A stretch of 46,337 nucleotides of DNA. It comes from a virus. Its lineage: Duplodnaviria; Heunggongvirae; Uroviricota; Caudoviricetes. Each line of letters begins with the position of its first letter. Positions within the stretch are counted from its first letter, which is position 1. Shown here piece by piece: positions 1 through 46,337 of the stretch. The notes beneath the pieces were generated by a model, which had not been told where the DNA came from, did no database searches, and saw nothing but the letters and a program-made list of their open reading frames with translations. The stretch covers positions 1 through 46,337 of IMG/VR virus record IMGVR_UViG_2740892428_000001. One strand, 5' to 3'. The translations under genes were made by a program, and so were the position numbers.

Positions 1-234
1 ATGAAATCAAAAGACACCCTAAAGTGGTTCCCCGCGCAGCTTCCTGAAGTCAGAATTATCCTGGGAGATGCTGTCGTGGAAGTGGCAAAACAGGGAAGAC
101 CTATCAATACCAGAACATTGCTTGATTACATTGAAGGAAACATAAAGAAAAAGTCATGGCTGGATAACAAAGAATTATTACAAACAGCGATATCAGTTCT
201 TAAAGACAACCAAAATTTAAATGGTAAAGTGTAA
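1..234 (+). CDS. ydfK: YdfK/YnaE-like small prophage protein (77 aa)
   Basis: 77-aa ORF starting at window position 1; resembles the small cold-shock-inducible YdfK/YnaE proteins that sit beside pin in E. coli Qin/Rac prophages (recalled, not searched). Confidence 0.45.
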   Translation: MKSKDTLKWFPAQLPEVRIILGDAVVEVAKQGRPINTRTLLDYIEGNIKKKSWLDNKELLQTAISVLKDNQNLNGKV

Positions 235-613
235 TAAACACCCCCTGAAAAATAATTTTTCAATGCATTAAAAAATATCAACAACTACGTTATGCCGCAA
301 CAACCTACTTTTTTACCATTTTTCCACTTTAACAACTTTTTGCTCCACTTTTCCAAGACCAAACAAATTGAAATCTGGCTAAAACAACATACAACACTAT
401 TATTCGTCTTTCTCGAGTCCGCCCGGAGTTCGAAAAACAAACCGAGTTAAAGCCATTTTTCAAAAAATCGATTTTGGGTTACACCAAAATTACGGGACTG
501 CATCCGAATTTGTTTATTTTCGAACGTATACATACAAATATGTGCAATAATAAGCGAAATAATTTTTGGATATGCATTATGATATGTACACCAATTTCGT
601 ATAGAGTCTCACT

Positions 614-1204
614 ATGTCTCGAATTTTTGCTTACTGTCGGATATCAACTCTGGATCAGACCACCGAAAATCAACGCCGGGAAATCGAAAGTGCAGGTTTT
701 AAAATCAAACCTCAGCAAATAATCGAAGAACACATTAGCGGCTCAGCAGCAACCAGTGAGCGTCCTGGTTTTAACCGGTTGCTTGCTCGCCTGAAATGTG
801 GTGATCAATTGATTGTGACAAAACTGGATCGCCTTGGTTGTAATGCAATGGATATCAGGAAAACAGTGGAACAACTGACCGAAACAGGTATCAGAGTGCA
901 TTGCTTAGCATTGGGGGGCATTGACCTGACCAGTCCAACAGGAAAAATGATGATGCAAGTAATTTCAGCAGTCGCTGAATTTGAACGAGACCTTTTACTT
1001 GAACGCACTCATTCCGGGATAGTAAGAGCCCGGGGCGCAGGGAAACGTTTTGGTCGACCACCTGTGTTAAATGAAGAACAGAAACAGGTGGTATTCGAAC
1101 GAATTAAGTCAGGTGTAAGTATAAGTGCCATTGCCCGGGAATTCAAAACCTCGCGGCAAACCATTTTAAGAGCCAAAGCAAAACTTCAGACACCTGACAT
1201 ATAA
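614..1204 (+). CDS. pin: serine recombinase, Pin/Hin/Gin-type DNA invertase
   Basis: 196 aa; N-terminal catalytic motif YCRISTLDQ with nucleophilic Ser, resolvase/invertase core, C-terminal HTH ([16 protein letters not shown]); sits beside the tail-fibre genes as in Mu, P1, e14 and Qin. Confidence 0.85.
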
Positions 1205-1431
1205 AAAATAATCTCGGTGTGAGATGCTTTACGTCTTCCAAGCCCCCTTCCTTGCCGTAAATGGAAAGATACATCTAATTATAGAATTTATATGTTTTAC
1301 CCTACGGCCGTGCTGGCCATTCAATATCCTGTGCAGTTGACGTATCAACACGGTTCAGCAACACCCGATACTTTTTCCAGGCTTCCAGCAACGGGGTTTC
1401 TTCCTCCGTTGCATATACAGCTCACCTTTTT

Positions 1432-1725
1432 TCACCCACGATTAACCAACAGCCAGACCAGCAGACACGCCACCACCGGCACAGCAAAATCTATCAGGCT
1501 TGCCACATCCCAAACACGCGGATCAAAACCGCCCCACCACGGCATGTTAATCCGCTTGCCATGCCCGAACATTTCAATCCAGCGATATTCTGCCTGGGTG
1601 TGTTCACGCGCAATGAAGAACGTACAACCGGCTATCGCCCCGTAAACCCAGTTTCCGGTAAAAAGACCAATCATTACCTGCGCAGCCACAGCACAAAGCG
1701 CATGAAGAAAAGGTGTTATATCCAT
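1432..1725 (-). CDS. hypothetical small membrane protein
   Basis: 97-aa ORF with two hydrophobic segments (ALCAVAAQVMIGLFTGNWVYGAIAGCTFFIA and LIDFAVPVVACLLVWLLV); family not recognised. Confidence 0.4.
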   Translation of the reverse strand: MDITPFLHALCAVAAQVMIGLFTGNWVYGAIAGCTFFIAREHTQAEYRWIEMFGHGKRINMPWWGGFDPRVWDVASLIDFAVPVVACLLVWLLVNRG

Positions 1726-1735
1726 TACTCCTCCT

Positions 1736-2440
1736 TTATCCGATATCGCTTTGGGAAGTTGATAACAACTTCAATTCTGACTCAAGTTCATCAACTCTTT
1801 CAGTCAGTTTCTGGATATGGTGAATCAGTGGAACAACCAGACGTTCGTACATTACACCTTCGGCAACAAGGCCATTGCTGGAAATGGTTTCCGGTGCATC
1901 ATCTTCGTTGGCTGGTCGCCAGTGAACAAACTGAGGGGCAATTTCTCCTACTTCCTCGGCAATCAATCCATAGAATCCCCAGTCACGCCTGTCATTTTCG
2001 CATTGCGACCTGTACCACACAGGGCGCATCCTGAAAATGAGATCGGCGTGCTCTGAATCTATCGTCTCTACTGAATGTTTATAGCGGATAGACGATGTTG
2101 ACCGCAGCACAGACGAAATTGCAGGGTCAGGATTAAGATAAAGATTTGCCGCCGCTGTAGTTGTGCCCAATCCCCATAAATAAAACGCTTCACGGCCAGT
2201 CAGCGGGTAAAAATCTCCGCCATAACGACCACTTTCCAGATCGTTCACTTCCACTTTGTTTTTCAGCTTATTATCCACTTCTGTTTTTGTGTATCTGGTA
2301 CTGATATCCTGCTTTGCACTGTCCATATCAGTCTGAAGCGTTGATACTTTTACGTTAATTGAGGAAATATCTTCCTTTGCCTTACTGACATCTCCCTTTA
2401 GCGTTTTGATGTCATCAGGAATTACTGTCGATGTAGCCAT
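1736..2440 (-). CDS. tail-fibre-like protein with C-terminal intramolecular chaperone (peptidase S74-like) domain
   Basis: 234 aa; N-terminal coiled-coil-like segment; C-terminal region (RPVWYRSQ...DWGFYGLIAEEVGEIAPQFV...GLVAEGVMYERLVVPLIHHIQKLTERVDELESEL) matches the pattern I recall for the endosialidase/tail-fibre self-cleaving chaperone domain. Confidence 0.55.
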   Translation of the reverse strand: MATSTVIPDDIKTLKGDVSKAKEDISSINVKVSTLQTDMDSAKQDISTRYTKTEVDNKLKNKVEVNDLESGRYGGDFYPLTGREAFYLWGLGTTTAAANLYLNPDPAISSVLRSTSSIRYKHSVETIDSEHADLIFRMRPVWYRSQCENDRRDWGFYGLIAEEVGEIAPQFVHWRPANEDDAPETISSNGLVAEGVMYERLVVPLIHHIQKLTERVDELESELKLLSTSQSDIG

Positions 2441-2449
2441 TTTTCTTCC

Positions 2450-2731
2450 TCACATCCAGCTACGGAGTTGATGCTCAACAGCAACCGCGTGTTCATCGAA
2501 TAATGACGATATTTGCGAATCATTAATGATGCGCACATTTACAAAATATCCGTCCTCCTTAACACATACCGGCTCGCCATCTTCAGTAAGTTCTCCGGTT
2601 TCTTTGTACACATTACCTATCACGTCAATAAGAATATCATCCTGCATCGACTCGTCATCATAATAGCCAATGCTCTCCATAAAGGCCGAAAAGTCGGCCC
2701 TGTCTGCAAATTTGAGTGTTAAATCTTTCAT
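2450..2731 (-). CDS. hypothetical protein, translationally coupled to stf
   Basis: 93-aa acidic ORF whose start overlaps the stf stop by 4 nt (2728-2731); no recognisable domain. Confidence 0.4.
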   Translation of the reverse strand: MKDLTLKFADRADFSAFMESIGYYDDESMQDDILIDVIGNVYKETGELTEDGEPVCVKEDGYFVNVRIINDSQISSLFDEHAVAVEHQLRSWM

Positions 2732-5130
2732 TTAATACTCCCCCCCATTTGCGCATCAGTTAATTCTTTATGCCAGAGACGAAGATTTCTCAAATGGCCG
2801 AATAGATGACGAGTTCCCGATGTGGCTTGACCTCCAATTCGAATAAAGGTCCGTGTTTTTACGCCCGTCCACTCCGTTTTCATAGTTTTAGTAGCCTCAC
2901 CGTTAGAAACTACTCGTTTAGTACCATCAGAATAAATATTAAAACCACCAATGAATTTTCGAACATCAGTTCGACCAGCAAACACACTAGAAACGTAAGT
3001 ACTTGTCGACGCTTTATAAGTTTGCATATAAAGCTGACCGTAATATTTCTCAGTTGTGTTAAAAGCGTATGTAATTGACTCAATAGGTGGCACACCAGAA
3101 AAATCAAAAATACGCGGTGCTACATTAGGAGGAATATCGCCCCAATTTCTATTAACCTCGACAAGACACGTAAGCGGTCTATTATAGATATTATTTTCAG
3201 TTGGGATCGTCACCATATCACTGGAGCGGGTTGCGGGTGCAGTTGTCGTAATAACAAAAGATGAAGCACATCCGCCGTTTTCAAATTGTGGTGTTGCAAG
3301 GTAAATATAATCTCCCGCTTCAGTTATACCACCTTTTTTCGGCGCATACTGAATCATTGCGCCAATTAAGGTTTCACCTTCAACAGCTTCTATAGTTGCC
3401 TCATAGAAAATCCACCCTGTAACCGGATCTTTAGTTGCAGTAGCTGCTATTCTATTGGCTGCTCCGCCAGTTTTTTCTATTATCAGAGTTCCGAAAGTTA
3501 AATAAGCATCTCCTAAAAATGTATAAACCGACCCATCGTATTTTTCAAAACGCAAACGACAACGAAGACCATCAGGAGCTTTAACCCTGCATGAAACAGT
3601 GCAATACTTATTATCGCCACTAACATCAATCCCCCGGGATGCACTGCATGTATGCAGACTAAGTGCAGATGATTGTCCTGTCATATTATCTTTTGTTCGC
3701 ATTTTGGCATATGAAAAACCAAATTCATCAACACCATTATTAGTTTTATCGATATTGCTGGTACTCGTCCATTCAGCGGGAGTATTGGATTTAACAAAAT
3801 AGTTAGTGCGCTGTCCTTCAATCAATAAACCTTCTTTTTCAAATCGTGGTTCATCAATTTTAGCAACACTAAATACGCCTGATTTATTGATATATGTGGC
3901 AGTTGATGCGCGTTTAAACTTAACAACCTTGTCGCCAGGCATCGTTATTTCATCATCACCAATAACAATTTTTTTATATGACGGCGAAAAGCCCGTAATC
4001 ATATCCAGTGAATCGTTAAACGGTATCCACACATCAGGCAGTGGCTGTAAGACATATTTATACGGCTCTGCTGCCTGGCTTGCATACTCTCTGGCTGCGT
4101 CTTCACTTGCTTTAGCTGCTGTCTGGCTTGCTGCCGATGCTTTCGCCGAGTTCGCCGCTGCAGTCTCGCTTGTCTTTGCATTGGTTTCACTGGTTTTTGC
4201 TGCTGTTTGACTGTTGGCTGATGCAGTGGCAGAAGCAGCCGCCGCGCTTGCAGAACCAGCTGCAGCACTCTCGCTTTGGGCTGCTGCATCCTGACTGTTT
4301 TTCGCCGCAGTTTCGCTGGTTTTGGCATTCGTTTCGCTGGTCTTCGCTGCCGTCTGGCTGGACTTTGCGTTAGTTTCACTCGTCTTCGCAGCTTTCTGGC
4401 TGTTAGCCGCAGCAGTTGCTGATCCAGCTGCTGAAGTCGCAGAACCGGCTGCCGCGCTCTCGCTTTGGGCTGCTGCAACCTGACTGTTTTTCGCCGCAGT
4501 TTCGCTGGTTTTGGCATTCGTTTCGCTGGTCTTCGCTGCCGTCTGGCTGGACTTTGCGTTAGTTTCGCTCGTCTTTGCGGCTGTCTCGCTGTTTTTCGCG
4601 TTGGTTTCTGATTTTTTGGCTGCTGTCGCGGAGTTTGCCGATGCAGTCTGCGAGGACGCTGCCGCCTGTGCGCTGTTAGCTGCATTCGTTTCTGAGGTTT
4701 TCGCCGCGTTCTTCGATGATGCCGCTGCAGTTTCGGATTTCTTTGCCGCCGCTGCGCTCTGAGAGGCGGCTTCGGCGTTGCGTGCCGCTTCTTCCACCAT
4801 TGCCTCAAAACGACGCAATGCCTCCGGCATGACATCATCTTCCGTCATGGCACCGAGAAAATCATTCAGCGTACCTGGTCTGGAACCTTCATAGACGGTA
4901 ATGGTTCCGGCATGTGAAGGCGGAAAACCTTCAACCAGCAGGGTGACGCTGTACTGGCCATGCTCAACATCCATGCTGTAACGCCCGGCTTCATCCGGAT
5001 TTTCAGAGGCCACCGTGTTCACCAGTACCGTGGTGCTGTTACGCTTTGCCTTCAGTTGAATAGTGCAGTTCTGTATTGGTTTTCCCGCACCATCTTTCAG
5101 CACACCTGAAATCTGTACTGCCATATTCAC
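2728..5130 (-). CDS. stf: side tail fibre protein, mosaic: lambda Stf-like N-terminus plus Ala/Ser/Thr-rich repeat shaft plus unrelated C-terminal domain
   Basis: 800 aa; N-terminus (MAVQISGVLKDGAGKPIQNCTIQLKA...) near-identical to lambda Stf as recalled; central TAAKTSETNAK-type low-complexity repeats; C-terminal ~330 aa unrelated to lambda Stf. True start may be the Met 2 codons downstream (5124). Confidence 0.85.
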   Translation of the reverse strand: MNMAVQISGVLKDGAGKPIQNCTIQLKAKRNSTTVLVNTVASENPDEAGRYSMDVEHGQYSVTLLVEGFPPSHAGTITVYEGSRPGTLNDFLGAMTEDDVMPEALRRFEAMVEEAARNAEAASQSAAAAKKSETAAASSKNAAKTSETNAANSAQAAASSQTASANSATAAKKSETNAKNSETAAKTSETNAKSSQTAAKTSETNAKTSETAAKNSQVAAAQSESAAAGSATSAAGSATAAANSQKAAKTSETNAKSSQTAAKTSETNAKTSETAAKNSQDAAAQSESAAAGSASAAAASATASANSQTAAKTSETNAKTSETAAANSAKASAASQTAAKASEDAAREYASQAAEPYKYVLQPLPDVWIPFNDSLDMITGFSPSYKKIVIGDDEITMPGDKVVKFKRASTATYINKSGVFSVAKIDEPRFEKEGLLIEGQRTNYFVKSNTPAEWTSTSNIDKTNNGVDEFGFSYAKMRTKDNMTGQSSALSLHTCSASRGIDVSGDNKYCTVSCRVKAPDGLRCRLRFEKYDGSVYTFLGDAYLTFGTLIIEKTGGAANRIAATATKDPVTGWIFYEATIEAVEGETLIGAMIQYAPKKGGITEAGDYIYLATPQFENGGCASSFVITTTAPATRSSDMVTIPTENNIYNRPLTCLVEVNRNWGDIPPNVAPRIFDFSGVPPIESITYAFNTTEKYYGQLYMQTYKASTSTYVSSVFAGRTDVRKFIGGFNIYSDGTKRVVSNGEATKTMKTEWTGVKTRTFIRIGGQATSGTRHLFGHLRNLRLWHKELTDAQMGGSIK
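4268..4645. repeat. in-frame tandem duplication (2 x 189 bp) inside stf
   Basis: 4268-4456 and 4457-4645 are near-identical over ~125 bp (ctctcgctttgggctgctgca...gactttgcgttagtttc); period 189 bp = 63 codons. Confidence 0.8.
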
Positions 5131-5182
5131 TCCACAAATAAAAAAGGCACCATTTCTGGTGCCCGTATCTGGGTTATAAAAT

Positions 5183-8100
5183 TCAGCTAATCGTGATGCC
5201 TGCAGTGGCTTTCTTCATCACCACAACCAGCAAATCGCTGATACTTGCTGTGGGATACCAGTCATTTACCAGCCATGCTGACACCGAAAACTCCAGCGTC
5301 ATGTGACCGTGACCGGCAGGCATATCAATAACGCCACTGTAAATCAGCGTATTATCCAGCGCGGTACGGTTATAAATTTCAGCACCGTTTTTCCGCACTA
5401 TCAGACGGCATGAGGAGTAAATATCAGTATGCTCTCTCTCATGTTTAGCGCCGCTGAATGCCACCGCCGGAATAACAATCTGCCGGTCAAACGGCTGATC
5501 GTCATAAATCCTGACGGTAATGGTCCCTGATGGCCACCGTTCCGGTGCACGGGAGTCCCGGGGGAAAGCTTTGCCCACTGTTTTAACGAGATCGCCTTCA
5601 ATCTGGTTCGCGGACAGTTTTCCCAGAACCCGGCAGTTCTCGTTAATCGTGACGTTGTTGAGCGTCCCGGAGTTCGCATTCACGTTACCGCTGATATCCG
5701 CATTTTTAGCGGTCAGCTTTCCGTCTGATGTCAGGGAAAATACCGGAGGACTGCCACCACTGGTAATGGTGGGGGCCGTCAGGCGCTTCAGGAACACGTC
5801 GTTCATGAATATCTGGTTGCCCTGCGCCACAAACATCGGAGTTTCATTCCCGTTTGCCGGGTCAATAAACGCGATACGGTTAGCGGCAACCAGAAACTGA
5901 CTCAGTTTGCCTTCCTCCGTGTCCTCCATGCTGAGGCCAAGCCCCGCGACATAATGCCTGCCGTCTTCGGTCTGCTCAATTTTGACGCCCCACATGGCAT
6001 TCCATTTATCGTTGGCGTCTTTCCACTCTTTCGAAAACTCCTCCAGTTTGCTGGCGTTATCCTCCGTCAGCTCGACTTTTTCCAGCAGCTCCTTGCCGAG
6101 ATGGGATTCGGTTATCTGGCCTTTGAAAAAATCCAGGTAACCTTCCGCATCATCGCTCGCCCGACCAACAGCCTCCACGAATGCCGATTTGCCGACGGTG
6201 TTCACACTGCGGATATAAAAGTAATAATCACGGCCCGGTTTGATATTGGTACTGGCGGCTATCCAGTACAGCGCCGTGCCAAGATAGCGGGCTGTGGTTT
6301 CAACCTGTCTGATATCAGCAACCCGCTTTTCCGAGAACCAGAACTCAAACTGTACCGTCGGGTCATAAACGGCAAGATGCGGCGTGGCGGTTATCTGAAA
6401 ATAGCCCGGCGTCAGCTCAATCCGCGACGGTGCTGCCGGTGCGGCAATCCGGAACGATACCGATGCCGGATCGCCCTGCTGTCCCCACGCATTTGCCGCC
6501 CGGACTGTCAGCCTGTAGTTCCCCAGCGCCAGCTGCCTGAAGCGGTATGTGTTTTCCGTCGTCCTGGCCGTGCTGACCAGCCGCTCACTGCCGTCGTCCG
6601 CTGCCACGGTCAGGCGAAGCATAAAGCTCACCCCCTTCACCACCTTCGGCGTGTCCCAGCGCGCCAGCACCTGATATTCCCCGCTGTCTGCGGTGACTTC
6701 GGCAGTCAGGTGCTGCACTGCTGGCGGCGTGACACCATTCACCGTGCCGCTCTGGTCGCCGTCAAAGTGCGCCCCGTTATCCACGATGGCTTCTTTTTCC
6801 GGTACATGCTGCACGGCGGTGATGGCATACGTGCCGTCGTCGTTCTCACGGATACTCACGCAGCGGAACAGGCGCTGGCGCAGCGTCGGCAGCTTCAGCC
6901 CCCACACGCTGTATCCGGCAACGCCGTCAGGAACACGACTCACTTTTACCTTCACGCCGTCGGTGACGGACTGGACCTCCACGCTGACCGGATTGCCACT
7001 TCCGTCAACCAGGCTTATCAGCGTGGTACCGGAGGATGGCAGCGTGATTTCACGGTCGAGCGTCAGTGTCCGCGTCTGGCTGTTCACCGCCAGCACGCGC
7101 CCGCCGATGCTGATACCCGCATAGTCATCATCGCAGATTTCAATGACATCGCCCGGCACATGGCGAAGCCCTTCTGCGCCCACGCTGAAGTCCACGGTCT
7201 GCGTTTCCAGCAGTTCCGTTTTAATCAGCCACAGCCCGGCACGGTGTGCCTGCCCCCGACTGGTACAGCCAAAGGCATCCATCTTCGTGACGTTACGACC
7301 GTAACGGGCAATGGCCTGCGTGTCCTCCACAAGCTCTGTTGCCGTTTCCCAGCCGTTATCCGGGTCAATCCAGTTCACCTCAACGGCATTATGACGGTCC
7401 TTCAGGGCGCTGAAGCTGTAGCGGAACGGCGCGCCATCATCCGGCATCACCACATTACTGCGGTTATAGGTCCACACCTTATCCGATGGCCGGTCCTGCA
7501 CGAACGTCAGCGTCTGCCCGTTCCATACCGGCATACAGCGCATCGCCGAGCAGAAATCACTGAGCACATCCCACGCCTTGCGCTGTGTGGTCAGGTACGC
7601 ATTACAGGTAATGCGCGGCTCCGTGCCGCCAAAGCCGTCCGGCACTGACTGGTCGCAGTACTGGCCGATGACATACAGCGCCCATTTATCCACATCCGCC
7701 GCACCAAGACGTTTCCCCATGCCGTAGCGCGGATGGGTCAGCATATCCCACAGACACCAGGCCATGTTGTTGCTGTATGCTGGTTTTAACGTTCCGTCCC
7801 AGATACCGCTGTATTGTCGCGTCTGCGGGTTATAGTTCGACGGCACCTGCAGAATGCGCCCGCGAAGATGATAATTACGACTCACCTGCTGGCTACCGAA
7901 CTGCTCCGAGTCCACCTGTACGCCGACCAGTGCCGTGTTCGGGTAGCACTGTTTCACATCGATGATTTCGGTGTATGACGACCAGAGCGTTTTGTTCTGC
8001 AGCTGGTCTGTGGTGCTGTCCGGCGTCATCCTGCGCATCCGGATATTAAACGGGCGCGGCGGCAGGTTATCCACCACCACTGAGGCCAGATACTGCGAGG

Positions 8101-8578
8101 TGGTTTTACCCTTAATGGTGATGTCTTTTTCCGTCACCCAGCCACCGTTACGTTGTATCTGAACCAGCAGGCGGACTTCCGATGGATTCCTGTCCCCCTT
8201 TGAGGTGGTTTCCACCAGTGCCTGCACACCGAAGGTAAAGCGCAGACGGTCGATGTTTGCCGACGTGATGGTGCGGGTGATCGGCGTGTCATATTTCACT
8301 TCCGTACCCAGCACCGTCTCGGAACCGGAGGATTCAAACCCCTCCGGCGGAGTCTGCTCCTGCTCACCGGCCCGGAACACCACCGTGACACCGGCGATGT
8401 TGGTATTCCCTTCACTGTCCAGCACCGGCGTACTGTTCAGCAGCACGCTTTTTAATCCATCCACCGGACCTTCTATCGGCCCTTCGCTGATGGCATCGAT
8501 CACACTCAGTAACTGCGTGGATTTCAGGTTGTCCTTCGCTTCGCGCGGGGTATGCCCCTTATTGCTGCCTTTACCCAT
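5183..8578 (-). CDS. J: tail tip / host specificity protein J
   Basis: 1131 aa; N-terminus [24 protein letters not shown] and overall sequence match lambda J as recalled; position between I and stf. Confidence 0.95.
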
Positions 8579-8638
8579 TCGTCATGCTCCATAAACGACA
8601 AAACCGCCCGCAGGCGGTTTCACATAAAACATTTTGCA

Positions 8639-9310
8639 TCAGCGACCAATCACCACAACCTGACCACCATCCCCTTCGTCTGCCGTGCTGATCTCCTGAG
8701 AAACCACCCGCGACCCCACACGCATTTCACCGTACAGAACAGGCAAAACATTGCCCTGGGCAACCATGTTATCCAGTGAGGAGAAATAGGTGTTCTGCTT
8801 ACCGTTATCCGTTGTCTGTGTGCGGGGAGTTCTGGCTTTCGGTGCCAGCATCTGAGCCACACCGCCGAGCACCATACTGGCACCGAGAGAAAACAGAATG
8901 CCGGTCATACCACCGGCCCCAATGGCTGTCCCCCATGCTGCAAGGGTGGCTCCGGCGGTAAAGAATGATCCGGCAATGGCGGCTGCCCCCAGGACAATCT
9001 GGAATACGCCACCTGACTTGGCCCCGGCGACTCTGGGAACGATATGAATCACAGCGCCGTCAGGCAGAGCCTCATGTAACTGCGCCGTTAATCCGGACGT
9101 GCTGACATCCTGCCCGGCAATACGTACCTGATACCAGCCGTCGCTCAGTTTCTGACGAAACGAAGGGAGCTGTGTGGCCAGCGCCCGGATGGCTTCAGCC
9201 CCCGTTTTCACACGAAGGTCGATGCGGCGGCCAAATCGTTGTAAATCCCCGTAAAGGCAGATGCGTGCCATGCCCGGTGACGCCAGAGGGAGTGTGTGCG
9301 TCGCTGCCAT
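8639..9310 (-). CDS. I: tail tip assembly protein I
   Basis: 223 aa, same length as lambda I; glycine-rich hydrophobic C-terminal half; overlaps the K 3' end as in lambda. Confidence 0.9.
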   Translation of the reverse strand: MAATHTLPLASPGMARICLYGDLQRFGRRIDLRVKTGAEAIRALATQLPSFRQKLSDGWYQVRIAGQDVSTSGLTAQLHEALPDGAVIHIVPRVAGAKSGGVFQIVLGAAAIAGSFFTAGATLAAWGTAIGAGGMTGILFSLGASMVLGGVAQMLAPKARTPRTQTTDNGKQNTYFSSLDNMVAQGNVLPVLYGEMRVGSRVVSQEISTADEGDGGQVVVIGR

Positions 9311-9951
9311 TTGTCGGTATACCTCTCTCGTTTGCTCAGTTGTTCAGGAATATGGTGCAGCAGCTCGCCGTCACCACAGTAAATGGCGGCATGATTCGGC
9401 ACAGATGAACCAAAACAGCACAGCAGCACATCGCCCGGCTGCGCCGCTGACAGCGGCACCTGATACAGCCCTGTGGCCTCCAGATTATCCAGATAGAGAT
9501 TCTGACCGTTACGCCACCAGTCATCCTCACGATGAAAATCCGGCATCTCAATCCCCGCCAGATGGTAAGCATCCCGGAACAGCGTGTAACAGTCCGTCAC
9601 CCCGTGCTCAAAGAGCCGCCCGGTGAGATGCGGCACACAGCGGAACTTATGAATCGCCCCCCGGCAGACCAGCCACCACGGCAAATCACTCTGCACCTGC
9701 AGTCGCCGGTCGGCCTCACTCAGCCAGGGCAGACCACCGGGGTGGCTGTGCACCAGCGCCACAATCTCACCCTGCATTTCTGCCCGCAGCCAGTCCTCCG
9801 GCGACATCCGGAAATACTCCTCCGGCTCACCGGAGATATTTACGCAGGTAAGATATCTGTCTCCCTCCGGCGTTCTCACCACAAAGCCGCACGACTCCGC
9901 TGGCGCACATCGCCGGGCGTGCGCCAGAATCGCTGATTCTGTCTGTGTCAT
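9208..9951 (-). CDS. K: tail tip assembly protein K (NlpC/P60 plus JAB/MPN-like)
   Basis: ORF of 247 aa with HSHP and Cys/His motifs; the lambda-annotated K is ~199 aa, which would correspond to an internal start near 9807; the longest ORF starts at 9951 just after the L stop. Confidence 0.85.
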   Translation of the reverse strand: MTQTESAILAHARRCAPAESCGFVVRTPEGDRYLTCVNISGEPEEYFRMSPEDWLRAEMQGEIVALVHSHPGGLPWLSEADRRLQVQSDLPWWLVCRGAIHKFRCVPHLTGRLFEHGVTDCYTLFRDAYHLAGIEMPDFHREDDWWRNGQNLYLDNLEATGLYQVPLSAAQPGDVLLCCFGSSVPNHAAIYCGDGELLHHIPEQLSKRERYTDKWQRRTHSLWRHRAWHASAFTGIYNDLAAASTFV

Positions 9952-9956
9952 GGGAT

Positions 9957-10655
9957 TTACTGCGAAAGTTTGTTAATGGAAAGGAAGCCGCCAAAGTTGC
10001 CGACGTTATTGCGAAACTTACAGCCACTCAGGCATTTGCTGCATTTATCCTTCGTGATATCGGATGTAGGCTGGTCATATTCATCAGCGACAGCCGGACC
10101 GTTATAACCGCACTCATCACCGCGATAGGTCCAGGTGCAGGTATTAGCCAGCATGATGCGCCCCGGAAAAACGGCACCATCCGTTTCCGTCGGTGTGGAC
10201 AGTACAAAAGAGGCACTGACCGCGCTCAGTTCGCTGCACTGCTCGATGCGCCAGCGGCTGATCACCTCCTGCTCCGGATCGGCGTCGCTGTTTCCGTTGA
10301 CGAAGTTCACTGCATCCAGAAAACGGGCGTAAACCTTACGCCTGACCACCGTTCCGCCGACCAGACTCTGCAGATCTTCCGCCATCCCGGTGACCATGCC
10401 GTACAGGTTAGAAACCGTCAGCGTGGGGCGCGTACTGGTGCCTTTGCCATTCAGTTCAAAACCACTCCCCTGAATGGGATACGCCTGATACTGCCGCCCC
10501 TGCCAGGTGACCGGCTCACCTTTTTCGTTCTGCTCATTACAGAAAAAATAACGTTCTCCACCAACCTCTGTCAGATCGATTTCCCAGAGCACCACGCTGG
10601 CCGACTGCTCCGCACGGGTGCATTCATTCAGTGTTTCCTGCCGGATATCCTGCAT
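9957..10655 (-). CDS. L: tail tip assembly protein L
   Basis: 232 aa, same length and sequence pattern as lambda L; Cys-rich C-terminus (CSKCLSGCKF). Confidence 0.9.
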   Translation of the reverse strand: MQDIRQETLNECTRAEQSASVVLWEIDLTEVGGERYFFCNEQNEKGEPVTWQGRQYQAYPIQGSGFELNGKGTSTRPTLTVSNLYGMVTGMAEDLQSLVGGTVVRRKVYARFLDAVNFVNGNSDADPEQEVISRWRIEQCSELSAVSASFVLSTPTETDGAVFPGRIMLANTCTWTYRGDECGYNGPAVADEYDQPTSDITKDKCSKCLSGCKFRNNVGNFGGFLSINKLSQ

Positions 10656-10984
10656 CAGTTCACCACCTGTTTAAACTCTGCGCTGAACTCAACACGCAAC
10701 ATACTGACCCGCGACGACCATTTTGCGCAGGTCACCTTTATCTGCCGGTAGCCATAAGGCGGCGTCCACAGAAAGGCCTTCCAGCCCCCGTGCTCAGCCA
10801 GAAACGACTCCAGCGCCGCGGCCTCCCAACGGGGAACAGAAAGCGTCACGCTGTACGTTTTCAGGTCGGCATTCAGCCCGGCAGGCGCTCGCTGGGAATA
10901 GCCATCACCAAAGCGCACCTTCCTGACGGAAGGGGCCGAAGCCACATCCATACCGGGTTTCACTTTCCAGCGGAAGGTTTTCAT
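10655..10984 (-). CDS. M: tail tip protein M
   Basis: 109 aa, same length as lambda M; stop overlaps the L start; start overlaps the H stop. Confidence 0.9.
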   Translation of the reverse strand: MKTFRWKVKPGMDVASAPSVRKVRFGDGYSQRAPAGLNADLKTYSVTLSVPRWEAAALESFLAEHGGWKAFLWTPPYGYRQIKVTCAKWSSRVSMLRVEFSAEFKQVVN

Positions 10985-13527
10985 CGTCCACCTCCGGAGA
11001 ACAGACCACCATCACGCATCTGCCCGGTCACAACATCCATTGCCGCCTTACGGGCTACGTCATAAACCGCCTTCAGCGCCTGTGGCCCTATTTGACCGTT
11101 CGTGCCGTCGTTGTTAATCACCACATGGTTATTCTGCTCAAACGTCCCGGACGCCTGCGACCGGCTGTCCGCCATGCTGCCCGGTGTACCGACATAACCG
11201 CCGGTGACATAGCCGCGCATCAGCCGGTAAAGATTCCCCACGCCAATCCGGCTGGTTGCCTCCTTCGTGAAGACAAATTCACCACGGTGAACAATCCCCG
11301 CTGGCTCATATTTGCCGCCGGTTCCCGTAAATCCTCCGGTTGCAAAATGGAATTTCGCCGCAGCGGCCTGAATGGCTGTACCGCCTGACGCTGATGCACC
11401 GCCAATGGCGCTGCCTATACTTCCGACAATCCCCACCATTGCCTGCTTAAGCAGAATTTCTGTCATCATGGACAGCACGGAACGGGTGAAGCTGCGCCAG
11501 TTCTGTTCACTGCCGGTCAGCATCGCCGCCATATTCTGTGCAATACCATCAAAGGTCTGCGTGGCTGCACTTTTTACCTGCGACATACTGTCCGTGGCGC
11601 TCTCTTCCCACTCACTCCAGCCGGACTTCAGGCCTGCCATCCAGCTCCCGCGAAGCTGGTCTTCAGCCGCCCAGGTCTTTTTCTGCTCTGACATGACGTT
11701 ATTCAGCGCCAGAGGATTATCGCCATACTGTTCCTTCAGGCGCTGTTCCGTGGCTTCCCGCGCTGCCTGCCGGTCAGTCAGCCCCCGGTTTTTTGCCTCA
11801 ATGGCGGCCCGTTTTGCCCGTTGCTGCTGTGCGAATTTATCCGCCTGCTGCGCCAGCGCGTTCAGGCGCTCCTGATACGTAACCTTGTCGCCAAGTGCAG
11901 CCAGCTGGCGTTTGTACTCCAGCGTCTCATCTTTATGCGCCAGCAGGGATTTCTCCTGTGCGGACAGCTGGCGACGTTGCGCCGCCTCCTCCAGTACCGC
12001 GAACTGACTTTCCGCCTTCCACAAATCCCGGCGCTGCTGGCTGATTTTCTCATTCGCTCCGGCATGCTTCTCCAGTGTCCGGAGTTCTGCCTGAAGCGTC
12101 AGCAGGGCAGCATGAGCACTGTCTTCCTGACGATCGCCCGCAGACACTTTCACGCCGGACTGCTTCGGCTTTTTCAGCGTCGCTTCATAGTCCTTTTTCG
12201 CCGCCGCCATCAGCGTGTTGTAATCTGCCTGCAGGATTTTCCCGTCTTTCAGTGCCTTGGTCAGTTCTTCCTGACGGGCGGTATATTTCTCCAGCGGCGT
12301 CTGCAGCCGTTCGTAAGCCTTCTGCGCCTCTTCGGTATATTTCAGCCGTGACGCTTCGGTATCGCTCTGCTGCTGCGCATTTTTGTCCTGTTGAGTCTGC
12401 TGCTCAGCCTTCTTTCGGGCGGCTTCAAGCGCAAGACGGGCCTTTTCACGATCATCCCAGTAACGCGCCCGCGCTTCATCGTTAACAAAATAATCATCCT
12501 TGCGCAGATTCCAGATGTCGTCTGCTTTCTTAAACGCAGCCTCTGCCTTAATCAGCATCTCCTGCGCGGTATCAGGACGACCAATATCCAGCACCGCATC
12601 CCACATGGATTTGAATGCCCGCGCAGTCCTGTCTGCCCAGGTCTCCAGCGTGCCCATGTTCTCTTTCAGGCGGCGGGTCTGGTCATCAAACCCTTTCGTT
12701 GCGGCCTCGTTCGCCGCCTGCAATGCCCCGGCTTCATCGCCGGAACGCTGCAACTGAGCAACATACGCAATCTGCTCCGCCGTCACGTTATGGAACTGGC
12801 GTGCCATCGCCGTCAGCCCCGACGTCGGGTCTGTGGTCAGCTTCCCGAAGGCTTCAGCGACCTTGTCCACCTCCACGCCGGATGCAGAGGAGAAACGCGC
12901 CACACTCTGGCTGATGGACGCAATCTGAGCCTCACCGCTTACCCCCGCCTTAACCAGTGCGCTGAGTGACTCGCTGGTCTGGTTAAACGTCAGCCCTGCC
13001 GCCTGCCCGACTCTGGACAGGACCAGCATACGATCTGCCGTCAGACCCGCCTGATTGCCGGAAAGGACCAGCGTTTTGTTGAAATCGGACAGGGTTGAGT
13101 TGCCCTGATACCAGGCATACGCCAGCGCACCGGTCGCCACCGCCAGCGAGGTGGCCCCCACCATCGGCAGGGTGATCGCACCGGCAAGCCCCCTGAACAT
13201 GGGGATCATCCCGCCGAAGGAGTCCTTCACCTGCCCCCCCTGTTGCAGCAGGATCAGCCACGGACTTTGCCCGCCTGCAAGCTGCGTGGCCACGTCGGTG
13301 AACTGTGCAGGCAGCATACGCATGGCGGCTTTATACTGCCCGACGGAAATCCCCGCTTTCTGTGCAGCCAGCGCCTGTCGGCTCAGCGACTGTTCAACGA
13401 CTGCCGCTGTTTTTTTCGCATCACTTTCCGTACCGGAAAAATGACGCCTGACTCTGGCCATCTGCTCGTCAAATCTGGCCGCATCCAGACTCAAATCAAC
13501 GACCAGATCGCCTACCGGTTCAGCCAT
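10981..13527 (-). CDS. H: tail tape measure protein H
   Basis: 848 aa (lambda H ~853); long coiled-coil Ala/Gln-rich middle, Gly-rich C-terminus; position between T and M. Confidence 0.9.
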   Translation of the reverse strand: MAEPVGDLVVDLSLDAARFDEQMARVRRHFSGTESDAKKTAAVVEQSLSRQALAAQKAGISVGQYKAAMRMLPAQFTDVATQLAGGQSPWLILLQQGGQVKDSFGGMIPMFRGLAGAITLPMVGATSLAVATGALAYAWYQGNSTLSDFNKTLVLSGNQAGLTADRMLVLSRVGQAAGLTFNQTSESLSALVKAGVSGEAQIASISQSVARFSSASGVEVDKVAEAFGKLTTDPTSGLTAMARQFHNVTAEQIAYVAQLQRSGDEAGALQAANEAATKGFDDQTRRLKENMGTLETWADRTARAFKSMWDAVLDIGRPDTAQEMLIKAEAAFKKADDIWNLRKDDYFVNDEARARYWDDREKARLALEAARKKAEQQTQQDKNAQQQSDTEASRLKYTEEAQKAYERLQTPLEKYTARQEELTKALKDGKILQADYNTLMAAAKKDYEATLKKPKQSGVKVSAGDRQEDSAHAALLTLQAELRTLEKHAGANEKISQQRRDLWKAESQFAVLEEAAQRRQLSAQEKSLLAHKDETLEYKRQLAALGDKVTYQERLNALAQQADKFAQQQRAKRAAIEAKNRGLTDRQAAREATEQRLKEQYGDNPLALNNVMSEQKKTWAAEDQLRGSWMAGLKSGWSEWEESATDSMSQVKSAATQTFDGIAQNMAAMLTGSEQNWRSFTRSVLSMMTEILLKQAMVGIVGSIGSAIGGASASGGTAIQAAAAKFHFATGGFTGTGGKYEPAGIVHRGEFVFTKEATSRIGVGNLYRLMRGYVTGGYVGTPGSMADSRSQASGTFEQNNHVVINNDGTNGQIGPQALKAVYDVARKAAMDVVTGQMRDGGLFSGGGR

Positions 13528-13954
13528 ACCGGACTCCTCCTGCGATCCCTTCTGATACTGTCATCAGCATTACGTCATCCTCCGTCATGTCCGCCACATC
13601 CGGGGAAGCGGGGATAACTTCATTCCCGTCCGGGCCAAAGCGGACACCTCCGGCAAGCCCTGCCGCTTTCTGCATCAGCACATCATCTTCAGGCTCTTCG
13701 TCAGCCTCGCGCCGGTTCAGCAGACTGAAATCCAGCGGATGCATATCCGGATCGCTGAAAAACAGGCTGAGCACGGTGTACGTCAGCCCGGAAAAGTGCA
13801 TATCCAGCAGAACATCATGAAAATAATGGGTACTGTAAAAGCGGTGCCAGTCGGCATACTCCGTGGATGACATCCCGGCAAGCATGGCACGCCAGTCGGG
13901 TCGCCCCATCTCACGCGCCAGTTTCAGGGCAAAACTCAGCTCACCGTCGAACAC
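13520..13954 (-). CDS. T: T segment of tail assembly chaperone G-T, expressed by -1 frameshift from G
   Basis: -1 frame ORF overlapping the G 3' end; sequence after the slip site reads ..GKVFDGELSFALKLAREMGRPDW.., matching lambda gpT as recalled. Confidence 0.8.
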   Translation of the reverse strand: MFDGELSFALKLAREMGRPDWRAMLAGMSSTEYADWHRFYSTHYFHDVLLDMHFSGLTYTVLSLFFSDPDMHPLDFSLLNRREADEEPEDDVLMQKAAGLAGGVRFGPDGNEVIPASPDVADMTEDDVMLMTVSEGIAGGVRYG

Positions 13955-14358
13955 TTTCCCGCAGAAACAGGCTCTGCGGGCCCGGCGTCCTCTGTCTGTT
14001 CAGGGGCATTATTCACCACAAACTCATACATACCAGACAGCCGGTACACCACGTTTTCAGCATGAGAAATTGCCTCCGTGGGCCAGGTGGTAAGCACTTC
14101 CTGTTCAATCTGTTTAACGGCTTCATTCATGGACGGCATCTGCGTCTTCTGCGGATGGTTATGCCACAGGGACATCGCCACCAGAAACGCGCCGGTTCTG
14201 ATGGCGTCTTCCACAGTAAACTTCCGGTTGCTGTCTGACTCCGCCTGTTCTGCCTGCCGTTTCATCAGGGCGAGATGCTCAATGCGCTGCAGGGCTGACA
14301 GTTCAGAAAGCGTGACGGTCACACCGTTATGTTCAAATGATTCGGTTTTCAGGAACAT
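13936..14358 (-). CDS. G: tail assembly chaperone G
   Basis: 140 aa, same length as lambda G; C-terminus ..PVSAGKCSTVS contains the slip site. Confidence 0.9.
   Translation of the reverse strand: MFLKTESFEHNGVTVTLSELSALQRIEHLALMKRQAEQAESDSNRKFTVEDAIRTGAFLVAMSLWHNHPQKTQMPSMNEAVKQIEQEVLTTWPTEAISHAENVVYRLSGMYEFVVNNAPEQTEDAGPAEPVSAGKCSTVS
13954..13960 (-). other. programmed -1 ribosomal frameshift slippery heptamer G GGA AAG (G/G-T)
   Basis: Minus-strand GGGAAAG exactly at the G codons ..A-G-K.. eight codons before the G stop; shifting -1 here joins G to the T frame. Confidence 0.8.
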
Positions 14359-14373
14359 CGCTGACTCTCCGGA

Positions 14374-15114
14374 TTAACTGGCGGTGACGGTAATTTCTGC
14401 AACCGCAGCAAACTCACCATTACCGGATACAACCGGAATGTTGACCTTGCCTGCAGCAACGCCGTTCACGGTGATGGTCATACCACTGACCGACACGGTG
14501 GCTTTTGTTTTATCCGCAGACACCGCACGAAAGCTCTTGTCGGTTACGCCCTCCGGCTGGAAGGCCACGGTCAGCGTGGTGCTCTGCCCTTTCACCACCG
14601 AGGTGCTGGCAGGCGTCACGGTCATGCCGGTTGCCGCTGTTACCGTGCTGCGATCTTCTGCCATCGACGGACGTCCCACATTGGTGACTTTCACCGTGCG
14701 GGTGATCACTTCCTTCGCCGTCACCGCCTTACCGATACTGCTGACCCAGCCACGGAACACATCGACCGTGCCGTTCGGGAAGCGGATTTTATAGGCACGG
14801 GTATCGCCTTCATTAAACCACGCCAGCAGCGCCTGCTGCCCCTGCTCTCCGGGCATCCACGCCAGCGTGAAGCTGGTATCTCCGGCAGATTTCTGCCCCT
14901 GCCTGGTCGCAGTCCAGTCTGCATCTTCATCATCGAGATAGCTGTCGTCATAGGACTCAGCGGTCAGTTCGCCGGGCGTCAGGTCTTTAACTTTTGCCAG
15001 ACGCGACCAGTCAACGTCTGAAAGCGGATTCGCATAAGGGTCACCGCTCCCCTTATAAACCCACAGGGTGGTCCCGGCACCTTTCACCGGCATTGTAGGA
15101 TTTGGTACAGGCAT
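14374..15114 (-). CDS. V: major tail tube protein V with C-terminal Ig-like domain
   Basis: Start set at [22 protein letters not shown] (246 aa) as in lambda V; the six-frame ORF extends 10 codons further upstream (to 15144). Confidence 0.9.
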
Positions 15115-15121
15115 AGCGTCC

Positions 15122-15517
15122 TCACATTTCATAGGTAATGACATAAGTCAGATCGGCTGAACTCCACAGGCCCGCATCATCGTCGCGCCGGTAGTCATAG
15201 CCGCTGGCCACCATACTGGTGATCAAATCTGACAGTGCCGGGATATCGCTCATCACCGGATAAATCCGGGACTCCATCCACGCATCCAGCTCTGAATCCG
15301 GCACCTGAGCAGGCAGGAAAACTTCGATATGCAGCTCCGCCTGCCAGGTATCGCTGTCCAGCTCTTCGCCCGTGTATTCAGCGCCGGTGAGATAAACGGC
15401 AACTGCCGGAAAATCCGCCTCATCAAAAACAGCGGGGCGACCATCAAAAAACGTCGCCCGGGTGTCATGCTTCTCCAGTGCATCCAGTACGGCTGCACGG
15501 AGTTCAGTATGTTTCAT
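15122..15517 (-). CDS. U: tail terminator protein U
   Basis: 131 aa, same length and position as lambda U. Confidence 0.9.
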
Positions 15518-16092
15518 CGCTTTATTACCATCCTCAGTTGATGCTGCAGCGCATAGCCCAGCTCTTTCGGAAGACGTTCACGCCGTATCCGCTCAATATT
15601 TTGTTTAAACGCCGTGGTCAGCGGCACCGCCATCGGGATTTTCACCACATCAATGGGGTAACGGTTTTTCCCGGCCACACGCTGCATGACATGCCACCGG
15701 CCATTTTTCAGTTGCTGAATAAACGCGCCGGGAATACGACGGTTACCCACCACAAGCACGCTGCCGCCACCTTTCAGGGATGAACGCTGCCCCTTTTTAC
15801 GACGCCTGCGGCGCGAAAGGACAACCCGCGCATTACCCAGCTTGATTACGGGCAAATCCCCCCGGTTAACTTTGATTCTGGCCTGCGGATTTTTGACCGT
15901 GGCCCTTTTCAGCCTGGCCCTTTCCTTTACCAGTTTCCGGCGTACCTTTGTCTCACGGGCAACCTGTGACGCCGACTGCGATATCGCGGATGAAGCAACG
16001 CGGTTAATGGCCATTGCGGCGGCACCAGGCACCGCCGTTTTGCTGATACGGCTGAGGTTTTCAACGGCCTGCTCAAGACCTTTTATGGCCAT
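15514..16092 (-). CDS. Z: tail completion protein Z
   Basis: 192 aa, same length and position as lambda Z; basic central region. Confidence 0.9.
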   Translation of the reverse strand: MAIKGLEQAVENLSRISKTAVPGAAAMAINRVASSAISQSASQVARETKVRRKLVKERARLKRATVKNPQARIKVNRGDLPVIKLGNARVVLSRRRRRKKGQRSSLKGGGSVLVVGNRRIPGAFIQQLKNGRWHVMQRVAGKNRYPIDVVKIPMAVPLTTAFKQNIERIRRERLPKELGYALQHQLRMVIKR

Positions 16093-16103
16093 ACATCCCC
16101 CTT

Positions 16104-16457
16104 TCAGCGGCGACGGTTAACGGCAGGCGGTACGCCCCGTCCAAGCCAGAGATGACAGCTTCCGCCATCATCCGTCGAAATCCGGTCTATCCAGAAGTTT
16201 TCCTCACCGATGGTCAGCGTGTCGCCGCGCCGCAGCTGCCGCACATCATCAGTCCGGACAAACAGGGACGGGCTGGAGCCTTCAACGCGCACGCCCTGTC
16301 CGGCATAGCTGATATTTTCAGGGTCATCAAAAACACCACGTATTACTGCGCCGGACTGCTCACCGGATGTCATGGTGGCTGACGTTCCCATGTACCCGCG
16401 TATCGTTTCATCGGCGCGGGCAATGGCAGCATCGAACAGGTTATCGAAATCAGCCAC
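16104..16457 (-). CDS. FII: head-tail connector protein FII
   Basis: 117 aa, same length and position as lambda FII. Confidence 0.9.
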   Translation of the reverse strand: MADFDNLFDAAIARADETIRGYMGTSATMTSGEQSGAVIRGVFDDPENISYAGQGVRVEGSSPSLFVRTDDVRQLRRGDTLTIGEENFWIDRISTDDGGSCHLWLGRGVPPAVNRRR

Positions 16458-16468
16458 AGCGCCTCCCG

Positions 16469-16867
16469 TTATTGCATTCTGGCCAGGCCACGTTCTGTCA
16501 TTTCGGCTGCCACACCGGCAGAGACACGAAACGCCGTTCCCGGCAGCACAAATGCCACAGGTTCATCCCGCGTGGCGTGAAGTGCATCAGTATGCAGCTT
16601 CACCAGTGCCACGACCGTGACCAGTTCAGACGTATCCAGAATCACGGTATCCGGCTGCGCTGATCCCACCTCATTTTCATGTCCGGTCAGCACATTTTCC
16701 CGGCTGAGAGGGGTGTCCTGACCGGCAGTTTCATCCGTGTCATCAAGCTCCTCTTCCAGCTCTGCCACACGGAGCACCAGTTCTTCTTTCGTCCCCGTCA
16801 GGCTAACATCACGGTTCAGTTGCTCACCCAGCACCTGAAGACGGGCAATCAGTTCATCTTTCGTCAT
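16469..16867 (-). CDS. FI: DNA packaging protein FI
   Basis: Start set at MTKDELIARLQ (132 aa) as in lambda FI; the six-frame ORF extends 13 codons upstream (to 16906). Confidence 0.85.
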   Translation of the reverse strand: MTKDELIARLQVLGEQLNRDVSLTGTKEELVLRVAELEEELDDTDETAGQDTPLSRENVLTGHENEVGSAQPDTVILDTSELVTVVALVKLHTDALHATRDEPVAFVLPGTAFRVSAGVAAEMTERGLARMQ

Positions 16868-16908
16868 GGACTCCTCCACAAAGAGAAAATGGCCCCGAAG
16901 GGCCATGA

Positions 16909-17934
16909 TTACGCCAGTTGTACGGACACGAACGCATCAGGGTCAGCCAGCAGCATCAGCGGTGCTGACTGAATCATGGTGAACTCACGCGCCGGATCGC
17001 CGGTGGTCACCCAGTTTTTCGGGTAGCGGGCAGAAGCGTTAATACCTTCGCGCTGTGCGTCCGCATCCTGAATGCAGCCATAGGTGCGCAGACCGCGTGC
17101 CTGAGTGTTCCCCAGCACCATCGTGTTGTCCGGAAGGAAGTTCTTTTTGACGTCGTTTTCCACGTACTGTCCGGAATACACGACGATCGCCGTATCGCCA
17201 TACATCCCCTTATAGGACACCGCTTCGCCCAGGTCTTTTACCGCTGTCTCCAGCTCGGAATTAGAGCCGCGACGGGTATCCAGCTTCTCCTTGACGGCTT
17301 TGAAGGAACGGAACAGCGCCCAGCCTTTCGGATCGAACACGATGATATTCACCACACCGCTGGCGTTCAGCGCGTAGGCTTCGATATCGTCGGTCGGGTC
17401 ATACGTGGACTTGTCACGCTTGCTCCACTCCGTGCCGCCGGACTGCGTGATGTTATTCTCCTCACTGCGGCCCATATCCACCTCAACCGGATCGAAGGCT
17501 TCACCGGTCATGGTGTATTTGCCCTTAAGCACGGCAGAAACTGCCTGCATCTCTTCGACCTGAGCAATGGCCAGCTCTTCGTCACGCATGTTCTGCATGA
17601 TGATGCGACGGCGGCGGTAAGCCGGGTCCGCCAGATTCTGCGGATCTTCATCCGGCAGGCGACGCAGGGTCATCTGCGGATTCACTTCATGCTTCGGCTT
17701 GACATATCCCGGCGTAAATTCAGAGGTGGAGCCGCCACGGGAACGGATAACCTCACCGGAAACAATCGGCGAAACGTACAGCGCCATGTTTACCAGTCCC
17801 GGAATTTGTGAGAGATAGACTTTCTCCGTGGTGAAGGGATAGCTCTCACGGAAAAAGAGACGCAGAAACAGCGGATCAAACTTAAATTTCTGCTCATTTG
17901 CCGCCAGCAGTTGGGCGGTTGTGTACATCGACAT
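16909..17934 (-). CDS. E: major capsid protein E
   Basis: Start set at MSMYTTAQLLAANEQKF (341 aa); near-identical to lambda gpE as recalled; the six-frame ORF extends 9 codons upstream (to 17961). Confidence 0.95.
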   Translation of the reverse strand: MSMYTTAQLLAANEQKFKFDPLFLRLFFRESYPFTTEKVYLSQIPGLVNMALYVSPIVSGEVIRSRGGSTSEFTPGYVKPKHEVNPQMTLRRLPDEDPQNLADPAYRRRRIIMQNMRDEELAIAQVEEMQAVSAVLKGKYTMTGEAFDPVEVDMGRSEENNITQSGGTEWSKRDKSTYDPTDDIEAYALNASGVVNIIVFDPKGWALFRSFKAVKEKLDTRRGSNSELETAVKDLGEAVSYKGMYGDTAIVVYSGQYVENDVKKNFLPDNTMVLGNTQARGLRTYGCIQDADAQREGINASARYPKNWVTTGDPAREFTMIQSAPLMLLADPDAFVSVQLA

Positions 17935-17989
17935 AAAAAAATCCCGTAAAAAAAGCCGCACAGGCGGCCTTTAGTGATGAAGGGTAAAG

Positions 17990-18322
17990 TTAAACGATGC
18001 TGATTGCCGTTCCGGCAAACGCGGTCCGTTTTTTCGTCTCGTCGCTGGCAGCCTCCGGCCAGAGCACATCCTCATAACGGAACGTGCCGGACTTGTAGAA
18101 CGTCAGCGTGGTGCTGGTCTGGTCAGCAGCAACCGCAAGAATGCCAACGGCAGCACCGTCGGTGGTGCCATCCCACGCAACCAGCTTACGGCTGGAGGTG
18201 TCCAGCATCAGCGGGGTCATTGCAGGCGCTTTCGCACTCAATCCGCCGGGCGCGGTTGCGGTATGAGCCGGGTCACTGTTGCCCTGCGGCTGGTAGTGGG
18301 TAAAGGTTTCTTTGCTCGTCAT
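17990..18322 (-). CDS. D: head decoration protein D
   Basis: Start set at [15 protein letters not shown] (110 aa) as in lambda gpD; the six-frame ORF has 2 extra codons (to 18328). Confidence 0.9.
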
Positions 18323-18331
18323 AAACATCCC

Positions 18332-18937
18332 TTACACTGGTGTGTTCAGCAAATCGTTAACGGCATCAGATGCCGGGTTACCTGCAGCCAGCGGTGCCGG
18401 TGCCCCCTGCATCAGACGATCCAGCGCAGTGTCACTGCGCGCCTGTGCACTCTGTGGTGCTGCGGCCAGAATGCGGCGGGCCGTTTTCACGGTCATACCG
18501 GGGGTTTCTGCCAGCACGCGTGCCTGTTCTTCGCGTCCGTGAGCCTCCTCACAGTTGAGGATCCCCATAATGCGGCTGTTTTCTGCCGCAACCGCTGCGG
18601 TGATCTGCGCGTTCACGTCCGGCTGCGCCGCGCTGGCGTTCTCGCCCTCCGTCGCTGGCACCACGTCAGTAACGTCAGCCTGCGAAGCAGTGGCTGAAAC
18701 AGTTGTTGATTGAGCCTCTTTGGTCATTCGCCCTCCTGAGAGACGGGATTTACGTGCATCCAGTGCATCACGCATGACGGTGATCGCATCGGTGCTGTTA
18801 ACAAGTTCATCAGCCAGTCCGGCATCAATGGCCTCCTGACCGCTGTACACTGCAGCCTCGGTATCCAGCACAGCCTGCACGGACAGGCCGGTATATGCCG
18901 ACACCTTCTGCGCAAACATCTGGCGGGTTGCGTCCAT
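18332..18937 (-). CDS. Nu3: scaffolding protein Nu3, in-frame internal start within C
   Basis: Internal Met at MDATRQMFAQKVSAYTGL gives a 201-aa product, the length I recall for lambda Nu3; same frame and stop as C. Confidence 0.55.
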   Translation of the reverse strand: MDATRQMFAQKVSAYTGLSVQAVLDTEAAVYSGQEAIDAGLADELVNSTDAITVMRDALDARKSRLSGGRMTKEAQSTTVSATASQADVTDVVPATEGENASAAQPDVNAQITAAVAAENSRIMGILNCEEAHGREEQARVLAETPGMTVKTARRILAAAPQSAQARSDTALDRLMQGAPAPLAAGNPASDAVNDLLNTPV

Positions 18938-19631
18938 CCGGGACTGCAGTGTCTCCCGGACGTCATCCGGAAGATGGCTGTAGGGGTTGCCATCCACCTT
19001 ATGGCTGCCGCTGTAAATCAGCGTGATTTCCACACCCTGTTTCTCCAGCGCAGCACCGTAATTACTGTGAGCCATCATGACGCCGATGGAGCCTGTCCGG
19101 GCGGTCTGCGTGACCAGACGCCGGGAGGCGGCACTGGCAAGCAACTGACCTGCACTGCAGTTCATGTCGTTGGCAAGCGCCCATACCGGTTTTATGTCAC
19201 GCACACGGGCGATGATGTCAGCGCAGTCAAATGCCCCCGCCACCATCCCGCCGGGCGTGTCCATATCGAGCAGAATGCCGTCCACCATCGGGTCGCTGGC
19301 AGCCTGTTGCAGACGGGCGATAATGCCGTTGTAACCGGTCATCCCCGAATACGGCTGCAGCGCCCGCGTCCGACTGACCAGCGTGCCGGACACCGGCAGC
19401 ACGGCGATGCCGTTCATGACCTGATAACTGCGGGCCTGTCGTGGTCCGTCATCATCAACGGATAACGCCAGCGCCGCGGGTGCCTCTCCGGCAGTCAGGC
19501 TGTCGCCGGATACCGCATCCGTCAGGCGGCTGATCCCAAGCTGGCCTGCAAGCGCACAAAAGAAAACCCGCGCATAGGCGGGTTCAAGCATCAGCGGCTC
19601 ATTAAAGGCCATACTGGCAATATGCGGGAGA

Positions 19632-19651
<20 letters not shown>
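18332..19651 (-). CDS. C: head maturation protease / scaffold protein C
   Basis: Matches lambda gpC from (V/M)TAELRNLPHIASMAF; a GTG start at 19651 gives 439 aa; the six-frame ORF extends to 19765. Confidence 0.85.
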
Positions 19652-23332
<3,681 letters not shown>

Positions 23333-23358
<26 letters not shown>

Positions 23359-23878
23359 TCAGCAACCCCGGTATCAGTTCATCCAGCGCGGCTGCTTTGT
23401 TCATGGCTTTGATGATATCCCGTTTCAGGAAATCAACATGTCGGTTTTCCAGTTCCGGAAAACGCCGCTGCACCGACAGGGGGATCCCGTCGAGAATACT
23501 GGCAATTTCACCTGCGATCCGCGACAGCACGAAAGTACAGAATGCGGTTTCCACCACTTCAGCGGAGTCTCTGGCATTTTTCAGCTCCTGTGCGTCGGCC
23601 TGCGCACGCGTAAGTCGATGGCGTTCGTACTCAATAGTCCCTGGCTGGAGATCTGTCTCGCTGGCCTGCCGCAGTTCTTCAACTTCCCGGCGCAGCTTTT
23701 CGTTCTCAATTTCAGCATCCCTTTCGGCATACCATTTTATGACGGCGGCAGAGTCATAAAGCACCTCATTACCCTTGCCACCGCCTCGCAGAACGGGCAT
23801 TCCCTGTTCCTGCCAGTTCTGAATGGTACGGATACTCACACCGAAAATGTCAGCCAGCTGCTTTTTGTTGACTTCCAT
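23333..23878 (-). CDS. Nu1: terminase small subunit Nu1
   Basis: 181 aa; MEVNKKQLADIFGVSIRTIQNWQEQGMPVL (winged HTH) matches lambda Nu1 as recalled. Confidence 0.9.
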
Positions 23879-24055
23879 TGTTCATTCCACGGACAAAAAC
23901 AGAAAAAGGAAACGACAGAGGCCAAAAAGCTCGCTTTCAGCACCTGTCGTTTCCTTTCTTTTCAGAGGGTATTTTAAATAAAAACATTAAGTTATGACGA
24001 AGAAGAACGGAAACGCCTTAAACCGGAAAATTTTCATAAATAGCGAAAACCCGCG

Positions 24056-24067
24056 AGGTCGCCGCCC
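24056..24067. other. cosN cohesive-end site (12-nt overhang sequence), internal to the prophage
   Basis: Plus strand aggtcgccgccc is the reverse complement of the lambda cohesive end GGGCGGCGACCT; flanks match the lambda left end (toward Nu1) and right end (cgggtcctttccggcgatccgacaggttacg in reverse complement). Confidence 0.85.
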
Positions 24068-24266
24068 CGTAACCTGTCGGATCGCCGGAAAGGACCCGCA
24101 AAATGATAATAATTATCATCTACATGTCACAACGTGCATCTACGCCATCAAACCACGTCAAATAATCAATTATGACGCAGGTATCGTATTAATTGATCTG
24201 CATCAACTTAACGTAAAAACAACTTCAGACAATACAAATCAGCGACACTGAATACGGGGCAACCTC

Positions 24267-24461
24267 ATGTCAACGAAGAACAGAACCTGCAGAACAACAA
24301 CCCGCAACATCCGCTTTCCTAACCAAATGATTGAACAAATTAACATCGCTCTTGAGCAAAAAGGGTCTGGGAATTTCTCAGCCTGGGTCATTGAAGCCTG
24401 CCGTCGGAGACTAACGTCAGAAAAGAGAGCATATACATCAATCCAAAGTGATGATGGATGA
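24267..24461 (+). CDS. small ribbon-helix-helix (Arc-like) protein, YlcI/DUF3950-like
   Basis: 64 aa; NIRFPNQMIEQINIALEQKGSGNFSAWVIEACRRRL resembles Arc/Mnt-type RHH; genes of this kind sit next to cos/Nu1 in E. coli cryptic prophages (recalled). Confidence 0.5.
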   Translation: MSTKNRTCRTTTRNIRFPNQMIEQINIALEQKGSGNFSAWVIEACRRRLTSEKRAYTSIQSDDG

Positions 24462-24711
24462 ACATCCCGGTTTCTTTACCTCCCCTCCCACCCCGCACAG
24501 GACTGGCGAGCGTGTGGGACAAATATGTGAGTCATAAACGCCTTATCCTCAGAAATGCAGTTGGCATCCGAACAGGACGATATTGTAAATTCACCTAATT
24601 ACGAGGCATTGCAGTAGTTGAATTGTAGTTCTGTATTAGCCTGACAGTGACAGAATGCGATATTGACTCTGTCACAGGTGAAATAGTTTGAATGGTTAGC
24701 AGTTATGGTGA

Positions 24712-24918
24712 TCAGTCAACCACCAGGGAATAATCCTTCGAATTCTTATCGTGCTTCACCAACGCTGCCTCAATTGCCCTGAATGCTTCCAGAGACACTT
24801 GATGTTCTATACATGCAATTACAACATCCGGATAACTCATAGAAATGGTGCTAGTGAGCATAGTTTTTACACGGACCTGATCCAGGGATGAGTCATCAGT
24901 GTATTGATCTTTATGCAT
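24712..24918 (-). CDS. hypothetical protein (possibly a truncated prophage gene remnant)
   Basis: 68-aa ORF; no motif recognised; 300 bp of apparently non-coding DNA upstream. Confidence 0.3.
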
Positions 24919-25213
24919 TTTGTCGCTCCATGCGTTTGCTCTTCACTTGCGGCTAAAAATATAACGTCAAATCACTCAGCATGAAAGTGTGAAAGTTTCA
25001 GCGCGTTTCCCTTACATAATCTGTCGTTTGTATTCTCTCCAGGCATACCGAAAAGACTAGGTATTGTCACACAACCAATACCACCGACTATCGAGATTTA
25101 TATCTATTCGGTAATGTTTAAATATAACAAAACCCCGTAAAAACGAGGTTTATGGGTAAATTGTATTGTTGAATAGCATCTGACAAGAAATTGATGCTAA
25201 TACTATAAACAGA

Positions 25214-25387
25214 CTAGATTAAATCAATCTTGATATCATAGCTTTCAAGACCAGTCATTTTTTCCCGTGCAGTAAACTGGATACTGGTAACTTCTTTCCC
25301 GGTCTTTTTCTTAAGCTCAATGATTTTTTTTGTTATATATTCAGAAATATCTGCTTCTGTTTTTGTTTTTAACTCTTCAATGTTCAT
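25214..25387 (-). CDS. gnsB: GnsA/GnsB-family small protein
   Basis: Start set at MNIEELKTKTEADISEYI...FTAREKMTGLESYDIKIDLI (57 aa), matching the GnsA/GnsB pattern as recalled; the six-frame ORF extends 31 codons upstream (to 25480). Confidence 0.55.
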   Translation of the reverse strand: MNIEELKTKTEADISEYITKKIIELKKKTGKEVTSIQFTAREKMTGLESYDIKIDLI

Positions 25388-25559
25388 CATTTCCTCTTTT
25401 AGTCTGTTATGACTTTCCTGGTACACAGTAGTGTCAATTATATGGAGCAAACGTATAAAAGATAAGATGAAACATCGCAATAATCAACATACGACGGTCT
25501 AAATTTCACACAAACAGATAAAGATGATTATCATTTATTATCAATGCATTAGAATCAAA

Positions 25560-25790
25560 TCAATTCAAGAGTCTCATTGCTGCTTCCAGAATTTCTTCTG
25601 AAGTTACATGTCGATCCGCTGCTACATAAATGACTTTATGATCTCCGGTCAGAGATGGAAACCCTGCAGCCATTACAGTGAGGTGTGTTGTTTCGCCATT
25701 TGGATATTCACGCATGATGGTGTTAACTCCGGTCATCACTGGCACTACCATTGCTGGTTCAGAGTTAAAAAAAACTATTATTTTTTTCAT
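25560..25790 (-). CDS. hypothetical protein
   Basis: Start set at MKKIIVFF (76 aa); the upstream part of the six-frame ORF overlaps the cspI terminator hairpin, so the internal ATG is preferred. Confidence 0.35.
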   Translation of the reverse strand: MKKIIVFFNSEPAMVVPVMTGVNTIMREYPNGETTHLTVMAAGFPSLTGDHKVIYVAADRHVTSEEILEAAMRLLN

Positions 25791-25832
25791 AATGTTACCG
25801 TAATATGTGAGTATCCATCGACTAGACACTAA

Positions 25833-25858
25833 GCAAAAAAGCTCCCGAAGGAGCCTTC
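25833..25858 (-). terminator. intrinsic terminator downstream of cspI
   Basis: Minus-strand GGCTCC-TTCG-GGAGC stem-loop followed by TTTTTT. Confidence 0.55.
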
Positions 25859-26061
25859 ATTTTCACTTTCTTAAATCTAACGACAGACGGCTAACATTTA
25901 AGTATTGTGAAATATTATCAAATGTAATCATCATTGATTTACAAAAGATACATTTTGCCCCGAAAGGATTCCTGTCAGAAACATCAAAAGATGATGTTCT
26001 ATACTGAGAACCATGGCAACACGGGCATCTAAAGTGAATATGGTTTGTAATATTTTCTACC

Positions 26062-26274
26062 TCAAAGTGCCACAACATGAACAGCCGCGGGGCCTTTAGG
26101 TCCGTTCTCAATACCAAATTCGACTTCCTGATTCTCAGTTAACGTTTTGAAATCGTTGCTCTGAATAGCTGAGAAATGGACAAACACATCTTTGCTACCA
26201 TCTTTCGGCGTGATGAAACCAAAACCTTTTTCAGGGTTAAACCATTTCACTAAACCAGTCATTTTGTTAGACAT
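26062..26274 (-). CDS. cspI: cold-shock protein family (CspI-like)
   Basis: 70 aa from [38 protein letters not shown] (RNP1/RNP2 motifs); long AT-rich 5' region upstream as in csp genes. Confidence 0.8.
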
Positions 26275-26637
26275 CATTATTACCTTTTGAAGAAGTTAGC
26301 CCTTGGGCAGAATGGTCCGAAAAAAAATATCAGAGAGAAAAACCAACAAGGAAATCTCAAGAGGTACAAATAATAAAATTATAACAATGACTGCTTCAGA
26401 TAATTTTGTAACAAACCAGAACACCATTAACGCATGATTAACCAACCATAGCAAGGATTACTTTTGTAAAGAAAAACACACGAATGAAACAATAGCTTTA
26501 TTTATTAATAAAACGTGTCATTCTGTCTAATGACCTTTTATCTTACCCTTAAGATTTCAAGGATTTTGACTCATGGAAGAGTCCTTTTTATTTAAATTTC
26601 ACATTCAGCGCTAAAAATAATCCGATTTAATATTAAT

Positions 26638-27130
<493 letters not shown>

Positions 27131-27134
<4 letters not shown>

Positions 27135-27664
27135 TGTTCTATCCCCCAGCAGGTTAATGCACTCTCCTGGTCACGACGAATAACCTGACCGTAACAATTA
27201 TTTGAACGAATGCGGCAATCACGTCCACCGTCCTTTATCCACCAGCGAATCGCCTCGCATGCGCCTTTACGATCACCGGCATTAAGCCGCTTATAAAACG
27301 TCGACGGAAAACACTTACCAGGGCCAATGTTATAGGGACAGAATGACGCGATACCGGCTTTCTGTGGCTCGGTCAGTGGAACTTTTATATTGCGCTCCAC
27401 CCATGCCAGCGCCTTATCCCGCTCAATGGCGTTAACCTGGGCGCATTTTTCCTTCGACAGTTTCATTCCCGGAATAACAGGTTTACCGTCCACCATCGTT
27501 GCTCCCCGACAGATGGTCCATATGCCGGAGCCATCGCGGTATGCAGTGGTGTGATTCCCCTCTTTTTCATCCAGAAACTGATCGAGAATGTCAGGGGCAG
27601 GAGCACTGGCGGCAATCAGTGCCAGAACAGCGGCCGACAGGCTGTATCTGATTTTTACGTTCAT
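27131..27664 (-). CDS. R: endolysin, T4-lysozyme-like (GH24), probable SAR type
   Basis: 177 aa; catalytic E-x8-D-x5-T pattern (EGNHTTAYRDGSGIWT); weakly hydrophobic Ala-rich N-terminus (SLSAAVLALIAASAPA) typical of signal-anchor-release endolysins paired with pinholins. Confidence 0.85.
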
Positions 27665-27777
27665 GGATATTTATCAGGATTTATCGGCTTCAAATCCCCG
27701 GATATGTTAAATCTTACCTCACCAGTGATGGGCACTGGCGGGAGGAGGATGTCAATCTGATAAACACCGAGGCGACT

Positions 27778-28038
27778 ATGGATTACACAAATCTACCAAA
27801 ACAAACTTTTGCTGATTTAATCGCACTCAGGCAAGCAGTCGTAGCTCTAATCAACTTGTTGCCGGAGAAGGAAAAGGAATTAGTTAAAGCGCTTCTTAAC
27901 AGAACTGCCGCCGATTTTTCATCATATCCACTGACAGATGACCTTGCGGACCTTCCTGAATTAATTGCAGCGTCCGCCATTAAGCTTACTGAAGAGATTT
28001 ACCCTCCTCAAAAATCTTCACAAAATTCCTGCGAGTAA
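27778..28038 (+). CDS. hypothetical protein, antisense-oriented inside the lysis cassette
   Basis: 86-aa ORF with a GAGG RBS 5 nt upstream of the ATG; 3' end overlaps the convergent 27986-28537 gene. Confidence 0.35.
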   Translation: MDYTNLPKQTFADLIALRQAVVALINLLPEKEKELVKALLNRTAADFSSYPLTDDLADLPELIAASAIKLTEEIYPPQKSSQNSCE

Positions 28039-28537
28039 CTTCAATGCAATAATCGTAAAACGCCGCAAACTGCTCATCGCGGCGTTTTTTTTCATCTTCA
28101 GAAGGAATCAGCACCAACAATTTTTTATTCAGATCAGCGACGCTGCTCTCCAGTTTTTCAATGGGCGATTCAATATCATCTTTTTCTGACCGCAATGCCG
28201 TCGGTGGCGTCTTCAGAGAACCTGTAATTCTTCCCGGTAGCTTTCCTTTGTAGGTTATCCACACATTCTGCGCCTCTAAAATTACCGGGCGCTTTTCCGG
28301 CGACAGCTCATCTCCTTCACATAACCCGGCAGCAACATCCAGGAAGAACTGTCTGATGCTCCTTCTCGCTGCTGCCTCATAAAACTCCAGCGCGGCACCT
28401 TCAACACGGTCCAGCGAGATGTCCAGGTCAAAAATTTCACCGTCAAAGCGTTTTTTGTCCCGTAAGGCTACAGTTACCGCCACTTTATTCTCAAAATTGC
28501 GGACTCCTTTCACAACCAGTTCATAGTCTTGTGTCAT
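27986..28537 (-). CDS. hypothetical protein inserted between holin and endolysin
   Basis: Start set at MTQDYELVVKGVRNFENK (183 aa), 4 nt after the S stop; the six-frame ORF extends to 28558; no catalytic motif recognised. Confidence 0.5.
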   Translation of the reverse strand: MTQDYELVVKGVRNFENKVAVTVALRDKKRFDGEIFDLDISLDRVEGAALEFYEAAARRSIRQFFLDVAAGLCEGDELSPEKRPVILEAQNVWITYKGKLPGRITGSLKTPPTALRSEKDDIESPIEKLESSVADLNKKLLVLIPSEDEKKRRDEQFAAFYDYCIEVTRRNFVKIFEEGKSLQ

Positions 28538-28541
28538 TGGA

Positions 28542-28757
28542 TTACTCTCTTCTCGCAACCTTACGCCTGTCTTCTTTAATCTTGAAATAAAGGTTTGTCA
28601 GATACGTCAGCAGGCCAAAAACCAGACTACCCAGCACACCGATTGCAGCCCACTGTGACGGAGTTACTTTATCGAGTAACTGCAATGCCCAGAAACCAGC
28701 ATTACCAGCCGATGTGCCATAGGCGATACCTGTTGTTAACTTATCCATTGATTTCAT
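28542..28757 (-). CDS. S: class II holin (phage 21 S-like pinholin) with dual-start motif
   Basis: 71 aa; [66 protein letters not shown]: two TM segments and Met1-Lys-x-Met4 dual start; resembles S21 as recalled. Confidence 0.8.
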
Positions 28758-28975
28758 ATCCTCACCCCGATGTACACAGATGGTGCAATATGTTTGAAAA
28801 GATCGGAGTCTATGGGTTAGTTTTTATAGCAAACGTTGTTCTCAACGGCGCTAAAAAACAGACACATTAAAAATGTGGGTAATTATTTTAAAAGAAAATC
28901 ATATATTAAATAATAATACGAGATATGTTTTCATATTTAGTGTACTGTATACGGCTATTTATACAGGAAAAGCCT

Positions 28976-29146
28976 ATGTCAGAACGTAAAGACTCAAAAT
29001 CACGCCGTAATTATCTCGTTAAATGTTCCTGCCCAAACTGCACCCAAGAGTCAGAACACAGTTTTTCAAGAGTACAAAAAGGTGCCCTTTTGATCTGCCC
29101 TCATTGCAACAAAGTATTCCAGACAAATCTTAAAGCTGTAGCTTGA
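28976..29146 (+). CDS. small zinc-ribbon protein (CxxC...CxxC)
   Basis: Start set at MSERKDSK (56 aa) with an AGGAAAAG RBS; motifs CPNC and CPHC; followed by a bidirectional terminator. Confidence 0.35.
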   Translation: MSERKDSKSRRNYLVKCSCPNCTQESEHSFSRVQKGALLICPHCNKVFQTNLKAVA

Positions 29147-29205
29147 TTGATTTTATTCGTAACAAGTATTTTTTATATTTTAATAACATATTTAAAGCAG
29201 ATAAT

Positions 29206-29234
29206 AAAAAACCCGCCTGAGCGGGTTTAATATT
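29206..29234. terminator. bidirectional intrinsic terminator
   Basis: aaaaaa-CCCGC-ctga-GCGGG-tttaatatt: GC stem flanked by an A-run and a T-run. Confidence 0.6.
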
Positions 29235-29509
29235 GTGGTGCTTTTTGTGGGAGTCATCCACTTACGCACTTTGTTTTGCTATGCCAGCAGTTAGCTTCTG
29301 CTGTAAAACTATTCATGCAGCAAACCTGCACTTCACCACAATGGTTAGCATACTTTTCCTGATTAAGTTATTGCCAAATATGCTGGCCATTGTTTCATGT
29401 ATTGGACCTCCTTACTATTTATTAAAGAGATCCAATATTCACCACTCTGTCTGTATCTCCACTCAGGCATCAGCCTTCTTCGTTATCGTATACAGACAAA
29501 CTATGAATT

Positions 29510-29725
29510 TTAATCAGTAATTATGACATTTGCTGCTGCAGGACCTTTAGCACCACTCTCTACAGAGAAGGTAACCTTTTGACCTTCAAATAAGGTTCGA
29601 AAATTATCATTCTGAATCGCAGAAAAATGCACAAACACATCTTTACTACCATCAACAGGAGAAATAAAGCCAAAACCTTTATCAGCGTTAAACCATTTTA
29701 CTAAACCAGTCATTTTATTTGACAT
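29510..29725 (-). CDS. cspB: cold-shock protein family (CspB-like)
   Basis: 71 aa [53 protein letters not shown]... Confidence 0.8.
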
Positions 29726-30025
29726 TCTACATTCCTTAACTTGAGCCTTTCGGCATAAATGGCTTGTATAACAGAAACGACTTCGTACTTAATTGGAGAG
29801 ACTCAAAGAAGGAATAAGTGAATAACACCTGAAATGAGAACTGCTTTAGTAAACTACTTCGTATATCGTCTGTTCTTCAAACCGACGCAATCATTAACGC
29901 ATAGTTGAACATATGAAGCAATGTTTATTTTAGACATCCAGCCATCTTCAACCCCATCAAAAAACTATAGCTTTCTTCAGGAAGGTGTGTATAGTGCGCC
30001 CAGTTATCAGTATTAAGGAATTTTT

Positions 30026-30238
30026 TTGTCCCGTAAAATGACAGGAATTGTCAAAACCTTTGACGGCAAAAGCGGCAAGGGTCTTATCACCCCATCCGAT
30101 GGTCGTATCGATGTCCAGCTTCATGTTTCAGCGCTCAATCTCCGCGATGCAGAAGAAATTGCCACCGGATTACGCGTGGAATTTTGCCGGATAAATGGTC
30201 TGCGTGGCCCTTCAGCTGCCAATGTTTACCTTTCATGA
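30026..30238 (+). CDS. cspF: cold-shock protein family, divergent paralogue (CspF/CspH-like)
   Basis: 70 aa [26 protein letters not shown]...; apparent TTG start with an AAGGAA RBS. Confidence 0.7.
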
Positions 30239-30530
30239 GCTATATTAAAGCTTTAATTTCAGGCCCCATCGAATCAAACATGGAGAGTTTTCATGGATAA
30301 CCCCGTCTGTCTTGATGACTGGTTGATTGGCTTTAAAAGCTTATGCTGTACTTTGACCGTAATAGCTCTGCTAATAATGTAATAAGCAGACTCATTGTAT
30401 CTAGGGACATTGTACTGGAAGAAAACATTTTAAACATCAGGCAGAAAACAAAGTCACCCGATAAATAATAAGTAAACAAACATGAATCCCGAAATGAGAT
30501 TCAACATCTCTATTACCCTATTTAAAGCAC

Positions 30531-30560
30531 AAAAACCCGCTCATCAGCGGGTTTTCTACT
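30531..30560 (-). terminator. intrinsic terminator just downstream of a pR'-like promoter (tR'-like)
   Basis: Minus-strand CCCGC-tgatga-GCGGG followed by TTTTT; also has an A-run on the other side. Confidence 0.55.
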
Positions 30561-30600
30561 TTTTCTTAACGTCGGGTATACAAAGCCCATTGTTGAAAAC

Positions 30601-30628
30601 ACTTTATCCATATTTTTTGAAAAATGCA
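30601..30628 (-). promoter_or_regulatory. candidate late promoter pR' (sigma70-like) immediately downstream of Q
   Basis: Minus strand TTGCAT -N17- TAAAGT about 35-60 nt downstream of the Q stop and about 50 nt upstream of the terminator. Confidence 0.35.
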
Positions 30629-30660
30629 AGCATTACGTCGCCATCTTCGGCGAAAATCAT

Positions 30661-31455
30661 TTATCTCGTCACTTTTCTTAATTGCACCTCAGCATATGCT
30701 TCTTCCTGCCAGCACTTTGTAACCAGTTTATCAATGACATCTGCATATCCTGTGTACCACTGATAATCAGTCAGGGCTGGTACCAGCTTCTGGACATGAC
30801 ACCGCGCCAGTGTCGTTGGTAAACGACTAAACCGGTTTCCATTGCAACGCCCACAAATCTTATAAACAGGCGCGCCATGAAGCCGGGTCCTTTTTTCATC
30901 CAGGACAATACCTTTACCCTTACACCCTCTGCACGCTGTGCTGACTTCTCCCTTACCATGGCAATGCTGACATAGTTCCTTCACCCACTCTTCCTTGATA
31001 ACAGATTCCCCGCTTCTGGAGTGTTTCACCACTTCGCGCAATACATTATGAAATCCAGTACCTGCACAATGCTCACAGCGAGCCTTACTTGCCGCAGACC
31101 TGGAATAATCAGCAAAGGCAAAATTCACAAGGTAAGGGATGATCTGTAACCGGATTTCTTCACTCAATTTATTCAATGTCGGGTTATCCAGTGCCATCGC
31201 GTAATTGAGCAGACCTTCAATCGCAAACTGAGGATCCTGAACACCAACTTTTGCCAGGAATAAGGCAAAACCCAGTGGTGCTTTCGACTGCACCATCCCC
31301 TGCGCAGCCATCACATCCGTAATCGTTAAACCACCCGAGCCTGTCGCCGGTGCGTCATCACTCAATTTTGGAGATTTTGGGGAGTAATATTTTGGTAAGG
31401 CTTCAAGGTTCATGCTCGTTCTCCACTTACGCCAGTACGCCTGTTGCCAGCGCAC
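30661..31455 (-). CDS. Q: late-gene antiterminator Q (zinc-binding, phage 21/82-like family)
   Basis: 264-aa ORF with multiple CxxC/HxxH motifs (CEHCAGTG, CQHCHGKG, CRGCKGKG, CGRCNGN); position upstream of the lysis cassette; true start may be the downstream Met (MNLEALPKYY, 31413). Confidence 0.8.
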   Translation of the reverse strand: MRWQQAYWRKWRTSMNLEALPKYYSPKSPKLSDDAPATGSGGLTITDVMAAQGMVQSKAPLGFALFLAKVGVQDPQFAIEGLLNYAMALDNPTLNKLSEEIRLQIIPYLVNFAFADYSRSAASKARCEHCAGTGFHNVLREVVKHSRSGESVIKEEWVKELCQHCHGKGEVSTACRGCKGKGIVLDEKRTRLHGAPVYKICGRCNGNRFSRLPTTLARCHVQKLVPALTDYQWYTGYADVIDKLVTKCWQEEAYAEVQLRKVTR

Positions 31456-32422
31456 GATCGATAAAACGAAATATCAGCTCCAGCTGGGAGCCATACTTCT
31501 CTTCAAATGCCACGGTATCCGCATGCAGCTCGTCGTGATGCTTTCTGCACAAAGGCAACACAAAGAGGTCATGCGCTTTTGTTCCCATTCCACCCTGACC
31601 GTGACCTATCAGGTGGTGGGGATCATCAGCAGGCTTTCCACAACATGCACACGGCTGTGTCTTAACCCAGCGCGTGTACTTTTCATTAACCCAGCGGCGA
31701 CGTTTTGGGCGTAACATAAAAGACTCCGGCGACTCCGGATCCACTTTCAGCGCCAGCACCTTTTTTGCCTTATCCTGGATGATGCTGGTGGCAGGAACCG
31801 AAGGCACAAGGTCACTTTCCCGGGTGACAGACGGCACAACAGGCTTTGGTAATCTCAGTGCCTTACGGGCTGCACTTTCCGGTAAGGCATCCGCCAGGTC
31901 ATTACGAATCAGCCACCAGCACAGTTCCGGCATTGTCACAACGTGACTATCATCAAAACCGAGATCCCGACGCACAACAGACAACACCCAGCGGGCACAG
32001 TTATCCGTTGCCATTGATTCCAGCCGTTCCGTGAACTGATCGCGCAGCTGGTTATCGCAGTGCCAGCACAGACGGATTGCGCCCGTAGCGTGTCGCATTG
32101 TTGTCATATTCTCGCTGTGCCAGTCGGAATGAGGCCACTGGCAGCCTTTTTCACGAAGTAACCAGCTTTCAAGACATTCCACGCCACCAGCACGACGGAT
32201 CACTGCCTCATTGCGGAACACGGCCCGAACGGCAGGATCATCCGCCAGCGGTTGTGATGCCGCCGGAACGGCACCACTGGCGAAAGATGAATAACGTTCC
32301 GGCTCAGGCTCCAGCAGGACACGCCCCTGCATAAACAAGGGCATCAGCTCTGAACCTGGTCTGAACAATACGATCCCCATACGCGGGGCAATTTCAGGGG
32401 TCAGTAGTGCTCTCACGGTCAC
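31427..32422 (-). CDS. DUF968-family prophage protein with C-terminal HNH-like Cys/His motif
   Basis: 331 aa; C-terminal CACCGKPADDPHHLIGHGQGG...LPLCRKHHDELH; resembles YdfU-type proteins found next to Q in E. coli prophages (recalled). Confidence 0.65.
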   Translation of the reverse strand: MTVRALLTPEIAPRMGIVLFRPGSELMPLFMQGRVLLEPEPERYSSFASGAVPAASQPLADDPAVRAVFRNEAVIRRAGGVECLESWLLREKGCQWPHSDWHSENMTTMRHATGAIRLCWHCDNQLRDQFTERLESMATDNCARWVLSVVRRDLGFDDSHVVTMPELCWWLIRNDLADALPESAARKALRLPKPVVPSVTRESDLVPSVPATSIIQDKAKKVLALKVDPESPESFMLRPKRRRWVNEKYTRWVKTQPCACCGKPADDPHHLIGHGQGGMGTKAHDLFVLPLCRKHHDELHADTVAFEEKYGSQLELIFRFIDRALATGVLA

Positions 32423-32423
32423 C

Positions 32424-33239
32424 TCAATGAACGGTATCGAGCAGCTTTAACAGCTCAGGGAATCGGGATTCGAAGAAATGCGGCTGCGTCTCGCGCGGAT
32501 TTGCAGGACTGGTGATGTTCTTGCCGAACATGCAGCCTTTCGCGGTCAGCGACCAGAATTTTTTGATGTTGTTAATCGCGGTACGACTGTATCGTTCGCG
32601 TTGTTCAACGATCCCCAGCTTCGCCATCTGGTGATATGCCTGATTAGCCGTCAGGCGGATACCATACTGCTTCAGCAGTGCACTCAGCGACAGCGTAGGG
32701 CGGCTTGAACCATCTGGCGCATCAGCAGGTGCATCAATGGCATAGATCGGCATAAGTTCAGGAAGACCAGCTACCTTTGATAATTTCTGGTATGCACCAA
32801 GTTTCGAGGAGTTTGACAGATTTAGAGTCTTTGCTGCTGATTCAAGCAGAATGACCCCGGATTTAATTTTGTCGGATGTGGTTTCTTCTGGTGATGAATT
32901 ATGAAGCGCATCAAAAGTACGTATCACTTTTAAGCTGAATGCCGGGCTGATCCACATTGCATATGCATAGACCAGCTCTTTACAGACATACGTCCCACCA
33001 TTGCGCCCCTGAATGGTGATGACAGGAATACTACGGGAATCTCCCGTAGTTTCTTCTTCCAATAATTCCACAAGAGCCTTCGTTTCAGGACGACGCATAA
33101 ACTCGTGAACTTCCAGCGAACGGGAGGAGCGATTCTCACCAGCGGCAAGAAGAGCAGCTTTCTGAAGGTCGTTAAGACAGTAGTTAGATTCGAAGTACTG
33201 GCGCACAGAAACGCCATCAATTACAAGCAACTGATTCAT
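32424..33239 (-). CDS. KilA-N domain protein
   Basis: N-terminal NQLLVIDGVSVRQY...GRNGGTYVCKELVYAYAMWISPAFSLKVI is KilA-N-like; ATG at 33239 has a GGAG RBS; the six-frame ORF starts 4 codons earlier on GTG. Confidence 0.65.
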   Translation of the reverse strand: MNQLLVIDGVSVRQYFESNYCLNDLQKAALLAAGENRSSRSLEVHEFMRRPETKALVELLEEETTGDSRSIPVITIQGRNGGTYVCKELVYAYAMWISPAFSLKVIRTFDALHNSSPEETTSDKIKSGVILLESAAKTLNLSNSSKLGAYQKLSKVAGLPELMPIYAIDAPADAPDGSSRPTLSLSALLKQYGIRLTANQAYHQMAKLGIVEQRERYSRTAINNIKKFWSLTAKGCMFGKNITSPANPRETQPHFFESRFPELLKLLDTVH

Positions 33240-33401
33240 TGGTTTCTCCACAAATTTTTATCCACGAGCGGGACTGCACTCCCTTTTCGTTGATGCAGGA
33301 TGAACTTACTGCGATTTTTAATAGTTATCAAGGATACACTGTTCATAAATACAGTATCTTTAACGAGGTAATACCCAAATTTAGGGTGTTGCTCAATTCC
33401 G

Positions 33402-33797
33402 TTACCGAGTTGCTAATTTGCAACTCGCTTTTTCGTACTTACTGATAGTGATCTCGACCTTCCCCTCCGGGATAACCGGTCCCCACTCCACCAGCATTCT
33501 TTTCACCTGACTGTCGTCTTCCCACACCCCCGCGTGGGTCAGGGCGTCAAACAGCGCCTTGTTATAGTTGTCCAGATCGCGGATCCGGTTATCCGGAGGA
33601 AACAACACGATCTCCACTGAAGCAGGTGCCGACGTTGGTTTCGGCAGACGACGTAACTGCTCAACTATTGCTGCACACGCCGCGCTCTGGAATTTTCGCC
33701 CCGCCGCGCTTATCAGGCTCTTACCAGCAAACGCCCCTTTGTTGGGGTGTCGCCAGTACGTGTTCACGCTGGGCGGAAAAGGCAGGATCAGCTTCAT
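33402..33797 (-). CDS. rusA: Holliday junction resolvase RusA
   Basis: 131 aa; RIRDLDNYNKALFDALTHAGVWEDDSQV matches the RusA catalytic Asp-rich region. Confidence 0.85.
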   Translation of the reverse strand: MKLILPFPPSVNTYWRHPNKGAFAGKSLISAAGRKFQSAACAAIVEQLRRLPKPTSAPASVEIVLFPPDNRIRDLDNYNKALFDALTHAGVWEDDSQVKRMLVEWGPVIPEGKVEITISKYEKASCKLATR

Positions 33798-34120
33798 ACT
33801 TTCAGGCCTCTCTCATGTAACCAATGGGCTGCACGCAGCCTGGCGTTTTCCTCACCGGCAAGCAGTGAGCGGATAATCCCGACCGCCTCGCTGTCGTCGT
33901 CCTTCACCACGGTATGAAGCGTGATCCCCCGGGCCACACCACGCTTTATCGTGATGACGCCTTTTTTCTCCAGTGCGCGAAGATGCTCCACCGCTGCATT
34001 CACTGAACGGTATCCCAGCATGGTTGCCACCTCCTGATTGGTTGGCGGGAAGCCACGTTCTTTCTGATAAGAAATCAGCATATCCAGCACCTGCTGCTGG
34101 CATTGAGTTAACGTCGTCAT
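33794..34120 (-). CDS. LexA-type winged-helix DNA-binding domain protein without peptidase domain
   Basis: 108 aa; LTQCQQQVLDMLISYQKERGFPPTNQEVATMLGYRSVNAAVEHLRALEKKGVI closely parallels the LexA N-terminal domain; no S24 Ser/Lys peptidase part. Confidence 0.6.
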   Translation of the reverse strand: MTTLTQCQQQVLDMLISYQKERGFPPTNQEVATMLGYRSVNAAVEHLRALEKKGVITIKRGVARGITLHTVVKDDDSEAVGIIRSLLAGEENARLRAAHWLHERGLKV

Positions 34121-34770
34121 GCCGCCATCTCCCTGACCAGTTTTTCCGCCTGCTGGCGAACCTGCGCCAGAAACGCCTCACCACATGCCTCAAGTTCATC
34201 GCGCCCGATGTAGCTGATTGCCGGTCCCTTCCAGGTCTTGTCGAAAACAGCAATAGCACCAGCGAAGAAAGCGCCTGTCGGCACCTGCTTCTCATCTTTC
34301 GGGATAAACCAGGCAGGCAGTTCAAAACCAATACGCCCGCGAATAAAAGCAATATGATCTGCATCTTCCGGCCACCACACTTCGCTGGTGGCAGCTTTGA
34401 TCAGGAAAACATAGCGCCCGCCTTTATCACGCATGGCACTGGCATGTTTCATGATGTAACGCATGCCGGTGATGTATTGCCCCTCATGCTGACTGGCGCG
34501 GCTGTATGGGGGATTACCAAAGGCAGCACCTTTAAGCTCCGCAAGACGTTCTGACCAGTCATGCGCCAGCGCGTTGTCTTCCGCAGTGTAATAAGCGGCA
34601 CATTTGGCGTTATCACCATCAGTGAACAGATCCAGAACAAACGGGCCAAACAGGGTGTTAATTCCCCAGAAAATGTTATCCGGCGTGCGCCACTGATCGC
34701 CCACTTCCTTCAGTTCATGGGCTGGTTTGTTCCGCAGTTCCACCAGCGCCTGGCAATATTTATTACTCAT
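34117..34770 (-). CDS. phage DNA N6-adenine methyltransferase (Dam-like)
   Basis: NPPY motif (FGNPPYSR); ATG at 34770 with a GGGGG RBS overlapping the upstream stop (TAATG); the six-frame ORF extends to 34803. Confidence 0.8.
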   Translation of the reverse strand: MSNKYCQALVELRNKPAHELKEVGDQWRTPDNIFWGINTLFGPFVLDLFTDGDNAKCAAYYTAEDNALAHDWSERLAELKGAAFGNPPYSRASQHEGQYITGMRYIMKHASAMRDKGGRYVFLIKAATSEVWWPEDADHIAFIRGRIGFELPAWFIPKDEKQVPTGAFFAGAIAVFDKTWKGPAISYIGRDELEACGEAFLAQVRQQAEKLVREMAA

Positions 34771-35264
34771 TAAGCCCCCACGAAATTCCCTGACAGATAC
34801 CACTCTTCACCCGATGCAGCGCGCTTGCTGCTTTTCCGTAAGCACCGCTCACGACGTGCCAGAAAATTGTTTCGTTCTGGCTGGGAGTGGCTTTCACGGA
34901 ATGCCGCCATCCACACGGTTGCAGCACGACGGTATAAGCCCCTTGACTCCAGTTCTTCAGCCTGGCGGGTCAGGCACAAAATCACCCGGGGATCGTTAGT
35001 GCCGACATAGAAATTGCGCACAGGTCTGGTTTCACGAACTGGTTGTGGTTCCGGCTCCTGCGCTCTCTCAGTCAGGCGTGGGAAATGTCTGCGTGTATCT
35101 CCTTCACAACGGTGAGCCACACGCCCACTCTGACGTAACTTGCTTGCTGACTGCAGAACGCGCTGCCGTGAGTAACCTGCAAAAGCATCCGCAATGTCTC
35201 CGGAAGTACACCCCGGATGGGCTTCAATGAATTTCTGAACTTCATTCAAAAGACTCATGATCAC
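34770..35264 (-). CDS. hypothetical regulator-like protein (winged-helix-like N-terminus; possible PerC-like motif)
   Basis: 164 aa; the C-terminal LESRGLYRRAATVWMAA resembles the PerC-family signature as I recall it (weak); start overlaps the replication-gene stop (ATGA). Confidence 0.4.
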   Translation of the reverse strand: MIMSLLNEVQKFIEAHPGCTSGDIADAFAGYSRQRVLQSASKLRQSGRVAHRCEGDTRRHFPRLTERAQEPEPQPVRETRPVRNFYVGTNDPRVILCLTRQAEELESRGLYRRAATVWMAAFRESHSQPERNNFLARRERCLRKSSKRAASGEEWYLSGNFVGA

Positions 35265-36067
35265 CCCCTGAATCCTGCCGGGATCTGGCTGTAGTCCACG
35301 TTGTCGTAACTGGCTTTGAAGTACGGGTCCTCACGTCTGGCTGCAGATACCGCAGGAACTTCCCAGGATTCTTCGAAATGACGATCCGGGCCAAAGAACG
35401 TGACAGCCTGTTTCACAAATTGTGTGCCGCTGTTACCCATCGCAGATACCCAGCCCGCGTAGCGTTTCACACCTTCCAGCATGGTTTCGGGGTTTACCCC
35501 CTCATTCAAACGGGCTTTCCAGGCTTTGAAGGCTGCAGATTTTGAATTGCCACCAGCACGTTTGGGATATACCAGCCATGCCTGCTCAAACTCCGGAGAG
35601 TATTCCGGTCGGTTTGAACGAACTCGCACGGACTCATCAACTGATGCACCAACAGCTATTGGTTCATTGACTGGTTCAAAAGAGTGACTGGTTCTGGGTG
35701 AATCTCCTGCACTACCCCCTGGTGCAACTCCTGCACTACCTGGTGAATTTGCTGCACCAGATAGTGAATTATTTGCACTACCCCCTAGTGAATCTCCTGC
35801 ACCATCAAGATGAAGGAGATAGATATTACTTGAGTTACCTTTTTCACCTTTCCGGGTGACTTTTTTTACCAGCCCGGACTCACAAAGGGCCGCAATATGA
35901 TTCATCACAGAACGTTTGCTAATCTCGCACTGGTCAGCAATATGCTGGTAGCTGGGCCAGCACTCACCCTGATCGCTGGCATTATCAGCCAGCTTGATCA
36001 GAACCAGTTTTCGCAATGGATTACCCACTCGAATTTTCATCGCTTTAACCATCAGCTCCATACTCAT
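35261..36067 (-). CDS. replication initiator / replisome organiser (O-like), N-terminal HTH
   Basis: 268 aa; N-terminal HTH (NPLRKLVLIKLADNASDQGECWPSYQHIADQCEISKRSV); Gly/Ser/Ala-rich linker encoded by the iteron-like repeats; C-terminal domain. Confidence 0.6.
   Translation of the reverse strand: MSMELMVKAMKIRVGNPLRKLVLIKLADNASDQGECWPSYQHIADQCEISKRSVMNHIAALCESGLVKKVTRKGEKGNSSNIYLLHLDGAGDSLGGSANNSLSGAANSPGSAGVAPGGSAGDSPRTSHSFEPVNEPIAVGASVDESVRVRSNRPEYSPEFEQAWLVYPKRAGGNSKSAAFKAWKARLNEGVNPETMLEGVKRYAGWVSAMGNSGTQFVKQAVTFFGPDRHFEESWEVPAVSAARREDPYFKASYDNVDYSQIPAGFRG
35694..35803. repeat. iteron-like direct repeats (candidate replication origin) inside the initiator gene
   Basis: About four imperfect ~23-28 bp direct repeats of the unit (GGTGAAT)CTCCTGCACTACC(CCC)TGGTG, followed by a short AT-rich stretch; lambda ori likewise lies inside O. 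Confidence 0.5.
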
Positions 36068-36288
36068 GCTGCACCTCCGAGATGCTTCATGTTTTTTCCG
36101 GAGCGAAAGGCTATAAGCGGCATACTGACGCGGTAATTACGGCCCAGCGGTTCACAAATCACCTTCTGACATTCACGGTCAACCAGGCTAACACGTAGAA
36201 CATGCCCTGCAGGTGTGGTGTACCACTGACCCGGACGAGGACAACGGAAAGTCTGATTGGTAAACCGTTTGAAAATATTCCGGATCAT
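36064..36288 (-). CDS. hypothetical small protein, translationally coupled on both sides
   Basis: 74 aa; ATGA overlaps with the upstream Rha stop and the downstream initiator start. Confidence 0.35.
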   Translation of the reverse strand: MIRNIFKRFTNQTFRCPRPGQWYTTPAGHVLRVSLVDRECQKVICEPLGRNYRVSMPLIAFRSGKNMKHLGGAA

Positions 36289-37433
36289 TTGCGCCCCCTT
36301 ACCTCTGAAGGGTTCAGCGACAAATTTATGAGGCAGGCCAGCGCCGAAGCATCATTAATATAGTCATACAAGCTAACAGCCAGCGGAGATTCGGCTTTTG
36401 CCAACATAGGATAAAGCTGCTGCAGCCAGACCTGATGAATTGATGAAATGTAGGAATAGAGAACGCTGGCGTTATGTGCAACGTCGCTCGGTACAGGGGG
36501 TTTTGAAAGCTGTTTCTCCATCTGGTTAAAGGCATTGATATATGCCTCTTTGAACTGGGCAGCACGTTTACCCGTGAAACCCATAGCAAGAAACGCAAAG
36601 CCGTCGCGGGTTATTTGATAGCAAGGTAGTTTGCGGCCTGATGCGTCGATGTACTCACTGAGCTGAAAATTCAGCTCAGTAAATTCGGCAGAGCATTCAA
36701 GAGACGCAATTTTTTGAATGACATTTTTGTGTTGTTTGCCGAAATAACTAGCAACAGCCAGAGAAGAAGTAACAACTTTGTCTGCAATAATGCAAAGTTC
36801 AGGTTGTACTAAGGCAGGGATCGTAGCCATGATGGCAGCCTCCGTATGCAATGGATAACTTCCACCACCGGAAACGCCAATTTCGCTGGTGGTGAACTGA
36901 GCAGGGTTGGCGTAACCGGCGCATACGGAAACCGGCGCACCTTTCGGTGCCCCCACCCAGCCCACCATAATTTGGGTATAGCTGAGTTGTAGCAACAAAA
37001 AAGACGCTAACGCGCCAATTGTCGCCGTATGCAATTCCAGGACGCCAATCCCGGCACCCGCTTTATAAGGTGCCTGAACAGTGTAACGTCCCGGAATGGC
37101 AGAATCAATGTGCTGGTGGTCCTTCACACTCAACAAAATCACGCCTGAATTTCCACAAAGGACTAAAGCACTCATGCGGGTAGTCTTTGCGAAGATAGAT
37201 AACGCGCTGTGTTTCTGGTTCCCAACGAATAACATGAACATAAAGCCCTCTTCCGTCACGAAACCAGCGGTTAAGTTCCTGCACAACTCGCCCCCCACAG
37301 TCAGGTAAAGTTCTCTGTGGTTACTTACAGCCAGGTGATTTGGTAATCTGCATTCATGCCGTAACAACAGGTGTTCAGAGACGCTGACCACCAGCTGTTG
37401 CGACAAACGGTTATTTGCCGTTAAACTGTTCAT
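36285..37433 (-). CDS. Rha-family phage regulatory protein; long ORF whose N-terminal ~200 codons are of uncertain coding status
   Basis: The C-terminal 182 aa (from MATIPALVQPELCIIADKVVTSSLAVASYFGKQHKNVIQKI, internal ATG at 36830 with a GGAGG RBS) is Rha-like; the frame stays open up to an ATG at 37433 that overlaps the YdaT-like stop. Confidence 0.45.
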   Translation of the reverse strand: MNSLTANNRLSQQLVVSVSEHLLLRHECRLPNHLAVSNHRELYLTVGGELCRNLTAGFVTEEGFMFMLFVGNQKHSALSIFAKTTRMSALVLCGNSGVILLSVKDHQHIDSAIPGRYTVQAPYKAGAGIGVLELHTATIGALASFLLLQLSYTQIMVGWVGAPKGAPVSVCAGYANPAQFTTSEIGVSGGGSYPLHTEAAIMATIPALVQPELCIIADKVVTSSLAVASYFGKQHKNVIQKIASLECSAEFTELNFQLSEYIDASGRKLPCYQITRDGFAFLAMGFTGKRAAQFKEAYINAFNQMEKQLSKPPVPSDVAHNASVLYSYISSIHQVWLQQLYPMLAKAESPLAVSLYDYINDASALACLINLSLNPSEVRGRK

Positions 37434-37981
37434 GCGTTAGTTTCTCCACAGACACAAAACGCCACGACGCCCGGAGCTGCACACTCGCGGGCGTCACTCT
37501 TTTCTGGAGCGCAAAAGATTTTGTAGACCAGTGCTGCATGCTCCTGGAGCTTCGAAATTGACAGATACAACTCATCATTAATTGCTGTCTGCTCGTGTGG
37601 CTCCACTACCCCATCTTCGATTGCCGAACGAATCTGTTTTGAGTAACTCCCGATCTGTTCGATGACTTCCAGCAGGCGCTGGTTTATATCGGCGTTCTCA
37701 ACTTCCTCAATGTCAGGAAGCGATACAAACACCCCACCTGCAGACTGTGCGACAGCATCCGCAATGTAGTGAGTGCCAGCCGCGCGCTGTAAAATCATTG
37801 CCCATCCCAGCGGGAAAATCTGATTGCCATCTGCACGAAGGCGGTTGAATAAAGCGTTCTCTGTTACATCCAGCCACTCAGCAGCTTCAGCGTAACCCCC
37901 CGGCAACGCCGCGATAGTTTTTCTGACAGCTTTCACGTACCACTCAGGCTGTTTTTCCACTTTCCAGTGATGCTTACCCAC
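37430..37981 (-). CDS. YdaT-like protein (candidate CII-type regulator)
   Basis: 183 aa immediately downstream of the cro-like gene; resembles YdaT proteins of E. coli cryptic prophages as recalled. Confidence 0.45.
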   Translation of the reverse strand: MGKHHWKVEKQPEWYVKAVRKTIAALPGGYAEAAEWLDVTENALFNRLRADGNQIFPLGWAMILQRAAGTHYIADAVAQSAGGVFVSLPDIEEVENADINQRLLEVIEQIGSYSKQIRSAIEDGVVEPHEQTAINDELYLSISKLQEHAALVYKIFCAPEKSDARECAAPGVVAFCVCGETNA

Positions 37982-38234
37982 GGCTTACCTCCTGTTCCTG
38001 TGGTTTAAACCCATTCTGGTTTTGGCTAGATTGAAAACGTGCCGGATAAAGAATCTGCATTTCGCTGATTTCACCCTTAAAAAAATTGGCCAGACGCTCT
38101 GCAAGATCGATAGATGGAATTTGTTCCAGTCTCTCAATACGACTCAGCGTTGCTGGATTAACCTGAACGCCCGCAGCAACATGCTGCAAAGTAAACCCGT
38201 GCGCCTTACGCACATTTCGTAATGGTGATTGCAT
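37974..38234 (-). CDS. cro: Cro-like XRE-family HTH regulator
   Basis: 86 aa; HTH (GFTLQHVAAGVQVNPATLSRIERLEQ); divergent from cI; GGAGG RBS 5 nt upstream of the ATG. Confidence 0.75.
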   Translation of the reverse strand: MQSPLRNVRKAHGFTLQHVAAGVQVNPATLSRIERLEQIPSIDLAERLANFFKGEISEMQILYPARFQSSQNQNGFKPQEQEVSRG

Positions 38235-38245
38235 ATAACCTCCAC

Positions 38246-38313
38246 ATATTGCGTGATGAGCATATTATTTCACGCAAATATTTTGCGCAAGTTGATTTGC
38301 TTAACGCGCAATA
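38246..38313. promoter_or_regulatory. OR-like operator/promoter region between cro and cI
   Basis: Dyads ATTGCGTGATGAGCATA (38248-38264) and TTTGCTTAACGCGCAAT (38296-38312) fit TTGC-N7-GCAA; candidate pR on the minus strand with -35 TTGCGC (38285-38290) and -10 TAATAT (38262-38267). Confidence 0.5.
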
Positions 38314-38331
38314 AAGAAATGTAATAAACGC

Positions 38332-39024
38332 ATGAACATAGGAAACCGAGTCAGACAACTTCGCCAGGCGAAGAACATGAAAATCGCCGATCTCGCTGAA
38401 GCAATAGGAGTGGATGCGGCGAATATCTCGCGCCTGGAAACAGGTAAGCAGAAACAATTCACTGAACAAGCCCTGAGTAATATTGCCAGGAGCTTAGGTG
38501 TTGATATTGCTGATCTCTTTACCTCAGACGTCAAAAGTAATACTGTATGTAAAAACAGTATTGGTGAGGATGTTGCGCAGGTGAAGGATGTATTCCGTAT
38601 TGAAATGCTGGATGTCAGTGCCAGTGCGGGAAATGGCCTTATCCAGGGCGGTGATGTCATTGATGTGATTCATGCCATTGAATACAGAACTGATAATGCT
38701 GTATCGATGTTTGGCGGACGACCAGCCAATCACATTAAAGTTATCAACGTTCGTGGGGACAGTATGTGTCCAACCATTGAGCCAGGAGATCTCATCTTCG
38801 TTGATGTCAGTATCAATCAGTTTGATGGAGATGGTATCTATGTATTTGGTTTTGATGATAAAATTTATGTCAAACGACTGCAAATGATACCTGACAAACT
38901 ACTGGTGATATCTGATAACCAGATTTACCGTGAATGGGGAATTACCAGCGAAAATGAACACCGGTTTATGGTCTTTGGAAAGGTCTTAATCAGCCAGTCA
39001 CAAACCCTTAAACGACACAATTAA
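38332..39024 (+). CDS. cI: CI-like repressor (N-terminal XRE HTH, C-terminal S24 LexA-like peptidase domain)
   Basis: 230 aa; HTH (MKIADLAEAIGVDAANISRLETGKQ); C-terminal GDSMCPTIEPGDLIFVD...KIYVKRL with the Ser and Lys of the S24 autocleavage dyad. Confidence 0.9.
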   Translation: MNIGNRVRQLRQAKNMKIADLAEAIGVDAANISRLETGKQKQFTEQALSNIARSLGVDIADLFTSDVKSNTVCKNSIGEDVAQVKDVFRIEMLDVSASAGNGLIQGGDVIDVIHAIEYRTDNAVSMFGGRPANHIKVINVRGDSMCPTIEPGDLIFVDVSINQFDGDGIYVFGFDDKIYVKRLQMIPDKLLVISDNQIYREWGITSENEHRFMVFGKVLISQSQTLKRHN

Positions 39025-39044
39025 CCCTTACTTCCTCATCAATT

Positions 39045-39070
39045 AGCCACCCGAAGGTGGCTTTTCATTA
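39045..39070 (+). terminator. intrinsic terminator after cI
   Basis: AGCCACC-cgaa-GGTGGCT followed by TTTTCATT, 21 nt after the cI stop. Confidence 0.6.
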
Positions 39071-39078
39071 CCCATCAA

Positions 39079-39132
39079 ATTGCATATCTCGCAATAAAAA
39101 CACTTGCATAATGCGCAACTTCATTTTATCTT
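39079..39132 (+). promoter_or_regulatory. OL-like operators and pL-like promoter
   Basis: Two 17-bp dyads ATTGCATATCTCGCAAT (39079-39095) and CTTGCATAATGCGCAAC (39103-39119) fit TTGC-N7-GCAA; -35 TTGCAT (39104-39109) and -10 TATCTT (39127-39132) on the + strand. Confidence 0.5.
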
Positions 39133-39533
39133 TCTTTCCAGACCAACAAACAAGGTACTAACAAAATTTGGTTGTAACACGGCGTATGGCACATGCGTCG
39201 TTAGCGGTCTGGGGACGTTAAAGGGGACAATCCACTCCTTGCTCGGGCAAACAAACCAGGTAGCCGGAATGTGCAAGTCAATGATGATGCTGATAAGACG
39301 CCTAACCAGCGCGGCGATCCGGTTTGACGCCTGGGAAGAGACCAGGGTGCAACGATGAGGGCATTTATGGAACCGCGACAAAGTGTGGTGCCGTAACTGG
39401 CTAAGTGCTCTCAGCGTTGTGGTAATCCGCGAAATGGCGCGGCGGTAAGTATGGCGGGGTTACTCTTTCCCCGTTGAGGACACCGGATTGTCAGGTTGAC
39501 CATACGCCTGAGTGACAACCCCACCACAACAGC

Positions 39534-39580
39534 CACTGCTTTGGCGGTACCAGTTTGTACACTTGCTTCCGGCTGGTACC
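39534..39580 (+). terminator. terminator-like hairpin inside the early-left leader
   Basis: Perfect 10-bp stem GCGGTACCAG/CTGGTACCGC (39534-39543 with 39563-39572), 19-nt loop, then TCTTTTTA. Confidence 0.4.
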
Positions 39581-39581
39581 G

Positions 39582-39666
39582 CTCTTTTTACAAAACAGAG
39601 AAGAGCATCACCGGACGACGGGCTCATAACCCAATCCATCCGGGCGGCTGCCACCGCAGGTGTTCT
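39582..39666 (+). other. 85-nt multi-branched stem-loop element (candidate cis-regulatory RNA or sRNA)
   Basis: 13-bp closing stem AAAACAGAGAAGA/TCTTCTCTGTTTT enclosing GC-rich sub-hairpins (GCGG-ctgcca-CCGC); lies about 60 nt upstream of the first early-left ATG. Confidence 0.3.
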
Positions 39667-39726
39667 TCTCTGTTTTGTGGAGAAACCAACCGGCCTTGCA
39701 GGGTCGATATGATGAGGAGCAGCAAA

Positions 39727-40089
39727 ATGGCTAGCGAACGCAGTACTGATGTGCAGGCATTTATCGGGGAGCTGGACGGCGGCGTATTTGAAACCAAAAT
39801 CGGCGCAGTTCTCAGTGAAGTCGCTTCCGGTGTGATGAACACGAAAACCAAAGGTAAGGTCTCGCTCAACCTGGAAATCGAACCGTTTGATGAGAACCGT
39901 GTGAAAATCAAGCACAAACTCTCATATGTTCGCCCGACTAACCGCGGGAAAATTTCCGAAGAAGACACCACCGAAACGCCGATGTATGTCAATCGCGGTG
40001 GTCGCCTGACTATTCTGCAGGAAGACCAGGGACAATTACTGACTCTTGCCGGTGAACCTGACGGAAAACTCCGCGCAGCAGGTCATTAA
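39727..40089 (+). CDS. hypothetical early protein (YfdP-like, 120 aa)
   Basis: ATG with a GAGGAG RBS 7 nt upstream; the six-frame ORF extends upstream (39496) through the structured leader, which I discount. Confidence 0.5.
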   Translation: MASERSTDVQAFIGELDGGVFETKIGAVLSEVASGVMNTKTKGKVSLNLEIEPFDENRVKIKHKLSYVRPTNRGKISEEDTTETPMYVNRGGRLTILQEDQGQLLTLAGEPDGKLRAAGH

Positions 40090-40154
40090 TATCGTTCTTA
40101 ATTAACTGATTATTTATCTCATCACTGAATATCTTTATATAGTGAGGACTTATT

Positions 40155-40979
40155 ATGTCTCAGAACTTAGACGCAACCGCAATTAATCAAATCCATGCCC
40201 TTATTTCTGCTCAGGGTGTTAATGAAATTATCAGTAAGATTGGTGCCGATGCTGTGGCATTGCCTGAGAATTTCCGCATTCATGATCTGGAAAAATTTAA
40301 TTTAAATCGCTTCCGTTTCCGTGGTGCGCTTTCCACTGCCAGCATCGATGACTTTACCCGTTATTCTAAAGATCTTGCAGATGAAGGCACCCGCTGCTTT
40401 ATCGATGCTGATAATATGCGTGCCGTCAGTGTACTTAACCTGGGTACTATTGATGAACCAGGTCACGCAGATAACACCGCCACTCTCAAACTGAAAAAGA
40501 CAGCACCGTTCTCTGCTCTGTTGTCTGTTAACGGCGAGCGTAACTCCCAGAAGTCACTGGCAGAATGGATTGAAGACTGGGCCGACTACCTTGTGGGCTT
40601 TGATGCTAATGGTGACGCTATTCAGGCAACAAAAGCGGCTGCGGCAGTCCGTAAAATCACGATTGAAGCAAACCAGACCGCTGATTTTGAAGATAATGAC
40701 TTCAGCGGCAAACGCTCCCTGATGGAGTCTGTCGAAGCGAAGACCAAAGACATTATGCCAGTGGCATTTGAATTTAAATGCGTTCCGTTTGAAGGCCTTA
40801 AAGAACGTCCGTTTAAATTACGCCTCAACATTATCACTGGCGATCGTCCTGTACTGGTTCTGCGCATTATTCAGCTGGAAGCAGTGCAGGAAGAAATGGC
40901 TAACGAATTTCGTGATCTGCTTGTTGAGAAATTTAAAGACAGCAAAGTAGAAACCTTTATTGGTACTTTCACCGCCTGA
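40155..40979 (+). CDS. DUF2303/YfdQ-like protein
   Basis: 274 aa with a GAGGA RBS; size and position match yfdQ-type genes of E. coli prophages (recalled). Confidence 0.55.
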
Positions 40980-41106
40980 TTTCATTACTGCAAATGCCCC
41001 TGCGGGGGCATTTATGGAAACATAATTTACTCAATAATCGCCGGATGGTGATGGCTTCCTTTTACCAGAATTCAGCGCGGTACAGCGCATATACGTGGAG
41101 AACAAT

Positions 41107-41643
41107 ATGTCATTTATTAAAACTTTTTCCGGGAAGCATTTTTATTATGACAGGATAAATAAAGACGACATCGTTATTAACGATATCGCGGTTTCCCTTT
41201 CAAATATCTGTCGCTTTGCAGGACATCTTTCACACTTCTACAGCGTCGCCCAACATGCGGTGCTTTGCAGCCAGCTGGTACCGCAGGAATTTGCTTTTGA
41301 AGCGTTAATGCATGATGCAACAGAAGCATATTGCCAGGACATCCCCGCACCACTGAAACGCCTTCTTCCTGACTATAAACGGATGGAAGAAAAAATAGAC
41401 GTCGTCATCCGTGAGAAATACGGATTACCCCCGGTTATGAGCACGCCCGTGAAATATGCCGATCTCATCATGCTGGCAACCGAACGCCGCGATCTCGGGC
41501 TTGATGATGGCTCTTTCTGGCCTGTACTGGAAGGTATCCCGGCGACAGAGATGTTCAAAGTTATTCCACTGTCACCAGGCCATGCCTACGGGATGTTTAT
41601 GGAACGTTTTAACGAGTTATCGGAGTTACGCAAATGCGCATGA
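41107..41643 (+). CDS. HD-domain phosphohydrolase (YfdR-like 5'-deoxynucleotidase)
   Basis: 178 aa from the ATG at 41107 (GGAG RBS); HD motif (SHFYSVAQHAV...LMHDATEAY); the six-frame ORF starts 4 codons earlier on GTG. Confidence 0.7.
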   Translation: MSFIKTFSGKHFYYDRINKDDIVINDIAVSLSNICRFAGHLSHFYSVAQHAVLCSQLVPQEFAFEALMHDATEAYCQDIPAPLKRLLPDYKRMEEKIDVVIREKYGLPPVMSTPVKYADLIMLATERRDLGLDDGSFWPVLEGIPATEMFKVIPLSPGHAYGMFMERFNELSELRKCA

Positions 41644-41996
41644 ATGTTTTCGAAATGGAAGGGTTTCTTCGCGGGAAATGTGTACCGCGAGATCTGAAAG
41701 TGAACGAAACAAATGCTGAGTACCTGGTACGTAAATTCGATGCGCTTGAAGCTAAATGTGCGGCACTGGAAAACAAAATAATACCAGTGTCAGCTGAACT
41801 ACCACCAGCAAATGAAAGTGTTCTGTTATTTGATGCTAACGGAGAAGGCTGGCTGATTGGCTGGCGTTCTCTCTGGTACACCTGGGGACAAAAAGAAACC
41901 GGAGAATGGCAGTGGACATTTCAGGTCGGGGACATTGAAAGCGTCAATATCACTCACTGGGCAGTAATGCCAAAAGCACCGGAGGCTGGAGCATAA
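41634..41996 (+). CDS. DUF551-like protein (YfdS-like)
   Basis: 120 aa; C-terminal ITHWAVMPKAPE resembles the DUF551 signature; start overlaps the upstream stop. Confidence 0.55.
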   Translation: MRMNVFEMEGFLRGKCVPRDLKVNETNAEYLVRKFDALEAKCAALENKIIPVSAELPPANESVLLFDANGEGWLIGWRSLWYTWGQKETGEWQWTFQVGDIESVNITHWAVMPKAPEAGA

Positions 41997-42616
41997 TGAC
42001 CACATTTACCGATAAAGAACTGATTAAAGAAATCAAAGAGCGTATCAGCAGCCTAGAGGTTCGAGACGATATTGAGCGCCGTGCTTATGAAATTGCTCTG
42101 GCATCGCTGGAAGAGGAGCCGGTGGCATGGCTACATTCAGACAATGGCTTAGGTATTCCAGCAATAACCAGGAGTAAAAACATTGCTGACAGTTGGTTAT
42201 CAAAGGGCTGGTATGTTCAGCCGCTATATATAGCCAAGCCAGTGCCGGTGGTGCCAGATGCTCGTCCGTCTTTAAATAATGGCATAGTCGGTTTTGATGA
42301 AGGCTGGAACGCCTGCCGCGCCACCATGCTTCACGGTGTCAAACCTGTAAGCCAGACTTACAAGTTGAACAAGCTGTCTGGCAACTCTCCGGTAACTCCG
42401 GATGGTTGGATAAGCTGTAGTGAGCGAATGCCGAACGATAAACAATATGTTTGGTGTTGGGGTAAGTCTTACGGCTGGACTGAGTGCGATACCTTCGAAG
42501 GGTATTACGATTGTTCGAGAAACAAATGGTGGGCAGTTACTGACAATGGGGAAGAACCGGCATCGAAAGTAACCCACTGGATGCCGCTACCGGAACCGAC
42601 GCAGGAGGTGAAGTAA
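41996..42616 (+). CDS. DUF551-like protein (YfdT-like)
   Basis: 206 aa; C-terminal DGWISCSERMP...VTHWMPLPEP resembles DUF551; stop overlaps the next start (TAATG). Confidence 0.55.
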   Translation: MTTFTDKELIKEIKERISSLEVRDDIERRAYEIALASLEEEPVAWLHSDNGLGIPAITRSKNIADSWLSKGWYVQPLYIAKPVPVVPDARPSLNNGIVGFDEGWNACRATMLHGVKPVSQTYKLNKLSGNSPVTPDGWISCSERMPNDKQYVWCWGKSYGWTECDTFEGYYDCSRNKWWAVTDNGEEPASKVTHWMPLPEPTQEVK

Positions 42617-42810
42617 TGAACAACTTAATGACAACTAAACAAGTCGCCGACTTCTGTGGCGTTTCAGTATCGACAGTTCTTCGCTGGAACAGCGTAAACC
42701 GGAGAACTGGCCAGAAATACAGACCTGATTTTCCAGATCCTGATATTAAATCATGCCCAAATAAATGGGCGTCACGCAAGATTTACAGGTTTGCAGGAGT
42801 TATTGAATGA
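42616..42810 (+). CDS. AlpA/Xis-like excisionase or small HTH regulator
   Basis: 64 aa; MTTKQVADFCGVSVSTVLRWNS resembles the AlpA-family HTH; position just upstream of the integrase module. Confidence 0.6.
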   Translation: MNNLMTTKQVADFCGVSVSTVLRWNSVNRRTGQKYRPDFPDPDIKSCPNKWASRKIYRFAGVIE

Positions 42811-43350
42811 CGTATGTGAACAGACACGTCTATGGCACGGTCAGCGTCTGTCTGAGCGATACAGGCACGGACGTTGCTATCCACAAGCATTAATTATCAG
42901 GAAACTGGGACCGCTCCCCAAGCATGATGTATTGAAACGAAGACATTTACACAATGATAGAAAAAATACTAAAATAATGATTCAACTCAAAGAGTTGATG
43001 TACATAAAATGCCTCACCGGCATAGGTGAACATTTTCATGGGTGGGGAAAAACATGATGTGGACCACACTTCCCCCTCTAAAAAGAGGGGAAAGAGTATG
43101 GTTTTGTTGTACACTAAAGGCCATATGGTTTTTTATTATGTTTGGATAAGATAAATGAATGTAATAGCATTTAATGAAATAGAATCTAGCATCGCCGCCA
43201 ATGATCAGGTTGATTCTATCTGCATTGAATTAACAACATTTAATCAAGATAATGTCATTTCATTTGAAAGTAAAAAGAAAAATAAAGAAATTCTTGATGC
43301 ATTTTTTGAAATAATAAATACTGATATAGTTTTCGACTAGGTAATTAGCA

Positions 43351-44946
43351 ATGGCTGAAGCAGCAAAAAAAACTCCACAAAAGCTGAATGAAAAAAAAGG
43401 CTCAACATCAGCATCATCACTTGAGATTGTGAATTCACGACAATCAAAAGATATTTATCTTGGATTGTGTGGATATGTTGGATGTGGCATGAGAACGATA
43501 AACAAAATTATCGAAGAGATATCCAAAGAATGGGGGTATAATGTTGTACACATCCGCATAAGTGCGCTTATGGAAAACCCATTATATTTTGAGCCAGCAG
43601 CACTGGAGGTATCCGAAAGCACACAAGTTAATAGACATTTAAAACTCCAGGATATTGCCAATAAGCTTCGTAAACATTACAAAAAAAATGAGTTGCTTGC
43701 AGAAGCTGCTATTGCAGCAATCGCAGCAGAGAAAAATAATATTGATTATAATAATGATGAATATAAAGGTACTGTCTTCATCATTGATCAATTCAAAAGG
43801 CCGGAAGAAATAGAGTTATTCAGAGTTATATATCAGCATAATTTCTATTTATTAGGAGTTTTGCGCGATTTAGATTACCGAATTCCGAATCTCATTGCTG
43901 ACGAATCGACAAAGGACGACCTTCATTTAATTATCAATATTGATAATAAATCCTCTGATCCGTATGGACAAAGAACCGGGGAAACCATTCTTGATTCAGA
44001 TTTTTTTATTAAAAATAACTTCAGCCAAAAAAGTGAATTAAAGAAGAAGATTGATCGGTTTTTCGGTCTTATTCATGGCAAAAATGGTTTAACACCAACT
44101 TTTAACGAGAAAGGTATGTATGCTGCCTTTTCAACATCATTACAATCAGCTTGTTTATCACGTCAAGTAGGGGCTGCACTGTTTGATGATGAAGGGAATT
44201 TGCTTGCCGTGGGTAAGAACGACGTACCTAAAGCTGGTGGCGGGTTGTATAGCAGTGATGATTTTGATAACGATCATCGATGCGTTCACAAAAGTGGTAA
44301 GTGTTATAATGATGCAAACAAGCTAAAAATTAAAGACCGTATAAAAAGCATATTATCAACCGAAGTAAGAAATGTATTAGGTATTTCCGCAGGACAAACT
44401 GTTGCCGATATTAATATAACACGACTTCTAAACAAATTAGATAATATTGCAGAAGGCATTTACAAAGACAGCAAAATATCAAGTGTAATGGAGTATTCCA
44501 GATCAATTCATGCTGAAATGGACGTCATTACATCAATGGCTAGAAAACAAAACGGCGATACTAAAGATAAAATTCTTTTTACGACAACCTATCCCTGCCA
44601 CAACTGTGCAAGGCATATTGTCGCAGCTGGAATAAAAAAAGTAGTATATATAGAGCCATTTGATAAAAGCCTTGCTCTTGATCTGCATAATGATGCAATA
44701 ACAAAGAACGAAGAATCATCCAAAGTAATATTTTGTGATTTTGAGGGGGTATCACCCCGCCGCTACCATAAATTTTTCAGACCAACGGATGAACGTAAAG
44801 ATGATAAAACAGGGACTGCAAATAAATTTAATGCTCGCTACAAAAATCATATAGATGTTCAATATCTTGATGATTATAGAAAGTATGAGACTGTTGTAGC
44901 TAAGAAATTTATAAACGAGATTGCTAAACCAGAGTCTCAGCCATAA
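43351..44946 (+). CDS. kinase-like / deoxycytidylate (CMP/dCMP-type) deaminase fusion; candidate AvcD/DCD-family nucleotide-depleting anti-phage protein
   Basis: 531 aa. N-terminal P-loop-like segment GLCGYVGCGMRT (aa 38-49) and hhhhD segment VFIIDQF; C-terminal deaminase fold with SACLSRQVGAALFD, zinc-binding H387-A-E389 and P415-C416-H-N-C419. Confidence 0.7.
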   Translation: MAEAAKKTPQKLNEKKGSTSASSLEIVNSRQSKDIYLGLCGYVGCGMRTINKIIEEISKEWGYNVVHIRISALMENPLYFEPAALEVSESTQVNRHLKLQDIANKLRKHYKKNELLAEAAIAAIAAEKNNIDYNNDEYKGTVFIIDQFKRPEEIELFRVIYQHNFYLLGVLRDLDYRIPNLIADESTKDDLHLIINIDNKSSDPYGQRTGETILDSDFFIKNNFSQKSELKKKIDRFFGLIHGKNGLTPTFNEKGMYAAFSTSLQSACLSRQVGAALFDDEGNLLAVGKNDVPKAGGGLYSSDDFDNDHRCVHKSGKCYNDANKLKIKDRIKSILSTEVRNVLGISAGQTVADINITRLLNKLDNIAEGIYKDSKISSVMEYSRSIHAEMDVITSMARKQNGDTKDKILFTTTYPCHNCARHIVAAGIKKVVYIEPFDKSLALDLHNDAITKNEESSKVIFCDFEGVSPRRYHKFFRPTDERKDDKTGTANKFNARYKNHIDVQYLDDYRKYETVVAKKFINEIAKPESQP

Positions 44947-44952
44947 CTGTTT

Positions 44953-44993
44953 CCACTCCTTATTTCTGTAAGGATAAGGAGTGGTATTTTTAT
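44953..44993 (+). terminator. intrinsic terminator after the deaminase gene
   Basis: 11-bp stem CCACTCCTTAT/ATAAGGAGTGG with a 10-nt loop, followed by TATTTTTAT. Confidence 0.6.
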
Positions 44994-45098
44994 AAGTATA
45001 ATGACTGCCTCTTCATAAATCAGCAAATCGAAATATCAGCAACCAGTTAATTATAATCCAAGAATCATTACTATTTTCTTACTCTGTATGTCCATTCA

Positions 45099-46337
45099 TT
45101 ATTCAATAGGCTGTCTGTTGGAACCTAAATTAGTGTAAGTAAGAATCGAATCAACCCTATCCCACCATGCCTGATAGGCTTTACGCTGTTCTTCTAGATA
45201 ATCACTCTTATCATAAACTTGCCATACCCCTGGCAGTTTATGACCGAGCATTATTTCAGCAATATGAGGCGCAGTAAGATCAGAAAAGTTTGTTCGTGCT
45301 GTTCGTCTCAAATCATGAAGAGACCAATGAGGAAATTGATACCCCAAACGCCGCCATGCGTACTGCATTAAATTGTAAGGCAGCGACTGCAATGATGTCC
45401 GACCAACTGGCTCCTTGCTTCCTTCCTTGGTAAAAAGCATATCGGAACCGTTGTTCATAGAGATAACGTATTTTATAAGCTCTTCAACCGGTTCAATAAT
45501 GGGGCGCTTTAGCGGTTCGCCTGTTATATCACCTGTCTTATGTCGTTCTGGCGGTACAGTCCATACCTTATTAATGAAATCAAAATCATCCACCCTGGCA
45601 GTAATCAGCTCTGAACTACGACAGCCGAAATGCAGCAATAGTTTAATGAAGGCCCGGTATTTGGGAACCATTCGAGAACCATCGATCGCAGCATAAAGAA
45701 TTTTAATTTCATCGTGTGTCAGAAACCGTTTCTTCTGACCTTTACGGATATCCATATCTTTACCCGTGATGTCCGACAGCGGGCGAGTTTCAATAAACTT
45801 TCGCTTATACGCCCAGACATGGGCCTGCTTTGCGTTAATTAGCAATCGGTCTGCTATTGCCGGAGTCTTAGTGCTAAGAGGCTCCAGGACCTCTAACCAA
45901 TCATGCAATGTAGCTGCATCATGAGGGATACTCCCGATTTTAGAGAACAGATGCAGTTCAAATGAGCGGAGTATCTGCTCAGAACCTTTTTTATTTTTTA
46001 CACAATATGCTTCATACCAGGCACGGATCACAGACTCTACCGTCATGGCTTCAGTAGCTTTGCGTTTTTCTGCCTGCCTGACCAATCGTGGATTGCGGTT
46101 TGACTCAAGTTCACCACGAAGACGGATAACTTCTTCTCTGGCCTCTTTTAATCCAGTTGCCGGGTAAGTTCCGATATCAAGTCGCTCGCCTTTCCCTGCC
46201 CATTGATAACGATATTGGAACACTACGCGACCTTTCGGTGATACTCTGACAGACAGACCATCACGATCTGATTTAACCAAAACCTTATCGCGTTCCTTTC
46301 CAACGACTGAACGCAACCACGCATCAGACAGCGCCAT
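45099..46337 (-). CDS. int: tyrosine integrase (P4-like family); 5' end may continue beyond the window
   Basis: 412-aa ORF running to the window edge; N-terminal arm-binding-like region (GLSVRVSPKGRVVFQYRYQWAGKGERLDIGTYP) and C-terminal catalytic region with R...HxLRR...Y (HDLRRTARTN...GH...Y). Confidence 0.85.
   Translation of the reverse strand: MALSDAWLRSVVGKERDKVLVKSDRDGLSVRVSPKGRVVFQYRYQWAGKGERLDIGTYPATGLKEAREEVIRLRGELESNRNPRLVRQAEKRKATEAMTVESVIRAWYEAYCVKNKKGSEQILRSFELHLFSKIGSIPHDAATLHDWLEVLEPLSTKTPAIADRLLINAKQAHVWAYKRKFIETRPLSDITGKDMDIRKGQKKRFLTHDEIKILYAAIDGSRMVPKYRAFIKLLLHFGCRSSELITARVDDFDFINKVWTVPPERHKTGDITGEPLKRPIIEPVEELIKYVISMNNGSDMLFTKEGSKEPVGRTSLQSLPYNLMQYAWRRLGYQFPHWSLHDLRRTARTNFSDLTAPHIAEIMLGHKLPGVWQVYDKSDYLEEQRKAYQAWWDRVDSILTYTNLGSNRQPIE

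Follow-up and report, generated by a model that had tools for sequence, protein, structure and literature searches.

In lambdoid phages, host recognition begins with a reversible step that is set by the side tail fibres, and these fibres are swapped when phage-derived particles are retargeted. The DNA analysed here, called the window, is 46,337 nt long (positions 1 to 46,337 of IMG/VR record IMGVR_UViG_2740892428_000001). This is a lambdoid prophage of E. coli, for which exact matches exist in chromosomes such as that of strain 631. Downstream of its side tail fibre gene, stf, lies an ORF of 234 codons (orf234) that encodes a short protein ending in a chaperone domain of the Peptidase_S74 type. 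The question was what such a protein contributes to the fibre.

A sequence-only reading had offered three options: the distal part of a split fibre, a second short fibre, or a fragment left by recombination. The first was the best supported. We interpreted orf234 as encoding a self-chaperoned, autocleaved, trimeric mini-fibre that would supply a distal or branch subunit to a side tail fibre built from several proteins (probability about 0.6). Most likely it is a new, uncharacterised member of the multi-protein lateral fibres, supplying an S74-capped distal subunit.

Layout and origin of the side tail fibre locus

The fibre genes lie on the minus strand in the order stf, orf93, orf234, orf97 (Table 1), and orf234 is the third gene of this tightly packed cassette. 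The start of orf93 overlaps the stop of stf (spacer of -4 nt). The spacers after orf93 and orf234 are 9 and 10 nt long, and both contain ribosome-binding sites, GAGGA being the one ahead of orf234. On the coding strand, no terminator-like sites were found between the four genes. The flagged ORF had been placed downstream of stf. This was correct, except that orf93 separates the two. The sequence-only reading had missed this small gene, together with a remnant of tfa and the recurrence of the cassette in several phage families.

Table 1. Features of the window around orf234 (positions are those of the window)
Feature	Position	Strand	Description
orf234 (flagged ORF)	1736-2440	minus	234 aa; ATG 2440, stop 1736-1738; proposed stand-alone mini tail-fibre protein
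N-terminal motif MATSTVIPDDIKTLKGD (codons 1-17)	2390-2440	minus	Proposed docking plug
Heptad coiled-coil shaft (codons 9-62)	2255-2416	minus	AF2 helices 9-48 and 52-62
Small distal tip before the cleavage site (codons 66-115, ...GTTTAAANLYLNPDPAISSVLRSTS)	2096-2245	minus	
Peptidase_S74 intramolecular chaperone (codons 116-234)	1739-2095	minus	Pfam, dyad, AF2 fold
orf93	2450-2731	minus	93 aa; small conserved companion protein, phrog_1361
stf	2728-5130	minus	800 aa; proximal side tail fibre; probable true start ATG 5124
Variable Stf core (~aa 444-762), exchangeable cassette	2846-3800	minus	Prophage-allele homology breaks at ~3800 and resumes at ~2846
J	5183-8578	minus	
orf97	1432-1725	minus	97 aa; three hydrophobic stretches; phrog_1443, unknown function
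tfa remnant	1305-1412	minus	Last 36 codons of lambda-type tfa (3' end)
pin-like recombinase	614-1204	plus	
ydfK	1-234	plus	

The reading frames of orf93 and orf234 coincide, with TGA and three codons between them. Readthrough of this TGA, which would fuse the two products, was judged a coincidence of sequence, since the shared frame is not kept in phages KarlJaspers or VogelGryff. The pin-like recombinase was considered as a controller of an invertible fibre segment. A search for Gin/Pin-type crossover repeats gave no significant inverted repeats within positions 1-9000, and the fibre genes are all on one strand; this role was therefore rejected. The recombinase, ydfK and the tfa remnant match the backbone of Qin/Rac-type prophages.

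The locus had been described as lacking a Tfa-type assembly gene. This held as far as an intact gene is concerned: none resembling tfa was found next to stf, and orf93, orf234 and orf97 gave no Tfa family match in Pfam or NCBIfam. It did not hold for the 3' end of tfa, which persists as the 36-codon remnant. By tblastn this remnant is 89% identical to lambda Tfa aa 156-191, and RefSeq calls the stretch a tail fiber assembly pseudogene without an N-terminus. It lies 3' of orf97 both in the window and in Lambda_2E9. At the other side of the locus, the 5' half of stf is 57% identical to lambda orf-401 over aa 1-291. The position of the remnant and the lambda-like 5' half of stf indicate that a block carrying a lectin-type Stf end replaced an ancestral lambda-type Stf end and Tfa. 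The incoming block would have consisted of this Stf end, orf93, an optional third gene and orf97, with the right-hand junction of the replacement inside tfa.

Domains of the 234-residue protein

The S74-like chaperone domain reported for this ORF was borne out by a profile match, a putative active site and a predicted fold. Pfam PF13884 (Peptidase_S74) matched aa 116-172 with E=4.6e-6 and 27.3 bits, above its gathering score of 22. The domain forms the last 119 residues, after the heptad coiled coil and the tip segment. There are 115 residues ahead of Ser116, in agreement with the earlier estimate of only ~120 aa. Ser116 (2093-2095) and Lys121 (2078-2080) were invariant in alignments of 32 and 38 homologues, and we read them as the catalytic dyad of S74 domains, in which serine and lysine are normally five residues apart. 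Cleavage is predicted at Ser115|Ser116.

The AF2 model of orf234 matched the solved chaperone structures of endoNF (3gw6), the GA-1 neck appendage (3gud) and T5 pb1 (4uw8), a group of domains that end in a long C-terminal helix. Action in cis followed by cleavage is established for the S74 domains of these three proteins. They share with orf234 the Pfam match, the Ser-Lys dyad, the fold and the C-terminal position. On the other hand, their S74 domain ends a virion-anchored spike or fibre of 800-1400 aa, whereas that of orf234 ends a separately encoded, putative mini-fibre of 115 residues. A PDB sequence search with orf234 matched 8hqz, a T5-like L-shaped tail fibre (E=4.9e-7).

The AF2 monomer model had a mean pLDDT of 75, which was unevenly distributed. 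The C-terminal domain (aa 120-234) was confident at 85-95, as was the N-terminal helix (aa 9-48), with about 90 over aa 11-40. The middle part (aa 66-114) was poorly defined (pLDDT below 55), as expected of an interlaced trimer. Judged from the sequence, the a/d hydrophobic positions of the coiled coil are regular (I11 L14 V18 A21 I25 I28 V32 L35 M39 A42 I46). An allele of 227 aa (L054) is shorter by exactly one heptad, being without the seven residues VSKAKED.

orf234 matched PHROG 3299, 454 and 1699, which represent tail-fibre C-termini, and the alignment with PHROG 3299 put it on positions 1147-1384 of a 1385-column profile. A scan of 1.84 billion representative proteins with orf234 gave 1604 matches at E<=1e-10. 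Nearly all of them align only to aa ~80-227, at the C-terminal end of proteins of 180-1280 aa. In the closest long-fibre matches, aa 45-234 are 55-61% identical to the ends of fibres of 540-1240 aa. Among them are Stf proteins of lambdoid phages in which the module follows a receptor region like that of lambda/T4 gp37, such as P0306 (735 aa). The tip is conserved ahead of the same chaperone subfamily in hundreds of fibres. As this module of tip and chaperone (aa ~45-234) ends bona fide long fibres, it should be a fibre end rather than an enzyme or free chaperone.

The N-terminal ~45 residues behaved differently. They were never found on long fibres, and in the scan they were matched only by stand-alone proteins of T1-like phages. 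The relatives more than ~54% identical over the full length are all stand-alone proteins of 221-269 aa. Fusion to a longer fibre in related phages, a possibility raised at the outset, thus applies to the C-terminal ~180 residues and not to the N-terminus. From these alignments, orf234 appears to be a common fibre-end module joined to a plug and coiled coil of ~45 residues and made as a separate subunit.

Exchange of the third gene and recurrence of the cassette

The product of stf has an N-terminal Pfam PF08400 anchor (E=6e-67), followed by a shaft of Ala/Ser/Thr-rich heptads with a 189-bp tandem duplication (repeat at 4250-4593). Its C-terminal domain of ~445 aa is lectin-like. NCBIfam NF048003 (GTA_spike_fiber, a head-spike-fibre domain) matched it at aa 436-636, and the last 357 residues gave no match in a PDB sequence search. 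The variable core within this domain is likely to be the primary receptor-binding module; core alleles of 45-100% identity were found with the same orf93. For orf93 itself, Pfam, NCBIfam and a profile search of PDB sequences yielded no family or fold, and AF2 with a shallow alignment of 19 sequences gave an unusable model (pLDDT 43). A role as fibre adaptor or assembly factor is our guess.

The association of these genes was followed in 80 IMG/VR loci whose orf93 was 91-100% identical to that of the window, and in 30 more such loci from a second scan. Wherever the stored locus extends far enough, the gene after orf93 starts with MATSTVIP.DI..LK. This third gene (gene 3) was either the 234-aa allele or an allele of 346 aa, in which ~200 residues of globular sequence precede a canonical S74 domain (SDRDLKDNI...; Pfam E=6.6e-14). 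A Stf core 99-100% identical to that of the window occurred with the 346-aa allele (L033, L039), and cores of only 46-58% identity occurred with the 234-aa allele (L018, L036, L067). Exchange of the gene-3 body, as one cassette, does not depend on which Stf core is present.

The same pattern was seen in the DNA. Three conserved joints, 5141-3800 (the 5' part of stf), 2846-2397 and 1726-1428 (orf97), flank two variable stretches, 3800-2846 (the Stf core) and 2397-1736 (the gene-3 body). The middle joint comprises the 3' end of stf, orf93 and 15 codons of gene 3. Homology with loci carrying the 346-aa allele stops at window position 2397, the edge of this joint. Such a mosaic is the behaviour of a host-range cassette.

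The Lambda_2E9 group gave a different arrangement. Its ~92-aa protein is only 50% identical to that of the window, and orf97 follows the ~92-aa gene directly, in 47 of 47 loci of this type. In the DNA of Lambda_2E9, homology to the window resumes exactly at the stop of orf234. Gene 3 always came next to orf93 of the window type and never next to that of the Lambda_2E9 type. Since the Lambda_2E9 group has a homologous Stf C-domain, gene 3 is optional, and its presence tracks the type of orf93.

The cassette is not confined to lambdoid phages. About 40 T1-like phages (Drexlerviridae, Tempevirinae) have, in the same order, a lateral fibre gene, a ~92-aa gene and an S74 gene of 225-231 aa. Between KarlJaspers or PeterMerian and the window, the C-terminal ~445 residues of the fibre are 46% identical, starting from the motif AEPYK..LQPLPDVWIPFNDSL. 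KarlJaspers is 54% identical in orf93 and 59% in orf234. A ~92-aa gene directly 3' of a lateral fibre gene was present in 181 phage records, which cover lambdoid, T1-like, Dhillonvirus, Seuratvirus/Nonagvirus, T5-like and rV5-like phages. In Dhillonvirus and rV5-like phages, this gene was the only part of the cassette seen. Homologues of orf93 include gp23 of IrisVonRoten (39%), gp23 of VogelGryff and gp36 of KarlJaspers. The gene order is the same in the Seuratvirus VogelGryff and the T5-like phage IrisVonRoten, where the third gene encodes 388 aa and 574 aa (Gp24), respectively, and both products end in S74.

An S74 domain was present in all gene-3 alleles tested, and the first 15-25 residues are common to all gene-3 alleles. 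This N-terminal motif reads MATSTVIPDDIKTLK in orf234, MATVTNIPADITALK in KarlJaspers (gp35), MAKTITNIPKDITNLK in VogelGryff (gp24) and MVTKTVIPTDITKLK in IrisVonRoten Gp24. It also heads the 346-aa allele and PeterMerian gp29. Gp36 of JakobBernoulli was considered as another gene-3 homologue and rejected, being a single fibre of 741 aa of which the chaperone part is only 23% identical.

A proposed two-part side fibre and its alternatives

We propose that orf234 would be expressed late together with stf and orf93, from one tightly packed gene block. Three copies of the product would trimerise through the C-terminal S74 domain (aa 116-234), which would template in cis the folding of the tip (aa 66-115) and the zipping of the coiled coil (aa 9-62). 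Ser116/Lys121 would then cut at Ser115|Ser116, and the chaperone would be discarded. The expected product is a trimer of a 115-residue protein, with a stalk of roughly 8 nm and a small beta tip. The trimerisation, folding and cleavage steps follow the established behaviour of S74 domains.

The N-terminal motif would attach this stub to the Stf trimer at its distal end, with orf93 as the probable adaptor. Support for docking comes from the patterns of conservation and from a prediction already published for the homologue in a T5-like phage. In this AlphaFold-Multimer model from the BASEL work, Gp24 of IrisVonRoten is the distal fibre on the proximal Gp22, with a galectin-like C-domain (doi 10.1101/2024.09.12.612763). 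Once assembled, the fibre would have two modules open to exchange, one being the lectin-like core of Stf and the other the tip of gene 3, which may bind a receptor.

A wider version of this proposal is more tentative, and we would not lean on it as on the first. Because orf93 of the window type always occurs with gene 3 and the 50%-divergent Lambda_2E9 type never does, orf93 and the motif of 15-25 residues could be a universal plug and socket that joins S74-capped distal modules to lectin-type proximal fibres. This connector may be common to lambdoid, T1-like, Seuratvirus/Nonagvirus and T5-like phages, and possibly to Dhillonvirus and rV5-like phages. The 234-aa allele may then be the minimal natural distal subunit, providing a second, independently exchangeable binding tip.

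The mature trimer might instead be an independent second short fibre, anchored away from Stf, for example at the tail tip or on orf93 alone. orf234 has its own start, N-terminal module and shaft, as such a fibre would need, and branched or multiple fibres are common, as in the LtfA/LtfB pair of DT57C. However, the motif travels with the Stf C-domain and the ~92-aa gene across lambdoid, T1-like, Seuratvirus and T5-like phages, which differ in their tail tips. Its partner should therefore be Stf or orf93. The published T5-like model also puts the homologue on the proximal fibre. We considered a separate second fibre unlikely.

Slightly less likely again was a chaperone acting in trans, in which orf234 would take the place of Tfa, aid the folding and trimerisation of the Stf C-domain, and form no part of the virion. 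S74 is itself a chaperone domain, orf234 sits in the block that replaced tfa and left only its remnant, and homologues carry the name 'putative lateral tail fiber chaperone' in the BASEL annotation. Against this, to our knowledge every S74 domain studied so far acts in cis, on the chain that carries it, before being cut away. The pairing of alleles was also not that expected of a chaperone and its client. The homologous Stf C-domain does without gene 3 in Lambda_2E9, as in all of the 47 loci related to it, one allele of this domain pairs with either length of gene 3, and one gene-3 allele pairs with Stf cores that share about half of their residues. Moreover, the plug and the coiled coil are conserved and constrained, and a free chaperone would need neither.

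An intact gene of the same length, 705 bp, was found in the plaque-forming phages PhiR49_1 (100% identity), IdasGreatGrand (93%) and PhiR55_1 (91%), whose genomes were deposited as complete, under phage names and with a stated host. A single protein cluster at 90% identity held 2928 sequences. Among 5426 complete E. coli genomes, 740 had the gene at a coverage of at least 80%, under the annotation 'tail fiber domain-containing protein', and some 240 further genomes matched only nt 1-44 of it. Pairwise dN/dS against six diverged alleles was 0.16-0.23. By region it was 0.12-0.44 in the N-terminal part, 0-0.18 in the tip (the lowest) and 0.07-0.23 in the chaperone. These ratios point to purifying selection with all three regions constrained. 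Truncated copies were found in a few cryptic prophages (L043, L057, L087) and represent ordinary prophage decay.

A functionless 3' remainder of a longer fibre gene, left to decay after recombination, would fit the likeness of orf234 to the ends of long fibres, its place at the end of the PHROG 3299 profile and the few truncated copies, but this last of the early options was very improbable, as the gene is intact, constant in length in active phages, at a dN/dS of ~0.2 in every region and common in E. coli genomes, with its own ribosome-binding site and an N-terminal module that it shares with other stand-alone gene-3 alleles.

The S74 domain family, its self-cleaving mechanism and the multi-protein fibre design have already been described. 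The main interest of the proposed distal subunit lies in the conserved connector, orf93 with the N-terminal motif, and in its possible use in fibre engineering. If the proposal is true, about one in seven sequenced E. coli strains has a prophage bearing a two-part, two-module side fibre, and Tfa-independent distal receptor-binding modules could be grafted through a connector that already exists, the motif with the 93-aa protein. For this gene family in lambdoid and T1-like phages, the literature yielded statements at the level of annotation and structure prediction only. Homologues are labelled 'chaperone' or 'hypothetical protein', and the evidence points to a structural fibre subunit.

A close counterpart was gp22-gp23-gp24 of IrisVonRoten (BASEL Bas32), with the same three genes in the same order. 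Gp22 is like Stf, at 46% identity across the shaft and the whole C-terminal domain, and Gp24 has the motif at its start and S74 at its end, as orf234 does. The attachment of Gp24 to Gp22 is predicted, as is that proposed here. The two systems differ in size and anchoring. Gp24 has two large receptor-binding domains ('T-shaped'), whereas orf234 is limited to the coiled coil and a ~50-residue tip. In IrisVonRoten the proximal fibre is anchored to a T5-type collar, and Stf is anchored through the lambda-type PF08400 domain.

In the T5-like phage DT57C, the second fibre protein is carried by a virion-anchored first one, as proposed here, and the S74 end of LtfA matches that of orf234 (8hqz). By contrast with the small orf234, LtfB is large and sets O-antigen specificity.

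The lambdoid Stf P0306 is 61% identical to orf234 over aa 45-224 and, from its sequence, has a PF08400-type N-terminus. Proteins of this type are single polypeptides with the gp37-like receptor region built in, and they have neither the 93-aa product nor the N-terminal plug. The end of another long fibre, P0308 (588 aa), matches the variant ...KLLSVSRSDIG that is found in other prophage copies of the 234-aa allele; the window has ...KLLSTSQSDIG, two residues off. The Stf-Tfa pair of lambda occupies the same genomic slot, with the same N-terminal anchor domain and shaft type as the stf product of the window. Unlike lambda, which depends on Tfa as a separate protein, the window retains only the remnant of tfa, and the distal half of its Stf consists of another, lectin-like domain.

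The tip is ~70% identical between the lambdoid and T1-like versions and is not hypervariable. Receptor-binding tips are not usually so conserved, and the mature part is also tiny. The last gene of the block, orf97, is probably no part of the fibre. It closes the block in lambdoid phages only, where it also follows orf92 in Lambda_2E9 and the 47 loci that are without gene 3, and it is absent from the T1-like and T5-like cassettes.

The small gene preceding the mini tail fibre gene

The protein of about 92 aa encoded after stf, and ahead of gene 3 where that gene is present (orf234 in the window, the 234-aa mini tail fibre gene with the C-terminal S74 chaperone domain), was of two types, with approximately 50% identity between them (L090–L138, L143 and L006 versus L008–L087 among the prophage loci compared). 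The type found in the window was always followed by gene 3. The Lambda_2E9 type, on the other hand, was never followed by it (0 of 47 loci). This tracking of gene 3 presence with protein type hinted that the small protein and the distal subunit evolve in concert.

In the window, the small gene (orf93) and orf234 share a reading frame, and only a TGA and three sense codons lie between them (2441–2452, minus strand). Readthrough of the TGA would, according to the sequence, produce an orf93–orf234 fusion. The frame relation was not kept in the T1-like phage KarlJaspers or the Seuratvirus VogelGryff, and the shared frame is therefore probably a coincidence.

Variation was also seen in prophage copies of the 234-aa gene. 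The copy in L022 (6292–7017) contained a 7-residue duplication (AEEVGEI) within the chaperone domain, and those in L043, L057 and L087 were shortened by frameshifts or stops to 189, 90 and 157 aa, respectively.

The distal flank

Features of the distal flank and of the stf shaft
Feature	Position	Strand	Remarks
ydfK	1–234	+	adjoins the pin-like recombinase gene
pin-like serine recombinase	614–1204	+	Resolvase plus HTH_7
tfa 3' remnant, lambda-type	1305–1412	−	last 36 codons; 89% identity to lambda Tfa aa 156–191
orf97	1432–1725	−	97-aa ORF; three hydrophobic stretches; phrog_1443, unknown function
stf shaft tandem duplication	4250–4593	−	189 bp (63 aa), 1.8 copies, 94% match

In lambdoid phages orf97 was always the last gene of the block, whether gene 3 was present or not, and the T1-like and T5-like cassettes lacked it. 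Candidate roles are those of a membrane moron or an exclusion gene.

The tfa remnant, flanked in the window by orf97 and the recombinase gene, was present after orf97 in Lambda_2E9 as well. Its position marks the junction left where the fibre cassette took the place of stf–tfa. The recombinase also followed orf97 in several other prophage loci (L008, L011, L067–L070, L073 and L075–L077). No inverted repeats were detectable near the recombinase gene, and it appears to be an orphan invertase carried on a prophage backbone of the Qin/Rac type.

The stf gene and its 5' side

Between J and stf (5131–5182) lom was absent; it was present in the close relatives, namely the strain 631 prophage and the lambdoid phages PhiR49_1 and IdasGreatGrand. 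The J–stf gap contained a terminator-like hairpin on the coding strand (5145–5164).

The mechanical ORF start of stf was the GTG at 5130 (MNMAVQ..., minus strand). For the real start, the ATG at 5124 (MAVQISG...) was indicated by RefSeq, by lambda Stf and by the Pfam match alike.

The tandem duplication is superimposed on a 21-bp heptad periodicity in the Ala/Ser/Thr-rich shaft, and it explains why otherwise identical Stf proteins occur in two length classes, 736 and 799 aa.

Follow-up and report, generated by a model that had tools for sequence, protein, structure and literature searches.

The window, i.e., the whole 46,337-nt stretch of E. coli prophage DNA analysed here, carries on its late (-) strand a lysis region in which two open reading frames (ORFs), one on the late strand and one convergent to it, lie between the holin gene S and the endolysin gene R. 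This arrangement had been reported in a preliminary description of the DNA and is confirmed by the ORF map of the window. The features of the region are as follows.

27131..27664 (-): rrrQ-type lysozyme, 177 aa (Pfam PF00959)
27665..27708 (+): conserved non-coding stretch preceding the 86-aa gene (cross-version conservation)
27769..27772 (+): Shine-Dalgarno sequence GAGG of the 86-aa gene (read from the sequence)
27778..28038 (+): convergent 86-aa gene, PHROG 2572 (phrog_2572, distant homologues)
27783..27980 (-): 65-aa shadow ORF, rejected as a gene (antisense of the 86-aa frame)
27986..28201 (-): YdfR-family ORF, coiled-coil linker and helical tail, residues 113-183 (homology to stand-alone genes)
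28058..28092 (no strand assigned): conserved hairpin in the tail coding sequence (RNA folds, pair conservation)
28202..28537 (-): YdfR-family ORF, DUF1327 domain, residues 1-112 (PF07041)
28542..28757 (-): S21-type class II holin (essQ-like), 71 aa (Pfam Phage_holin_2_1, PF04971, E=7e-34)

Flanking lysis genes and cassette type

The holin matches the Pfam model described as 'Bacteriophage P21 holin S', carries the MKSM dual-start motif and is named essQ in genomes that are 99.7% identical. The lysozyme matches Phage_lysozyme (E=3e-24), is named rrrQ in RefSeq and has a weakly hydrophobic N-terminus; its variable sites are distributed 32/28/118 by codon position. The region had previously been compared with phage 21, in which S and R were expected to be adjacent. 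The adjacency itself holds, S and R abutting in 29/29 loci with a true phage-21 endolysin, and the window holin shares with phage 21 (S21-R21-Rz21) both the S21 pinholin family and the MKSM motif. However, R21-type endolysins are only ~30% identical to the window lysozyme and their cassettes lack YdfR, hence phage 21 represents the wrong cassette type. The window cassette is instead of the Qin type, with the gene order essQ-ydfR-rrrQ of the Qin prophage of E. coli K-12, where the holin is called essD in the genome record.

Among the related loci compared, a ydfR gene separates S from R in 50/50 rrrQ-type loci and in 0/29 R21-type loci. Of 5426 complete E. coli genomes, 4349 (80%) contain DUF1327 DNA, with at most 10 matching places per genome. 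The large ORF is therefore a standard resident of this position, and the possibility, raised at the outset, that it is a standard lysis accessory of this phage group was borne out in terms of position only. In contrast, the tail of this ORF and the 86-aa gene occur together in 14 of the 50 rrrQ-type loci. Hence the description of the interval as accessory content applies to the tail and the 86-aa gene but not to the DUF1327 part, and its interpretation as extra genes is partly supported.

The YdfR-family protein and its C-terminal tail

The late-strand ORF (27986-28558, -) had been assigned 183 to 190 aa. It encodes 190 aa if counted from a TTG; however, the homologues without exception begin with the ATG at 28537 (MTQDYELVV...), 4 nt past the holin stop, so that the product has 183 aa. 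By profile comparison, this protein is a member of the YdfR/DUF1327 family, with a PF07041 match of 144.7 bits (cut-off 25, E=1e-42) over profile positions 1-92 of 93, and RefSeq names it 'YdfR family protein' and places it between essQ and rrrQ. It also covers 183/183 positions of phrog_2091, which represents a long-form sub-family. The predicted core of DUF1327 (residues 5-73) is strand-strand-strand-helix, followed by a conserved but poorly modelled stretch, and AlphaFold2 gave pLDDT values of 62-83 for residues 1-70. Variable sites in the DUF1327 part are distributed 26/25/41 by codon position. PDB sequence profiles compared with the YdfR alignment gave chance-level matches only (PARP1, E=0.02), and a literature search for 'DUF1327' retrieved a single passing mention.

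YdfR of K-12 (P76160, Qin prophage) belongs to the same family, occupies the same late-strand position between essQ and rrrQ and is 84% identical to residues 1-74 of the window protein. After residue ~74 the sequences diverge, and the window protein adds a coiled-coil linker and a helical tail, reaching 183 aa whereas K-12 YdfR has 103 aa and most YdfR copies share this single-domain length (~103-116 aa). The downstream junction differs as well. The K-12 ydfR stop overlaps the rrrQ start (4 nt), whereas in the window 321 nt separate the YdfR-family stop from the lysozyme start, with the convergent gene inside this gap.

The C-terminal 71 codons are the top-scoring coding stretch of the region in codon usage, with a log-likelihood of 0.41 bits per codon against 0.24 +/- 0.11 for the long genes of the window. 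A stand-alone 73-aa ORF at another locus, L169, aligns with this tail end to end at the C-terminus (BLASTP, E=9e-6), and Salmonella also carries stand-alone 73-aa tail homologues. In addition, the protein occurs in lengths of 169, 176, 183 and 211 aa, which are related by in-frame indels and end in an identical C-terminus. Judged from these alignments, DUF1327 is joined to a ~70-aa tail by an in-frame fusion. YdfR variants of 296 and 268 aa lack the 86-aa partner, the 296-aa form having a tail-like segment. The idea that the 86-aa ORF lies over a remnant of the C-terminal domain of these two forms was rejected, as tblastn gave no match past residue ~171.

RefSeq flags the ydfR gene as 'incomplete; missing C-terminus' in all genomes examined, which would correspond to a pseudogene encoding a truncated YdfR, with the C-terminus lost and the 71 extra codons read through fortuitously. 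Such an origin is exceedingly improbable. Since PF07041 is matched over 1-92 of 93 positions, nothing of DUF1327 is missing, and the extension scores highest of the region as coding sequence, keeps its reading frame across several indel variants, lies within its own full-length PHROG (phrog_2091) and has stand-alone homologues. Hence the gene is wrongly flagged.

The only experimental lead on the role of these genes comes from K-12 YdfR, whose residues 1-72 were reported to bind residues 1-597 of RNase E (Rne) in a bacterial two-hybrid assay and which co-purifies Rne 1-598 together with RNA (PMC13232886). The interaction was reported without purified components, so that RNA bridging is possible, and YdfR overproduction barely changed the transcriptome (PMC13232886). 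Because residues 1-74 of the window protein, which cover this region, are so similar to K-12 YdfR, the lead may extend to the window protein. YdfR has no sequence or convincing fold relationship to the phage RNase E modulators Dip of phiKZ and gp0.7 of T7, and the small transcriptome effect of its overproduction also sets it apart from them. Dip binds RNase E at its C-terminal scaffold, while gp0.7 is a kinase.

The linkage of YdfR to one endolysin type is perfect in the loci compared, and in K-12 the genes are tightly packed, with the ydfR start 4 nt past the holin stop and its stop overlapping the rrrQ start. This would suit a dedicated accessory of rrrQ-type endolysins, with or without the tail, acting on lysis timing, on R as a chaperone or regulator, or on envelope integrity rather than on RNA. 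Moreover, ydfR is reported to have been flagged in a genome-wide envelope-biogenesis screen (ref. 79, cited in PMC13232886). However, the linkage may only reflect one DNA block inherited together, and the 183-aa protein has no transmembrane or signal segment (maximal Kyte-Doolittle 19-residue mean 0.81) and no lipobox. Moreover, the 321-nt separation of ydfR from R in the window is tolerated, the near-identical phages 2H10 and PhiR63_1 being viable, and the sole direct biochemistry concerns RNase E and RNA (PMC13232886). A dedicated lysis role is thus considered rather unlikely.

The convergent 86-aa gene

The second ORF was described as having a good ribosome-binding site, and indeed GAGG (27769-27772) precedes its ATG by 5 nt. 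Its product is acidic (pI 4.6) with three predicted helices and matches phrog_2572 over 86/86 positions (E=1e-53). An exhaustive HMMER search retrieved full-length distant homologues (P0139, P0140), the identity across homologues being 41-49%, and a Salmonella homologue is 46% identical (E=7e-19). The distant homologues retain the start, the Shine-Dalgarno sequence (there of a different sequence, TAAGGA), the helix pattern and the acidic character. All indels in the gene are in frame, and in 3/3 divergent pairs the sense frame has a higher BLOSUM62 score than the antisense frame. AlphaFold2 predicts a helical protein with a pLDDT of 75, from a shallow alignment. The maximal hydropathy of 1.62 is borderline, and the stretch concerned is a helix of 15 residues whose centre holds a conserved Arg-Gln. 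Taken on homology and frame conservation, the ORF represents a genuine protein family and not a chance ORF.

Profile searches, which identified the late-strand ORF as PF07041, were less productive here. The 86-aa protein has no significant Pfam hit and no informative fold or family match, PDB sequence profiles did not match its alignment, and NCBIfam searches gave nothing for either the 86-aa or the 183-aa protein. A literature search found no paper mentioning the accessions of the 86-aa protein. GenBank records PV340545 and PV340549 give this ORF the name DUF1823; the DUF1823 profile did not match the window protein at E<=0.1, nor P0139 and P0140 at E<=1, and by this comparison the ORF is wrongly labelled. 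At one locus (L093), the same site holds a second convergent small ORF, of 90 aa and assigned to phrog_2411; BLASTP shows no similarity between it and the 86-aa protein.

A 65-aa late-strand ORF (27783-27980), starting 5 nt past the YdfR stop, was considered as a gene and rejected. It is open by construction, because it has its third codon positions in common with the 86-aa frame, its start codon is not conserved in L169 or L172, and its BLOSUM62 score is lower than that of the sense frame.

The 3′ ends of the late-strand and 86-aa ORFs overlap by 53 nt (27986-28038), corresponding to the last 17 codons of each. Within the tail coding sequence (KKRRDEQFAAF), 20 nt beyond the 86-aa stop, RNA folds reveal a hairpin (28058-28092) composed of AAACGCCGC, a 12-nt loop and GCGGCGTTT, with a 9-bp G+C-rich stem, followed by T8 on the + strand. 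In six cassette versions 9/9 pairs are kept, with one compensatory change from G-C to A-U, and the T-run is degenerate in distant versions. The hairpin and T8 thus look like an intrinsic terminator of the 86-aa gene, as predicted from the fold. No Rfam family was found within the interval.

Upstream of the gene, the element at 27665..27708 (+), GGATATTTATCAGGATTTATCGG, is nearly invariant between cassette versions whose proteins are just 41-49% identical, and it is also kept at Salmonella loci without an adjacent R gene. It contains a candidate promoter, TTTATC (27680-27685) and TATGTT (27703-27708) with a 17-nt spacing, which is weak (hexamer matches of 3/6 and 4/6). Because a sigma-70 consensus scan found no promoter upstream of the 86-aa gene and so missed this candidate, we only infer a promoter function for it.

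Within E. coli, the 86-aa gene has variable sites at 7/7/13 by codon position (S=12, N=16), counts which cannot separate the 65-aa from the 86-aa frame because the third positions coincide. Disrupted alleles comprise one nonsense mutation, loss of the start codon in 7/87 loci and one IS3 insertion. The gene is therefore under relaxed constraint within E. coli.

These near-neutral substitutions and disrupted alleles, together with the low codon-usage score (0.05 bits per codon), the empty consensus promoter scan and the narrow distribution (a GTDB scan of 185,579 species-representative genomes found one locus with the gene, in E. coli), might indicate that the ORF is unexpressed. On this view, it would be either a relic in decay or an artefact of annotation, with the stretch after the tail no more than a spacer before R. 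A relic or artefact is, however, hard to reconcile with full-length homologues that keep the start, Shine-Dalgarno sequence, helices and acidity at 41-49% identity, with the preference of every divergent pair for the sense frame, or with in-frame indels throughout. Conservation of both the downstream hairpin and the upstream element, and the helical model obtained from a shallow alignment (pLDDT 75), also speak against it, and we regard non-expression as very improbable.

A mobile convergent pair and its possible roles

The extra content amounts to ~580 bp, comprising the tail and the 86-aa gene, with a G+C content of 0.42-0.43 (27700-28200) against 0.50-0.53 in the flanking R gene and DUF1327 domain. 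Of 5426 complete E. coli genomes, 314 carry it, and in E. coli HS (NC_009800) the cassette is located at 1669153-1669493. The convergent pair keeps its 3′ overlap (53-59 nt), hairpin and upstream element across three contexts. In E. coli it is fused to long YdfR, as in the window, or to a K-12-like YdfR (L172), and in Salmonella prophages with different holins and a GH19 endolysin it lies free after DUF2514, an Rz-like gene. Across E. coli and Salmonella, the proteins of the pair are 27-49% identical. Isolated or induced phages (2H10, PhiR63_1, PhiR5_1 and PhiR12_x) carry the cassette, which must therefore be compatible with lysis.

With its variable presence, divergent base composition and own terminator-like hairpin, the cassette is moron-like accessory content, missing from most otherwise similar lysis cassettes. 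In lambda, bor lies on the opposite strand beside the lysis genes, between Rz and terS, and is expressed in the lysogen. This is also the position of the Salmonella cassette, which lies between the Rz-like gene and terS, and in one locus (L114) a Bor-like lipoprotein ORF just after the spanin genes holds an equivalent position. As with bor-type morons, the 86-aa gene is small, independent, convergent with the late operon and variably present in related phages, with a G+C content below that of its flanks and its own terminator-like hairpin. In contrast to bor, its product is not a lipoprotein and its promoter is a candidate, and unlike classical morons it is always paired with an overlapping late-strand partner. 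Such pairing recalls lambda oop RNA and cII, a 3′-overlap antisense pair in which convergent 3′ ends likewise overlap by some tens of nt and end at a hairpin, although in the window both partners encode conserved proteins.

The reading that we favour, with a probability of roughly 0.55, is that the interval holds two real genes in a mosaic, a YdfR resident and an inserted convergent cassette. The Q-antiterminated late promoter would drive the YdfR gene along with S and R. A mobile low-G+C two-gene cassette would have inserted downstream of DUF1327, its late-strand member becoming fused to give the 183-aa protein. Late in infection, the DUF1327 domain may act like residues 1-72 of K-12 YdfR and bind host RNase E at its catalytic half, RNA, or both. 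The 86-aa gene would form an independent unit with its own Shine-Dalgarno sequence, upstream element and hairpin-T8 terminator, transcribed convergently in the lysogen while late transcription is off. Its transcript would end at the hairpin and overlap the YdfR-tail message at its 3′ end over ~110 nt, and because of this overlap the pair is proposed to be mutually antisense and alternately expressed. Late expression, which had been thought guaranteed for the whole insert, may thus be expected for the late-strand ORF only, the 86-aa gene lying antisense to late transcription.

The geometry of the pair resembles that of convergent type I toxin-antitoxin loci with a shared bidirectional terminator. 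Its co-inheritance in E. coli and Salmonella at 27-49% identity with the overlap and hairpin kept, its lower G+C content and its change of site could likewise suggest a toxin-antidote, exclusion or abortive-infection module carried in lysis regions, in which one of the small proteins neutralises its partner or the 86-aa mRNA serves as an antisense antidote for the tail message. Nevertheless, PADLOC searches (E<=0.1) matched no known defence or toxin-antitoxin model to the 183-aa or 86-aa protein, Pfam and NCBIfam placed neither of them in a toxin or antitoxin family, and neither fits the profile of a short hydrophobic toxin. The absence of the 86-aa partner from the 296-aa and 268-aa YdfR variants, of which the 296-aa form has a tail-like segment, is a further difficulty. 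Alleles with a broken 86-aa gene also persist with an apparently intact tail ORF, which is unexpected for an essential antidote, and a module of this kind seems decidedly unlikely. Neither protein has the membrane, signal or lipobox segment used here as the mark of a lysis protein.

Returning to the mosaic of resident and inserted cassette, a bolder and, as a whole, unlikely extension is that the ~70-aa tail and the convergent 86-93-aa gene form an undescribed self-contained module of enterobacterial lambdoid phages. Through the overlap and hairpin, its products would be mutually exclusive (lysogen versus late lytic phase). The two proteins might target each other or share a target in the host, the module having been captured in E. 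coli by fusion to an RNase E-binding domain.

Overall, the interval is mosaic prophage DNA of an ordinary kind, with a cassette of modest interest, which leaves the view of lysis cassettes unchanged unless a phenotype emerges. YdfR/DUF1327 is among the commonest prophage genes of E. coli and a constant companion of one endolysin type, and the tail and 86-aa gene are a compact pair of convergent overlapping genes moving together between Escherichia and Salmonella lysis cassettes. Given the recently reported binding of K-12 YdfR to the catalytic half of RNase E, an effect on late-phase RNA decay would be testable in inducible carrier phages.

The S-R interval and its YdfR-family gene

The preliminary description had placed two open reading frames (ORFs) of opposite orientation between the holin gene S and the lysozyme gene R, and the ORF map and the sequence bear out all four genes.

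Features of the S-R interval
28542-28757, minus strand: holin S, 71 aa (Pfam 'Bacteriophage P21 holin S', E=7e-34)
27986-28558 as open frame, minus (late) strand, start ATG 28537: YdfR-family ORF (ORF map and homologue starts)
28058-28092, inside the late-strand coding sequence: 9-bp G+C-rich hairpin, then T8 (RNA folds)
27778-28038, plus strand: convergent 86-aa ORF (ORF map)
27131-27664, minus strand: lysozyme R, 177 aa (Pfam Phage_lysozyme)

The late-strand product had been given as 183-190 aa. Every homologue begins with MTQ(D/N)YEL, therefore the true start is ATG 28537, 4 nt past the holin stop, and the product has 183 aa, not 190. The ribosome-binding site ascribed to the 86-aa ORF is indeed present (GAGG, 5 nt ahead of its ATG). 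The two ORFs overlap at their 3′ ends by 53 nt, and the hairpin-T8 lies 20 nt beyond the stop of the 86-aa ORF.

The late-strand protein belongs to the DUF1327 family (144.7 bits, E=1e-42, profile positions 1-92 of 93) and matches PHROG 2091 along its full length. RefSeq genomes 99-99.7% identical to this DNA show the order essQ, YdfR family protein, hypothetical protein and rrrQ, and the Qin prophage of E. coli K-12 has the neighbourhood ydfT-cspF-cspB-ynfU-essQ-ydfR-rrrQ-rzpQ-cspI in common with the window (the K-12 record calls the holin essD), with the difference that in K-12 the ydfR gene encodes 103 aa and its stop overlaps the start of rrrQ. Of 5426 complete E. coli genomes, 4349 contain DNA encoding the DUF1327 domain, at up to 10 matching places per genome.

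Eighty IMG/VR loci with the nearest holins (90-100% identical to that of the window) were surveyed, 79 of which contain both S and R. S abuts R in 29 loci, YdfR alone separates them in 36 (31 with a short form of ~310 nt), and the long arrangement of the window occurs in 14. The presence of YdfR tracks the endolysin exactly, as it is found in 50/50 loci with an rrrQ-type lysozyme (at least 80% identical to that of the window) and in 0/29 with the R21-type (~30% identical). The adjacency of S and R given in the preliminary description is hence right for true phage-21 cassettes (29/29). However, the window carries a different cassette type in which YdfR is constant, and the view of the large ORF as an insertion fails on the very comparison with related prophages that had been proposed as its check. 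The large ORF has been catalogued before, is very widespread in prophages and here occupies its usual position. The perfect linkage, together with the operon packing, could also suggest that YdfR serves the rrrQ-type endolysin as a dedicated partner, but YdfR has no membrane segment and we consider this unlikely.

Several neighbouring genes also resemble those of Qin. Downstream of R, the Rz-like spanin gene (rzpQ, DUF2514; 26638-27134, minus strand) is split into 41-aa and 140-aa ORFs by a 1-nt deletion in the A-run 27049-27055 (A7 in the window; K-12 and a genome 99.7% identical have A8). Either the frameshift is real and inactivates the spanin, or the homopolymer was misread in sequencing. 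The lysis cassette is flanked by cspB-like (29510-29725) and cspI-like (26062-26277) cold-shock genes, each lying within a full-length match to the Rfam cspA thermoregulator (29447-29886 and 26016-26432, minus strand; 156 and 110 bits, gathering score 78). A cspF-like gene (30026-30238, plus strand) completes this set of csp morons, which K-12 Qin also has. A small Cys-rich ORF that corresponds to YnfU, a putative zinc-binding protein (28976-29146, plus strand), lies immediately upstream of the holin, again matching K-12 Qin, and is one more opposite-strand small gene of the late region.

Coding status of the tail and of the convergent ORF

YdfR-family proteins are modular, with three outcomes past the DUF1327 region (residues 1-112). 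They end there (103-116 aa), extend by a coiled-coil linker and a conserved tail, KRRDEQFAAFYDYCIEVTRRNFVKIFEEGKSLQ (169, 176, 183 and 211 aa, differing by in-frame indels), or carry an additional ~120-aa domain (268 or 296 aa), a counterpart of which was sought in the window DNA and not found. In the window, the tail is fused in frame to DUF1327; at 0.41 bits per codon its codon-usage score is the highest of the region (long genes of the window, 0.24 +/- 0.11), and it is coding. The NCBI pipeline flags the 183-aa gene as a pseudogene in records matching 27778-28537 (e.g., NZ_CP032145). Because the tail is coding, the RefSeq label 'pseudogene, missing C-terminus' is unsupported. A pseudogene is very improbable, being contradicted by the coding potential, the in-frame variants and the stand-alone homologues of the tail.

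Within E. coli, the case for the 86-aa ORF is weak. Its variable sites number 7/7/13 by codon position (S=12, N=16), one allele carries a nonsense mutation, 7/87 loci have lost the start codon by an ATG to ACG change, and the codon-usage score is 0.05 bits per codon. An opposing 65-aa late-strand ORF uses identical third codon positions, and such counts fail to separate the frames. Deeper comparison decides for the 86-aa frame, which outscores the antisense frame of the same DNA by BLOSUM62 in all three divergent pairs (159 vs 143, 137 vs 88, 191 vs 138). The family keeps its start codon and a Shine-Dalgarno, the latter in different sequence, all its indels are in frame, its products are small and acidic (pI 4.6-4.7), and AlphaFold2 predicts three helices (8-26, 30-48, 56-74; pLDDT 75, from an alignment of only 12 sequences). 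We therefore conclude from these comparisons that the ORF represents a genuine protein family, PHROG 2572, under relaxed constraint in cryptic prophages; that it is a silent relic seems improbable. The 65-aa ORF, lacking a conserved start and scoring lower in each pair, was rejected as a gene. Some phage entries in GenBank (e.g., PV340545, PV340549) call the 86-aa ORF a 'DUF1823 containing protein', a name without support, since it gives no match to Pfam DUF1823.

Interrupted alleles were also seen. A single IS3-family element lies inside the 86-aa gene, past codon ~64, in E. coli UTME-2 (NZ_CP169026; locus L087, 1577-3150). Transposase-like ORFs lie inside rrrQ, beside a K-12-type ydfR, in IMG/VR locus L101 and inside a long ydfR, separating the DUF1327 domain from the linker, in L130, showing how frequently cryptic cassettes are disrupted.

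A convergent pair common to other prophages

The HMMER search for relatives of the 86-aa family, which was exhaustive, recovered P0139 (93 aa, E=9e-14) and P0140 (89 aa), both full-length and 41-49% identical; their genomic surroundings proved decisive. In loci L169-L171 and the Salmonella enterica prophages L174-L176, a 93-aa gene converges, with a 59-nt overlap, on a stand-alone 73-aa gene that begins at the stop of an Rz-like DUF2514 gene, and the pair sits between the lysis genes and terS. The Salmonella lysis genes beside it (Phage_holin_8, Phage_holin_3_7 and a GH19 endolysin) are unrelated to those of the window. Locus L172 again has the pair, here next to R and fused to a K-12-like YdfR. 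The 73-aa protein is a homologue of the tail: the two align over the last 35 residues of both (BLASTP E=9e-6, 43% identity), and a profile search recovered many 73-aa Salmonella proteins.

The architecture of the pair is conserved, and two non-coding features accompany it. All nine base pairs of the hairpin are kept in six cassette versions, with one compensatory G-C to A-U change in L172 though the encoded residues differ. A ~25-nt element, ATATTTATCAGG(A/C)TTTATC, upstream of the small gene is near-invariant between versions whose proteins are <50% identical, and is also kept at loci without an adjacent R gene. G+C is 0.42-0.43 over 27700-28200 against 0.50-0.53 in the flanks. Cassette DNA is present in 314/5426 complete E. 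coli genomes and in the isolated or induced phages 2H10, PhiR63_1, PhiR5_1 and PhiR12_x, which makes the arrangement compatible with lysis cassette function; the window itself is ~97% identical to PhiR63_1 and 2H10 across most of 24 kb. The extra content of the interval is a two-gene convergent cassette, tail plus 86-aa gene. The accessory-content reading accordingly holds for this variable pair and not for the constant YdfR/DUF1327 part.

At the same S-R junction, L093 (IMG/VR 2660238349_000011) carries another convergent acidic ORF of 90 aa (3031-3303, minus strand; phrog_2411, MDNNTISLQELL...), which overlaps a short YdfR (114 aa) by 35 nt at the 3′ end of the latter. BLASTP detects no similarity between this ORF and the 86-aa protein. 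Convergent small genes seem to gather at the junction.

Possible functions and expression

The profile and structure searches that had been suggested for both proteins assign the late-strand ORF to DUF1327 and PHROG 2091, while the tail and the 86-aa protein found no identifying match in Pfam, NCBIfam, PADLOC, PDB sequences, PDB/BFVD folds or Rfam. The geometry and mobility of the pair would fit a toxin-antidote or exclusion module. However, no model matches either protein, both are unlike toxins and disrupted alleles of the 86-aa gene persist, making such a module a rather improbable explanation.

The single experimental lead on the function of the interval is a 2026 paper (PMC13232886), in which K-12 YdfR, found in a two-hybrid screen, binds RNase E 1-597 via residues 1-72 and co-purifies RNase E 1-598 and DNase-resistant nucleic acid, while its overproduction hardly alters the transcriptome. 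As cited there, ydfR was also flagged by an envelope-biogenesis screen. Over residues 1-74, the window protein shares 84% identity with K-12 YdfR and, by homology, may bind RNase E or RNA. Its strand and operon position suggest that it would be made late from a Q-dependent transcript. The 86-aa gene could be transcribed independently in the lysogen phase from a weak conserved promoter candidate (TTTATC-17-TATGTT, 27680-27708), which a consensus promoter scan upstream of the gene did not detect. Its transcript would terminate at the hairpin, and mutual antisense interference may occur over the ~110-nt overlap.

What is new is limited to seeing the tail and the 86-aa gene as a conserved mobile pair that Salmonella prophages have too. 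The interval as a whole is the usual mosaic of a lambdoid late region, and its cassette is of modest interest.

Follow-up and report, generated by a model that had tools for sequence, protein, structure and literature searches.

An origin of replication placed inside the gene for its own initiator is textbook knowledge for phage lambda. Whether the same arrangement underlies a cluster of direct repeats in an early gene of a different lambdoid prophage is the question raised by a viral sequence of 46,337 nucleotides (Caudoviricetes; IMG/VR record IMGVR_UViG_2740892428_000001), analyzed over its full length and referred to here as the window. An earlier note on this DNA had described four imperfect repeats of a unit of ~23-28 bp, located in the linker-coding part of an "O-like" gene beside a short AT-rich stretch, and had proposed from the lambda precedent that the DNA bound by the initiator is part of the sequence coding for it. 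We define the repeats and an adjoining conserved element, trace both among related phages and prophages, and conclude that the array is likely a lambda-style replication origin embedded in the linker-coding part of the prophage's own initiator gene.

The gene in question (35261-36067, minus strand) encodes a replication initiator of 268 aa comprising an N-terminal winged helix, a disordered linker and a C-terminal helical domain. Residues 17-67 match Pfam HTH_36 (E 1.7e-11), the protein matches PHROG phrog_270, "replication initiation protein" (E 7.7e-88), and the gene shows 97-99% identity to replication genes of SfV (orf39), mEp460, cdtI and Stx2c/Stx2a phages, with 97.3% nucleotide identity to Stx2a_WGPS2 (AP012537), the "Eru6" representative. 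An AlphaFold2 model predicts a single winged helix in the DNA-binding domain (aa 1-88; 35804-36067, minus strand; pLDDT 80-92 over aa 1-70), with a predicted recognition helix at aa 51-64 (KRSVMNHIAALCES) and a wing at aa 67-85. Residues 91-153 are predicted to be disordered (pLDDT <50), and the C-terminal domain (aa ~155-268; 35264-35605, minus strand), presumed to be the part that recruits a helicase or its loader, contains helices at aa 158-222 modeled at pLDDT 60-76. Foldseek searches with the model retrieved winged-helix domains throughout, all weak and generic (E values of at least 0.013), and a PDB sequence search with the initiator found no relative. PHROG matches to the C-terminal domain are annotated "DnaD-like helicase loader" and "primosomal protein". 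The last nine residues, SQIPAGFRG, match the C-terminus of E. coli DnaT, SQIPPGFRG, at eight of nine positions; homology to DnaT was dropped as an assignment, only this tail being shared without homology at the level of domains. A Pfam search yielded HTH_36 and a sub-threshold DnaD_N, with no match to Phage_rep_O (PF04492), and the HTH_36 identity of the N-terminal domain rules out membership in the lambda O family.

Read on the gene (minus) strand, the array at 35698-35802 comprises five 15-bp dyads, GTGCA-N5-TkCAC, with start-to-start spacings of 24, 21, 21 and 24 bp. In gene order these are GTGCAGGAGATTCAC (35788-35802), GTGCAAATAATTCAC (35764-35778), GTGCAGCAAATTCAC (35743-35757), GTGCAGGAGTTGCAC (35722-35736), which forms a perfect 5-N5-5 palindrome (GTGCA-GGAGT-TGCAC) matching on both strands, and GTGCAGGAGATTCAC again (35698-35712), with 17 nt from its start to the conserved element described below; all five are on the minus strand. 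The arms are invariant and the central five nucleotides vary. Tandem Repeats Finder recovers the array at 35698-35802 (period 24, 4.6 copies), so that the repeats first noticed are real and lie where they had been seen, although there are five copies instead of four, the period is 21-24 bp, and the informative unit is the 15-bp dyad. The strings originally singled out, CTCCTGCACTACC (two exact copies) and TGGTGAAT, GGGTGAAT and TAGTGAAT, are plus-strand portions of the dyad units. The pattern GTGCANNNNNTNCAC has six matches in the 46-kb window, representing the five sites with the palindromic one counted on both strands; all fall within the array, against 0.46 expected by chance, and none of 100 shuffles reached six. 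As proposed earlier, the array occupies the linker-coding part of the gene, encoding aa 89-124 within the predicted disordered segment, and its spacings are all multiples of 3. The early region of the window contains no second iteron-like array or comparable tandem repeat, the only other array in the window lying at a distance from it (4250-4608). A single iteron-like site occurs at 35093-35107, in the next gene, 590 bp downstream.

We documented the anatomy of this sequence, its significance, its conservation and its co-variation with the protein over approximately 180 loci. The earlier note had offered absence of the repeats from functional homologues as grounds for abandoning its proposal; instead, all 13 phage homologues examined bear three to eight repeats at the same position in the gene, and repeats are present in SfV, mEp460, cdtI, Ayreon, 2H10 and PhiR63_1, which are viable phages. 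Among 70 gamma-proteobacterial loci chosen by N-terminal protein similarity alone, 69 contain at least three dyads (3-7, mode 5) at the same place, compared with a mode of two copies in flanking coding controls of equal length. A 5-N5-5 consensus with at least four of five symmetric pairs occurs in 53 of the 70 loci, and 248 of 254 inter-site intervals measure 21-24 bp. The same DNA site is found in two codon phases in 46 of 69 loci, and the peptides encoded by arrays of different iteron types are completely unlike, which argues that selection acts on the DNA and not on the peptide.

The arm sequence, moreover, co-varies with the predicted recognition helix in a 180-locus table that takes no account of phylogeny: helices of the form S[KR]RSV[MI]NH accompany arms GTGmA, ..MRH accompanies GTGAC/GTCAC, S[KR][ST]AVRNH accompanies TGCCA/TGGCA, and GRSTVKVH accompanies GGGCA/TGCCC. 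A natural chimera, P0063, carries an Eru5 N-terminus together with its own GGGCA iterons on the C-terminus of the window phage. The conserved place, the phasing of the dyads, the pairing of helix and arms, the constraint at the DNA level and the natural chimeras all agree with a lambda-like, intragenic set of iterons. Among E. coli variants the iteron copy number is 1, 2, 5, 7, 8 or 10; those with one or two sites, or without the element (P0042, P0030, P0035), may be defective prophages or a sign of tolerance.

Directly gene-downstream of the array, and likewise encoded within the predicted disordered linker, lies a conserved 35-nt element, AGAACCAGTCACTCTTTTGAACCAGTCAATGAACC (35661-35695, minus strand; codons R125-P136), in which GAAyCAGTmA occurs twice, plus GAAyC, and for which the consensus across the family is AGAAyCAGTmACTCTyyTGAAyCAGTCAnnGAAyC. 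The range first flagged as repetitive took in only 2 nt of it. In a set of 80 loci picked solely by N-terminal protein similarity, 69 carry the element within at most three mismatches in 28 nt, and it has been retained in Pseudomonas, Vibrio, Shewanella, Aeromonas and enterics. Identical amino acids are specified by the same codon in 90.4% of cases within the element, versus 39.6% for the N-terminal domain. The bases of its TCTyyT tract remain pyrimidines across homologues as the encoded amino acid shifts among F, L, S and P. Of the 180 tabulated loci, nearly all have the last iteron beginning 17 nt before the element, leaving a 2-bp gap, and among close relatives the copy number of its 12-mer GAACCAGTCAAw varies. 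Neither single-strand structure nor an ssDNA hairpin is predicted at a significant level in the element region (z 0.39 and 0.34). Two coding-related roles were rejected: that of an internal start, because variation at positions 29-30 leaves the ATG unconserved, and that of a frameshift signal, because the TCTyyT tract varies.

Base composition bears on which side of the array might be opened. Across 58 representatives no segment of the gene is more AT-enriched than the element (+10 to +15 points); in the window it is only modestly AT-rich (43% GC) and ranks at the 87.5th percentile for instability, and the 30-mer of lowest stability is on the other side of the array. That 30-mer (35816-35845), the least stable of the initiator gene and at the 98th percentile of instability in the window, belongs to an AT-rich stretch on the gene-upstream side (35803-35845), a secondary candidate unwinding region in which AT enrichment is seen family-wide (+6 to +10 points). 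The residues specified here, GNSSNIYLLHL, make up the conserved wing, and homologues differ at the synonymous positions of the stretch. The AT-rich stretch of the earlier note is real, but the downstream 35-nt element is most likely the partner of the array, and it is the primary candidate for the part at which unwinding or helicase entry would take place.

A more tentative suggestion is that the element represents an undescribed sequence-specific module for origin opening or helicase entry, common to thousands of gamma-proteobacterial prophages. Such a module may be independent both of iteron specificity and of the helicase-recruiting domain that follows, and would be read by a constant partner. 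Two kinds of partner can be envisaged: an invariant portion of the winged-helix initiator that contacts single-stranded DNA, much as DnaA engages DnaA-trios and TrfA engages DUE 13-mers, or a host protein that is itself conserved, for example DnaB or primase. If this is true, the module and the table of helices and arms would together constitute a natural specificity code for a large initiator family.

Among the homologues, seven unrelated C-terminal modules are joined to the element. In one homologue (L136) a lambda-O-type C-terminus comes directly after the element (E 3e-22), and in natural chimeras the HTH_36 N-terminal domain, iterons and element replace the lambda O N-terminal domain, iterons and A-rich tract. 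One type of C-terminal module is followed by a lambda-P-family gene, and another, a P22-gp18-like C-terminus, by a DnaB gene; these arrangements assign the initiator gene to the "O" position within lambdoid replication modules. The C-terminal domain type of the window occurs also in Aeromonas phage AsXd-1 and in phiP27, with a gene for a DnaC-like IstB ATPase next, and ST64B departs from the window sequence right after the element. In the window the early genes are ordered cI, cro, cII-like, Rha/Ash (a Rha+Ash ORF at 36285-37433), a small ORF and the HTH_36 protein, with no helicase or loader gene in the early operon near the initiator gene. The location of the HTH_36 protein downstream of Rha/Ash in the early right operon, together with near-identity to Stx2a_WGPS2, identifies the region as Eru6. 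A plasmid search with the initiator found only 39 records holding a relative, most of those listed being roughly 40-kb, phage-sized circles.

From these features we infer that the array is bound by protein, that unwinding and helicase recruitment follow, and that the locus is active as an origin. Dimers of the N-terminal winged-helix domain would bind the five 15-bp dyads; the dyads being about two helical turns apart, the bound proteins would lie on one face of the DNA and could build a nucleoprotein complex resembling the O-some. This complex would destabilize the adjoining duplex, most likely the 35-nt element that starts 2 bp past the last dyad, and the C-terminal domain would recruit the replicative helicase, probably the host DnaB-DnaC complex since the early operon lacks a loader or helicase gene of its own.

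Other explanations of the repeats must be weighed against this proposal. Slippage could have expanded a low-complexity Gly/Ser/Ala linker and left the repeats as a by-product without function at the DNA level: the array does encode a Gly/Ser/Ala/Pro-rich segment predicted to be disordered, spacings in the window are all divisible by three, and copy number differs between close relatives, as in any slippage-prone tandem repeat. Yet the arms are invariant even at third-codon positions, whereas it is the central five nucleotides that alter amino acids; one DNA motif gives unlike peptides through its two codon phases; and the geometry of the dyads, their spacing and their distance from the element are kept between iteron types when the peptide is not. 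Adding the co-variation of arms with the recognition helix, we regard an origin of the repeats in slippage alone as extremely improbable. The conserved junction invites a different explanation, namely that the 35-nt element is kept only as a patch of homology for shuffling N- and C-terminal modules, outside any origin mechanism. The element is indeed the exact point at which unrelated C-terminal modules meet a single N-terminal family, the sequence of ST64B parts from that of the window just past this point, and the chimera P0063 changes partner there. A functionless sequence, however, would be expected to decay, and this one persists across genera with the same codon in 90% of cases of identical amino acids, at a constant 2 bp from the last dyad, and with a pyrimidine tract whose base class is retained although the encoded amino acid changes; a role confined to recombination therefore seems very unlikely. 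The two ideas are compatible, because an element that is functional DNA would itself serve as the joint for recombination.

Somewhat less remote, though still improbable, is the view that the initiator limits its own expression through the dyads, which would act as autoregulatory operators or as a roadblock to transcription, the true origin lying elsewhere in the phage. Dimeric winged-helix proteins that bind palindromes are typical repressors, the evidence for an AT-rich or DUE region is modest in the window, and a lone iteron-like site is present in the next gene. Against this, a promoter scan revealed no promoter-like site near the array; five phased sites with a nucleotide-conserved element at a fixed 2 bp resemble an origin and not an operator; relatives carry the gene at the "O" position ahead of lambda-P, DnaC-like or DnaB-like genes; and the early region offers no alternative array or comparable repeat. 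Autoregulation by these intragenic sites could occur alongside, or instead of, initiation.

The interpretation of the array as an intragenic origin has consequences for a large group of phages. A review of phage replication modules, that of Weigel and Seitz from 2006, may reportedly already list predicted origins for comparable "initiator-solo" modules. We found no published or annotated origin for the HTH_36 initiator family of the window ("Eru6"/SfV/ST64B type), and a literature search outside which that review and the SfV genome paper lay yielded no publication that connects iterons to SfV, ST64B, phiP27, mEp460 or Eru phages. The family spans SfV, ST64B, mEp460, cdtI, and "Eru6" and "Eru5" Shiga-toxin phages, as well as thousands of prophages of Escherichia, Salmonella, Klebsiella, Pseudomonas, Vibrio, Shewanella and Aeromonas; roughly 5,000 homologues were identified. 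Replication of Stx prophages drives toxin gene dosage, so that the origin and its cognate binding domain would provide a handle on that dosage. The array and initiator offer minimal replicons amenable to testing, in the way that an R6K pir-dependent vector was used for P27 (PMC7466680), gain and loss of iterons would explain the length polymorphism of the initiator, variants of the recognition helix paired with arm sequences constitute a ready data set on the evolution of winged-helix specificity, and the nucleotide-conserved element points to where an unwinding or helicase-loading step may be sought.

Among described systems, the Eru6 region of Stx phages has the same initiator gene and gene order as the window (PMC8951638). 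The classification of Fagerlund et al. 2022 (PMC8951638) concerns gene content only, with iterons or an origin unmentioned, and nothing was known of the replication of Eru phages (PMC8951638). Iteron plasmids (pPS10/pSC101 RepA, R6K pi, RK2 TrfA) resemble the window in having winged-helix initiators and direct repeats about two turns apart beside a DNA-unwinding element. For RK2 and plasmids related to it, initiator binding extends to a single strand of repeated DUE motifs (PMC4081077), a possible parallel, by analogy, to the GAAyCAGTmA repeats. Plasmid iterons, however, lie between genes and are as a rule occupied by monomers, the Rep proteins come from different families and contain two WH domains each, and control of copy number by handcuffing is not expected for a lytic phage origin; the intragenic sites and single predicted winged helix of the window rule out a replicon of the RepA/pi/TrfA class.

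Phage P22 has iterons and an A-rich tract inside its initiator gene, gene 18, where a rep_origin is annotated as "similar to phage lambda". P22 gp18 differs from the window in its N-terminal domain, which matches Phage_rep_O (6.9e-38), in its iterons (TCGGTAAA..TTTACCGA) and in its type of C-terminal domain, and BLAST detected no similarity between gp18 and the window initiator. Its C-terminal domain is homologous to that of the HTH_36-type initiators found in Stenotrophomonas phage BUCT708 and mEp021 (E 3e-17 and 7e-14); in both of these, as in P22, a gene for a DnaB-type helicase comes after the initiator gene. The sequence GAATCAGTCA directly follows the last P22 iteron; it was dropped as a shared motif, since it resembles a degenerate P22 iteron arm, and in a scan of viral contigs for GAATCAGTCA joined to the lambda/P22 A-rich tract all matches examined were P22-type gp18 genes.

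With respect to lambda itself, the differences are several: its iterons are 18-bp sites and those of the window 15-bp 5-N5-5 dyads; its flank is a simple A-rich tract instead of a nucleotide-conserved 35-mer with GAAyCAGTmA repeats; it has a P gene, and the window phage no P-like gene; and its O protein has Phage_rep_O as N-terminal domain, compared with HTH_36. Iterons number four in lambda and six in Stx phages (PMC7466680), and in lambda-type relatives, as in the window family, the number varies and lengthens the protein. The annotated lambda iterons (GenBank) are also dyad-symmetric, with spacings of 20, 24 and 23 bp as compared with 24, 21, 21 and 24 bp in the window, and an AT/A-rich tract comes after them in the direction of transcription. 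In both phages the origin, putative in the window, falls centrally within the initiator gene, separating the parts that encode a DNA-binding N-terminal domain and a C-terminal recruiting domain.

The initiator gene (35261-36067, minus strand, 268 aa) contains both a repeat array and a conserved element adjoining it. An earlier note had reported four repeats here; their existence was confirmed, and Tandem Repeats Finder (35698-35802, period 24, 4.6 copies) together with a listing of sites raised the count to five. Read on the gene strand, the repeat unit is a 15-bp dyad, GTGCA-N5-TkCAC, with iterons 1 to 5 at 35788-35802, 35764-35778, 35743-35757, 35722-35736 and 35698-35712, start-to-start distances of 24/21/21/24 bp, invariant arms and five variable central bases; site 4 is a perfect palindrome. 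Within the 46 kb, GTGCANNNNNTNCAC is confined to the array (six matches, the palindrome being scored twice, vs 0.46 expected), and none of 100 shuffles attained six matches; when one mismatch was allowed, the 17 matches in the window, vs 8.6 expected, were not clearly above chance. One of these, GTGTATCTCCTTCAC, is a lone iteron-like site inside the PerC/YfdN-like gene (35093-35107, ~590 bp gene-downstream of the array) that with its flanks agrees with iteron 5 at 19/23 positions; it could be a chance match. The AT-rich stretch that had also been noted is real: the 30-mer at 35816-35845, least stable of the gene, codes for the DNA-binding domain's conserved wing. Adjoining it, the plus strand, which is antisense to that gene, carries TCACCTTTCCGGGTGA, a terminator-like hairpin, and then CTTTTTTTAC (35844-35868); six such sites occur in 3.4 kb vs 3.3 expected, and this one may be due to chance. 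A second, unrelated tandem-repeat region (4250-4608, period 189 bp, 1.8 copies, 94% matches), containing nested 42- and 21-bp periods, presumably lies within a structural gene.

The window, an E. coli prophage of mEp460/PhiR63_1/2H10 type, has its initiator set in a lambdoid early-right operon (minus strand): a divergent cI-like repressor, then cro-like, cII-like (37430-37981) and Rha/Ash (36285-37433) genes, a 74-aa ORF, the initiator, the PerC/YfdN-like gene (34770-35264), Dam methylase, a LexA-like gene and RusA. This operon lacks any gene for a helicase or a helicase loader. The whole initiator corresponds to phrog_270, "replication initiation protein" (PHROGs, E 7.7e-88), with an HTH_36 helix-turn-helix at aa 17-67 (Pfam, E 1.7e-11), and its C-terminal part matches the PHROGs families "DnaD-like helicase loader" and "primosomal protein". 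AlphaFold2 predicts, with confidence, a winged helix at aa 1-88 (recognition helix 51-64, wing 67-85); it also predicts a helical C-terminal domain, and disorder at aa 91-153, the part encoded by the array and element. The last nine residues, SQIPAGFRG (35264-35290, minus strand), agree at 8/9 positions with the C-terminal end of DnaT, a primosomal protein of E. coli (SQIPPGFRG). The ending IPAGFRG also terminates a homologue (L136) on an unrelated, lambda-O-type C-terminal domain, and the protein lacks this tail in Aeromonas phage AsXd-1 and in phiP27, both of which encode their own DnaC-like loader; these observations hint at a short, perhaps portable host-binding motif.

Close relatives of the gene (96-99% identical) occur in SfV (orf39), mEp460, Ayreon, cdtI, 2H10, PhiR phages and Stx2c/Stx2a phages, and ST64B (sb42) carries a version 87% identical; alignment revealed eight sites in cdtI vs five in the window. 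With homologues added by protein-level searches (Aeromonas, Vibrio, Klebsiella, Stenotrophomonas and other E. coli phages), three to eight repeats were found in 13/13 of those fetched, at gene nt ~250-370, directly after the N-terminal domain, with a period of 21-24 bp except in phiP27, which has a 15-bp period and a different N-terminal domain. All are 5-N5-5 dyads whose arms vary by phage: GTGAY/GTCAC in Vibrio, GGGCA/TGCCC in the Eru5 phage Stx2a_F403, TGCCA/TGGCA in Klebsiella, TGCCG/..GCA in Stenotrophomonas and GTGGC/GCAAC in mEp021. Natural length variants of the E. coli protein (242-302 aa; P0042, P0030, P0035, P0001) correspond to 1, 2, 5, 7, 8 or 10 iterons, and one lacks the last iteron and the conserved element; variants that lack the element or have just one or two sites may be from dead prophages, or fewer sites may suffice.

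So that the DNA features themselves played no part in selection, we assembled an unbiased sample by searching one genome per species with an alignment restricted to the N-terminal 88 aa, which yielded 80 loci (Pseudomonas, Enterobacter, Xenorhabdus, Providencia, Aeromonas, Shewanella, Marinomonas, Aliivibrio, Avibacterium and other genera). The zone from the N-terminal domain to the element was scored in the 70 loci where the element could be placed: 69 contained a 15-mer family in three or more copies (mode five, vs a mode of two in flanking coding stretches of equal length), 248/254 intervals between sites were 21-24 bp, and the consensus was dyad-symmetric (at least 4/5 pairs) in 53/70. Sites occupied more than one codon phase in 46/69 loci (typical spacing 23/22/21/24), so that one DNA motif is translated in two frames within one gene; in the Klebsiella phage, one copy of TGCCA-N5-TrGCA encodes P-M-P-S-D-G and the next V-C-H-E-I-A. 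Peptides encoded by different iteron types have nothing in common. These comparisons argue that selection is acting on the DNA, not the peptide. Disordered linkers are a type of protein segment able to tolerate such DNA-level constraints.

The conserved element, AGAACCAGTCACTCTTTTGAACCAGTCAATGAACC (35661-35695, codons R125-P136), overlooked in the earlier note, starts 2 bp past the last site. Its first 28 nt were found with at most three mismatches in 69/80 unbiased loci, several others being indel variants. Among locus pairs with N-terminal coding DNA less than 80% identical, identical amino acids used the same codon in 90.4% of cases in the element vs 39.6% in the N-terminal domain, at similar amino-acid identity (73% and 75%, respectively). 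Conservation ends at nt 35, as the last codon is free to vary at its third base, and a TCTyyT tract shows pyrimidine swaps only, its amino acid alternating among F, L, S and P. In nearly all loci the last site starts 17 nt upstream of the element, regardless of site sequence. Family-wide, the element is the gene's most AT-enriched segment (+10 to +15 points), with a weaker second bump directly before the array; the window's element, at 43% GC, is only moderately unstable, and no hairpin is predicted in it. At its end, a 12-bp unit, GAACCAGTCAAw (peptide EPVK/EPVN; 35668-35694, and also in homologues L002 and L004), differs in copy number among aligned close relatives, SfV having one more and PhiR63_1 two more than the window. 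A P22 10-mer, GAATCAGTCA, follows the last iteron of the annotated P22 origin (1889-1912 of that locus), the relative position of GAAyCAGTCA in the HTH_36-initiator family; shared function was not supported, as the viral-contig matches examined with GAATCAGTCA joined to an A-rich tract were all of P22 type and the 10-mer looks like a degenerate iteron arm of P22.

Over 180 loci, arm sequence tracks the sequence of aa 49-61, in a descriptive tabulation uncorrected for shared ancestry: S[KR]RSV[MI]NH accompanies GTGmA half-sites, ..MRH GTGAC/GTCAC, [ST]R[KT]TAI.H GTGTA/TACAC, S[KR][ST]AVRNH TGCCA/TGGCA, SKSAVR[AD]H TGCCG, and GRSTVKVH GGGCA/TGCCC. A natural chimera (P0063) joins an Eru5 N-terminus, with its GGGCA sites, to the window phage's C-terminal domain. 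Recognition of the sites by the N-terminal domain would be expected to give both patterns.

No origin is annotated in the GenBank records of SfV, ST64B, cdtI or PhiR63_1, and we found no literature tying iterons to SfV, ST64B, phiP27, mEp460 or Eru phages; predictions for "initiator-only" modules of this kind may be contained in a 2006 review by Weigel and Seitz on phage replication modules. The papers defining the Eru replication types of Shiga-toxin phages include the window's gene as Eru6 (representative Stx2a_WGPS2, 97% identical), make no mention of iterons or an origin, and state that Eru phage replication is unstudied (PMC8951638). Our literature and record searches thus found no origin description for this HTH_36-type initiator family. 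Alongside the anatomy observed here, we infer the mechanism by analogy with lambda (PMC7466680): initiator dimers would occupy the five phased dyads, wrapping the DNA; adjacent DNA, most likely the conserved element, would open; and the C-terminal domain would recruit the helicase, here probably host DnaB-DnaC. Further work would be best directed at the nucleotide-conserved element and the helix/arm series.

In the 182 loci that have complete ORFs, the same element is followed by one of seven C-terminal domain clusters without detectable mutual similarity. One cluster is homologous to the lambda O C-terminal domain, with which it aligns from the element onward (37% over 140 aa, E 3e-22), and its gene is followed by a DnaC-like ATPase; behind the Klebsiella-type gene lies a gene of the lambda P family (E 1.8e-58). 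The Stenotrophomonas/mEp021 type shares homology with the P22 gp18 C-terminus, and a DnaB-type helicase gene comes next after the Stenotrophomonas gene, as after P22 gene 18. For the window's own C-terminal type, a DnaC-like ATPase is next in Aeromonas phage AsXd-1 and phiP27, not in the window phage. Judged by domain homology and gene order, the initiator gene stands at the "O" position in replication modules. The principle of an origin inside an initiator gene is classical. GenBank records of lambda and P22 place their origins inside the equivalent genes, and that of lambda comprises four 18-bp dyads, spaced 20/24/23 bp, followed by an A-rich tract.

Follow-up and report, generated by a model that had tools for sequence, protein, structure and literature searches.

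How is a locus to be read in which a gene of the Rha family possesses its own well-equipped start, while the same frame remains open for another 200 codons upstream? The question is raised by about 600 bp of the 46,337-nt phage DNA analyzed here as a whole (the window), for which an earlier note had weighed three possibilities: Rha might carry an additional N-terminal domain, an older gene might have left a remnant, or the DNA might be non-coding. Taken singly, none of these views is adequate. As far as can be judged from the sequence, the segment probably represents an immunity RNA cassette of P4 type that lies inside a long frame, on which one further gene is overprinted. Its layers are the DUF4222 gene, the isrK and C4 RNA genes and the 382-codon frame; thus within the long ORF appear to sit two small RNA genes for control of the Rha antirepressor. 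Phage regulatory cassettes of this kind are already known, and the locus is informative rather than a new type of system. Coding and RNA features lie on the minus strand throughout:

36285 to 37433, minus strand: long ORF of 382 codons, counterpart of P4 eta (ORF call)
37430 to 37433, minus strand: ATGA overlap of the ymfL stop and the long-ORF start
37285 to 37433, minus strand: codons 1-50 of the long ORF, matching the e14 YmfM N-terminus in position
37105 to 37284, minus strand: DUF4222 gene, 59 aa, with GTG start and G-run Shine-Dalgarno, in a frame different from that of the long ORF
37125 to 37127, minus strand: GTG codon at a putative module junction (codons aligned by eye)
37080 to 37108, minus strand: candidate internal promoter, counterpart of Gifsy-1 PisrK and P4 PLE (positional homology)
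36997 to 37073, minus strand: small RNA of IsrK/P4 seqA type (Rfam RF01394)
37048-37042 and 37032-37025, minus strand: IsrK target boxes b1 and a1, respectively
37016-37003, minus strand: stem of the IsrK intrinsic terminator, with U-run to 36997 (terminator scan)
36885 to 36972, minus strand: antisense RNA of C4/P4 CI type (Rfam RF01695)
36966 to 36968, minus strand: AUG of an upstream ORF homologous to Gifsy-1 orf45, in the 5′ strand of the C4 basal stem
36931-36921 and 36913-36907, minus strand: recognition loop a′ and single-stranded b′ of C4, respectively
36839 to 36880, minus strand: downstream target boxes b2 (36880-36874) and a2 (36849-36839)
36285 to 36830, minus strand: Rha-family regulator of antirepressor type, 181 aa, occupying the place of P4 kil

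The outer contours of the locus hold as they had been described: the 382-codon ORF runs from 37433 to 36285 on the minus strand, its ATG overlaps the upstream stop as ATGA, and the internal ATG (36830-36828) is real, with GGAGG at 36843-36839. The upstream gene, previously taken for YdaT, is YmfL of the Phage_CP76/CII family. GGAG occupies 37447-37444, 5′ of the overlap, and the ymfL-ymfM junction of e14 has an identical ATGA junction sequence. At the other end, the assignment of Rha relies on Pfam PF09669 (Phage_pRha, 1.5e-32, 112 bits, above the cut-off), TIGR02681 (116-118 bits) and PHROG Rha/anti-repressor families; immediately 5′ of its ATG stands an Ile codon, ATC (36833-36831). The long ORF thus comprises, all in frame, a YmfM-like leader, the stretch overprinting DUF4222, the RNA cassette and Rha. 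Conservation of the region among 75 relatives is 99%, and frameshifts, stops and deletions, sought in all 75, were not seen. RefSeq gene models are inconsistent on identical DNA: in some the ORF is a 382-aa Rha protein, in others Rha has 296 aa and DUF4222 is called besides.

The layer overlooked by the earlier note is the DUF4222 gene in the other frame, which matches Pfam PF13973 (9.5e-14) and, at full length, phrog_1343 (1e-36). Polymorphisms comprise 11 synonymous and 1 non-synonymous change in the DUF4222 frame versus 1 and 11, respectively, when the same bases are read in the long frame (pN/pS 0.02 versus 2.9), and are distributed over codon phases as 4/3/16. DUF4222 is under strong purifying selection. 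The e14 copy retains 63% amino acid identity in this frame as compared to 29% in the ymfM frame. Programmed frameshifting from the YmfM N-terminus into DUF4222 was considered and rejected: no slippery heptamer was found by eye at the e14 junction, and the conserved Shine-Dalgarno and start codon of DUF4222 itself count against it.

Downstream of this gene two RNA families were recognized, namely isrK (61.2 bits versus a gathering score of 50) and C4, the family of P1 c4 and P4 CI (80.7 bits versus 45, full-length match over 1-87). The previous statement that the extension has no recognizable domain is therefore wrong, as Phage_ASH and DUF4222 of Pfam and isrK and C4 of Rfam all match. The three-helix structure of C4 contains 27 pairs, which are 100% paired in 15 sequences, and nine of them carry changes on both sides; covariation reaches 0.404 versus 0.194 in shuffles, with none of 500 shuffles as high. 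Compensatory changes were also found in 5 of 10 isrK pairs. The a′ loop is complementary to a1 and a2 and b′ to b1 and b2, box a2 covering the GGAGG Shine-Dalgarno of Rha, and both sets (a′/a1/a2 and b′/b1/b2) co-vary in at least 18 specificity types among 96 loci. The predicted cognate C4-target duplex amounts to -42 kcal/mol versus an average of -23 for non-cognate pairs, and C4-target duplexes are about 10 kcal/mol stronger for cognate than for non-cognate combinations. Paired isrK and C4, about 25 nt apart and directly 5′ of an antirepressor-type gene, occur in 14 other phages, Gifsy-1 and P4. The orf45-like ORF opened by the AUG in the C4 stem lacks a stop here and continues in frame into Rha.

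The candidate promoter of this cassette consists of TTGATT (37108-37103), a 17-nt spacer and TACACT (37085-37080), with +1 at 37073 and the DUF4222 stop codon within the -35 hexamer. Since its match to the consensus is just 8/12, the promoter is proposed from positional homology only; in the consensus promoter scan it fell below the threshold and nothing was called. The homologous promoter of Gifsy-1 and others reads TTGACA-17-TATATT, and the activity of PisrK is demonstrated for Gifsy-1 only (PMC4825925).

Does the long frame encode a conserved protein over the cassette? Across isrK, C4 and the target boxes (37104-36831) there is no codon periodicity (variable sites 35/38/39 by codon phase, P=0.89), while the control genes are periodic (ymfL 73/52/133, Rha 46/34/94). 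A single conserved protein of 382 aa was considered and is rejected for its middle part by the codon-phase and pN/pS tests. The option "non-coding" stands for the 3′ half (37073-36839) with its apparently functional RNA genes and target boxes. Full-length homologues, proposed earlier as proof of coding, turn out to be misleading: hundreds of near-identical ones exist, yet their residues lack codon-level selection, and the best 120 of 1306 protein matches to residues 1-212 are all 96-100% identical and are therefore uninformative on constraint. The Pfam match to Phage_ASH (PF10554, residues 117-212, 2.4e-17, 63.8 bits versus gathering 26) has to be considered in the same light. Its positions 49-94 are matched by the 46-aa peptide from AUG 36968 alone, and the obsolete P4 "cI protein" ORF over the CI RNA also matches the core. 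Because the core of the profile equals translated C4, both here and in P4, the "Ash" match appears to be a translation of RNA genes; protein-level selection was sought on the Ash residues, and the codon phases (the same 35/38/39) were flat.

The first 50 codons behave differently from their counterpart in e14. They share only MNSLT..R.SQ with e14 YmfM, contain 10 synonymous and 16 non-synonymous polymorphisms (pN/pS 0.48) with flat codon phases (P=0.05 versus neutrality), and give pN/pS of 0.40-0.46 against Salmonella phages. Constraint on them is weak or doubtful, unlike that on the first 60 codons of e14 ymfM, which are clearly constrained (pN/pS 0.11). A PHROG search with residues 1-50 returned no match, including to the YmfM family phrog_1170 (e14 cell division inhibitor), and no stable fold or terminator was found in 37433-37285 (z = -0.5). 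Homology of residues 1-99 to YmfM (tblastn E=8e-6) was discarded, because residues 51-99 owe their similarity to the conservation of DUF4222, which is read in the other frame. Otherwise e14 of E. coli K-12 resembles this locus in YmfL (89% identical), the ATGA junction, the MNSLT start and a DUF4222 ORF overlapping in the other frame; it has neither the isrK/C4 cassette nor Rha. Its ymfM stops at codon 112, exactly at GTG 37127 of the window: when the codons are aligned by eye, this GTG seems to take the place of the TAG that ends e14 ymfM and also of the ATG with which the eta-like ORF opens in other cassette contexts. Neither GTG 37127 nor ATG 37175 is preceded by a good Shine-Dalgarno.

These observations bear on the alternatives to a nested RNA cassette. 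With the long frame held open in the phase of Rha, as in the nested eta/kil genes of P4, a Rha protein extended at its N-terminus is plausible, and this much survives of the proposed fusion; what does not survive is the folded domain, in place of which the leader is unconstrained in sequence. A two-domain protein, in which a folded "Ash" domain precedes Rha and the RNA-family matches are incidental, could refer to the significant Phage_ASH score in frame with Rha and to hundreds of database proteins with this N-terminus labelled as ash family or Rha. It is nevertheless very improbable, given that the Ash core is accounted for by C4 translations, that substitutions have no codon phase and that variation tracks RNA pairing both inside C4 and between C4 and its targets. 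Decay of an older gene into a pseudogene spacer would agree with the weakly constrained first 50 codons and the inconsistent RefSeq calls, but the remnant option is not supported and we give it hardly any credence, as the region is 99% conserved in the 75 relatives and holds a strongly selected gene together with RNAs backed by structure.

A further explanation is confined to the RNA cassette: isrK and C4 regulate the 181-aa Rha from its own start and the long frame is never translated, being open upstream of 36830 (or 36968) by descent and G+C-rich composition. The missing periodicity and amino acid constraint over 37104-36831, the pN/pS of 2.9 over DUF4222 and the ability of Gifsy-type cassettes to function with a short upstream ORF all speak in its favor. 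Still, we consider it unlikely in view of how the frame is maintained. Among 33 distinct class-1 cassettes the long frame is free of stops, whereas the remaining frames contain 16 and 26 different stop triplets (42 together), a comparison that is approximate because the cassettes share descent and RNA constraints limit the possible triplets. All four observed indels are multiples of three. In an independent sample the frame stays open on both sides in 38 of 66 cassettes, reaching beyond isrK at the 5′ side and into the cargo gene at the 3′ side, and an ATG recurs 50-68 nt 5′ of the isrK start, just 5′ of the internal promoter, across many different and unrelated contexts. Finally, the homologous immunity region of P4 contains nested eta/kil genes with seqA and CI RNA, and for P4 only, eta translation is reported to prevent termination and to escape RNA immunity, as stated in the part of PMC10111431 that summarizes Forti et al. 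1999.

The comparison with P4 is the closest one, and the layout here, as deduced from the arrangement of elements, appears to be the eta/kil design with Rha as nested cargo. Like the long ORF, eta (197-199 aa) starts at the stop of the upstream gene and spans the isrK and C4 matches; a constitutive-type internal promoter is followed by the seqA/isrK element and then by CI/C4, all inside the ORF, and the nested short ORF begins in frame at GGAGGCTGCCATCATGGCTAC, 55 nt after C4, the start contexts of Rha and kil being identical over these 21 nt. The eta start codons overlap the ORF88 stop just as ATGA overlaps the ymfL stop here, where coupling is putative. The cargo differs (65-aa Kil in P4, 181-aa Rha-family regulator here), as does the host element, a satellite in one case and the early operon of a lambdoid prophage (cro-like, ymfL) in the other; unlike in P4, the long frame here overprints DUF4222 and opens with a YmfM-like leader. 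BLASTP similarity to P4 Eta is limited to the RNA-derived part.

The immI region of P1/P7 (c4, icd, ant) has in common with this locus the Rfam C4 family and an antirepressor output; its cargo is Ant instead of a Rha-family protein, the present cassette differs from it in lying inside a long ORF, and no icd homologue was identified at this locus. In P1, Citron and Schuster reportedly described in 1990 that a′/b′ act with two pairs of targets, a1/b1 on the upstream side and a2/b2 covering the ribosome-binding site of the gene that follows, and the targets found here have the same disposition. With isrK-orf45-anrP of Gifsy-1 the similarity extends to order and spacing of the promoter, IsrK with its terminator, the C4-like STnc1160 and the antirepressor-type gene, and the AUG in the C4 stem is likewise the start of the upstream ORF in Gifsy-1. 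IsrK residues G28 and G31, whose pairing with the orf45 region has been demonstrated (PMC4825925), fall in box b1. The orf45 stop of Gifsy-1 overlaps anrP as ATGA in another frame, with termination-reinitiation coupling, whereas here the fusion is stopless and in frame; the frame is open far upstream here and not in Gifsy-1, the locus of which adjoins antQ, outside the early right operon.

By analogy with these systems, a working model of the nested cassette may be proposed. Transcription from the internal promoter (37108-37080) would start an IsrK/seqA-like RNA at 37073 that ends at the terminator at 36997, and read-through past 36997 would yield the C4/CI-like antisense RNA 36972-36885. As suggested by P1 c4, P4 CI and Gifsy-1 IsrK, in the lysogen C4 would act on b2/a2 and block Rha translation, so that internal-promoter transcripts would terminate or stay silent, and the decoy boxes of IsrK would titrate C4, releasing Rha. 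Transcripts arriving from the early promoter via the cro-like gene and ymfL may, as in P4 eta/kil, carry the upstream start, the candidates for which are ATG 37433, putatively coupled to ymfL, and GTG 37127. Ribosomes would then cross promoter, IsrK and C4 in the long frame, preventing RNA folding and terminator action, and long-form Rha and the downstream replication genes would become insensitive to RNA immunity; the DUF4222 protein would be made separately, from its own GTG in the other frame. The proposal offers a reason for a frame kept open and in phase despite unconserved amino acids, namely that ribosomes must read through the cassette. As the Gifsy-type upstream ORF is short or cut to 8 codons, read-through translation of the cassette is not universal, and as Rha is unrelated to P4 Kil, downstream consequences may differ.

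A more specific three-way reading of the 1.15-kb stretch is put forward tentatively, as possible rather than probable. Ribosomes of the early operon may translate the long frame only for melting the promoter-sRNA-antisense RNA cassette, and this melting may override RNA immunity in lytic growth; the conserved DUF4222 protein may be overprinted on the same frame; and a YmfM-type ORF may have been fused in frame to the cassette at the position of the e14 ymfM stop codon. If true, the principle known from P4 eta would also hold for Rha antirepressors and for the early operons of lambdoid phages.

The nested cassette explains a puzzling gene model present in hundreds of E. coli genomes and implies that what Pfam "Ash" and several PHROG families named "transcriptional regulator" describe is for the most part translated C4/CI RNA genes. 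In a lambdoid prophage type that is common, it also adds to the early right operon a second, RNA-based immunity switch over an antirepressor, a matter of relevance to prophage induction and to the cross-immunity of prophages that share a host, and the specificity types, at least 18 of them co-varying, suggest a ready-made set of orthogonal RNA regulators. The clone with which the SOS filamentation ascribed to e14 YmfM of K-12 was measured expresses the nested DUF4222 ORF as well; it is therefore doubtful which of its products inhibits cell division.

The Chi octamers complete the inventory. The two copies of GCTGGTGG described before were found in place on the plus strand, and a third one, absent from the earlier note, lies on the minus strand:

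36885 to 36892, plus strand: Chi octamer 1, complement of the C4 3′ end (CACCACC followed by AGC)
37112 to 37119, plus strand: Chi octamer 2, in the last DUF4222 codons, conserved sequence just 5′ of the internal promoter
37388 to 37395, minus strand: Chi octamer 3, in the YmfM-like leader

Chi usually occurs in E. coli about once per 4.6 kb. With three octamers in 603 bp, a local enrichment (Poisson P about 3e-4 on the E. coli background), and 10 in 5.6 kb, also above the usual density, the cluster might be regarded as a recombination hotspot or RecBCD-protective element. Such a role is most improbable: the octamers differ in orientation and homologues fail to preserve the sites, octamer 1 existing only where AGC chances to follow the conserved CCACC (in 40 of the 75 close relatives and in no other phage homologue) and octamer 2 being lost in the Salmonella phage homologues, and at each site other constraints explain the sequence. 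The sites show no sign of function and rather appear to arise incidentally from the C4 3′ end and from the conserved sequence that precedes the promoter. Octamer 3 is present in 71 of the 75 relatives. The window as a whole contains 13 octamers versus 1.9 expected from shuffles, a density near that usual for E. coli.

All genes of the region lie on the minus strand, and the outline of the locus in the earlier note holds: a 382-codon ORF (hereafter the long ORF, read in the long frame) runs from ATG 37433 to 36285, its ATG and the TGA of the preceding gene overlap as ATGA, Rha possesses its own internal ATG at 36830 with GGAGG at 36843-36839 ahead of it, and two Chi octamers, GCTGGTGG, occur on the plus strand at 36885-36892 and 37112-37119. 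The upstream gene, taken there for YdaT-like, encodes instead CII-like YmfL of family Phage_CP76 (89% identical to e14 YmfL), and the extension ahead of Rha, described as having no recognisable domain, gives matches to Phage_ASH, DUF4222, C4 and isrK.

Matches on the minus strand within the long ORF
Residues 222-307 of the long ORF: Phage_pRha (Pfam)
Residues 117-212 of the long ORF: Phage_ASH (Pfam, 2.4e-17)
37284-37105, second frame: DUF4222 (Pfam, 9.5e-14; phrog_1343 over its full length, 1e-36)
37073-36997: isrK RNA (Rfam, 61.2 bits; gathering score 50)
36972-36885: C4 antisense RNA (Rfam, 80.7 bits; gathering score 45)

Prophages of several E. coli chromosomes match the DNA of this region at 100% identity, and phage PhiR47_1 matches it at 99.2%. 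For identical DNA, RefSeq offers either a 382-aa "Rha family" protein or a 296-aa Rha protein from ATG 37175 together with a 59-aa DUF4222 protein, and further records of 36285-37433 bear the label "ash family protein" (plus DUF4222); this inconsistent annotation involves WP_001589618.1, WP_227481758.1 and WP_001341559.1. The isrK and C4 RNA genes are marked in none of the annotated records examined.

The RNA cassette is real, and the presence of both RNA genes in the window is close to certain. The isrK match ends 3′ in a terminator-like hairpin and U-run, and the isrK and C4 pair, with a gap of ~25 nt, stands immediately ahead of a gene of antirepressor type (Rha, Ant, Bro or "anti-immunity") in 14 other phages; cassette-bearing phages include Stx phages, mEp460, phiV10, APSE-2, one Yersinia and one Actinobacillus phage, and the pair is also found in P4 and in Gifsy-1, where IsrK was defined. 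In 15 sequences all 27 of the 27 predicted C4 pairs stay paired, 9 of them changed on both sides (35-48% paired in the slid control), with a covariation score of 0.404 versus 0.194 in shuffles, none of 500 being as high; for isrK, 5 of 10 pairs are compensatory. The recognition elements of C4, a′ and b′, are complementary to boxes within isrK (a1, b1) and upstream of Rha (a2, b2), a2 including the ribosome-binding site.

Control elements of the cassette, minus strand
TTGATT 37108-37103, 17 nt, TACACT 37085-37080: promoter-like element, positioned like the isrK promoter of Gifsy-1
37048-37042 and 36880-36874: b1 and b2, UUGGCGU, complementary to b′
37032-37025: a1 inside isrK, GCAUACGG, complementary to a′
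36931-36921: a′, C4 hairpin loop, UUUCCGUAUGC
36913-36907: b′, single-stranded C4 element, ACGCCAA
36849-36839: a2, containing the Rha Shine-Dalgarno sequence, GCAUACGGAGG, complementary to a′

Across 96 loci at least 18 a′/b′ types occur, and in every type boxes a1/a2 and b1/b2 fit their cognate RNA, the cognate C4-target duplexes being better by ~10 kcal/mol (-32.5 versus -23.1 kcal/mol for non-cognate pairs at the downstream target and -34.8 versus -24.3 kcal/mol at the upstream one). The promoter-like element at 37108-37080, too weak to be called by a consensus promoter scan, is kept among homologues, where it reads TTGACR-17-TATATT.

Whether the frames over this segment are under protein-level selection was addressed by codon phase and by polymorphism.

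Variable sites at codon positions 1/2/3, alignment of the window and five phage homologues
ymfL (control), own frame: 73/52/133, P 1e-9
Rha (control), own frame: 46/34/94, P 3e-8
37284-37108, DUF4222 frame: 4/3/16, P 0.001
37433-37285, long frame: 10/12/13, P 0.82
isrK, C4 and target region, long frame: 35/38/39, P 0.89

Synonymous/non-synonymous polymorphisms, 76 distinct sequences (the window and 75 close relatives from IMG/VR)
37284-37108, DUF4222 frame: 11/1, pN/pS 0.02
37284-37108, long frame: 1/11, pN/pS 2.9
First 50 codons, long frame: 10/16, pN/pS 0.48, P=0.05 against neutrality

Both tests thus identify DUF4222 as a genuine gene. Where the long frame crosses DUF4222 and the RNA genes, no constraint acts on its amino acids, and over its first 50 codons any constraint is weak at most. 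The Phage_ASH match might be read as a domain shaped by protein-level selection, but it spans 37085-36798, from the -10 hexamer to the tenth Rha codon, and such matches fall on translated RNA genes, so that this reading is rejected. By itself, a 46-aa translation of the C4 and target region matches positions 49-94 of the Phage_ASH profile (1.9e-11); over the CI RNA, the obsolete P4 "cI gene product" ORF matches positions 44-107, and PHROG families 821, 995, 3960, 4908 and 6928 hold the same Ash-type segment. Since these matches coincide with the C4/CI RNA segment, "Ash" is a conceptual, possibly real, translation of the eta-like leader, named after P4 eta.

The long frame is kept open although its amino acids are unconstrained. 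Stops or frameshifts, regarded in the earlier note as an argument for a non-coding segment, are present in 0 of 75 close relatives. Two classes of cassettes can be distinguished. Gifsy-type cassettes, which differ in length by arbitrary numbers of bases, have a short upstream ORF that begins at an AUG of the C4 stem and is terminated no later than the antirepressor start; in the window's class the ORF from this AUG lacks a stop, shares its frame with the downstream ATG and is open upstream through isrK. Among 33 distinct cassettes of the latter class the long frame contains no distinct stop triplets, the other two frames having 8 and 8 over isrK and spacer and 12 and 14 from C4 to the ATG (nominal probabilities of 0.0015 and 3e-5, respectively), and all four indels are multiples of three. 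Of a further 66 distinct cassettes, chosen solely by a C4 motif, 38 keep the frame open on both sides, past isrK upstream and into the cargo gene downstream, and 22 on neither. An ATG located 50-68 nt upstream of the isrK start, often with a Shine-Dalgarno sequence, recurs in many unrelated contexts.

The same layout is encountered in P4, where an ORF of 197-199 aa (8168-8767), whose three adjacent ATG codons overlap the ORF88 stop, covers an isrK-type match (8692-8615) and a C4 match (8507-8420); its last 65 codons begin MAT within GGAGGCTGCCATCATGGCTAC, which is identical at the kil start and at the window's Rha start, 55 nt after C4 in both. The 197-199-aa ORF is eta, kil being its terminal portion. 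According to the passages of PMC10111431 citing Forti et al. (1999), a transcript from a constitutive promoter inside eta ends prematurely through CI/seqA interactions and yields the CI immunity RNA by processing; Kil production requires read-through, and full-length Eta, coupled to the upstream gene, is translated from an upstream promoter only, its translation preventing termination. Given the shared layout, the P4 design recurs in the window, Rha taking the position of Kil and ymfL that of the alpA homologue. In Gifsy-1 the isrK promoter drives the downstream antirepressor gene (anrP); base-pairing of the central part of IsrK to the orf45/C4 region keeps this message from being translated, and short IsrK activates translation in trans (PMC4825925). 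The IsrK bases mutated in that study, G28 and G31, fall in box b1 of the window. By analogy with P1, P4 and Gifsy-1, C4 would block Rha translation in the lysogen, IsrK would act as decoy or activator, and translation of the long frame on early-operon transcripts would override RNA control and terminator. The account as a whole, a nested RNA cassette, DUF4222 and an open long frame with the proposed control, appears quite probable. Its parts and design are already known from P1 c4, P4 CI/eta/kil and Gifsy-1 IsrK; Bro-type genes containing CI/seqA homologues were reported previously (in satellites, "Bro network" genes; PMC10111431); the details that stand out are Rha as nested cargo, the site inside a lambdoid early operon and the DUF4222 gene overprinted on the long frame.

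As for the origin of the long frame, in e14, mEp390, SfIV, KpF5 and another E. coli prophage ymfL is followed by a ymfM-type ORF of 111-112 codons starting MNSL and overlapped in another frame by DUF4222. Aligned by eye, the e14 ymfM stop TAG corresponds to GTG 37127-37125 of the window, which also aligns with the start ATG of the eta-like ORF in other cassette contexts (ATGAAGCGCCACCAGCATATTGATT versus GTGAAGGACCACCAGCACATTGATT). On this alignment a ymfM-type ORF (codons 1-102), an eta-like leader (103-201) and Rha (202-382) appear to have been joined in frame into the long ORF. Among the 76 sequences the block of ymfM-like leader and DUF4222 (37085-37440) is >99% conserved between strongly varying flanks on the ymfL and RNA-cassette sides, which places mosaic module boundaries near 37480 and 37085, and it is attached to cassettes of at least six specificity types.

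In e14 itself, ymfM (4823-5181 of K-12 locus L004; annotated "cell division inhibitor", 112 aa) overlaps a DUF4222 ORF with TTG start and AAGGAG Shine-Dalgarno sequence (Pfam, 8.6e-19). In 72 e14-type relatives ymfM codons 1-60 have pN/pS of 0.11, and over the overlap synonymous versus non-synonymous changes number 1 versus 14 in the ymfM frame and 14 versus 1 in the DUF4222 frame. Because the clone of the ymfM study carried the entire ORF and controls specific to one frame were lacking, filamentation could be due to YmfM or to the DUF4222 product; in one PGAP K-12 record DUF4222 is annotated in place of ymfM.

A third Chi copy lies on the minus strand (37388-37395), so that orientations at the locus are mixed. 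The site at 36885-36892 is the complement of the C4 3′ end, CACCACC then AGC, of which only CCACC is conserved; 40 of the 75 close relatives have the octamer, and every other phage homologue lacks it. The site at 37112-37119 lies in the last DUF4222 codons, a conserved stretch upstream of the internal promoter; some cassettes share the site and others have lost it. Neither conservation nor orientation gave evidence of a function for these sites. Ten of the 13 Chi octamers of the window fall within the 5.6-kb early region 31784-37395 (4 on the plus and 6 on the minus strand), a density far above that usual for E. coli (Poisson P about 7e-7).

Right after Rha a 74-aa ORF (36064-36288, minus strand) matches phrog_1153 (1e-45), which is also weakly matched by the DUF4222 ORFs of the window (0.008) and e14 (7e-7); judging from these profiles, the 74-aa ORF is possibly a distant paralogue of DUF4222 beside the cassette. 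Two full-length Rfam matches to the cspA thermoregulator, at 29447-29886 and 26016-26432 on the minus strand (156 and 110 bits), point to two cold-shock-protein genes with 5′ leaders in the prophage. In phage Nil2 an Rfam sRNA-Xcc1 match (2322-2405 of locus L012, 79 bits) sits in an element interrupting the ant gene downstream of the cassette. Tandem C4 cassettes, two or three, 656 bp apart, occur in IMG/VR contigs L203 (4676-5355), L204 (3664-4340) and L219 (9775-11107), each inside its own eta-like ORF and with a different recognition loop, and may represent arrays of RNA immunity units.

Follow-up and report, generated by a model that had tools for sequence, protein, structure and literature searches.

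Candidate CI and Cro operators with TTGC half-sites on both sides of cI in a common lambdoid immunity type

The lysogeny switches of phages lambda and 434 are the closest well-described counterparts of the locus presented here. In lambda, the cI mRNA that is made from the maintenance promoter is leaderless. In phage 434, the operators have the form ACAA-N6-TTGT, CI and Cro carry similar recognition helices, and the 4-bp half-sites are separated by a spacer that is not contacted. The lambdoid switch of the Stx2 phage 933W is reported to have only two OL sites.

We analysed a stretch of viral DNA of 46,337 nucleotides (IMG/VR record IMGVR_UViG_2740892428_000001; hereafter the window) in which inverted repeats built from TTGC half-sites lie on both sides of the cI-like gene of an Escherichia coli prophage. 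We are highly confident that these dyads represent the operators of a lambda-type lysogeny switch, with CI and Cro as the predicted binders. This conclusion draws on computed site positions, enrichment, conservation, protein domains and a recognition helix that is common to CI and Cro, and from these we infer protein binding, the positions of the promoters, a leaderless cI mRNA and the sign of its autoregulation.

Repressor genes and candidate operators

The cI-like repressor gene (38332-39024, plus strand) encodes 230 amino acids, with an N-terminal domain that matches HTH_3 (E=1e-10) and HTH_26 and a C-terminal Peptidase_S24 domain (E=6e-19). A divergent cro-like gene of 86 amino acids (37974-38234, minus strand; HTH_3, E=6e-10) lies 97 bp away, is kept in relatives, and is annotated as Cro in SfII and PhiR47_1. 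Thus far, the Pfam domains agree with the preliminary description of this DNA, which had assigned cI and cro by reading the letters. Beyond cro lies a CII-like ORF of the CP76 type (37430-37981, minus strand). The repressor is 99.1% identical to that of mEp460, and its N-terminal domain is closest to the 434-repressor derivative 1sq8 (E=2e-4). Matches to UmuD are also found in PDB, and because Ala99-Gly100, Ser144 and Lys181, the residues of self-cleavage, are invariant in the CI alignment, CI is probably inactivated by RecA-stimulated self-cleavage on induction.

Two candidate operators are located between cro and cI and two more downstream of cI. The cro-proximal OR site A (38248-38264, ATTGCGTGATGAGCATA) has the core TTGC-N7-GCAT, and the cI-proximal OR site C (38296-38312, TTTGCTTAACGCGCAAT) matches TTGC-N7-GCAA exactly. 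On the other side of cI, the promoter-distal OL site 1 (OL1; 39079-39095, ATTGCATATCTCGCAAT) lies 24 bp upstream of the promoter-proximal OL site 2 (OL2; 39103-39119, CTTGCATAATGCGCAAC). All four 17-mers had been pointed out in the preliminary description, and the sequence read finds each of them in its place. The pattern TTGC-N7-GCAA that they were said to share holds exactly for three of the four; the dyad nearest cro, whose core begins at 38249, ends in GCAT, a mismatch that had gone unmentioned. The fuller consensus predicted for these operators is TTGCG-N5-CGCAA.

A candidate middle operator, OR2-like in position (38276-38290, AAATATTTTGCGCAA), has only its right half (CGCAA) intact in the window phage. 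It is situated inside an invariant block, TTGCGCAAGTT, which also contains the inferred pR -35 element. A degenerate dyad in the 5' end of cro (38198-38214, CGTGCGCCTTACGCACA, also written GTGCgccttacGCAC) may serve as a weak fourth site on the OR side. In all, the window phage has two strong candidate sites at OR, a conserved OR half-site and a pair of candidate sites at OL.

Chance, conservation and the identity of the binding protein

Taken by itself, the bare 8-base pattern is not significantly enriched across the 46-kb window when judged against shuffled sequences, with four matches found, 2.07 expected, and 16 of 100 shuffles equalling that count. This result is what might be expected if the clustering of sites were a chance product of AT-rich intergenic sequence. 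What such a reading has to accommodate is that three of the four exact matches, together with the site carrying one mismatch, fall in about 200 bp of non-coding DNA flanking cI. To score sites we used a symmetric matrix made from 74 unique 17-mers that were drawn solely from relatives with cI identities of no more than 84%, such that the window and its close kin contributed nothing. Across the 46-kb window, the top four scores of this matrix belong to OL1 (18.9 bits), OL2 (17.6 bits), site C (16.8 bits) and site A (15.3 bits). A first-order Markov null gives 0.48 matches of at least 15 bits per 46 kb, and about 0.002 are expected in the two intergenic stretches where four are seen (Poisson probability about 1e-12). 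Since the site positions are also kept across more than 12 genera, the comparative data effectively refute the chance reading, and we assign it a practically negligible probability.

Several weaker matches were considered and set aside. The fifth-best match in the window (36583-36599, 13.5 bits) falls within the Rha gene and is no better than chance, as 0.92 are expected at that score. Half-matches at 38262-38278 and 38282-38298 score only about 3 bits and lie 14 bp from a strong site, which is too close. A weak match over the pRM -10 and the cI ATG (38318-38334, 9.7 bits) occurs in the Escherichia coli/Shigella/Citrobacter subgroup only, and we do not claim it as an operator. The middle OR site itself scores 0.3 bits in the window, and the dyad within cro scores 5.0 bits.

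For phylogenetic footprinting, we compared about 26 distinct relatives (28 loci) from more than 12 enterobacterial genera, with loci from Escherichia, Shigella, Citrobacter, Klebsiella, Kluyvera, Pantoea, Mixta, Rosenbergiella, Proteus, Serratia and others. Distant cI homologues, 54-84% identical, come from Salmonella, Klebsiella, Citrobacter, Kluyvera, Pantoea, Mixta, Rosenbergiella, Proteus, Serratia, Dryocola and others. A motif search in related prophages had been suggested at the outset as a check, and it bears the dyads out: in these relatives the half-sites hold fixed positions relative to the start or stop of cI, and the 7-bp spacers diverge freely. Counting from the cI ATG, nearly all relatives have site A at -76, where it invariably ends in GCAT, and nearly all have site C centred at -28. 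The middle position at -49 carries a weaker site in about half of the relatives (TAGC, TTAC or TTGT followed by N7-GCAA; 6-14 bits). Past the cI stop, the OL sites are centred at about +61 and +84, with 22-24 bp between centres, and the site at the OL1 position (about 61 bp past the stop) is kept in most relatives.

Most relatives have a further site, centred at -126 or -127 in the 5' part of cro, with a score of 12-20 bits, and these sites took no part in the training of the matrix. It occupies the first cro codons, about 50 bp from site A (loci L004-L006 and L011-L030 of our set), and the coding constraint on cro (Leu-Arg-x-x-Gln/His) may contribute to its conservation. In the E. coli/Shigella/Citrobacter subgroup, which includes the window, this site is degenerate, and the weak match over the cI start noted above is present instead.

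The same positions emerge from a conservation profile that was anchored on the cI ATG and made without selecting on the pattern. Its peaks are TTGCG (38249-38253), GCATATTA (38260-38267), TTGCGCAAGTT (38283-38293), TTTGC (38296-38300), GCAA (38308-38311) and TGTAAT (38320-38325), and the spacers are low. Even at short distance the contrast is visible, because between the window and SfII (91.6% DNA identity) the OR and OL substitutions fall in the spacers, including that of site C, and leave TTGC and GCAA/GCAT untouched.

The case for CI and Cro as the binding proteins begins with their recognition helices. Among the distant CI homologues, the helix D-x-x-N-I/V-S-R-L/V-E-T-G-K-Q-K is nearly invariant, and CI and Cro have in common the motif x-[N/T]-[L/I/V]-S-R-[I/L/V]-E, which Cro carries in every relative. 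All relatives with this common recognition helix keep TTGC/GCAA. Given that the identity of the binding protein is deduced from sequence, one should also consider that a different regulator occupies the dyads, be it Cro alone, the CP76-type CII or a host factor. Lambda CII does recognise TTGC repeats, which gives the idea some appeal, but its sites are direct (TTGC-N6-TTGC) rather than inverted, and the CII encoded here belongs to the unrelated CP76 family. To our knowledge, the dyads match no LexA, CRP or FNR consensus. Moreover, they accompany this cI wherever it is found and give way to others when cI is exchanged, and the helix motif is common to CI and Cro. We therefore judge a regulator other than CI to be quite improbable. 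With CI and Cro as the preferred binders, the footprinting, the common helix and the exchange of dyads in e14 and Ayreon (described below) support the earlier proposal that these dyads are likely to define the immunity specificity of the prophage.

Promoters, predicted regulation and the early-left leader

Three promoters can be placed from conserved hexamers and their spacing, each with a 17-bp spacer. The putative pR (38262-38290, minus strand) has a -35 element TTGCGC (38290-38285), a -10 element TAATAT (38267-38262) and a start near 38255. The putative pRM (38297-38325, plus strand) combines TTGCTT (38297-38302) with TGTAAT (38320-38325) and would start at 38332. For the putative pL (39104-39132, plus strand), the elements are TTGCAT (39104-39109) and TATCTT (39127-39132), with a start near 39139; in relatives, a TAnnnT hexamer is found at a fixed distance past OL2. 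A simple sigma-70 consensus scan of the window flagged none of the three, because each -35 matches only TTG (for pR, three of six bases). The same scan proposed a plus-strand promoter, TCCACA-16-TATTAT (38241-38268), that we rejected since its -35 is the Shine-Dalgarno region of cro and is unconserved. A terminator scan also places an intrinsic terminator of cI at 39045-39070 (plus strand), where it separates cI from OL and pL. This terminator is annotated in SfII, and relatives have a hairpin that leads into a T-run.

In 26 of the 28 loci, exactly 6 nt separate the hexamer TGTAAT (or TTAAAT or TTTAAC) from the cI ATG; these 6 nt vary, and the sequence read upstream of the ATG finds no Shine-Dalgarno element. 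For these reasons, the pRM start is probably the A of the cI ATG (38332), which would make the cI mRNA leaderless. Several records, such as mEp460 and Stx2a_1447, start cI 45 nt downstream at Met16, giving a protein of 215 amino acids; this start would delete helix 1 of the HTH. We favour Met1, as annotated in SfII, because the protein then begins with the conserved MNIGNR(V/I)R and a conserved -10 hexamer precedes this start by 6 nt.

The candidate operators and promoters are closely interwoven. Site A extends over the pR start site and into the final 2 bp of the inferred pR -10, and the left halves of site C and of OL2 (TTGCAT in the latter) are the inferred -35 elements of pRM and pL, respectively. 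Both overlaps foreseen in the preliminary description, of an OR-side site with the pR -10 and of an OL-side site with the pL -35, are thus recovered. Each inferred promoter would have as its -35 the TTGC half-site of an operator centred at -28, namely the weak middle site (pR), site C (pRM) and OL2 (pL). With the pRM start placed at 38332, the OR sites are centred at -28 and -49, and an operator near -42, a position that lets CI touch sigma region 4 in lambda-like activation, is absent from the window and appears as weak to moderate matches in some relatives only, a result that depends on this start. Because the cI-proximal site covers the inferred pRM -35, it resembles lambda OR3 by position and not OR2.

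This arrangement invites the question of whether TTGC is conserved merely as the -35 hexamer of pR, pRM and pL, with the dyads incidental and the repressor binding elsewhere. In each inferred promoter a TTGC half-site does lie 17 bp upstream of a -10-like hexamer, and the conservation of TTGC could be due in part to its -35 role. However, the right halves (GCAA or GCAT) sit in promoter spacers and are conserved as well as TTGC, site A and OL1 are at no -35, and strong sites occur within cro in relatives. Furthermore, OR has no further dyad that recurs and is conserved; CGCAAA-N5-TTTGCG (38273-38287) is exactly midway between A and C but is absent from relatives, and we rejected it as a middle operator. 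Dyads that are incidental to promoter hexamers are thus a very improbable explanation, and we return to the dyads as operators.

If true, dimers of CI and Cro (230 and 86 amino acids) probably bind the 15-17-bp dyads. Occupancy of site A, on the pR -10 and start, would block transcription of cro and cII, and the conserved TTGCGCAAG block would provide both the pR -35 and the weak middle half-site. Through site C, over the -35 of its maintenance promoter, cI would be expected to repress its own transcription. OL2 over the pL -35 and OL1 upstream of it might jointly shut off the early-left transcript, and the half-site sequence would set an immunity specificity common to mEp460, SfII and Stx2a_1447/WGPS2.

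Because site C covers the pRM -35 and no site is found near -42, negative autoregulation of cI is expected rather than lambda-style activation. This prediction depends on the inferred start, and we hold it tentatively, at slightly below an even chance. The maintenance logic of the switch is uncertain as well, given that here, and not in lambda, the pRM -35 is covered by the best OR site. A broader reading is that the wiring departs from lambda in combining -35 elements supplied by TTGC half-sites of operators centred at -28, negative-only control of a leaderless cI, an extra strong operator in cro in many relatives, and a structured RNA as the first pL product. We consider this combination possible but somewhat unlikely. 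If it is true, the first product of pL on induction would be a widespread structured RNA with probable pseudoknots and not a protein like N.

The leader in question occupies 39139-39726, at the 5' end of the pL transcript, and a near-identical RefSeq genome has no annotation between cI and yfdP (39727-40089). Within it, a member of a conserved non-coding RNA family lies at 39179-39428 (plus strand). The family is found in more than 120 IMG/VR viral contigs as well as in P1/P7 (between tRNA-Ile and ban), SJ46, phiV10, SPN1S and Klebsiella phages, and a comparison with Rfam 15 that admitted E values up to 1 gave no match. We tested covariation with 63 sequences of less than 93% identity and a hand-drawn structure that includes two possible pseudoknots. 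In this test 93.7% of cells pair, versus 25-44% when the partners are slid, and compensatory double changes are seen in 17 of 34 pairs (188 cells); none of 500 shuffles reaches these values. RNAalifold independently recovers 13 pairs with compensatory changes. A tRNA-Arg lies directly downstream in 35 of 133 instances and a tRNA upstream in 22 of 133, and in some lambdoid contigs the RNA begins a few nucleotides past a pL -10 that is guarded by TTGC-N7-GCAA operators. What pL first transcribes is thus predicted to be a widespread structured RNA supported by covariation. Our guess is that it acts in cis as a leader, for example in antitermination or processing.

Downstream of this RNA and ahead of the first gene, a strong terminator-like hairpin with a U-run is present at 39545-39590 (plus strand; GGCGGTACCAG..CTGGTACCGC TCTTTTT). 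A second long inverted repeat, AAAACAGAGAAGA...TCTTCTCTGTTTT, follows past the hairpin (both within 39545-39690, plus strand), such that both elements lie between pL and yfdP in a phage without an N gene. The published sRNA-17 of E. coli K1 (PMC7719688) is not the leader RNA, since the overlap is confined to its 5' part and to the hairpin at 39545-39590 (minus strand), past which the sequences diverge. The Pas sRNAs are likewise unrelated.

Additional structured elements were noted elsewhere in the window. Rfam identifies a C4 antisense RNA (36885-36972) and isrK (36997-37073), both on the minus strand just upstream of an antirepressor-like gene with a Rha domain. This C4/isrK/Rha arrangement beside a cI/cro/cII switch resembles the immI region of P1/P7 or a Gifsy-type module. 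A 382-amino-acid ORF (36285-37433, minus strand), termed 'Rha family' in databases, reads through both RNA genes, and because its Pfam Phage_ASH match (residues 117-212) coincides with C4 and isrK, its N-terminal half, and perhaps the Ash match too, may be translated RNA genes. The cspA thermoregulator family has two matches on the minus strand, at 26016-26432 (109.8 bits) and 29447-29886 (156.5 bits), which implies two genes of the cold-shock-protein type in the window.

Distribution and comparison with known switches

The module is 97-99% identical in PhiR47_1, mEp460, phiSTEC1575-Stx2k, 1720a-02 and Stx2a_1447/WGPS2 and 91.6% identical in the Shigella phage SfII. Among 5,426 complete E. coli genomes, 949 carry 80% or more of the 1.8-kb region. 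In the literature on mEp460, SfII, SfIV, SfV, ST64B and TTGC/GCAA operators, we found these operators described nowhere, and the literature searched yielded no binding, footprint or start-site results for this immunity type. We regard the locus as an ordinary but well-defined lambdoid operator set, representing a common immunity type that is biochemically unstudied. The finding leaves the general view of lysogeny switches unchanged. Its practical value is that the operator consensus can be used to predict which prophages are mutually immune and which genes are under direct CI control, and that it provides exact targets for footprinting and engineered induction, in a module that is also carried by serotype-converting SfII and by Stx2a phages.

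The locus has the features by which lambdoid OR and OL regions are known: the CI domains, a divergent Cro, OR dyads over the inferred promoters, an OL cluster, and a change of dyads with a change of specificity. As in lambda, cI and cro are divergent, dyad operators lie over pR and pRM with a second cluster at pL, CI joins an HTH domain to a self-cleaving domain like that of LexA and UmuD, and transcription of cI from its maintenance promoter probably yields a leaderless mRNA. The differences are equally clear. The predicted operator is TTGCG-N5-CGCAA rather than a 17-bp site of the TATCACCGC type, and instead of three sites at each operator, as in lambda, there are two strong OR sites, one half-site and two OL sites. 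With the strongest OR site on the pRM -35 and none near -42, the operator position that accompanies positive autoregulation in lambda is lacking and such autoregulation is not evident. OL directly follows the cI terminator with no rexAB between, the phage has no N gene, and its CII is of the CP76 type.

The resemblance to 434 lies in the similar recognition helices of CI and Cro and in short 4-bp half-sites with a spacer. The half-site is TTGC here rather than ACAA, with 7 bp between the halves (a 15-bp core) where 434 has a 6-bp spacer (a 14-bp site), and the recognition helix reads A-A-N-I-S-R where the aligned 434-derived domain has Q-Q-A-I-E-Q. With 933W the locus has in common the two OL sites reported for that phage, and the module described here is also found in the Stx2a phages 1447 and WGPS2. 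The repressor and operator sequences of 933W are unrelated to those of the window type, however, and the two should therefore be heteroimmune.

The most instructive comparison is with the YmfK-type switches of e14 (in K-12), Ayreon and cdtI, which occupy the same genomic slot, have a ymfL-type cII flank and follow the same OR/OL dyad layout; Ayreon even has the same pL leader on the other flank. In these switches, by contrast, the repressor is YmfK, with a different N-terminal domain, and the dyads are TGTAC-N7-GTACA, so we rejected e14 YmfK as a member of the same immunity type. Because a different repressor is accompanied by different dyads in the same context, the dyad sequence follows the DNA-binding domain of the repressor, the very property that defines an immunity module, and e14 and Ayreon on the one hand and the window phage on the other present a textbook immunity-module swap.

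Follow-up and report, generated by a model that had tools for sequence, protein, structure and literature searches.

Introduction

DicF is among the oldest bacterial small RNAs known, and to our knowledge nothing has been catalogued beyond its 53-nt core. RNase III sites occur in the lambda N leader and between the T7 early cistrons. The put RNA of phage HK022 acts against both pausing and termination and has its binding site on the beta' zinc-binding domain of RNA polymerase.

In K-12, DicF exists as a 190-nt species with an RNase III-dependent 5' end and as a 53-nt species that depends on RNase E, and the transcript ending at dicF is a major species (PMC10448788). A 72-nt species has a 3' end made by RNase III, and the DicF 5' seed is used for xylR (PMC5069750). 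The put elements of HK022 are about 70 nt long, form two stem-loops, begin at +1 to +3 of the transcript and are present in two copies (PMC9378689).

Here we describe the early-left leader of a tailed phage (Caudoviricetes), contained in a stretch of 46,337 nucleotides (the window; IMG/VR record IMGVR_UViG_2740892428_000001). We propose, with a probability of roughly 0.65, that pL and the first early-left gene are separated here not by a single regulatory leader but by an inserted polycistronic array of non-coding RNA modules.

Results

The leader upstream of yfdP is structured and non-coding

RefSeq annotates no gene between the S24 repressor gene (38332-39024) and yfdP (39727-40089). The following elements were recognised across this interval:

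39045-39070, + strand: intrinsic terminator 3' of the cI-like repressor gene, AGCCACC-CGAA-GGTGGCT then a T-run (terminator scan)
39080-94 and 39104-18, strand not applicable: OL-type operator palindromes TTGCATATCTCGCAA and TTGCATAATGCGCAA, respectively (repeat search)
39104-39132, + strand: putative pL, -35 TTGCAT at 39104-09, 17-nt spacer, -10 TATCTT at 39127-32 (by eye)
~39140-39726, + strand: leader modules, between the putative pL and yfdP
39166-39347, + strand: segA, conserved pseudoknotted RNA of ~170 nt (21-sequence alignment, covariation)
39180-39200, + strand: segA hairpin Ha
39205-12 / 39256-66, + strand: segA long-range helix
39266-77, + strand: segA invariant unpaired GGAAUGUGCAAG
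~39280-97, + strand: segA variable hairpin
39298-39312, + strand: segA hairpin Hc; pseudoknot made by its loop (39304-07) with 39321-24
39330-46, + strand: segA hairpin Hd, with a GAAGAGA loop
39348-39421, + strand: Px1, candidate processing stem of ~17 bp (putative RNase III site), 5' strand UGCAACGAUGAGGGCAU at 39348-64, 3' strand GUGCUCUCAGCGUUGUG at 39405-21, variable insert 39365-39404
39416-39530, + strand: segB, four-way-junction cassette matching the 5' domain of long DicF, with P1 (39416-23 / 39523-30), H1 (39427-42), P2 and H2 (39443-85) and H3 (39486-39521)
39531-39589, + strand: DicF-like 3' module, spacer 39531-42, 13-pair hairpin 39543-55 / 39571-83, then C and UUUUU to 39589
39589-39679, + strand: Px2/segD, 21-bp stem (39589-39609 / 39659-39679) closing a three-way junction with a conserved hairpin (39611-39643) and a variable hairpin (39644-57)
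39680-39729, + strand: yfdP 5' UTR, hairpin 39691-39706, Shine-Dalgarno GAGGAG 39714-19, ATG 39727 (sequence, identical RefSeq locus, fold)

Both operator palindromes conform to TTGC-N7-GCAA, a motif that is also present in the cI-cro intergenic region (38297-311), and this sharing supports the placement of a predicted OL/pL just upstream of the leader. The putative pL matches 8 of 12 promoter positions, and in a simple promoter scan requiring 9/12 no site there reached the threshold. Transcription from it would be expected to start near 39139-39141. In homologues with a different immunity region, similarity was lost upstream of 39160. An earlier first-pass annotation of this DNA had held that the leader takes the place of nutL and N in lambda; indeed, it lies between OL/pL-type elements and the first early-left gene.

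The leader was also described there as GC-rich with many hairpins, which proved to be the case. Its G+C content is 0.54-0.575 over 39200-39700 compared with 0.38-0.46 in the flanks, and the minimum free energy of the 595-nt leader was -229.7 kcal/mol against -199.8 +/- 7.1 for shuffled sequences (z = -4.2), none of 100 shuffles being equally stable. Folding of the minus strand gave z = -3.7, and the covarying helices described below contain G-U pairs consistent with a + strand RNA. Rfam, searched with the whole window at the gathering threshold and with the leader at E <= 10, returned nothing relevant; the AgvB, AsxR, STnc100 and DicF models had no match in the window, nor did ARAGORN or the Rfam tRNA model detect a tRNA or tmRNA in it. 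This Rfam search had been proposed in the first-pass annotation together with a test for covariation across homologues, which revealed compensatory pairs in segA, Px1 and Px2 and modest covariation in segB.

The leader is non-coding, as that annotation had concluded from the lack of a convincing ORF. Substitutions relative to homologues 82-90% identical showed no codon periodicity in the leader (p = 0.24-0.72) and hence no conserved protein-coding frame, and indels of 1-2 nt were frequent in the alignments, while third-position bias was strong in the flanking genes yfdP and cI (p = 2e-7 to 7e-3). It might still be argued that the leader encodes one or more small proteins, such as the 25-codon AUGAUGAUG frame at 39280 or minus-strand ORFs, given the presence of mechanical ORFs of 26-151 codons and of hypothetical proteins annotated over the leader in the mEp460 and cdtI records. 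We find this hardly credible: periodicity is absent, the common indels shift the frame, none of the mechanical ORFs matched a Pfam family, the hairpin containing the AUGAUGAUG stretch differs between homologues in both length and sequence, and the conservation of the leader is accounted for by compensatory base-pair changes. ORFs annotated over it in some phage records are spurious.

segA is a conserved pseudoknotted RNA

We aligned 21 segA sequences, which represent several types of phage and no fewer than 12 genera of enterobacteria. In the consensus, 96.7% of cells were paired and 14 of the 30 pairs had changed on both sides; this was equalled by none of 500 shuffles, and slid controls were 29-42% paired. 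Several stretches of 6-12 nt are invariant and unpaired. The segA of the window had no Rfam 15 covariance-model match at E <= 10, and no Rfam match was found at E <= 0.1 for its homologues in P1, D6, a phiV10-like phage, SPN1S, mEp390 and Kp4866-6. A literature search by segA and segB motif sequence strings also retrieved nothing relevant. segA is therefore the novel part of the leader and lies outside the catalogued families; with strong covariation that includes a pseudoknot, it is a new RNA motif ready for biochemistry.

Homologues of segA occur in lambdoid, P1-like and epsilon15-like phages, often with adjacent tRNA genes; at the majority of genome loci carrying segA, no tRNA is adjacent. 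It is promoter-proximal both in the window phage and in epsilon15-like phages, directly 3' of tRNA(CAU) in P1 and D6, and elsewhere immediately 5' of a tRNA or of ban. Since segA travels as an independent RNA gene beside tRNAs, our best guess is that it is a stable trans-acting RNA. A bolder proposal, which we advance tentatively and consider possible with the odds against it, is that segA is the founder of an undescribed class of ornate pseudoknotted RNAs of Enterobacterales temperate phages that have a biochemical activity of their own and reside in cassette arrays. If so, this activity might be the binding of RNA polymerase or another protein, ligand sensing or catalysis, and the RNA would share its arrays, which RNase III stems subdivide, with tRNA genes and DicF-type sRNAs.

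segB and the terminator module correspond to the K-12 dicF locus

Over 39416-39538 the window was 89% identical to the K-12 Qin prophage just 5' of dicF, where the segB counterpart lies directly 5' of the Rfam DicF match. segB was also about 75% identical to a region of the P1 ban-operon leader labelled 'dicF-like' by P1's annotators. In its consensus fold 94.5% of cells were paired, and 0 of 500 shuffles were as good. Six pairs had changed on both sides among 13 sequences, a modest covariation that we attribute to the strong conservation of the segB sequence itself. Folded alone, segB was no more stable than shuffled sequences (z = -0.6). It invariably lies directly 5' of a terminator.

The hairpin of the adjoining module folds with -21.2 kcal/mol (z = -5.0), is framed by GGCGG/CCGCC and is followed by U5. 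The first-pass annotation had reported a perfect 10-bp stem plus U-tract at 39534-39580; the stem exists, about 9 nt away, as a hairpin at 39543-39583 with 13 pairs, G-U included, and UUUUU at 39585-39589. Pairwise alignment matched the module to the 3' half of K-12 DicF (UUUGGCGGUAyCAGUUU ... CCGC.CUUUUU), with a 19-nt gap in the window that removes the single-stranded 5' seed UUUCUGGUGACG of DicF. Additionally, the ftsZ-pairing loop of DicF (...UUUUACUCCGUGACUG...) is replaced by UUUGUACACUUGCUUCCGG. The Rfam DicF model (RF00039; gathering threshold 48 bits), which scores K-12 at 76.7 bits, gave no match in 38950-39850 at E <= 10. Since the 5' seed is absent and the loop is different, this variant sRNA would be expected to have targets other than those of DicF.

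The arrangement of the locus is nevertheless that of K-12 dicBF in Qin: the early promoter is under repressor control and is followed by a processing stem, segB, a terminator hairpin with a U-run, a domain closed by a long stem and then the first gene downstream. A conserved structured domain of about 130 nt (segB) thus lies directly 5' of the sRNA in a repressor-controlled early operon, as at the long DicF locus. The suggestion of the first-pass annotation that the region might encode an sRNA was therefore essentially right, 39416-39589 matching the 5' domain of the 190-nt long DicF plus its terminator. The two loci differ at their edges. K-12 has three small ORFs (ydfA, ydfB and ydfC) and only a remnant where the window has segA, and the domain after the terminator differs in sequence, the K-12 version being STnc100-like.

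Behind the constant segB, at least eight alternative modules were found in IMG/VR contigs; segB shows no change to match the free variation of spacer and terminator. The locus thus shows the DicF core to be an exchangeable 3' end. The larger conserved unit to which it belongs comprises the processing stem, a domain built on a four-way junction and a variable seed/hairpin/terminator module, and the number of alternative modules suggests that the DicF-like regulators of prophages may form a family whose members differ in their targets. We also considered the Pas sRNAs of a 2026 preprint, which map close to Q and the lysis genes in the late region and not to this leader.

Two long stems flank the segB cassette

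The Px1 duplex was predicted at -25.3 kcal/mol, compared with -10.8 +/- 2.7 with shuffled partners, and compensatory changes preserve it in 17 of the 23 homologues taken as representatives; its K-12 equivalent has -32.1 kcal/mol. Px1 corresponds in position to the K-12 site of the RNase III-made 5' end of the 190-nt DicF (PMC10448788), and that length sets the 5' end within the 3' strand of K-12 Px1. By analogy, Px1 would be an RNase III site. The GUUGUG at the end of its 3' strand overlaps the 5' strand of P1, the closing stem of segB. As a partner for the K-12 5' RNase III site we also tried GAGCGCAC, located after DicF, but the upstream 5' strand of Px1 fits better and is conserved elsewhere.

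Px2/segD folds with -47.5 kcal/mol (z = -6.75). The first-pass annotation had noted here an 85-nt element closed by a 13-bp stem; the element is real, with coordinates 39589-39679 and closure by 21 consecutive pairs. The stem is kept through compensatory changes in Citrobacter, Klebsiella, Kosakonia and Phytobacter homologues, its strands are related in sequence to those of Px1, and it sits just 5' of the yfdP ribosome-binding site. K-12 has an analogous 21-bp stem immediately 3' of DicF, and the extra 19 nt of the 72-nt DicF bring its 3' end into the 5' strand of that stem. Px2 is thus a candidate for a second RNase III site, which would part the RNAs from the yfdP mRNA. Double-stranded stems suitable as RNase III substrates are therefore present at both places, the enzymology being taken from K-12. 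The lambda N leader and the T7 early cistrons offer a likeness in their long conserved double-stranded stems, which follow RNA elements close to pL and stand ahead of the ribosome-binding site of the first early gene. In contrast to those systems, the present locus has two related stems that flank non-coding RNA cassettes, and cleavage of stems of this kind has been demonstrated only in the K-12 homologue.

The modules are distributed differently

Among 5,426 complete E. coli genomes, 1,003 have the full leader and 4,740 at least a part of it, mostly segB alone, the sub-segments being distributed differently. On this basis the leader reads as a patchwork of four conserved + strand RNA modules, namely segA, Px1, segB with the hairpin and U-run, and Px2/segD. 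The mosaic make-up, the link to DicF, the RNase III-type stems and the pseudoknotted segA had not figured in the first-pass annotation.

In the phiV10-like phage the modules form a stand-alone unit of promoter/operator, segA, Px1, tRNA-Arg and DicF-like terminator. Both there and in SPN1S, tRNA-Arg(UCU) stands exactly at the cassette position, after the same GUGCUCUCAGCGUUGUG junction. The gene following the phiV10-like array is unrelated to YfdP, and we therefore rejected the array plus yfdP as a conserved unit. The P1 ban-operon leader likewise has segB and a terminator directly after a C1-controlled promoter, and segA directly after tRNA-Ile. However, in P1 the modules are split and in reverse order, with segB and the terminator first and segA 2.3 kb further on, just before ban, and stems of the Px1/Px2 type seen in the window are missing beside segA.

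Discussion

The results presented above show a non-coding leader whose structures are conserved and covary, and which has counterparts in the K-12 dicF locus, the P1 ban leader and the phiV10-like operon. They suggest the following model for an array of RNA modules. On loss of the repressor, transcription from pL would yield segA first, as a pseudoknotted RNA of about 170 nt, followed by Px1, the segB four-way-junction cassette and the DicF-type hairpin with its U-run. Some polymerases would halt at this terminator, producing a long DicF-like RNA of about 175 nt and reducing transcription into yfdP, yfdQ, yfdR and yfdS; those reading through would transcribe the 21-bp Px2 and then the yfdP ribosome-binding site. 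Cleavage of Px1 and Px2 by RNase III would separate a segA RNA, a segB-plus-hairpin RNA and an mRNA with a short 5' UTR. The cut in Px1 would free a GUUGUGG 5' end to pair with CCACAAC and close segB, and RNase E may trim the spacer to leave a short hairpin RNA. We infer the cleavage sites and RNA ends by homology from K-12 experiments at matching sites, and partial termination and all trans-acting functions are likewise our inference. GUUGUG is claimed by both Px1 and P1, and the sequence in which folding and cleavage would take place is therefore a model. Given the intrinsic terminator in the leader, early-left transcription is plausibly subject to some attenuation, in keeping with one of the options raised in the first-pass annotation.

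Another of those options was a put-like antiterminator, which the analysis did not support. In this reading segA or segB would be a cis-acting RNA that binds elongating RNA polymerase, replaces the missing N and permits read-through of the DicF-like and later terminators. As the annotation had observed, no N-like protein is evident: the five ORFs 3' of the leader encode YfdP (no Pfam match), a DUF2303 protein, an HD phosphohydrolase and two DUF551 proteins, so that no N-family gene comes first after pL, nor is there a boxA-boxB nut site. Among boxA candidates, the boxA-like CGCUCUUUUUACAA at 39580-93 reads CGCCCUUUUUACAC in homologues, CGCUCUUUUU at the terminator differs in homologues, and UGCUCU/UGCUCUU in the Px 3' strands varies through compensatory changes. 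Like the absence of an N-like protein, several features speak for such a role: the leader terminator precedes the early genes, segA is near the promoter here and in epsilon15-like phages, and segB is always immediately 5' of a terminator. HK022 putL/putR likewise provides a structured RNA just 3' of pL in an N-less lambdoid phage, with a terminator further downstream, and a 2025 paper speculates on a put-like RNA in related N-less lambdoid phages with yfdP, yfdQ and yfdR (PMC12315714). However, when the HK022 putL sequence, taken from the genome via residue numbers in PMC9378689, was compared with the window, the best matches were 9-11-mers at chance frequency. A shared 9-mer in segB, GCGCGGCGG, is a chance match, equalled or bettered by dozens of others across the window, and lies in a different structural context. 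The leader contains no putL/putR-like pair of stem-loops (~70 nt, with conserved U28, G35 and G45), and BLAST of the leader against the whole window found no second copy on the pR side. Moreover, segA of P1 is located 3' of the DicF-like terminator, segB can be replaced by other modules or by a true tRNA with the terminator retained, and the transcript ending at dicF is a major K-12 species (PMC10448788). In the stand-alone phiV10-like operon and with the order found in P1, the same modules could not act as a pL leader; a put-like role is thus unsupported and we consider it unlikely, the modules behaving instead as mobile RNA genes.

Two further readings are distinctly improbable. Either segA or the segB junction could be the aptamer of a riboswitch or conformational switch, in which the pairing of GUUGUG in Px1 or in P1, or formation of the terminator, tunes processing or read-through. 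The segA pseudoknot and invariant unpaired stretches are typical of a ligand-binding or tertiary fold, Px1 and P1 are both conserved and mutually exclusive, and segB followed by a terminator resembles an aptamer with its expression platform. Against this, segB stays constant whatever spacer and terminator follow it, a variable insert and the cassette separate segA from any terminator, segA is also found directly 5' of a tRNA or of ban, and no Rfam riboswitch matched. Equally doubtful is a tRNA-operon relic or tRNA mimic, in which a tRNA gene, led by segA and terminated by the DicF-like hairpin, originally occupied the cassette site, and the tRNA-shaped segB is processed as a tRNA or serves as a decoy. 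This would fit the tRNA-Arg(UCU) at the cassette position in the phiV10-like phage and SPN1S, the location of segA immediately after tRNA(CAU) in P1 and D6, and the four-way junction of segB with its 8-bp closing stem. However, the arms of segB do not have tRNA dimensions, its loops and absent CCA end are unlike tRNA, ARAGORN and the Rfam tRNA model were silent, and most segA loci have no adjacent tRNA; the K-12 5' end, furthermore, depends on RNase III and not on RNase P (PMC10448788).

If the array model is correct and the leader terminator is efficient, the downstream early genes would need an antitermination that this model lacks. Early-left expression in N-less lambdoid phages is now testable in terms of one terminator, two processing stems and two structured RNAs. 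The leader, unannotated in RefSeq at the locus checked, is present in about 1,000 of 5,426 E. coli genomes, with some part of it in about 4,700.

Finally, we noted a second structured phage RNA in the window, the C4/IsrK module known from P1/P7 immI and the Gifsy prophages, at 36885-37073 on the minus strand, on the pR side. In neither sequence nor structure is this module related to those of the pL leader, and the C4 and IsrK families are already in Rfam.

A non-coding, structured leader

The window is a lambdoid prophage of E. coli. Across the region queried, 39050-39760, it matches E. coli O111:H8 strain SF4-1 at 100% identity; phages mEp460, cdtI and Ayreon and several Stx2c phages are close relatives. 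The features in and around the pL leader (39140-39726) are:

37974-38234, - strand: cro-like gene
38332-39024, + strand: S24/HTH repressor gene
39045-62: terminator after the repressor gene
39080-94 and 39104-18: two TTGC-N7-GCAA operators, matching one in the cI-cro intergenic region
Between the operators and yfdP, about 590 nt: no annotated gene
39543-83: terminator-like hairpin, with U5 at 39585-89 (z = -5.0)
39589-39679: segD, a stem-closed element closed by 21 bp (z = -6.75)
39727-40089: yfdP, directly after the unannotated stretch
3' of yfdP, in order: yfdQ (DUF2303), HD phosphohydrolase, two DUF551 genes

RefSeq also places an 'anti-phage dCTP deaminase' in this early-left operon, a few genes further on (window about 43350 onward; 8302-8711 in comparison stretch L001).

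Substitutions in the leader relative to homologues of 82-90% identity had no codon periodicity (p = 0.24-0.72), unlike those in yfdP and cI, where the same analysis gave a strong third-position bias. Indels of 1-2 nt were frequent in the alignments, and leader ORFs had no family match in Pfam. These results bear out the first-pass annotation, which had reported no convincing ORF here, and a protein-coding leader is effectively excluded. The G+C content of 0.54-0.575, against about 0.40 in the flanks, and a fold with z = -4.2 relative to shuffled sequence likewise agree with its description of a G+C-rich, highly structured region. The hairpin with a U-tract and the stem-closed element that it listed are both real, but had been placed a few bases off.

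A conserved pseudoknotted RNA, segA

Sequence from the leader's 5' part (39166-39415) recurs in P1 and D6, immediately 3' of a tRNA(CAU) gene; in a phiV10-like phage and SPN1S, immediately 5' of tRNA-Arg(UCU); and in the pL leaders of mEp390 and Kp4866-6. With each bacterial species represented by a single genome, a motif scan for segA, the conserved module at 39180-39346 (+ strand), picked up 21 loci in 12 named genera (Escherichia, Citrobacter, Klebsiella, Enterobacter, Kosakonia, Kluyvera, Phytobacter, Buttiauxella, Pseudocitrobacter, Pseudescherichia, Superficieibacter and Erwinia). A copy of typical enterobacterial type on a 1.75-kb contig of a MAG labelled Bacillota (L148) is probably a binning or contamination artefact.

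The structure proposed from 21 non-redundant sequences comprises five helices and a pseudoknot. In the alignment 96.7% of positions are paired, and in 14 of 30 pairs both partners have changed; no shuffle out of 500 did as well, and slid controls reached 29-42%. At the variable pair of the pseudoknot, 17 sequences have C-G and 4 have A-U, a clean switch. Long unpaired stretches that are invariant (GGAAUGUGCAAG, AGCGGUC, GGCGA and GAAGAG) point to putative tertiary contacts or a bound partner. Rfam returned no family for segA in any phage homologue tested, and a literature search with its sequence strings found nothing. segA is a well-supported structured RNA absent from Rfam 15; that it represents a new functional RNA class is a tentative proposal.

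In P1, segA is directly followed by CCUGAUUUUCUGGUGAUGAC (L006 about 2700-2730, just upstream of ban), a close sequence match to the 5' seed of the sRNA DicF (AAUUUUCUGGUGACG); in this phage, therefore, 2.3 kb separate the seed-like sequence from the DicF-like terminator.

A variant of the DicF locus

Megablast found the full leader in 1,003 of 5,426 complete E. coli genomes, and at least some part of it, mostly one sub-segment alone, in 4,740. The sub-segments differ in distribution and, judged from these matches, the leader has a mosaic make-up. In K-12 the counterpart of the widespread segment, 39416-39522/38, is found in the Qin prophage between ydfC and dicB, where it lies directly upstream of, and adjoins, the Rfam DicF match. 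In K-12, the 5' end of the 53-nt form of DicF is made by RNase E and that of the stable 190-nt form requires RNase III (PMC10448788), which also makes the 3' end of a 72-nt form (PMC5069750). The cassette segB (39416-39530) is the counterpart of the extra 137 nt in the 190-nt form, with 89% identity between window and K-12. The window hairpin and U-run align with the 3' half of DicF, but the 19 nt holding its 5' seed are absent and the loop differs, which explains why the Rfam DicF model had no match in the leader. This part of the leader is a new variant of the DicF locus already known from K-12, and the earlier suggestion that the region encodes an sRNA appears to hold.

segB folds as a four-way junction, with closing stem P1 (GUUGUGG/CCACAAC), hairpin H1, stem P2 carrying H2, and H3. 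Stem P1 and H3 carry compensatory changes, and unrelated hairpins take the place of H2 in different lineages; the consensus pairs 94.5% of cells, with two-sided changes at 6 pairs. Searching IMG/VR with two segB motifs as anchors gave more than 120 stretches, in which a nearly constant segB precedes at least eight different spacer-hairpin-U-run modules, canonical DicF being the commonest and the window type second. In phage P1, segB and a terminator immediately follow the C1-controlled ban promoter, at a site annotated 'dicF-like region'. At least four cassette types share the GUUGUGG/CCACAAC ends.

Between these same ends, in the exact position of segB, mEp460 (L003 3370-3500) has a different structured cassette (UGAAUGCGCAGGCUGAUGCGC ... 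CCGGAGAUCAGCACCGGUCACCACAAC), also seen in several genomes (L138, L144 and L147). Sub-threshold STnc100 matches (33-40 bits; gathering score 47) occurred in K-12 Qin (L002 3182-3391), P1 (L006 1571-1690) and L131 (548-668). The K-12 match covers the stem-closed domain after DicF; the others lie in ban-operon regions, of P1 and D6. STnc100 has been linked to PasD sRNAs (2026 preprint), and the domains matched here may likewise belong to the leader's cassette system.

Putative processing stems and a model for the pL transcript

The segA tail (RCAAC..GAGRGCAUU) pairs with bases just before segB (AGUGCUCU...CGUUGUG), forming Px1 (39348-64/39405-21), a duplex of about 17 bp that encloses a variable insert. 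Of 23 representative homologues, 17 have this stem, with many compensatory changes; its energy ranges from -22 to -32 kcal/mol, compared with about -10 when the partners are shuffled. In K-12 the segA core is degenerate and the Px1 equivalent is kept at -32 kcal/mol; the length of the 190-nt DicF places its RNase III-dependent 5' end within the 3' strand of this stem. Px2, the 21-bp stem closing segD, is related to Px1 in sequence (ACAACAG.AAGAGCAU / GUGCUCUU..GUUGUG) and shows covariation between genera. In K-12, DicF is followed at once by an analogous stem, likewise of 21 bp; the 5' strand of that stem contains the 3' end of the 72-nt species. Since the Px1 3' strand ends in GUUGUG, which also forms the 5' strand of stem P1, cleavage of Px1 would free these bases to close segB. 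Other genomes contain longer arrays of several such units; neither the recurrence of Px stems nor the cassette architecture was found in the searchable literature.

The first hairpin of segD (39611-39643; CCGGRCGACGGGCUCAUWACCCAAUCCAYCCGG) shows almost no variation from Escherichia to Kosakonia and its neighbour varies freely, which suggests a candidate specific binding site.

In the phiV10-like phage, parts of the leader form an operon of their own: a TTGACA promoter overlapped by an operator, then segA, Px1 and tRNA-Arg, and at the end a DicF-like terminator. This marks the modules as mobile RNA genes rather than a leader bound to the early-left mRNA. We favour a model, at a probability of about 0.65, whereby the pL transcript is an array of RNA genes, partly terminated and cut by RNase III at Px1 and Px2. 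Partial termination would occur at 39589, RNase III would act as it does at the matching K-12 sites, and additional trimming by RNase E is possible; this would yield segA RNA, a long DicF-like RNA of new target specificity and yfdP mRNA. The leader's non-coding status, conservation, covariation and homology are direct observations, and we infer trans-acting roles for its RNAs. Dense structure would limit Rho loading on long untranslated RNA.

The first-pass annotation had proposed, as one possibility, a put-like antitermination or attenuation element. No N-like protein was found among the first five early-left genes, which favours this proposal, and speculation about put in phages of this kind appears in a 2025 paper. 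However, similarity to putL of HK022 is no better than chance, there is no pR-side copy, and neither the module order in P1 nor the swapping of cassettes fits it well, so that put-like antitermination is improbable. Marginally less probable still, and rated alike, are two possible sub-hypotheses, namely that the leader contains a riboswitch or conformational switch, or a tRNA-derived cassette.

Other RNA elements in the prophage

On the pR side, matches to C4 antisense RNA (80.7 bits) and IsrK (61.2 bits) at 36885-37073 (- strand) fall within a 382-codon ORF (36285-37433) that RefSeq gives as a single 'Rha family phage regulatory protein'. Its N-terminal half probably corresponds to a c4/isrK RNA module like that of P1 immI; in that case the antirepressor would really start further downstream, and the pR side, too, would carry RNA genes (about 570 nt). 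Finally, two matches to the cspA thermoregulator family, at 26016-26432 and 29447-29886 (- strand; 109.8 and 156.5 bits), are prophage-borne cold-shock genes with structured 5' UTRs.

Follow-up and report, generated by a model that had tools for sequence, protein, structure and literature searches.

Does the DNA directly ahead of an AvcD-type deaminase gene in an E. coli prophage specify an antitoxin-like RNA, a small protein, or both? AvcID serves as the model case for a deaminase toxin restrained by a small RNA (sRNA). AvcI, originally called DifV, came to light as a small ORF directly 5′ of avcD on the same strand, and start-to-stop and RBS-less versions of V. cholerae AvcI, in constructs that used Ptac with a non-native RBS, still inhibited AvcD, from which the authors concluded that V. 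cholerae AvcI is an RNA of 152–174 nt (preprint 10.1101/2021.03.31.437871). In that study independence of translation was demonstrated for V. cholerae only; the upstream ORFs of V. parahaemolyticus, P. mirabilis and ETEC each suppressed their own AvcD on co-expression, those of P. mirabilis and ETEC being active solely on their own AvcD, and the ETEC family member worked in trans, from a second plasmid (preprint 10.1101/2021.03.31.437871). AvcD mutants insensitive to AvcI carry changes at surface residues (E123K, A126T, K201R, K511E and Q514R in V. cholerae numbering; preprint 10.1101/2021.03.31.437871). AvcI has since been described as an sRNA that binds AvcD (PMC10511110; PMC12409362), transcription shut-off leads to loss of AvcI and activation of AvcD (PMC10511110), and a 2025 review still terms it a non-coding RNA (PMC12409362).

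The window analyzed here, a stretch of 46,337 nt, forms the right end of an E. coli prophage (yfdP–yfdS genes, an xis-like ORF and an integrase) integrated beside yjjG. The original prediction had regarded the AT-rich interval 43094–43350, between a hairpin and the deaminase gene, as a possible antitoxin-like RNA that happened to contain a 61-codon ORF. Its coordinates for the ORF, the hairpin, the spacer and the AT-rich interval all held on re-examination, as did the base composition, with a GC content of 27.2% in the interval vs. 49.8% in the whole window.

Anatomy of the deaminase module

The deaminase gene (43351–44946, plus strand) encodes 531 aa. Over residues 10–529 its product matches the PADLOC dCTPase model with an E-value of 2.7e-164, it scores 464.5 bits against the NCBIfam equivalog NF041025 (cutoff 400) and it matches Pfam PF00383 with an E-value of 7e-15; RefSeq names it 'anti-phage dCTP deaminase'. 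On these profile matches, membership of the AvcD/anti-phage dCTP deaminase family is firm. As in AvcID toxins, an N-terminal P-loop kinase-like part is joined to a C-terminal zinc cytidine/dCMP deaminase domain, and a locus of ~150–220 nt lies directly 5′ on the same strand.

The small ORF occupies 43155–43340 on the plus strand (ATG at 43155, TAG at 43338–43340, 61 codons) and, as had been reported, stops 10 nt ahead of the deaminase ATG; it is the only ORF of at least 30 aa on either strand within 43094–43350. Its GC content is 26.3%, that of the deaminase gene 35.3%. The lack of a convincing RBS was likewise borne out, the Shine–Dalgarno (SD) sequence in the window being weak and consisting of just GGA at 43144–43146, 8 nt ahead of the ATG. 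The 10-nt spacer (43341–43350, plus strand; TAGGTAAT) is invariant in 12 relatives and, together with the stop codon, forms the deaminase SD AGGT at 43339–43342. In all modules of the window's kind, referred to below as type A, the gap between ORF and deaminase is 9–12 nt. A terminator scan found none between the two genes and placed a strong intrinsic terminator (13-bp stem and T tail) at 44953–44994 on the plus strand, where it closes the module.

The module as a mobile cassette

Leader, small ORF, deaminase and terminator travel as one cassette of ~2.1 kb through unrelated contexts. Its edges, mapped on deaminase relatives of about 84–86% DNA identity in such contexts, start at window positions 42866–43021 depending on the locus (about 42866–42941 in most relatives) and end at 44933–45092. 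The original prediction had let the interval begin after the hairpin; as a unit it does not begin there, since the hairpin and up to ~150–200 nt ahead of it belong to the same cassette. Neighbors of the cassette in relatives include integrases or integrase fragments, a P4-like primase, Ogr/Psu, GmrSD, EcoRII or BamHI, tra genes and a phage portal gene. Taken together, anatomy, co-inheritance and the homology to an experimentally tested locus described below make it very probable that this interval holds the partner locus, in the AvcI position, of an AvcID module.

In the window the cassette lies between the integrase gene (45099–46337, minus strand) and an xis-like ORF at 42616–42810, whose 64-aa HTH product has weak HTH_17 and MerR matches under the Pfam cutoffs. 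This excisionase-like ORF adjoins DUF551 genes; it is unannotated in an identical RefSeq genome and in relatives is represented by a partial 'DNA-binding protein' pseudogene. The same DNA recurs, 98.6–100% identical, in the complete E. coli genomes listed, of which 41 cover at least 80% of the query. At 11 loci the cassette was seen as cargo in mobile elements of many kinds, among them the int/xis junction of a prophage, a satellite of P4 type with its primase, an Ogr/Psu region of P2 type, defence islands beside GmrSD, EcoRII, BamHI or GAPS4, tra regions of conjugative elements, an IncI plasmid and Mob plasmids of 4.6–5.8 kb.

The conserved leader and predicted promoters

A leader at 42976–43154 (plus strand) could be aligned over 12 relatives in unrelated contexts. 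Immediately ahead of it, at the 5′ edge of the cassette, lies the best promoter-like match of the region, the predicted sigma-70 promoter P1 (42946–42975, plus strand; TTTACA, 18-nt spacer, TAAAAT; 10 of 12 positions). Its hexamers are still promoter-like in close relatives, and it is absent from loci L039 and L006, in which homology starts at 43021. The leader contains a hairpin with arms TTCCCCCTCT and AGAGGGGAA (43070–43079/43084–43092, plus strand), a −10-like TACACT at 43110–43115 (plus strand), of which TA...T is invariant over 8 diverse modules, and the palindrome CCATATGG at 43121–43128 (plus strand). As TACACT is kept in addition to the P1 candidate, transcription could start from either, and the two are best viewed as competing predicted promoters. 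We also considered the leader hairpin as a canonical intrinsic terminator and rejected it: it was not called by the scan, because the T-run starts about 8 nt past the stem.

Leader bases 43101–43154 changed at 0.51 steps per site, vs. 1.01 at the third codon positions of the deaminase gene, and the 115 nt ahead of the ORF, which include the leader hairpin, are conserved about as well as the ORF itself. RNA 42983–43154 folds better than 200 of 200 shuffled sequences (z = −3.6); covariation amounts to a single compensatory pair (RNAalifold, close clade), which leaves the structure unproven. The leader may serve as a promoter/operator, an attenuator or a structured 5′ UTR.

Several minor features of the region were noted. 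The G-rich stretches 43044–43049 and 43085–43092 can each pair with the C-rich 43070–43079. Inside the small ORF, at 43225–43253, TTGAAT and GATAAT are separated by a 17-nt spacer (9 of 12 promoter positions), and this element could give the deaminase a transcript of its own; its −35, invariant in 13 relatives, overlaps the 3′ arm of a hairpin described below (H1), so that a promoter role could not be told apart from the coding and hairpin constraints. On the minus strand, 42997–43118 resembles the Rfam family isrC (a Salmonella island-encoded sRNA) at 20.7 bits, under the gathering threshold of 39 (E 0.63), and this overlap with the leader is probably due to chance.

Coding evidence for the 61-codon ORF

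The predicted peptide is acidic (12 D+E vs. 4 K+R), and 61-aa homologues of 75–98% identity were found in Serratia, Budvicia, Yersinia, Klebsiella, Phytobacter, Proteus, Salmonella, Morganella, Enterobacter and Cronobacter. It matches PHROG 9966, a family of unknown function, with an E-value of 1.9e-43, residues 1–61 aligning with profile positions 1–61. The ORF is annotated in some RefSeq genomes (WP_040091656.1) and omitted by PGAP in others. An exhaustive HMM search of 1.84 billion representative proteins returned 9 matches, so the family is narrow. A scan of genome contigs with a single deaminase gave 2 loci, and scans of viral and metagenome sequences with the peptide yielded, for the most part, identical copies from E. 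coli. Searches of Pfam, NCBIfam, PADLOC and PDB profiles found no relatives of the peptide, and no antitoxin or DNA-binding domain was recognizable in it with Pfam or NCBIfam. AlphaFold2 predicted one C-terminal helix (residues 37–55) with a pLDDT of 52, too poor for a fold search.

Could such an ORF have arisen by chance in an AT-rich promoter or 5′ UTR spacer, leaving regulatory DNA alone as the function of the interval? The low GC content and the omission of the ORF by PGAP in some genomes would fit that explanation. At loci reached through deaminases of 82%, 75%, 65% and 62% identity, however, the corresponding ORFs have 61, 61, 63 and 61 codons, respectively, and end 9–12 nt ahead of the deaminase, so that a length of 61–63 codons is kept across clades whose DNA no longer aligns. 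All 14 loci compared, 13 of them fetched via the deaminase alone, carry an ATG ORF of 56–67 codons that ends 9–77 nt ahead of the deaminase. When the 300 nt upstream in the window were shuffled, an ATG ORF of at least 55 codons within 100 nt of the deaminase start appeared in 26 of 2000 sequences, and shuffles of each locus put the chance at about 0.5–2%, i.e. about 1% per locus against an ORF in 14 of 14. Together with the purifying selection described next, these comparative data contradict a chance ORF, to which we assign next to no probability.

Within the frame of the small ORF pN/pS was 0.19–0.54, with a bootstrap P(≥1) of at most 0.008 in 10 of 10 pairs, and in the shifted frames it was 0.44–3.7, mostly 0.6–1.5, all of these values coming from a purpose-written Nei–Gojobori script rather than a likelihood model. 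Since part of the close-clade set was gathered via called ORFs, it carries an ascertainment bias, of which the deeper comparisons are free. In three deep pairs pS of the ORF vs. that of the deaminase was 0.75/0.79, 0.51/0.78 and 0.83/0.85. Codons 27–61 alone, the C-terminal half that lies outside H1, gave a pN/pS of 0.25–0.42, and in the last 20 codons of 5 clades the summed pairwise differences at the first, second and third codon positions were 64/28/99. Type-A clades share the C-terminal motif (K/R)E(T/I)(L/I)(D/E/N)(A/S)F..I...(D/E)I(I/V)(F/L)D-stop, and relatives have an SD-like AGGA, GAGGA or AGGAG at the place of the GGA in the window. This comparative evidence makes it quite likely that the 61-codon frame is read as a protein.

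A hairpin maintained within the ORF

The 5′ half of the ORF can also form a hairpin, H1 (43169–43230, plus strand), in which arms at 43169–43186 and 43212–43230, i.e. nt 15–32 and 58–76 of the ORF, make 18 bp with one bulge around a 25-nt loop. Among the close-clade sequences, the ORF changed at 0.62 steps per site in its third codon positions vs. 1.01 for the deaminase, and the suppression is concentrated in the H1 arms, with 0.25 steps per site vs. 1.11 in the 25-nt loop and 0.69 in the rest of the ORF. With the close clade as sole input, RNAalifold gave 0 compensatory pairs in the ORF region; H1, derived from that clade, became testable through the addition of two loci, L050 and L075. In each of them 15 of 18 positions are paired, vs. 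3–12 of 18 in slid controls, and across the alignment of 13 sequences pairing is kept in 96% of cells, vs. 31–45% in slid controls. Both partners were exchanged in four pairs (3 in L050 and 1 in L075), the three changes of L050 falling within one 4-bp block (AAUG/CAUU to GACA/UGUC), and 0 of 500 shuffles reached the compensatory count or the covariation score. As judged from this covariation, a local RNA structure is maintained within the 5′ half of the ORF.

The original prediction of an antitoxin-like RNA thus stands in part. Position, strand and size fit an avcI locus, and H1 adds one RNA feature; the treatment of the ORF as incidental does not agree with its purifying selection, its kept length and position and the SD-like sequences of relatives. 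Likeness to a known AvcI RNA could not be substantiated, as no nucleotide (blastn) or RNA-family (Rfam) similarity was detectable: the window had no blastn match to the upstream regions of V. cholerae, V. parahaemolyticus or ETEC, and an Rfam scan of 42000–46337 at E-values up to 10 returned sub-threshold noise and no AvcI-like family.

We therefore weighed a purely non-coding AvcI-type sRNA, made from 43155–43340 and perhaps including the leader, that would bind and inhibit the deaminase, with the ORF untranslated or its peptide irrelevant. In its favor are the sufficiency of V. cholerae AvcI RNA without translation (preprint 10.1101/2021.03.31.437871), the description of AvcI as an sRNA that binds AvcD (PMC10511110; PMC12409362), the compensatory changes and suppressed synonymous sites of the H1 arms, and the weak SD of the window. 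Three-base periodicity and a pN/pS far under 1, which are confined to the ORF frame and extend beyond H1, are difficult to reconcile with it, as are synonymous sites that diverge as fast as those of the deaminase in 2 of 3 deep comparisons. Neither an Rfam match nor tandem repeats of the ToxI kind were found, 42850–43450 holding just short two-copy direct matches. The ORF RNA also lacks unusual folding stability (z = −0.26 and +0.95), a weak point, since genuine AvcI RNAs are likewise unremarkable (z = −0.78 and −0.51) and folding z-scores are for that reason uninformative. Two further objections arise from the tested ETEC locus considered below: likeness to it survives solely at the peptide level, and no H1-like inverted repeat was seen in ETEC-type ORFs. 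We consider the purely non-coding sRNA unlikely and a weaker reading than that of a gene that is most likely translated and possibly dual-function.

Comparison with known AvcID and other toxin–antitoxin systems

The closest tested counterpart is the AvcID of ETEC H10407 plasmid p58 (NC_017723.1; 99.5% identical to our locus L076), in which a 61-codon ORF ends 12 nt before a deaminase of 61–62% identity to that of the window. When the window clade and the ETEC clade were aligned independently and the two alignments compared with hhalign, the small ORFs proved to encode homologous peptides (probability 97.4%, E 9.6e-12), although the peptides share only ~22% identity and the DNA of leader and ORF cannot be aligned by blastn, whereas the deaminase genes align. 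Unlike the window, ETEC has a strong SD (AGGAG) and no visible H1-like hairpin, and its carrier is a small mobilizable plasmid instead of a prophage.

Similarity to the Vibrio systems is one of family and layout. The V. cholerae VSP-1 and V. parahaemolyticus deaminases belong to the same family (44–45% identity) and are likewise preceded, directly and on the same strand, by a locus of ~170–190 nt with a 56–58-codon ORF and no terminator between the two genes; the expected logic, loss of a labile partner upon phage-induced shut-off, would also be shared. In contrast to the ORF of the window, which is acidic, ends ...DIVFD and lies 10 nt from the deaminase, those of Vibrio encode basic peptides that end ...KLGW and lie 76–77 nt from avcD. 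Small ORFs thus fall into type A (window and ETEC; acidic, ...EIIFD end) and type B (V. cholerae, V. parahaemolyticus, Photobacterium, Klebsiella and IncI plasmids; basic, ...KLxW end). A profile comparison of the two types with hhalign was not significant (probability 4%), and we do not claim a common origin.

The type-B ORFs were examined at L040:2253–2423 (V. cholerae), L079:1248–1424 (V. parahaemolyticus), L083:444–614, L084:440–613, L082:481–666 and L080:1264–1446. They have 56–61 codons, are basic and end ...K(L/I)xW-stop. Between the V. cholerae and V. parahaemolyticus avcI ORFs pN/pS is 0.54 (P = 0.006), the last 15 codons of six clades differ by 111/82/140 at the three codon positions, an invariant Ala uses all four of its codons, and the terminal Trp is followed by TAG, TAA or TGA. 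This coding-like pattern is in tension with a purely non-coding AvcI. A coding signature is, at the same time, not proof of a peptide inhibitor, because V. cholerae AvcI works untranslated and its ORF is coding-like as well; and since the signature coexists with a proven RNA function in at least one system, a dual-function locus is the most economical reading. That AvcI loci are small protein genes family-wide, with a peptide that has its own role in deaminase control, is a tentative generalization that we put at somewhat below even chances; if it applies, the peptide might itself be the antitoxin of the Enterobacterales systems, or might work alongside the RNA as a further layer such as a sensor or stabilizer.

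The comparison of both types also bears on a role of the ORF in cis, as an upstream leader cistron whose translation would govern how well the deaminase mRNA is translated or how stable it is, e.g. by coupling across the 10-nt gap, with no inhibition in trans. The tight stop-to-start gap of 9–12 nt in type A, the invariance of the spacer and SD and the absence of a terminator between the genes would suit such a cistron. A role in cis would select for an open frame rather than for a particular amino-acid sequence, yet the motif KE(T/I)L(D/E/N)AF..I...(D/E)I(I/V)(F/L)D is kept across clades; moreover, the ETEC family member acts in trans and type-B modules retain the ORF at gaps of 34–77 nt. A cistron acting solely in cis therefore appears improbable to us.

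With respect to the established classes of toxin–antitoxin systems, the module resembles type II in that a small acidic protein gene comes first, the toxin follows directly downstream and both are co-inherited as a mobile pair; it differs in that the peptide has no recognizable DNA-binding or antitoxin domain, and neutralization by a protein is putative here. The literature places AvcID in type III (ToxIN-like), in which an RNA antitoxin inhibits a protein toxin, but the antitoxin region of the window is free of tandem repeats and the toxin is not an endoribonuclease. Dual-function sRNAs such as SgrS/SgrT and RNAIII/hld combine an RNA function and a translated small ORF on one short transcript. 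In the window, unlike in these, the structured part lies inside the coding sequence, and both functions are putative.

Proposed function of the module

The best explanation, which we hold to be reasonably likely, is a two-gene AvcID-type operon with a translated, possibly dual-function small partner gene. The interval would form the front half of this anti-phage operon, which sits as cargo between the xis and int genes and would be laid out as promoter, conserved leader, 61-codon gene, 10 nt, dCTP deaminase and terminator. By precedent, the small gene would be transcribed together with the deaminase as one operon, and it would be translated; its product, be it the acidic peptide, the structured 5′ half of the mRNA or both, would hold the deaminase inactive post-translationally, the inhibition in trans again being proposed from precedent. 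Upon shut-off of host expression by a phage, this short-lived product would vanish (its lability and the trigger are also taken from known systems), and the freed deaminase, by turning dCTP/dCMP into dUTP/dUMP, would starve the synthesis of phage DNA.

As to the inhibitor, we see a not quite even chance that it is the peptide or both peptide and RNA, a lesser but still substantial one that it is the RNA with the peptide serving a separate function, and leave the rest to other possibilities. For type A the balance tilts somewhat toward a functional peptide, because conservation between the window and the ETEC locus that was tested is confined to the peptide.

The kind of system, AvcID, is already known, and the small ORF locus would gain interest if its peptide proves functional. 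Were the locus a translated small gene with an embedded hairpin, the identity of the inhibitor and the trigger mechanism would need re-examination, as a labile RNA, a labile peptide or the two together could be what is lost when the system is triggered. The toxin–antitoxin type would then need review at least for Enterobacterales systems, including the ETEC one used experimentally, and with a role for the peptide AvcID would be a dual RNA/protein or type II-like system, not a pure type III. For annotation, PGAP is inconsistent on the small ORF, and defence-finder models treat the system as a single gene.

Allelic variation at the deaminase start

Two A8 tracts lie near the start of the deaminase gene, the first (43365–43372) forming codons 5–8 and the second at 43391–43398. 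The first is A7 in 12 of 49 E. coli genomes, which shifts the deaminase frame past codon 7 and leads PGAP to call a later start. The A7 genomes are probably clonal and represent few independent events. In 11 of the 12, IS1 is inserted at 43100–43108, between the leader hairpin and the small ORF, and in the twelfth IS421 cuts the 3′ end. These alleles may reflect inactivation of the toxin after disruption of the leader, or slipped-strand switching.
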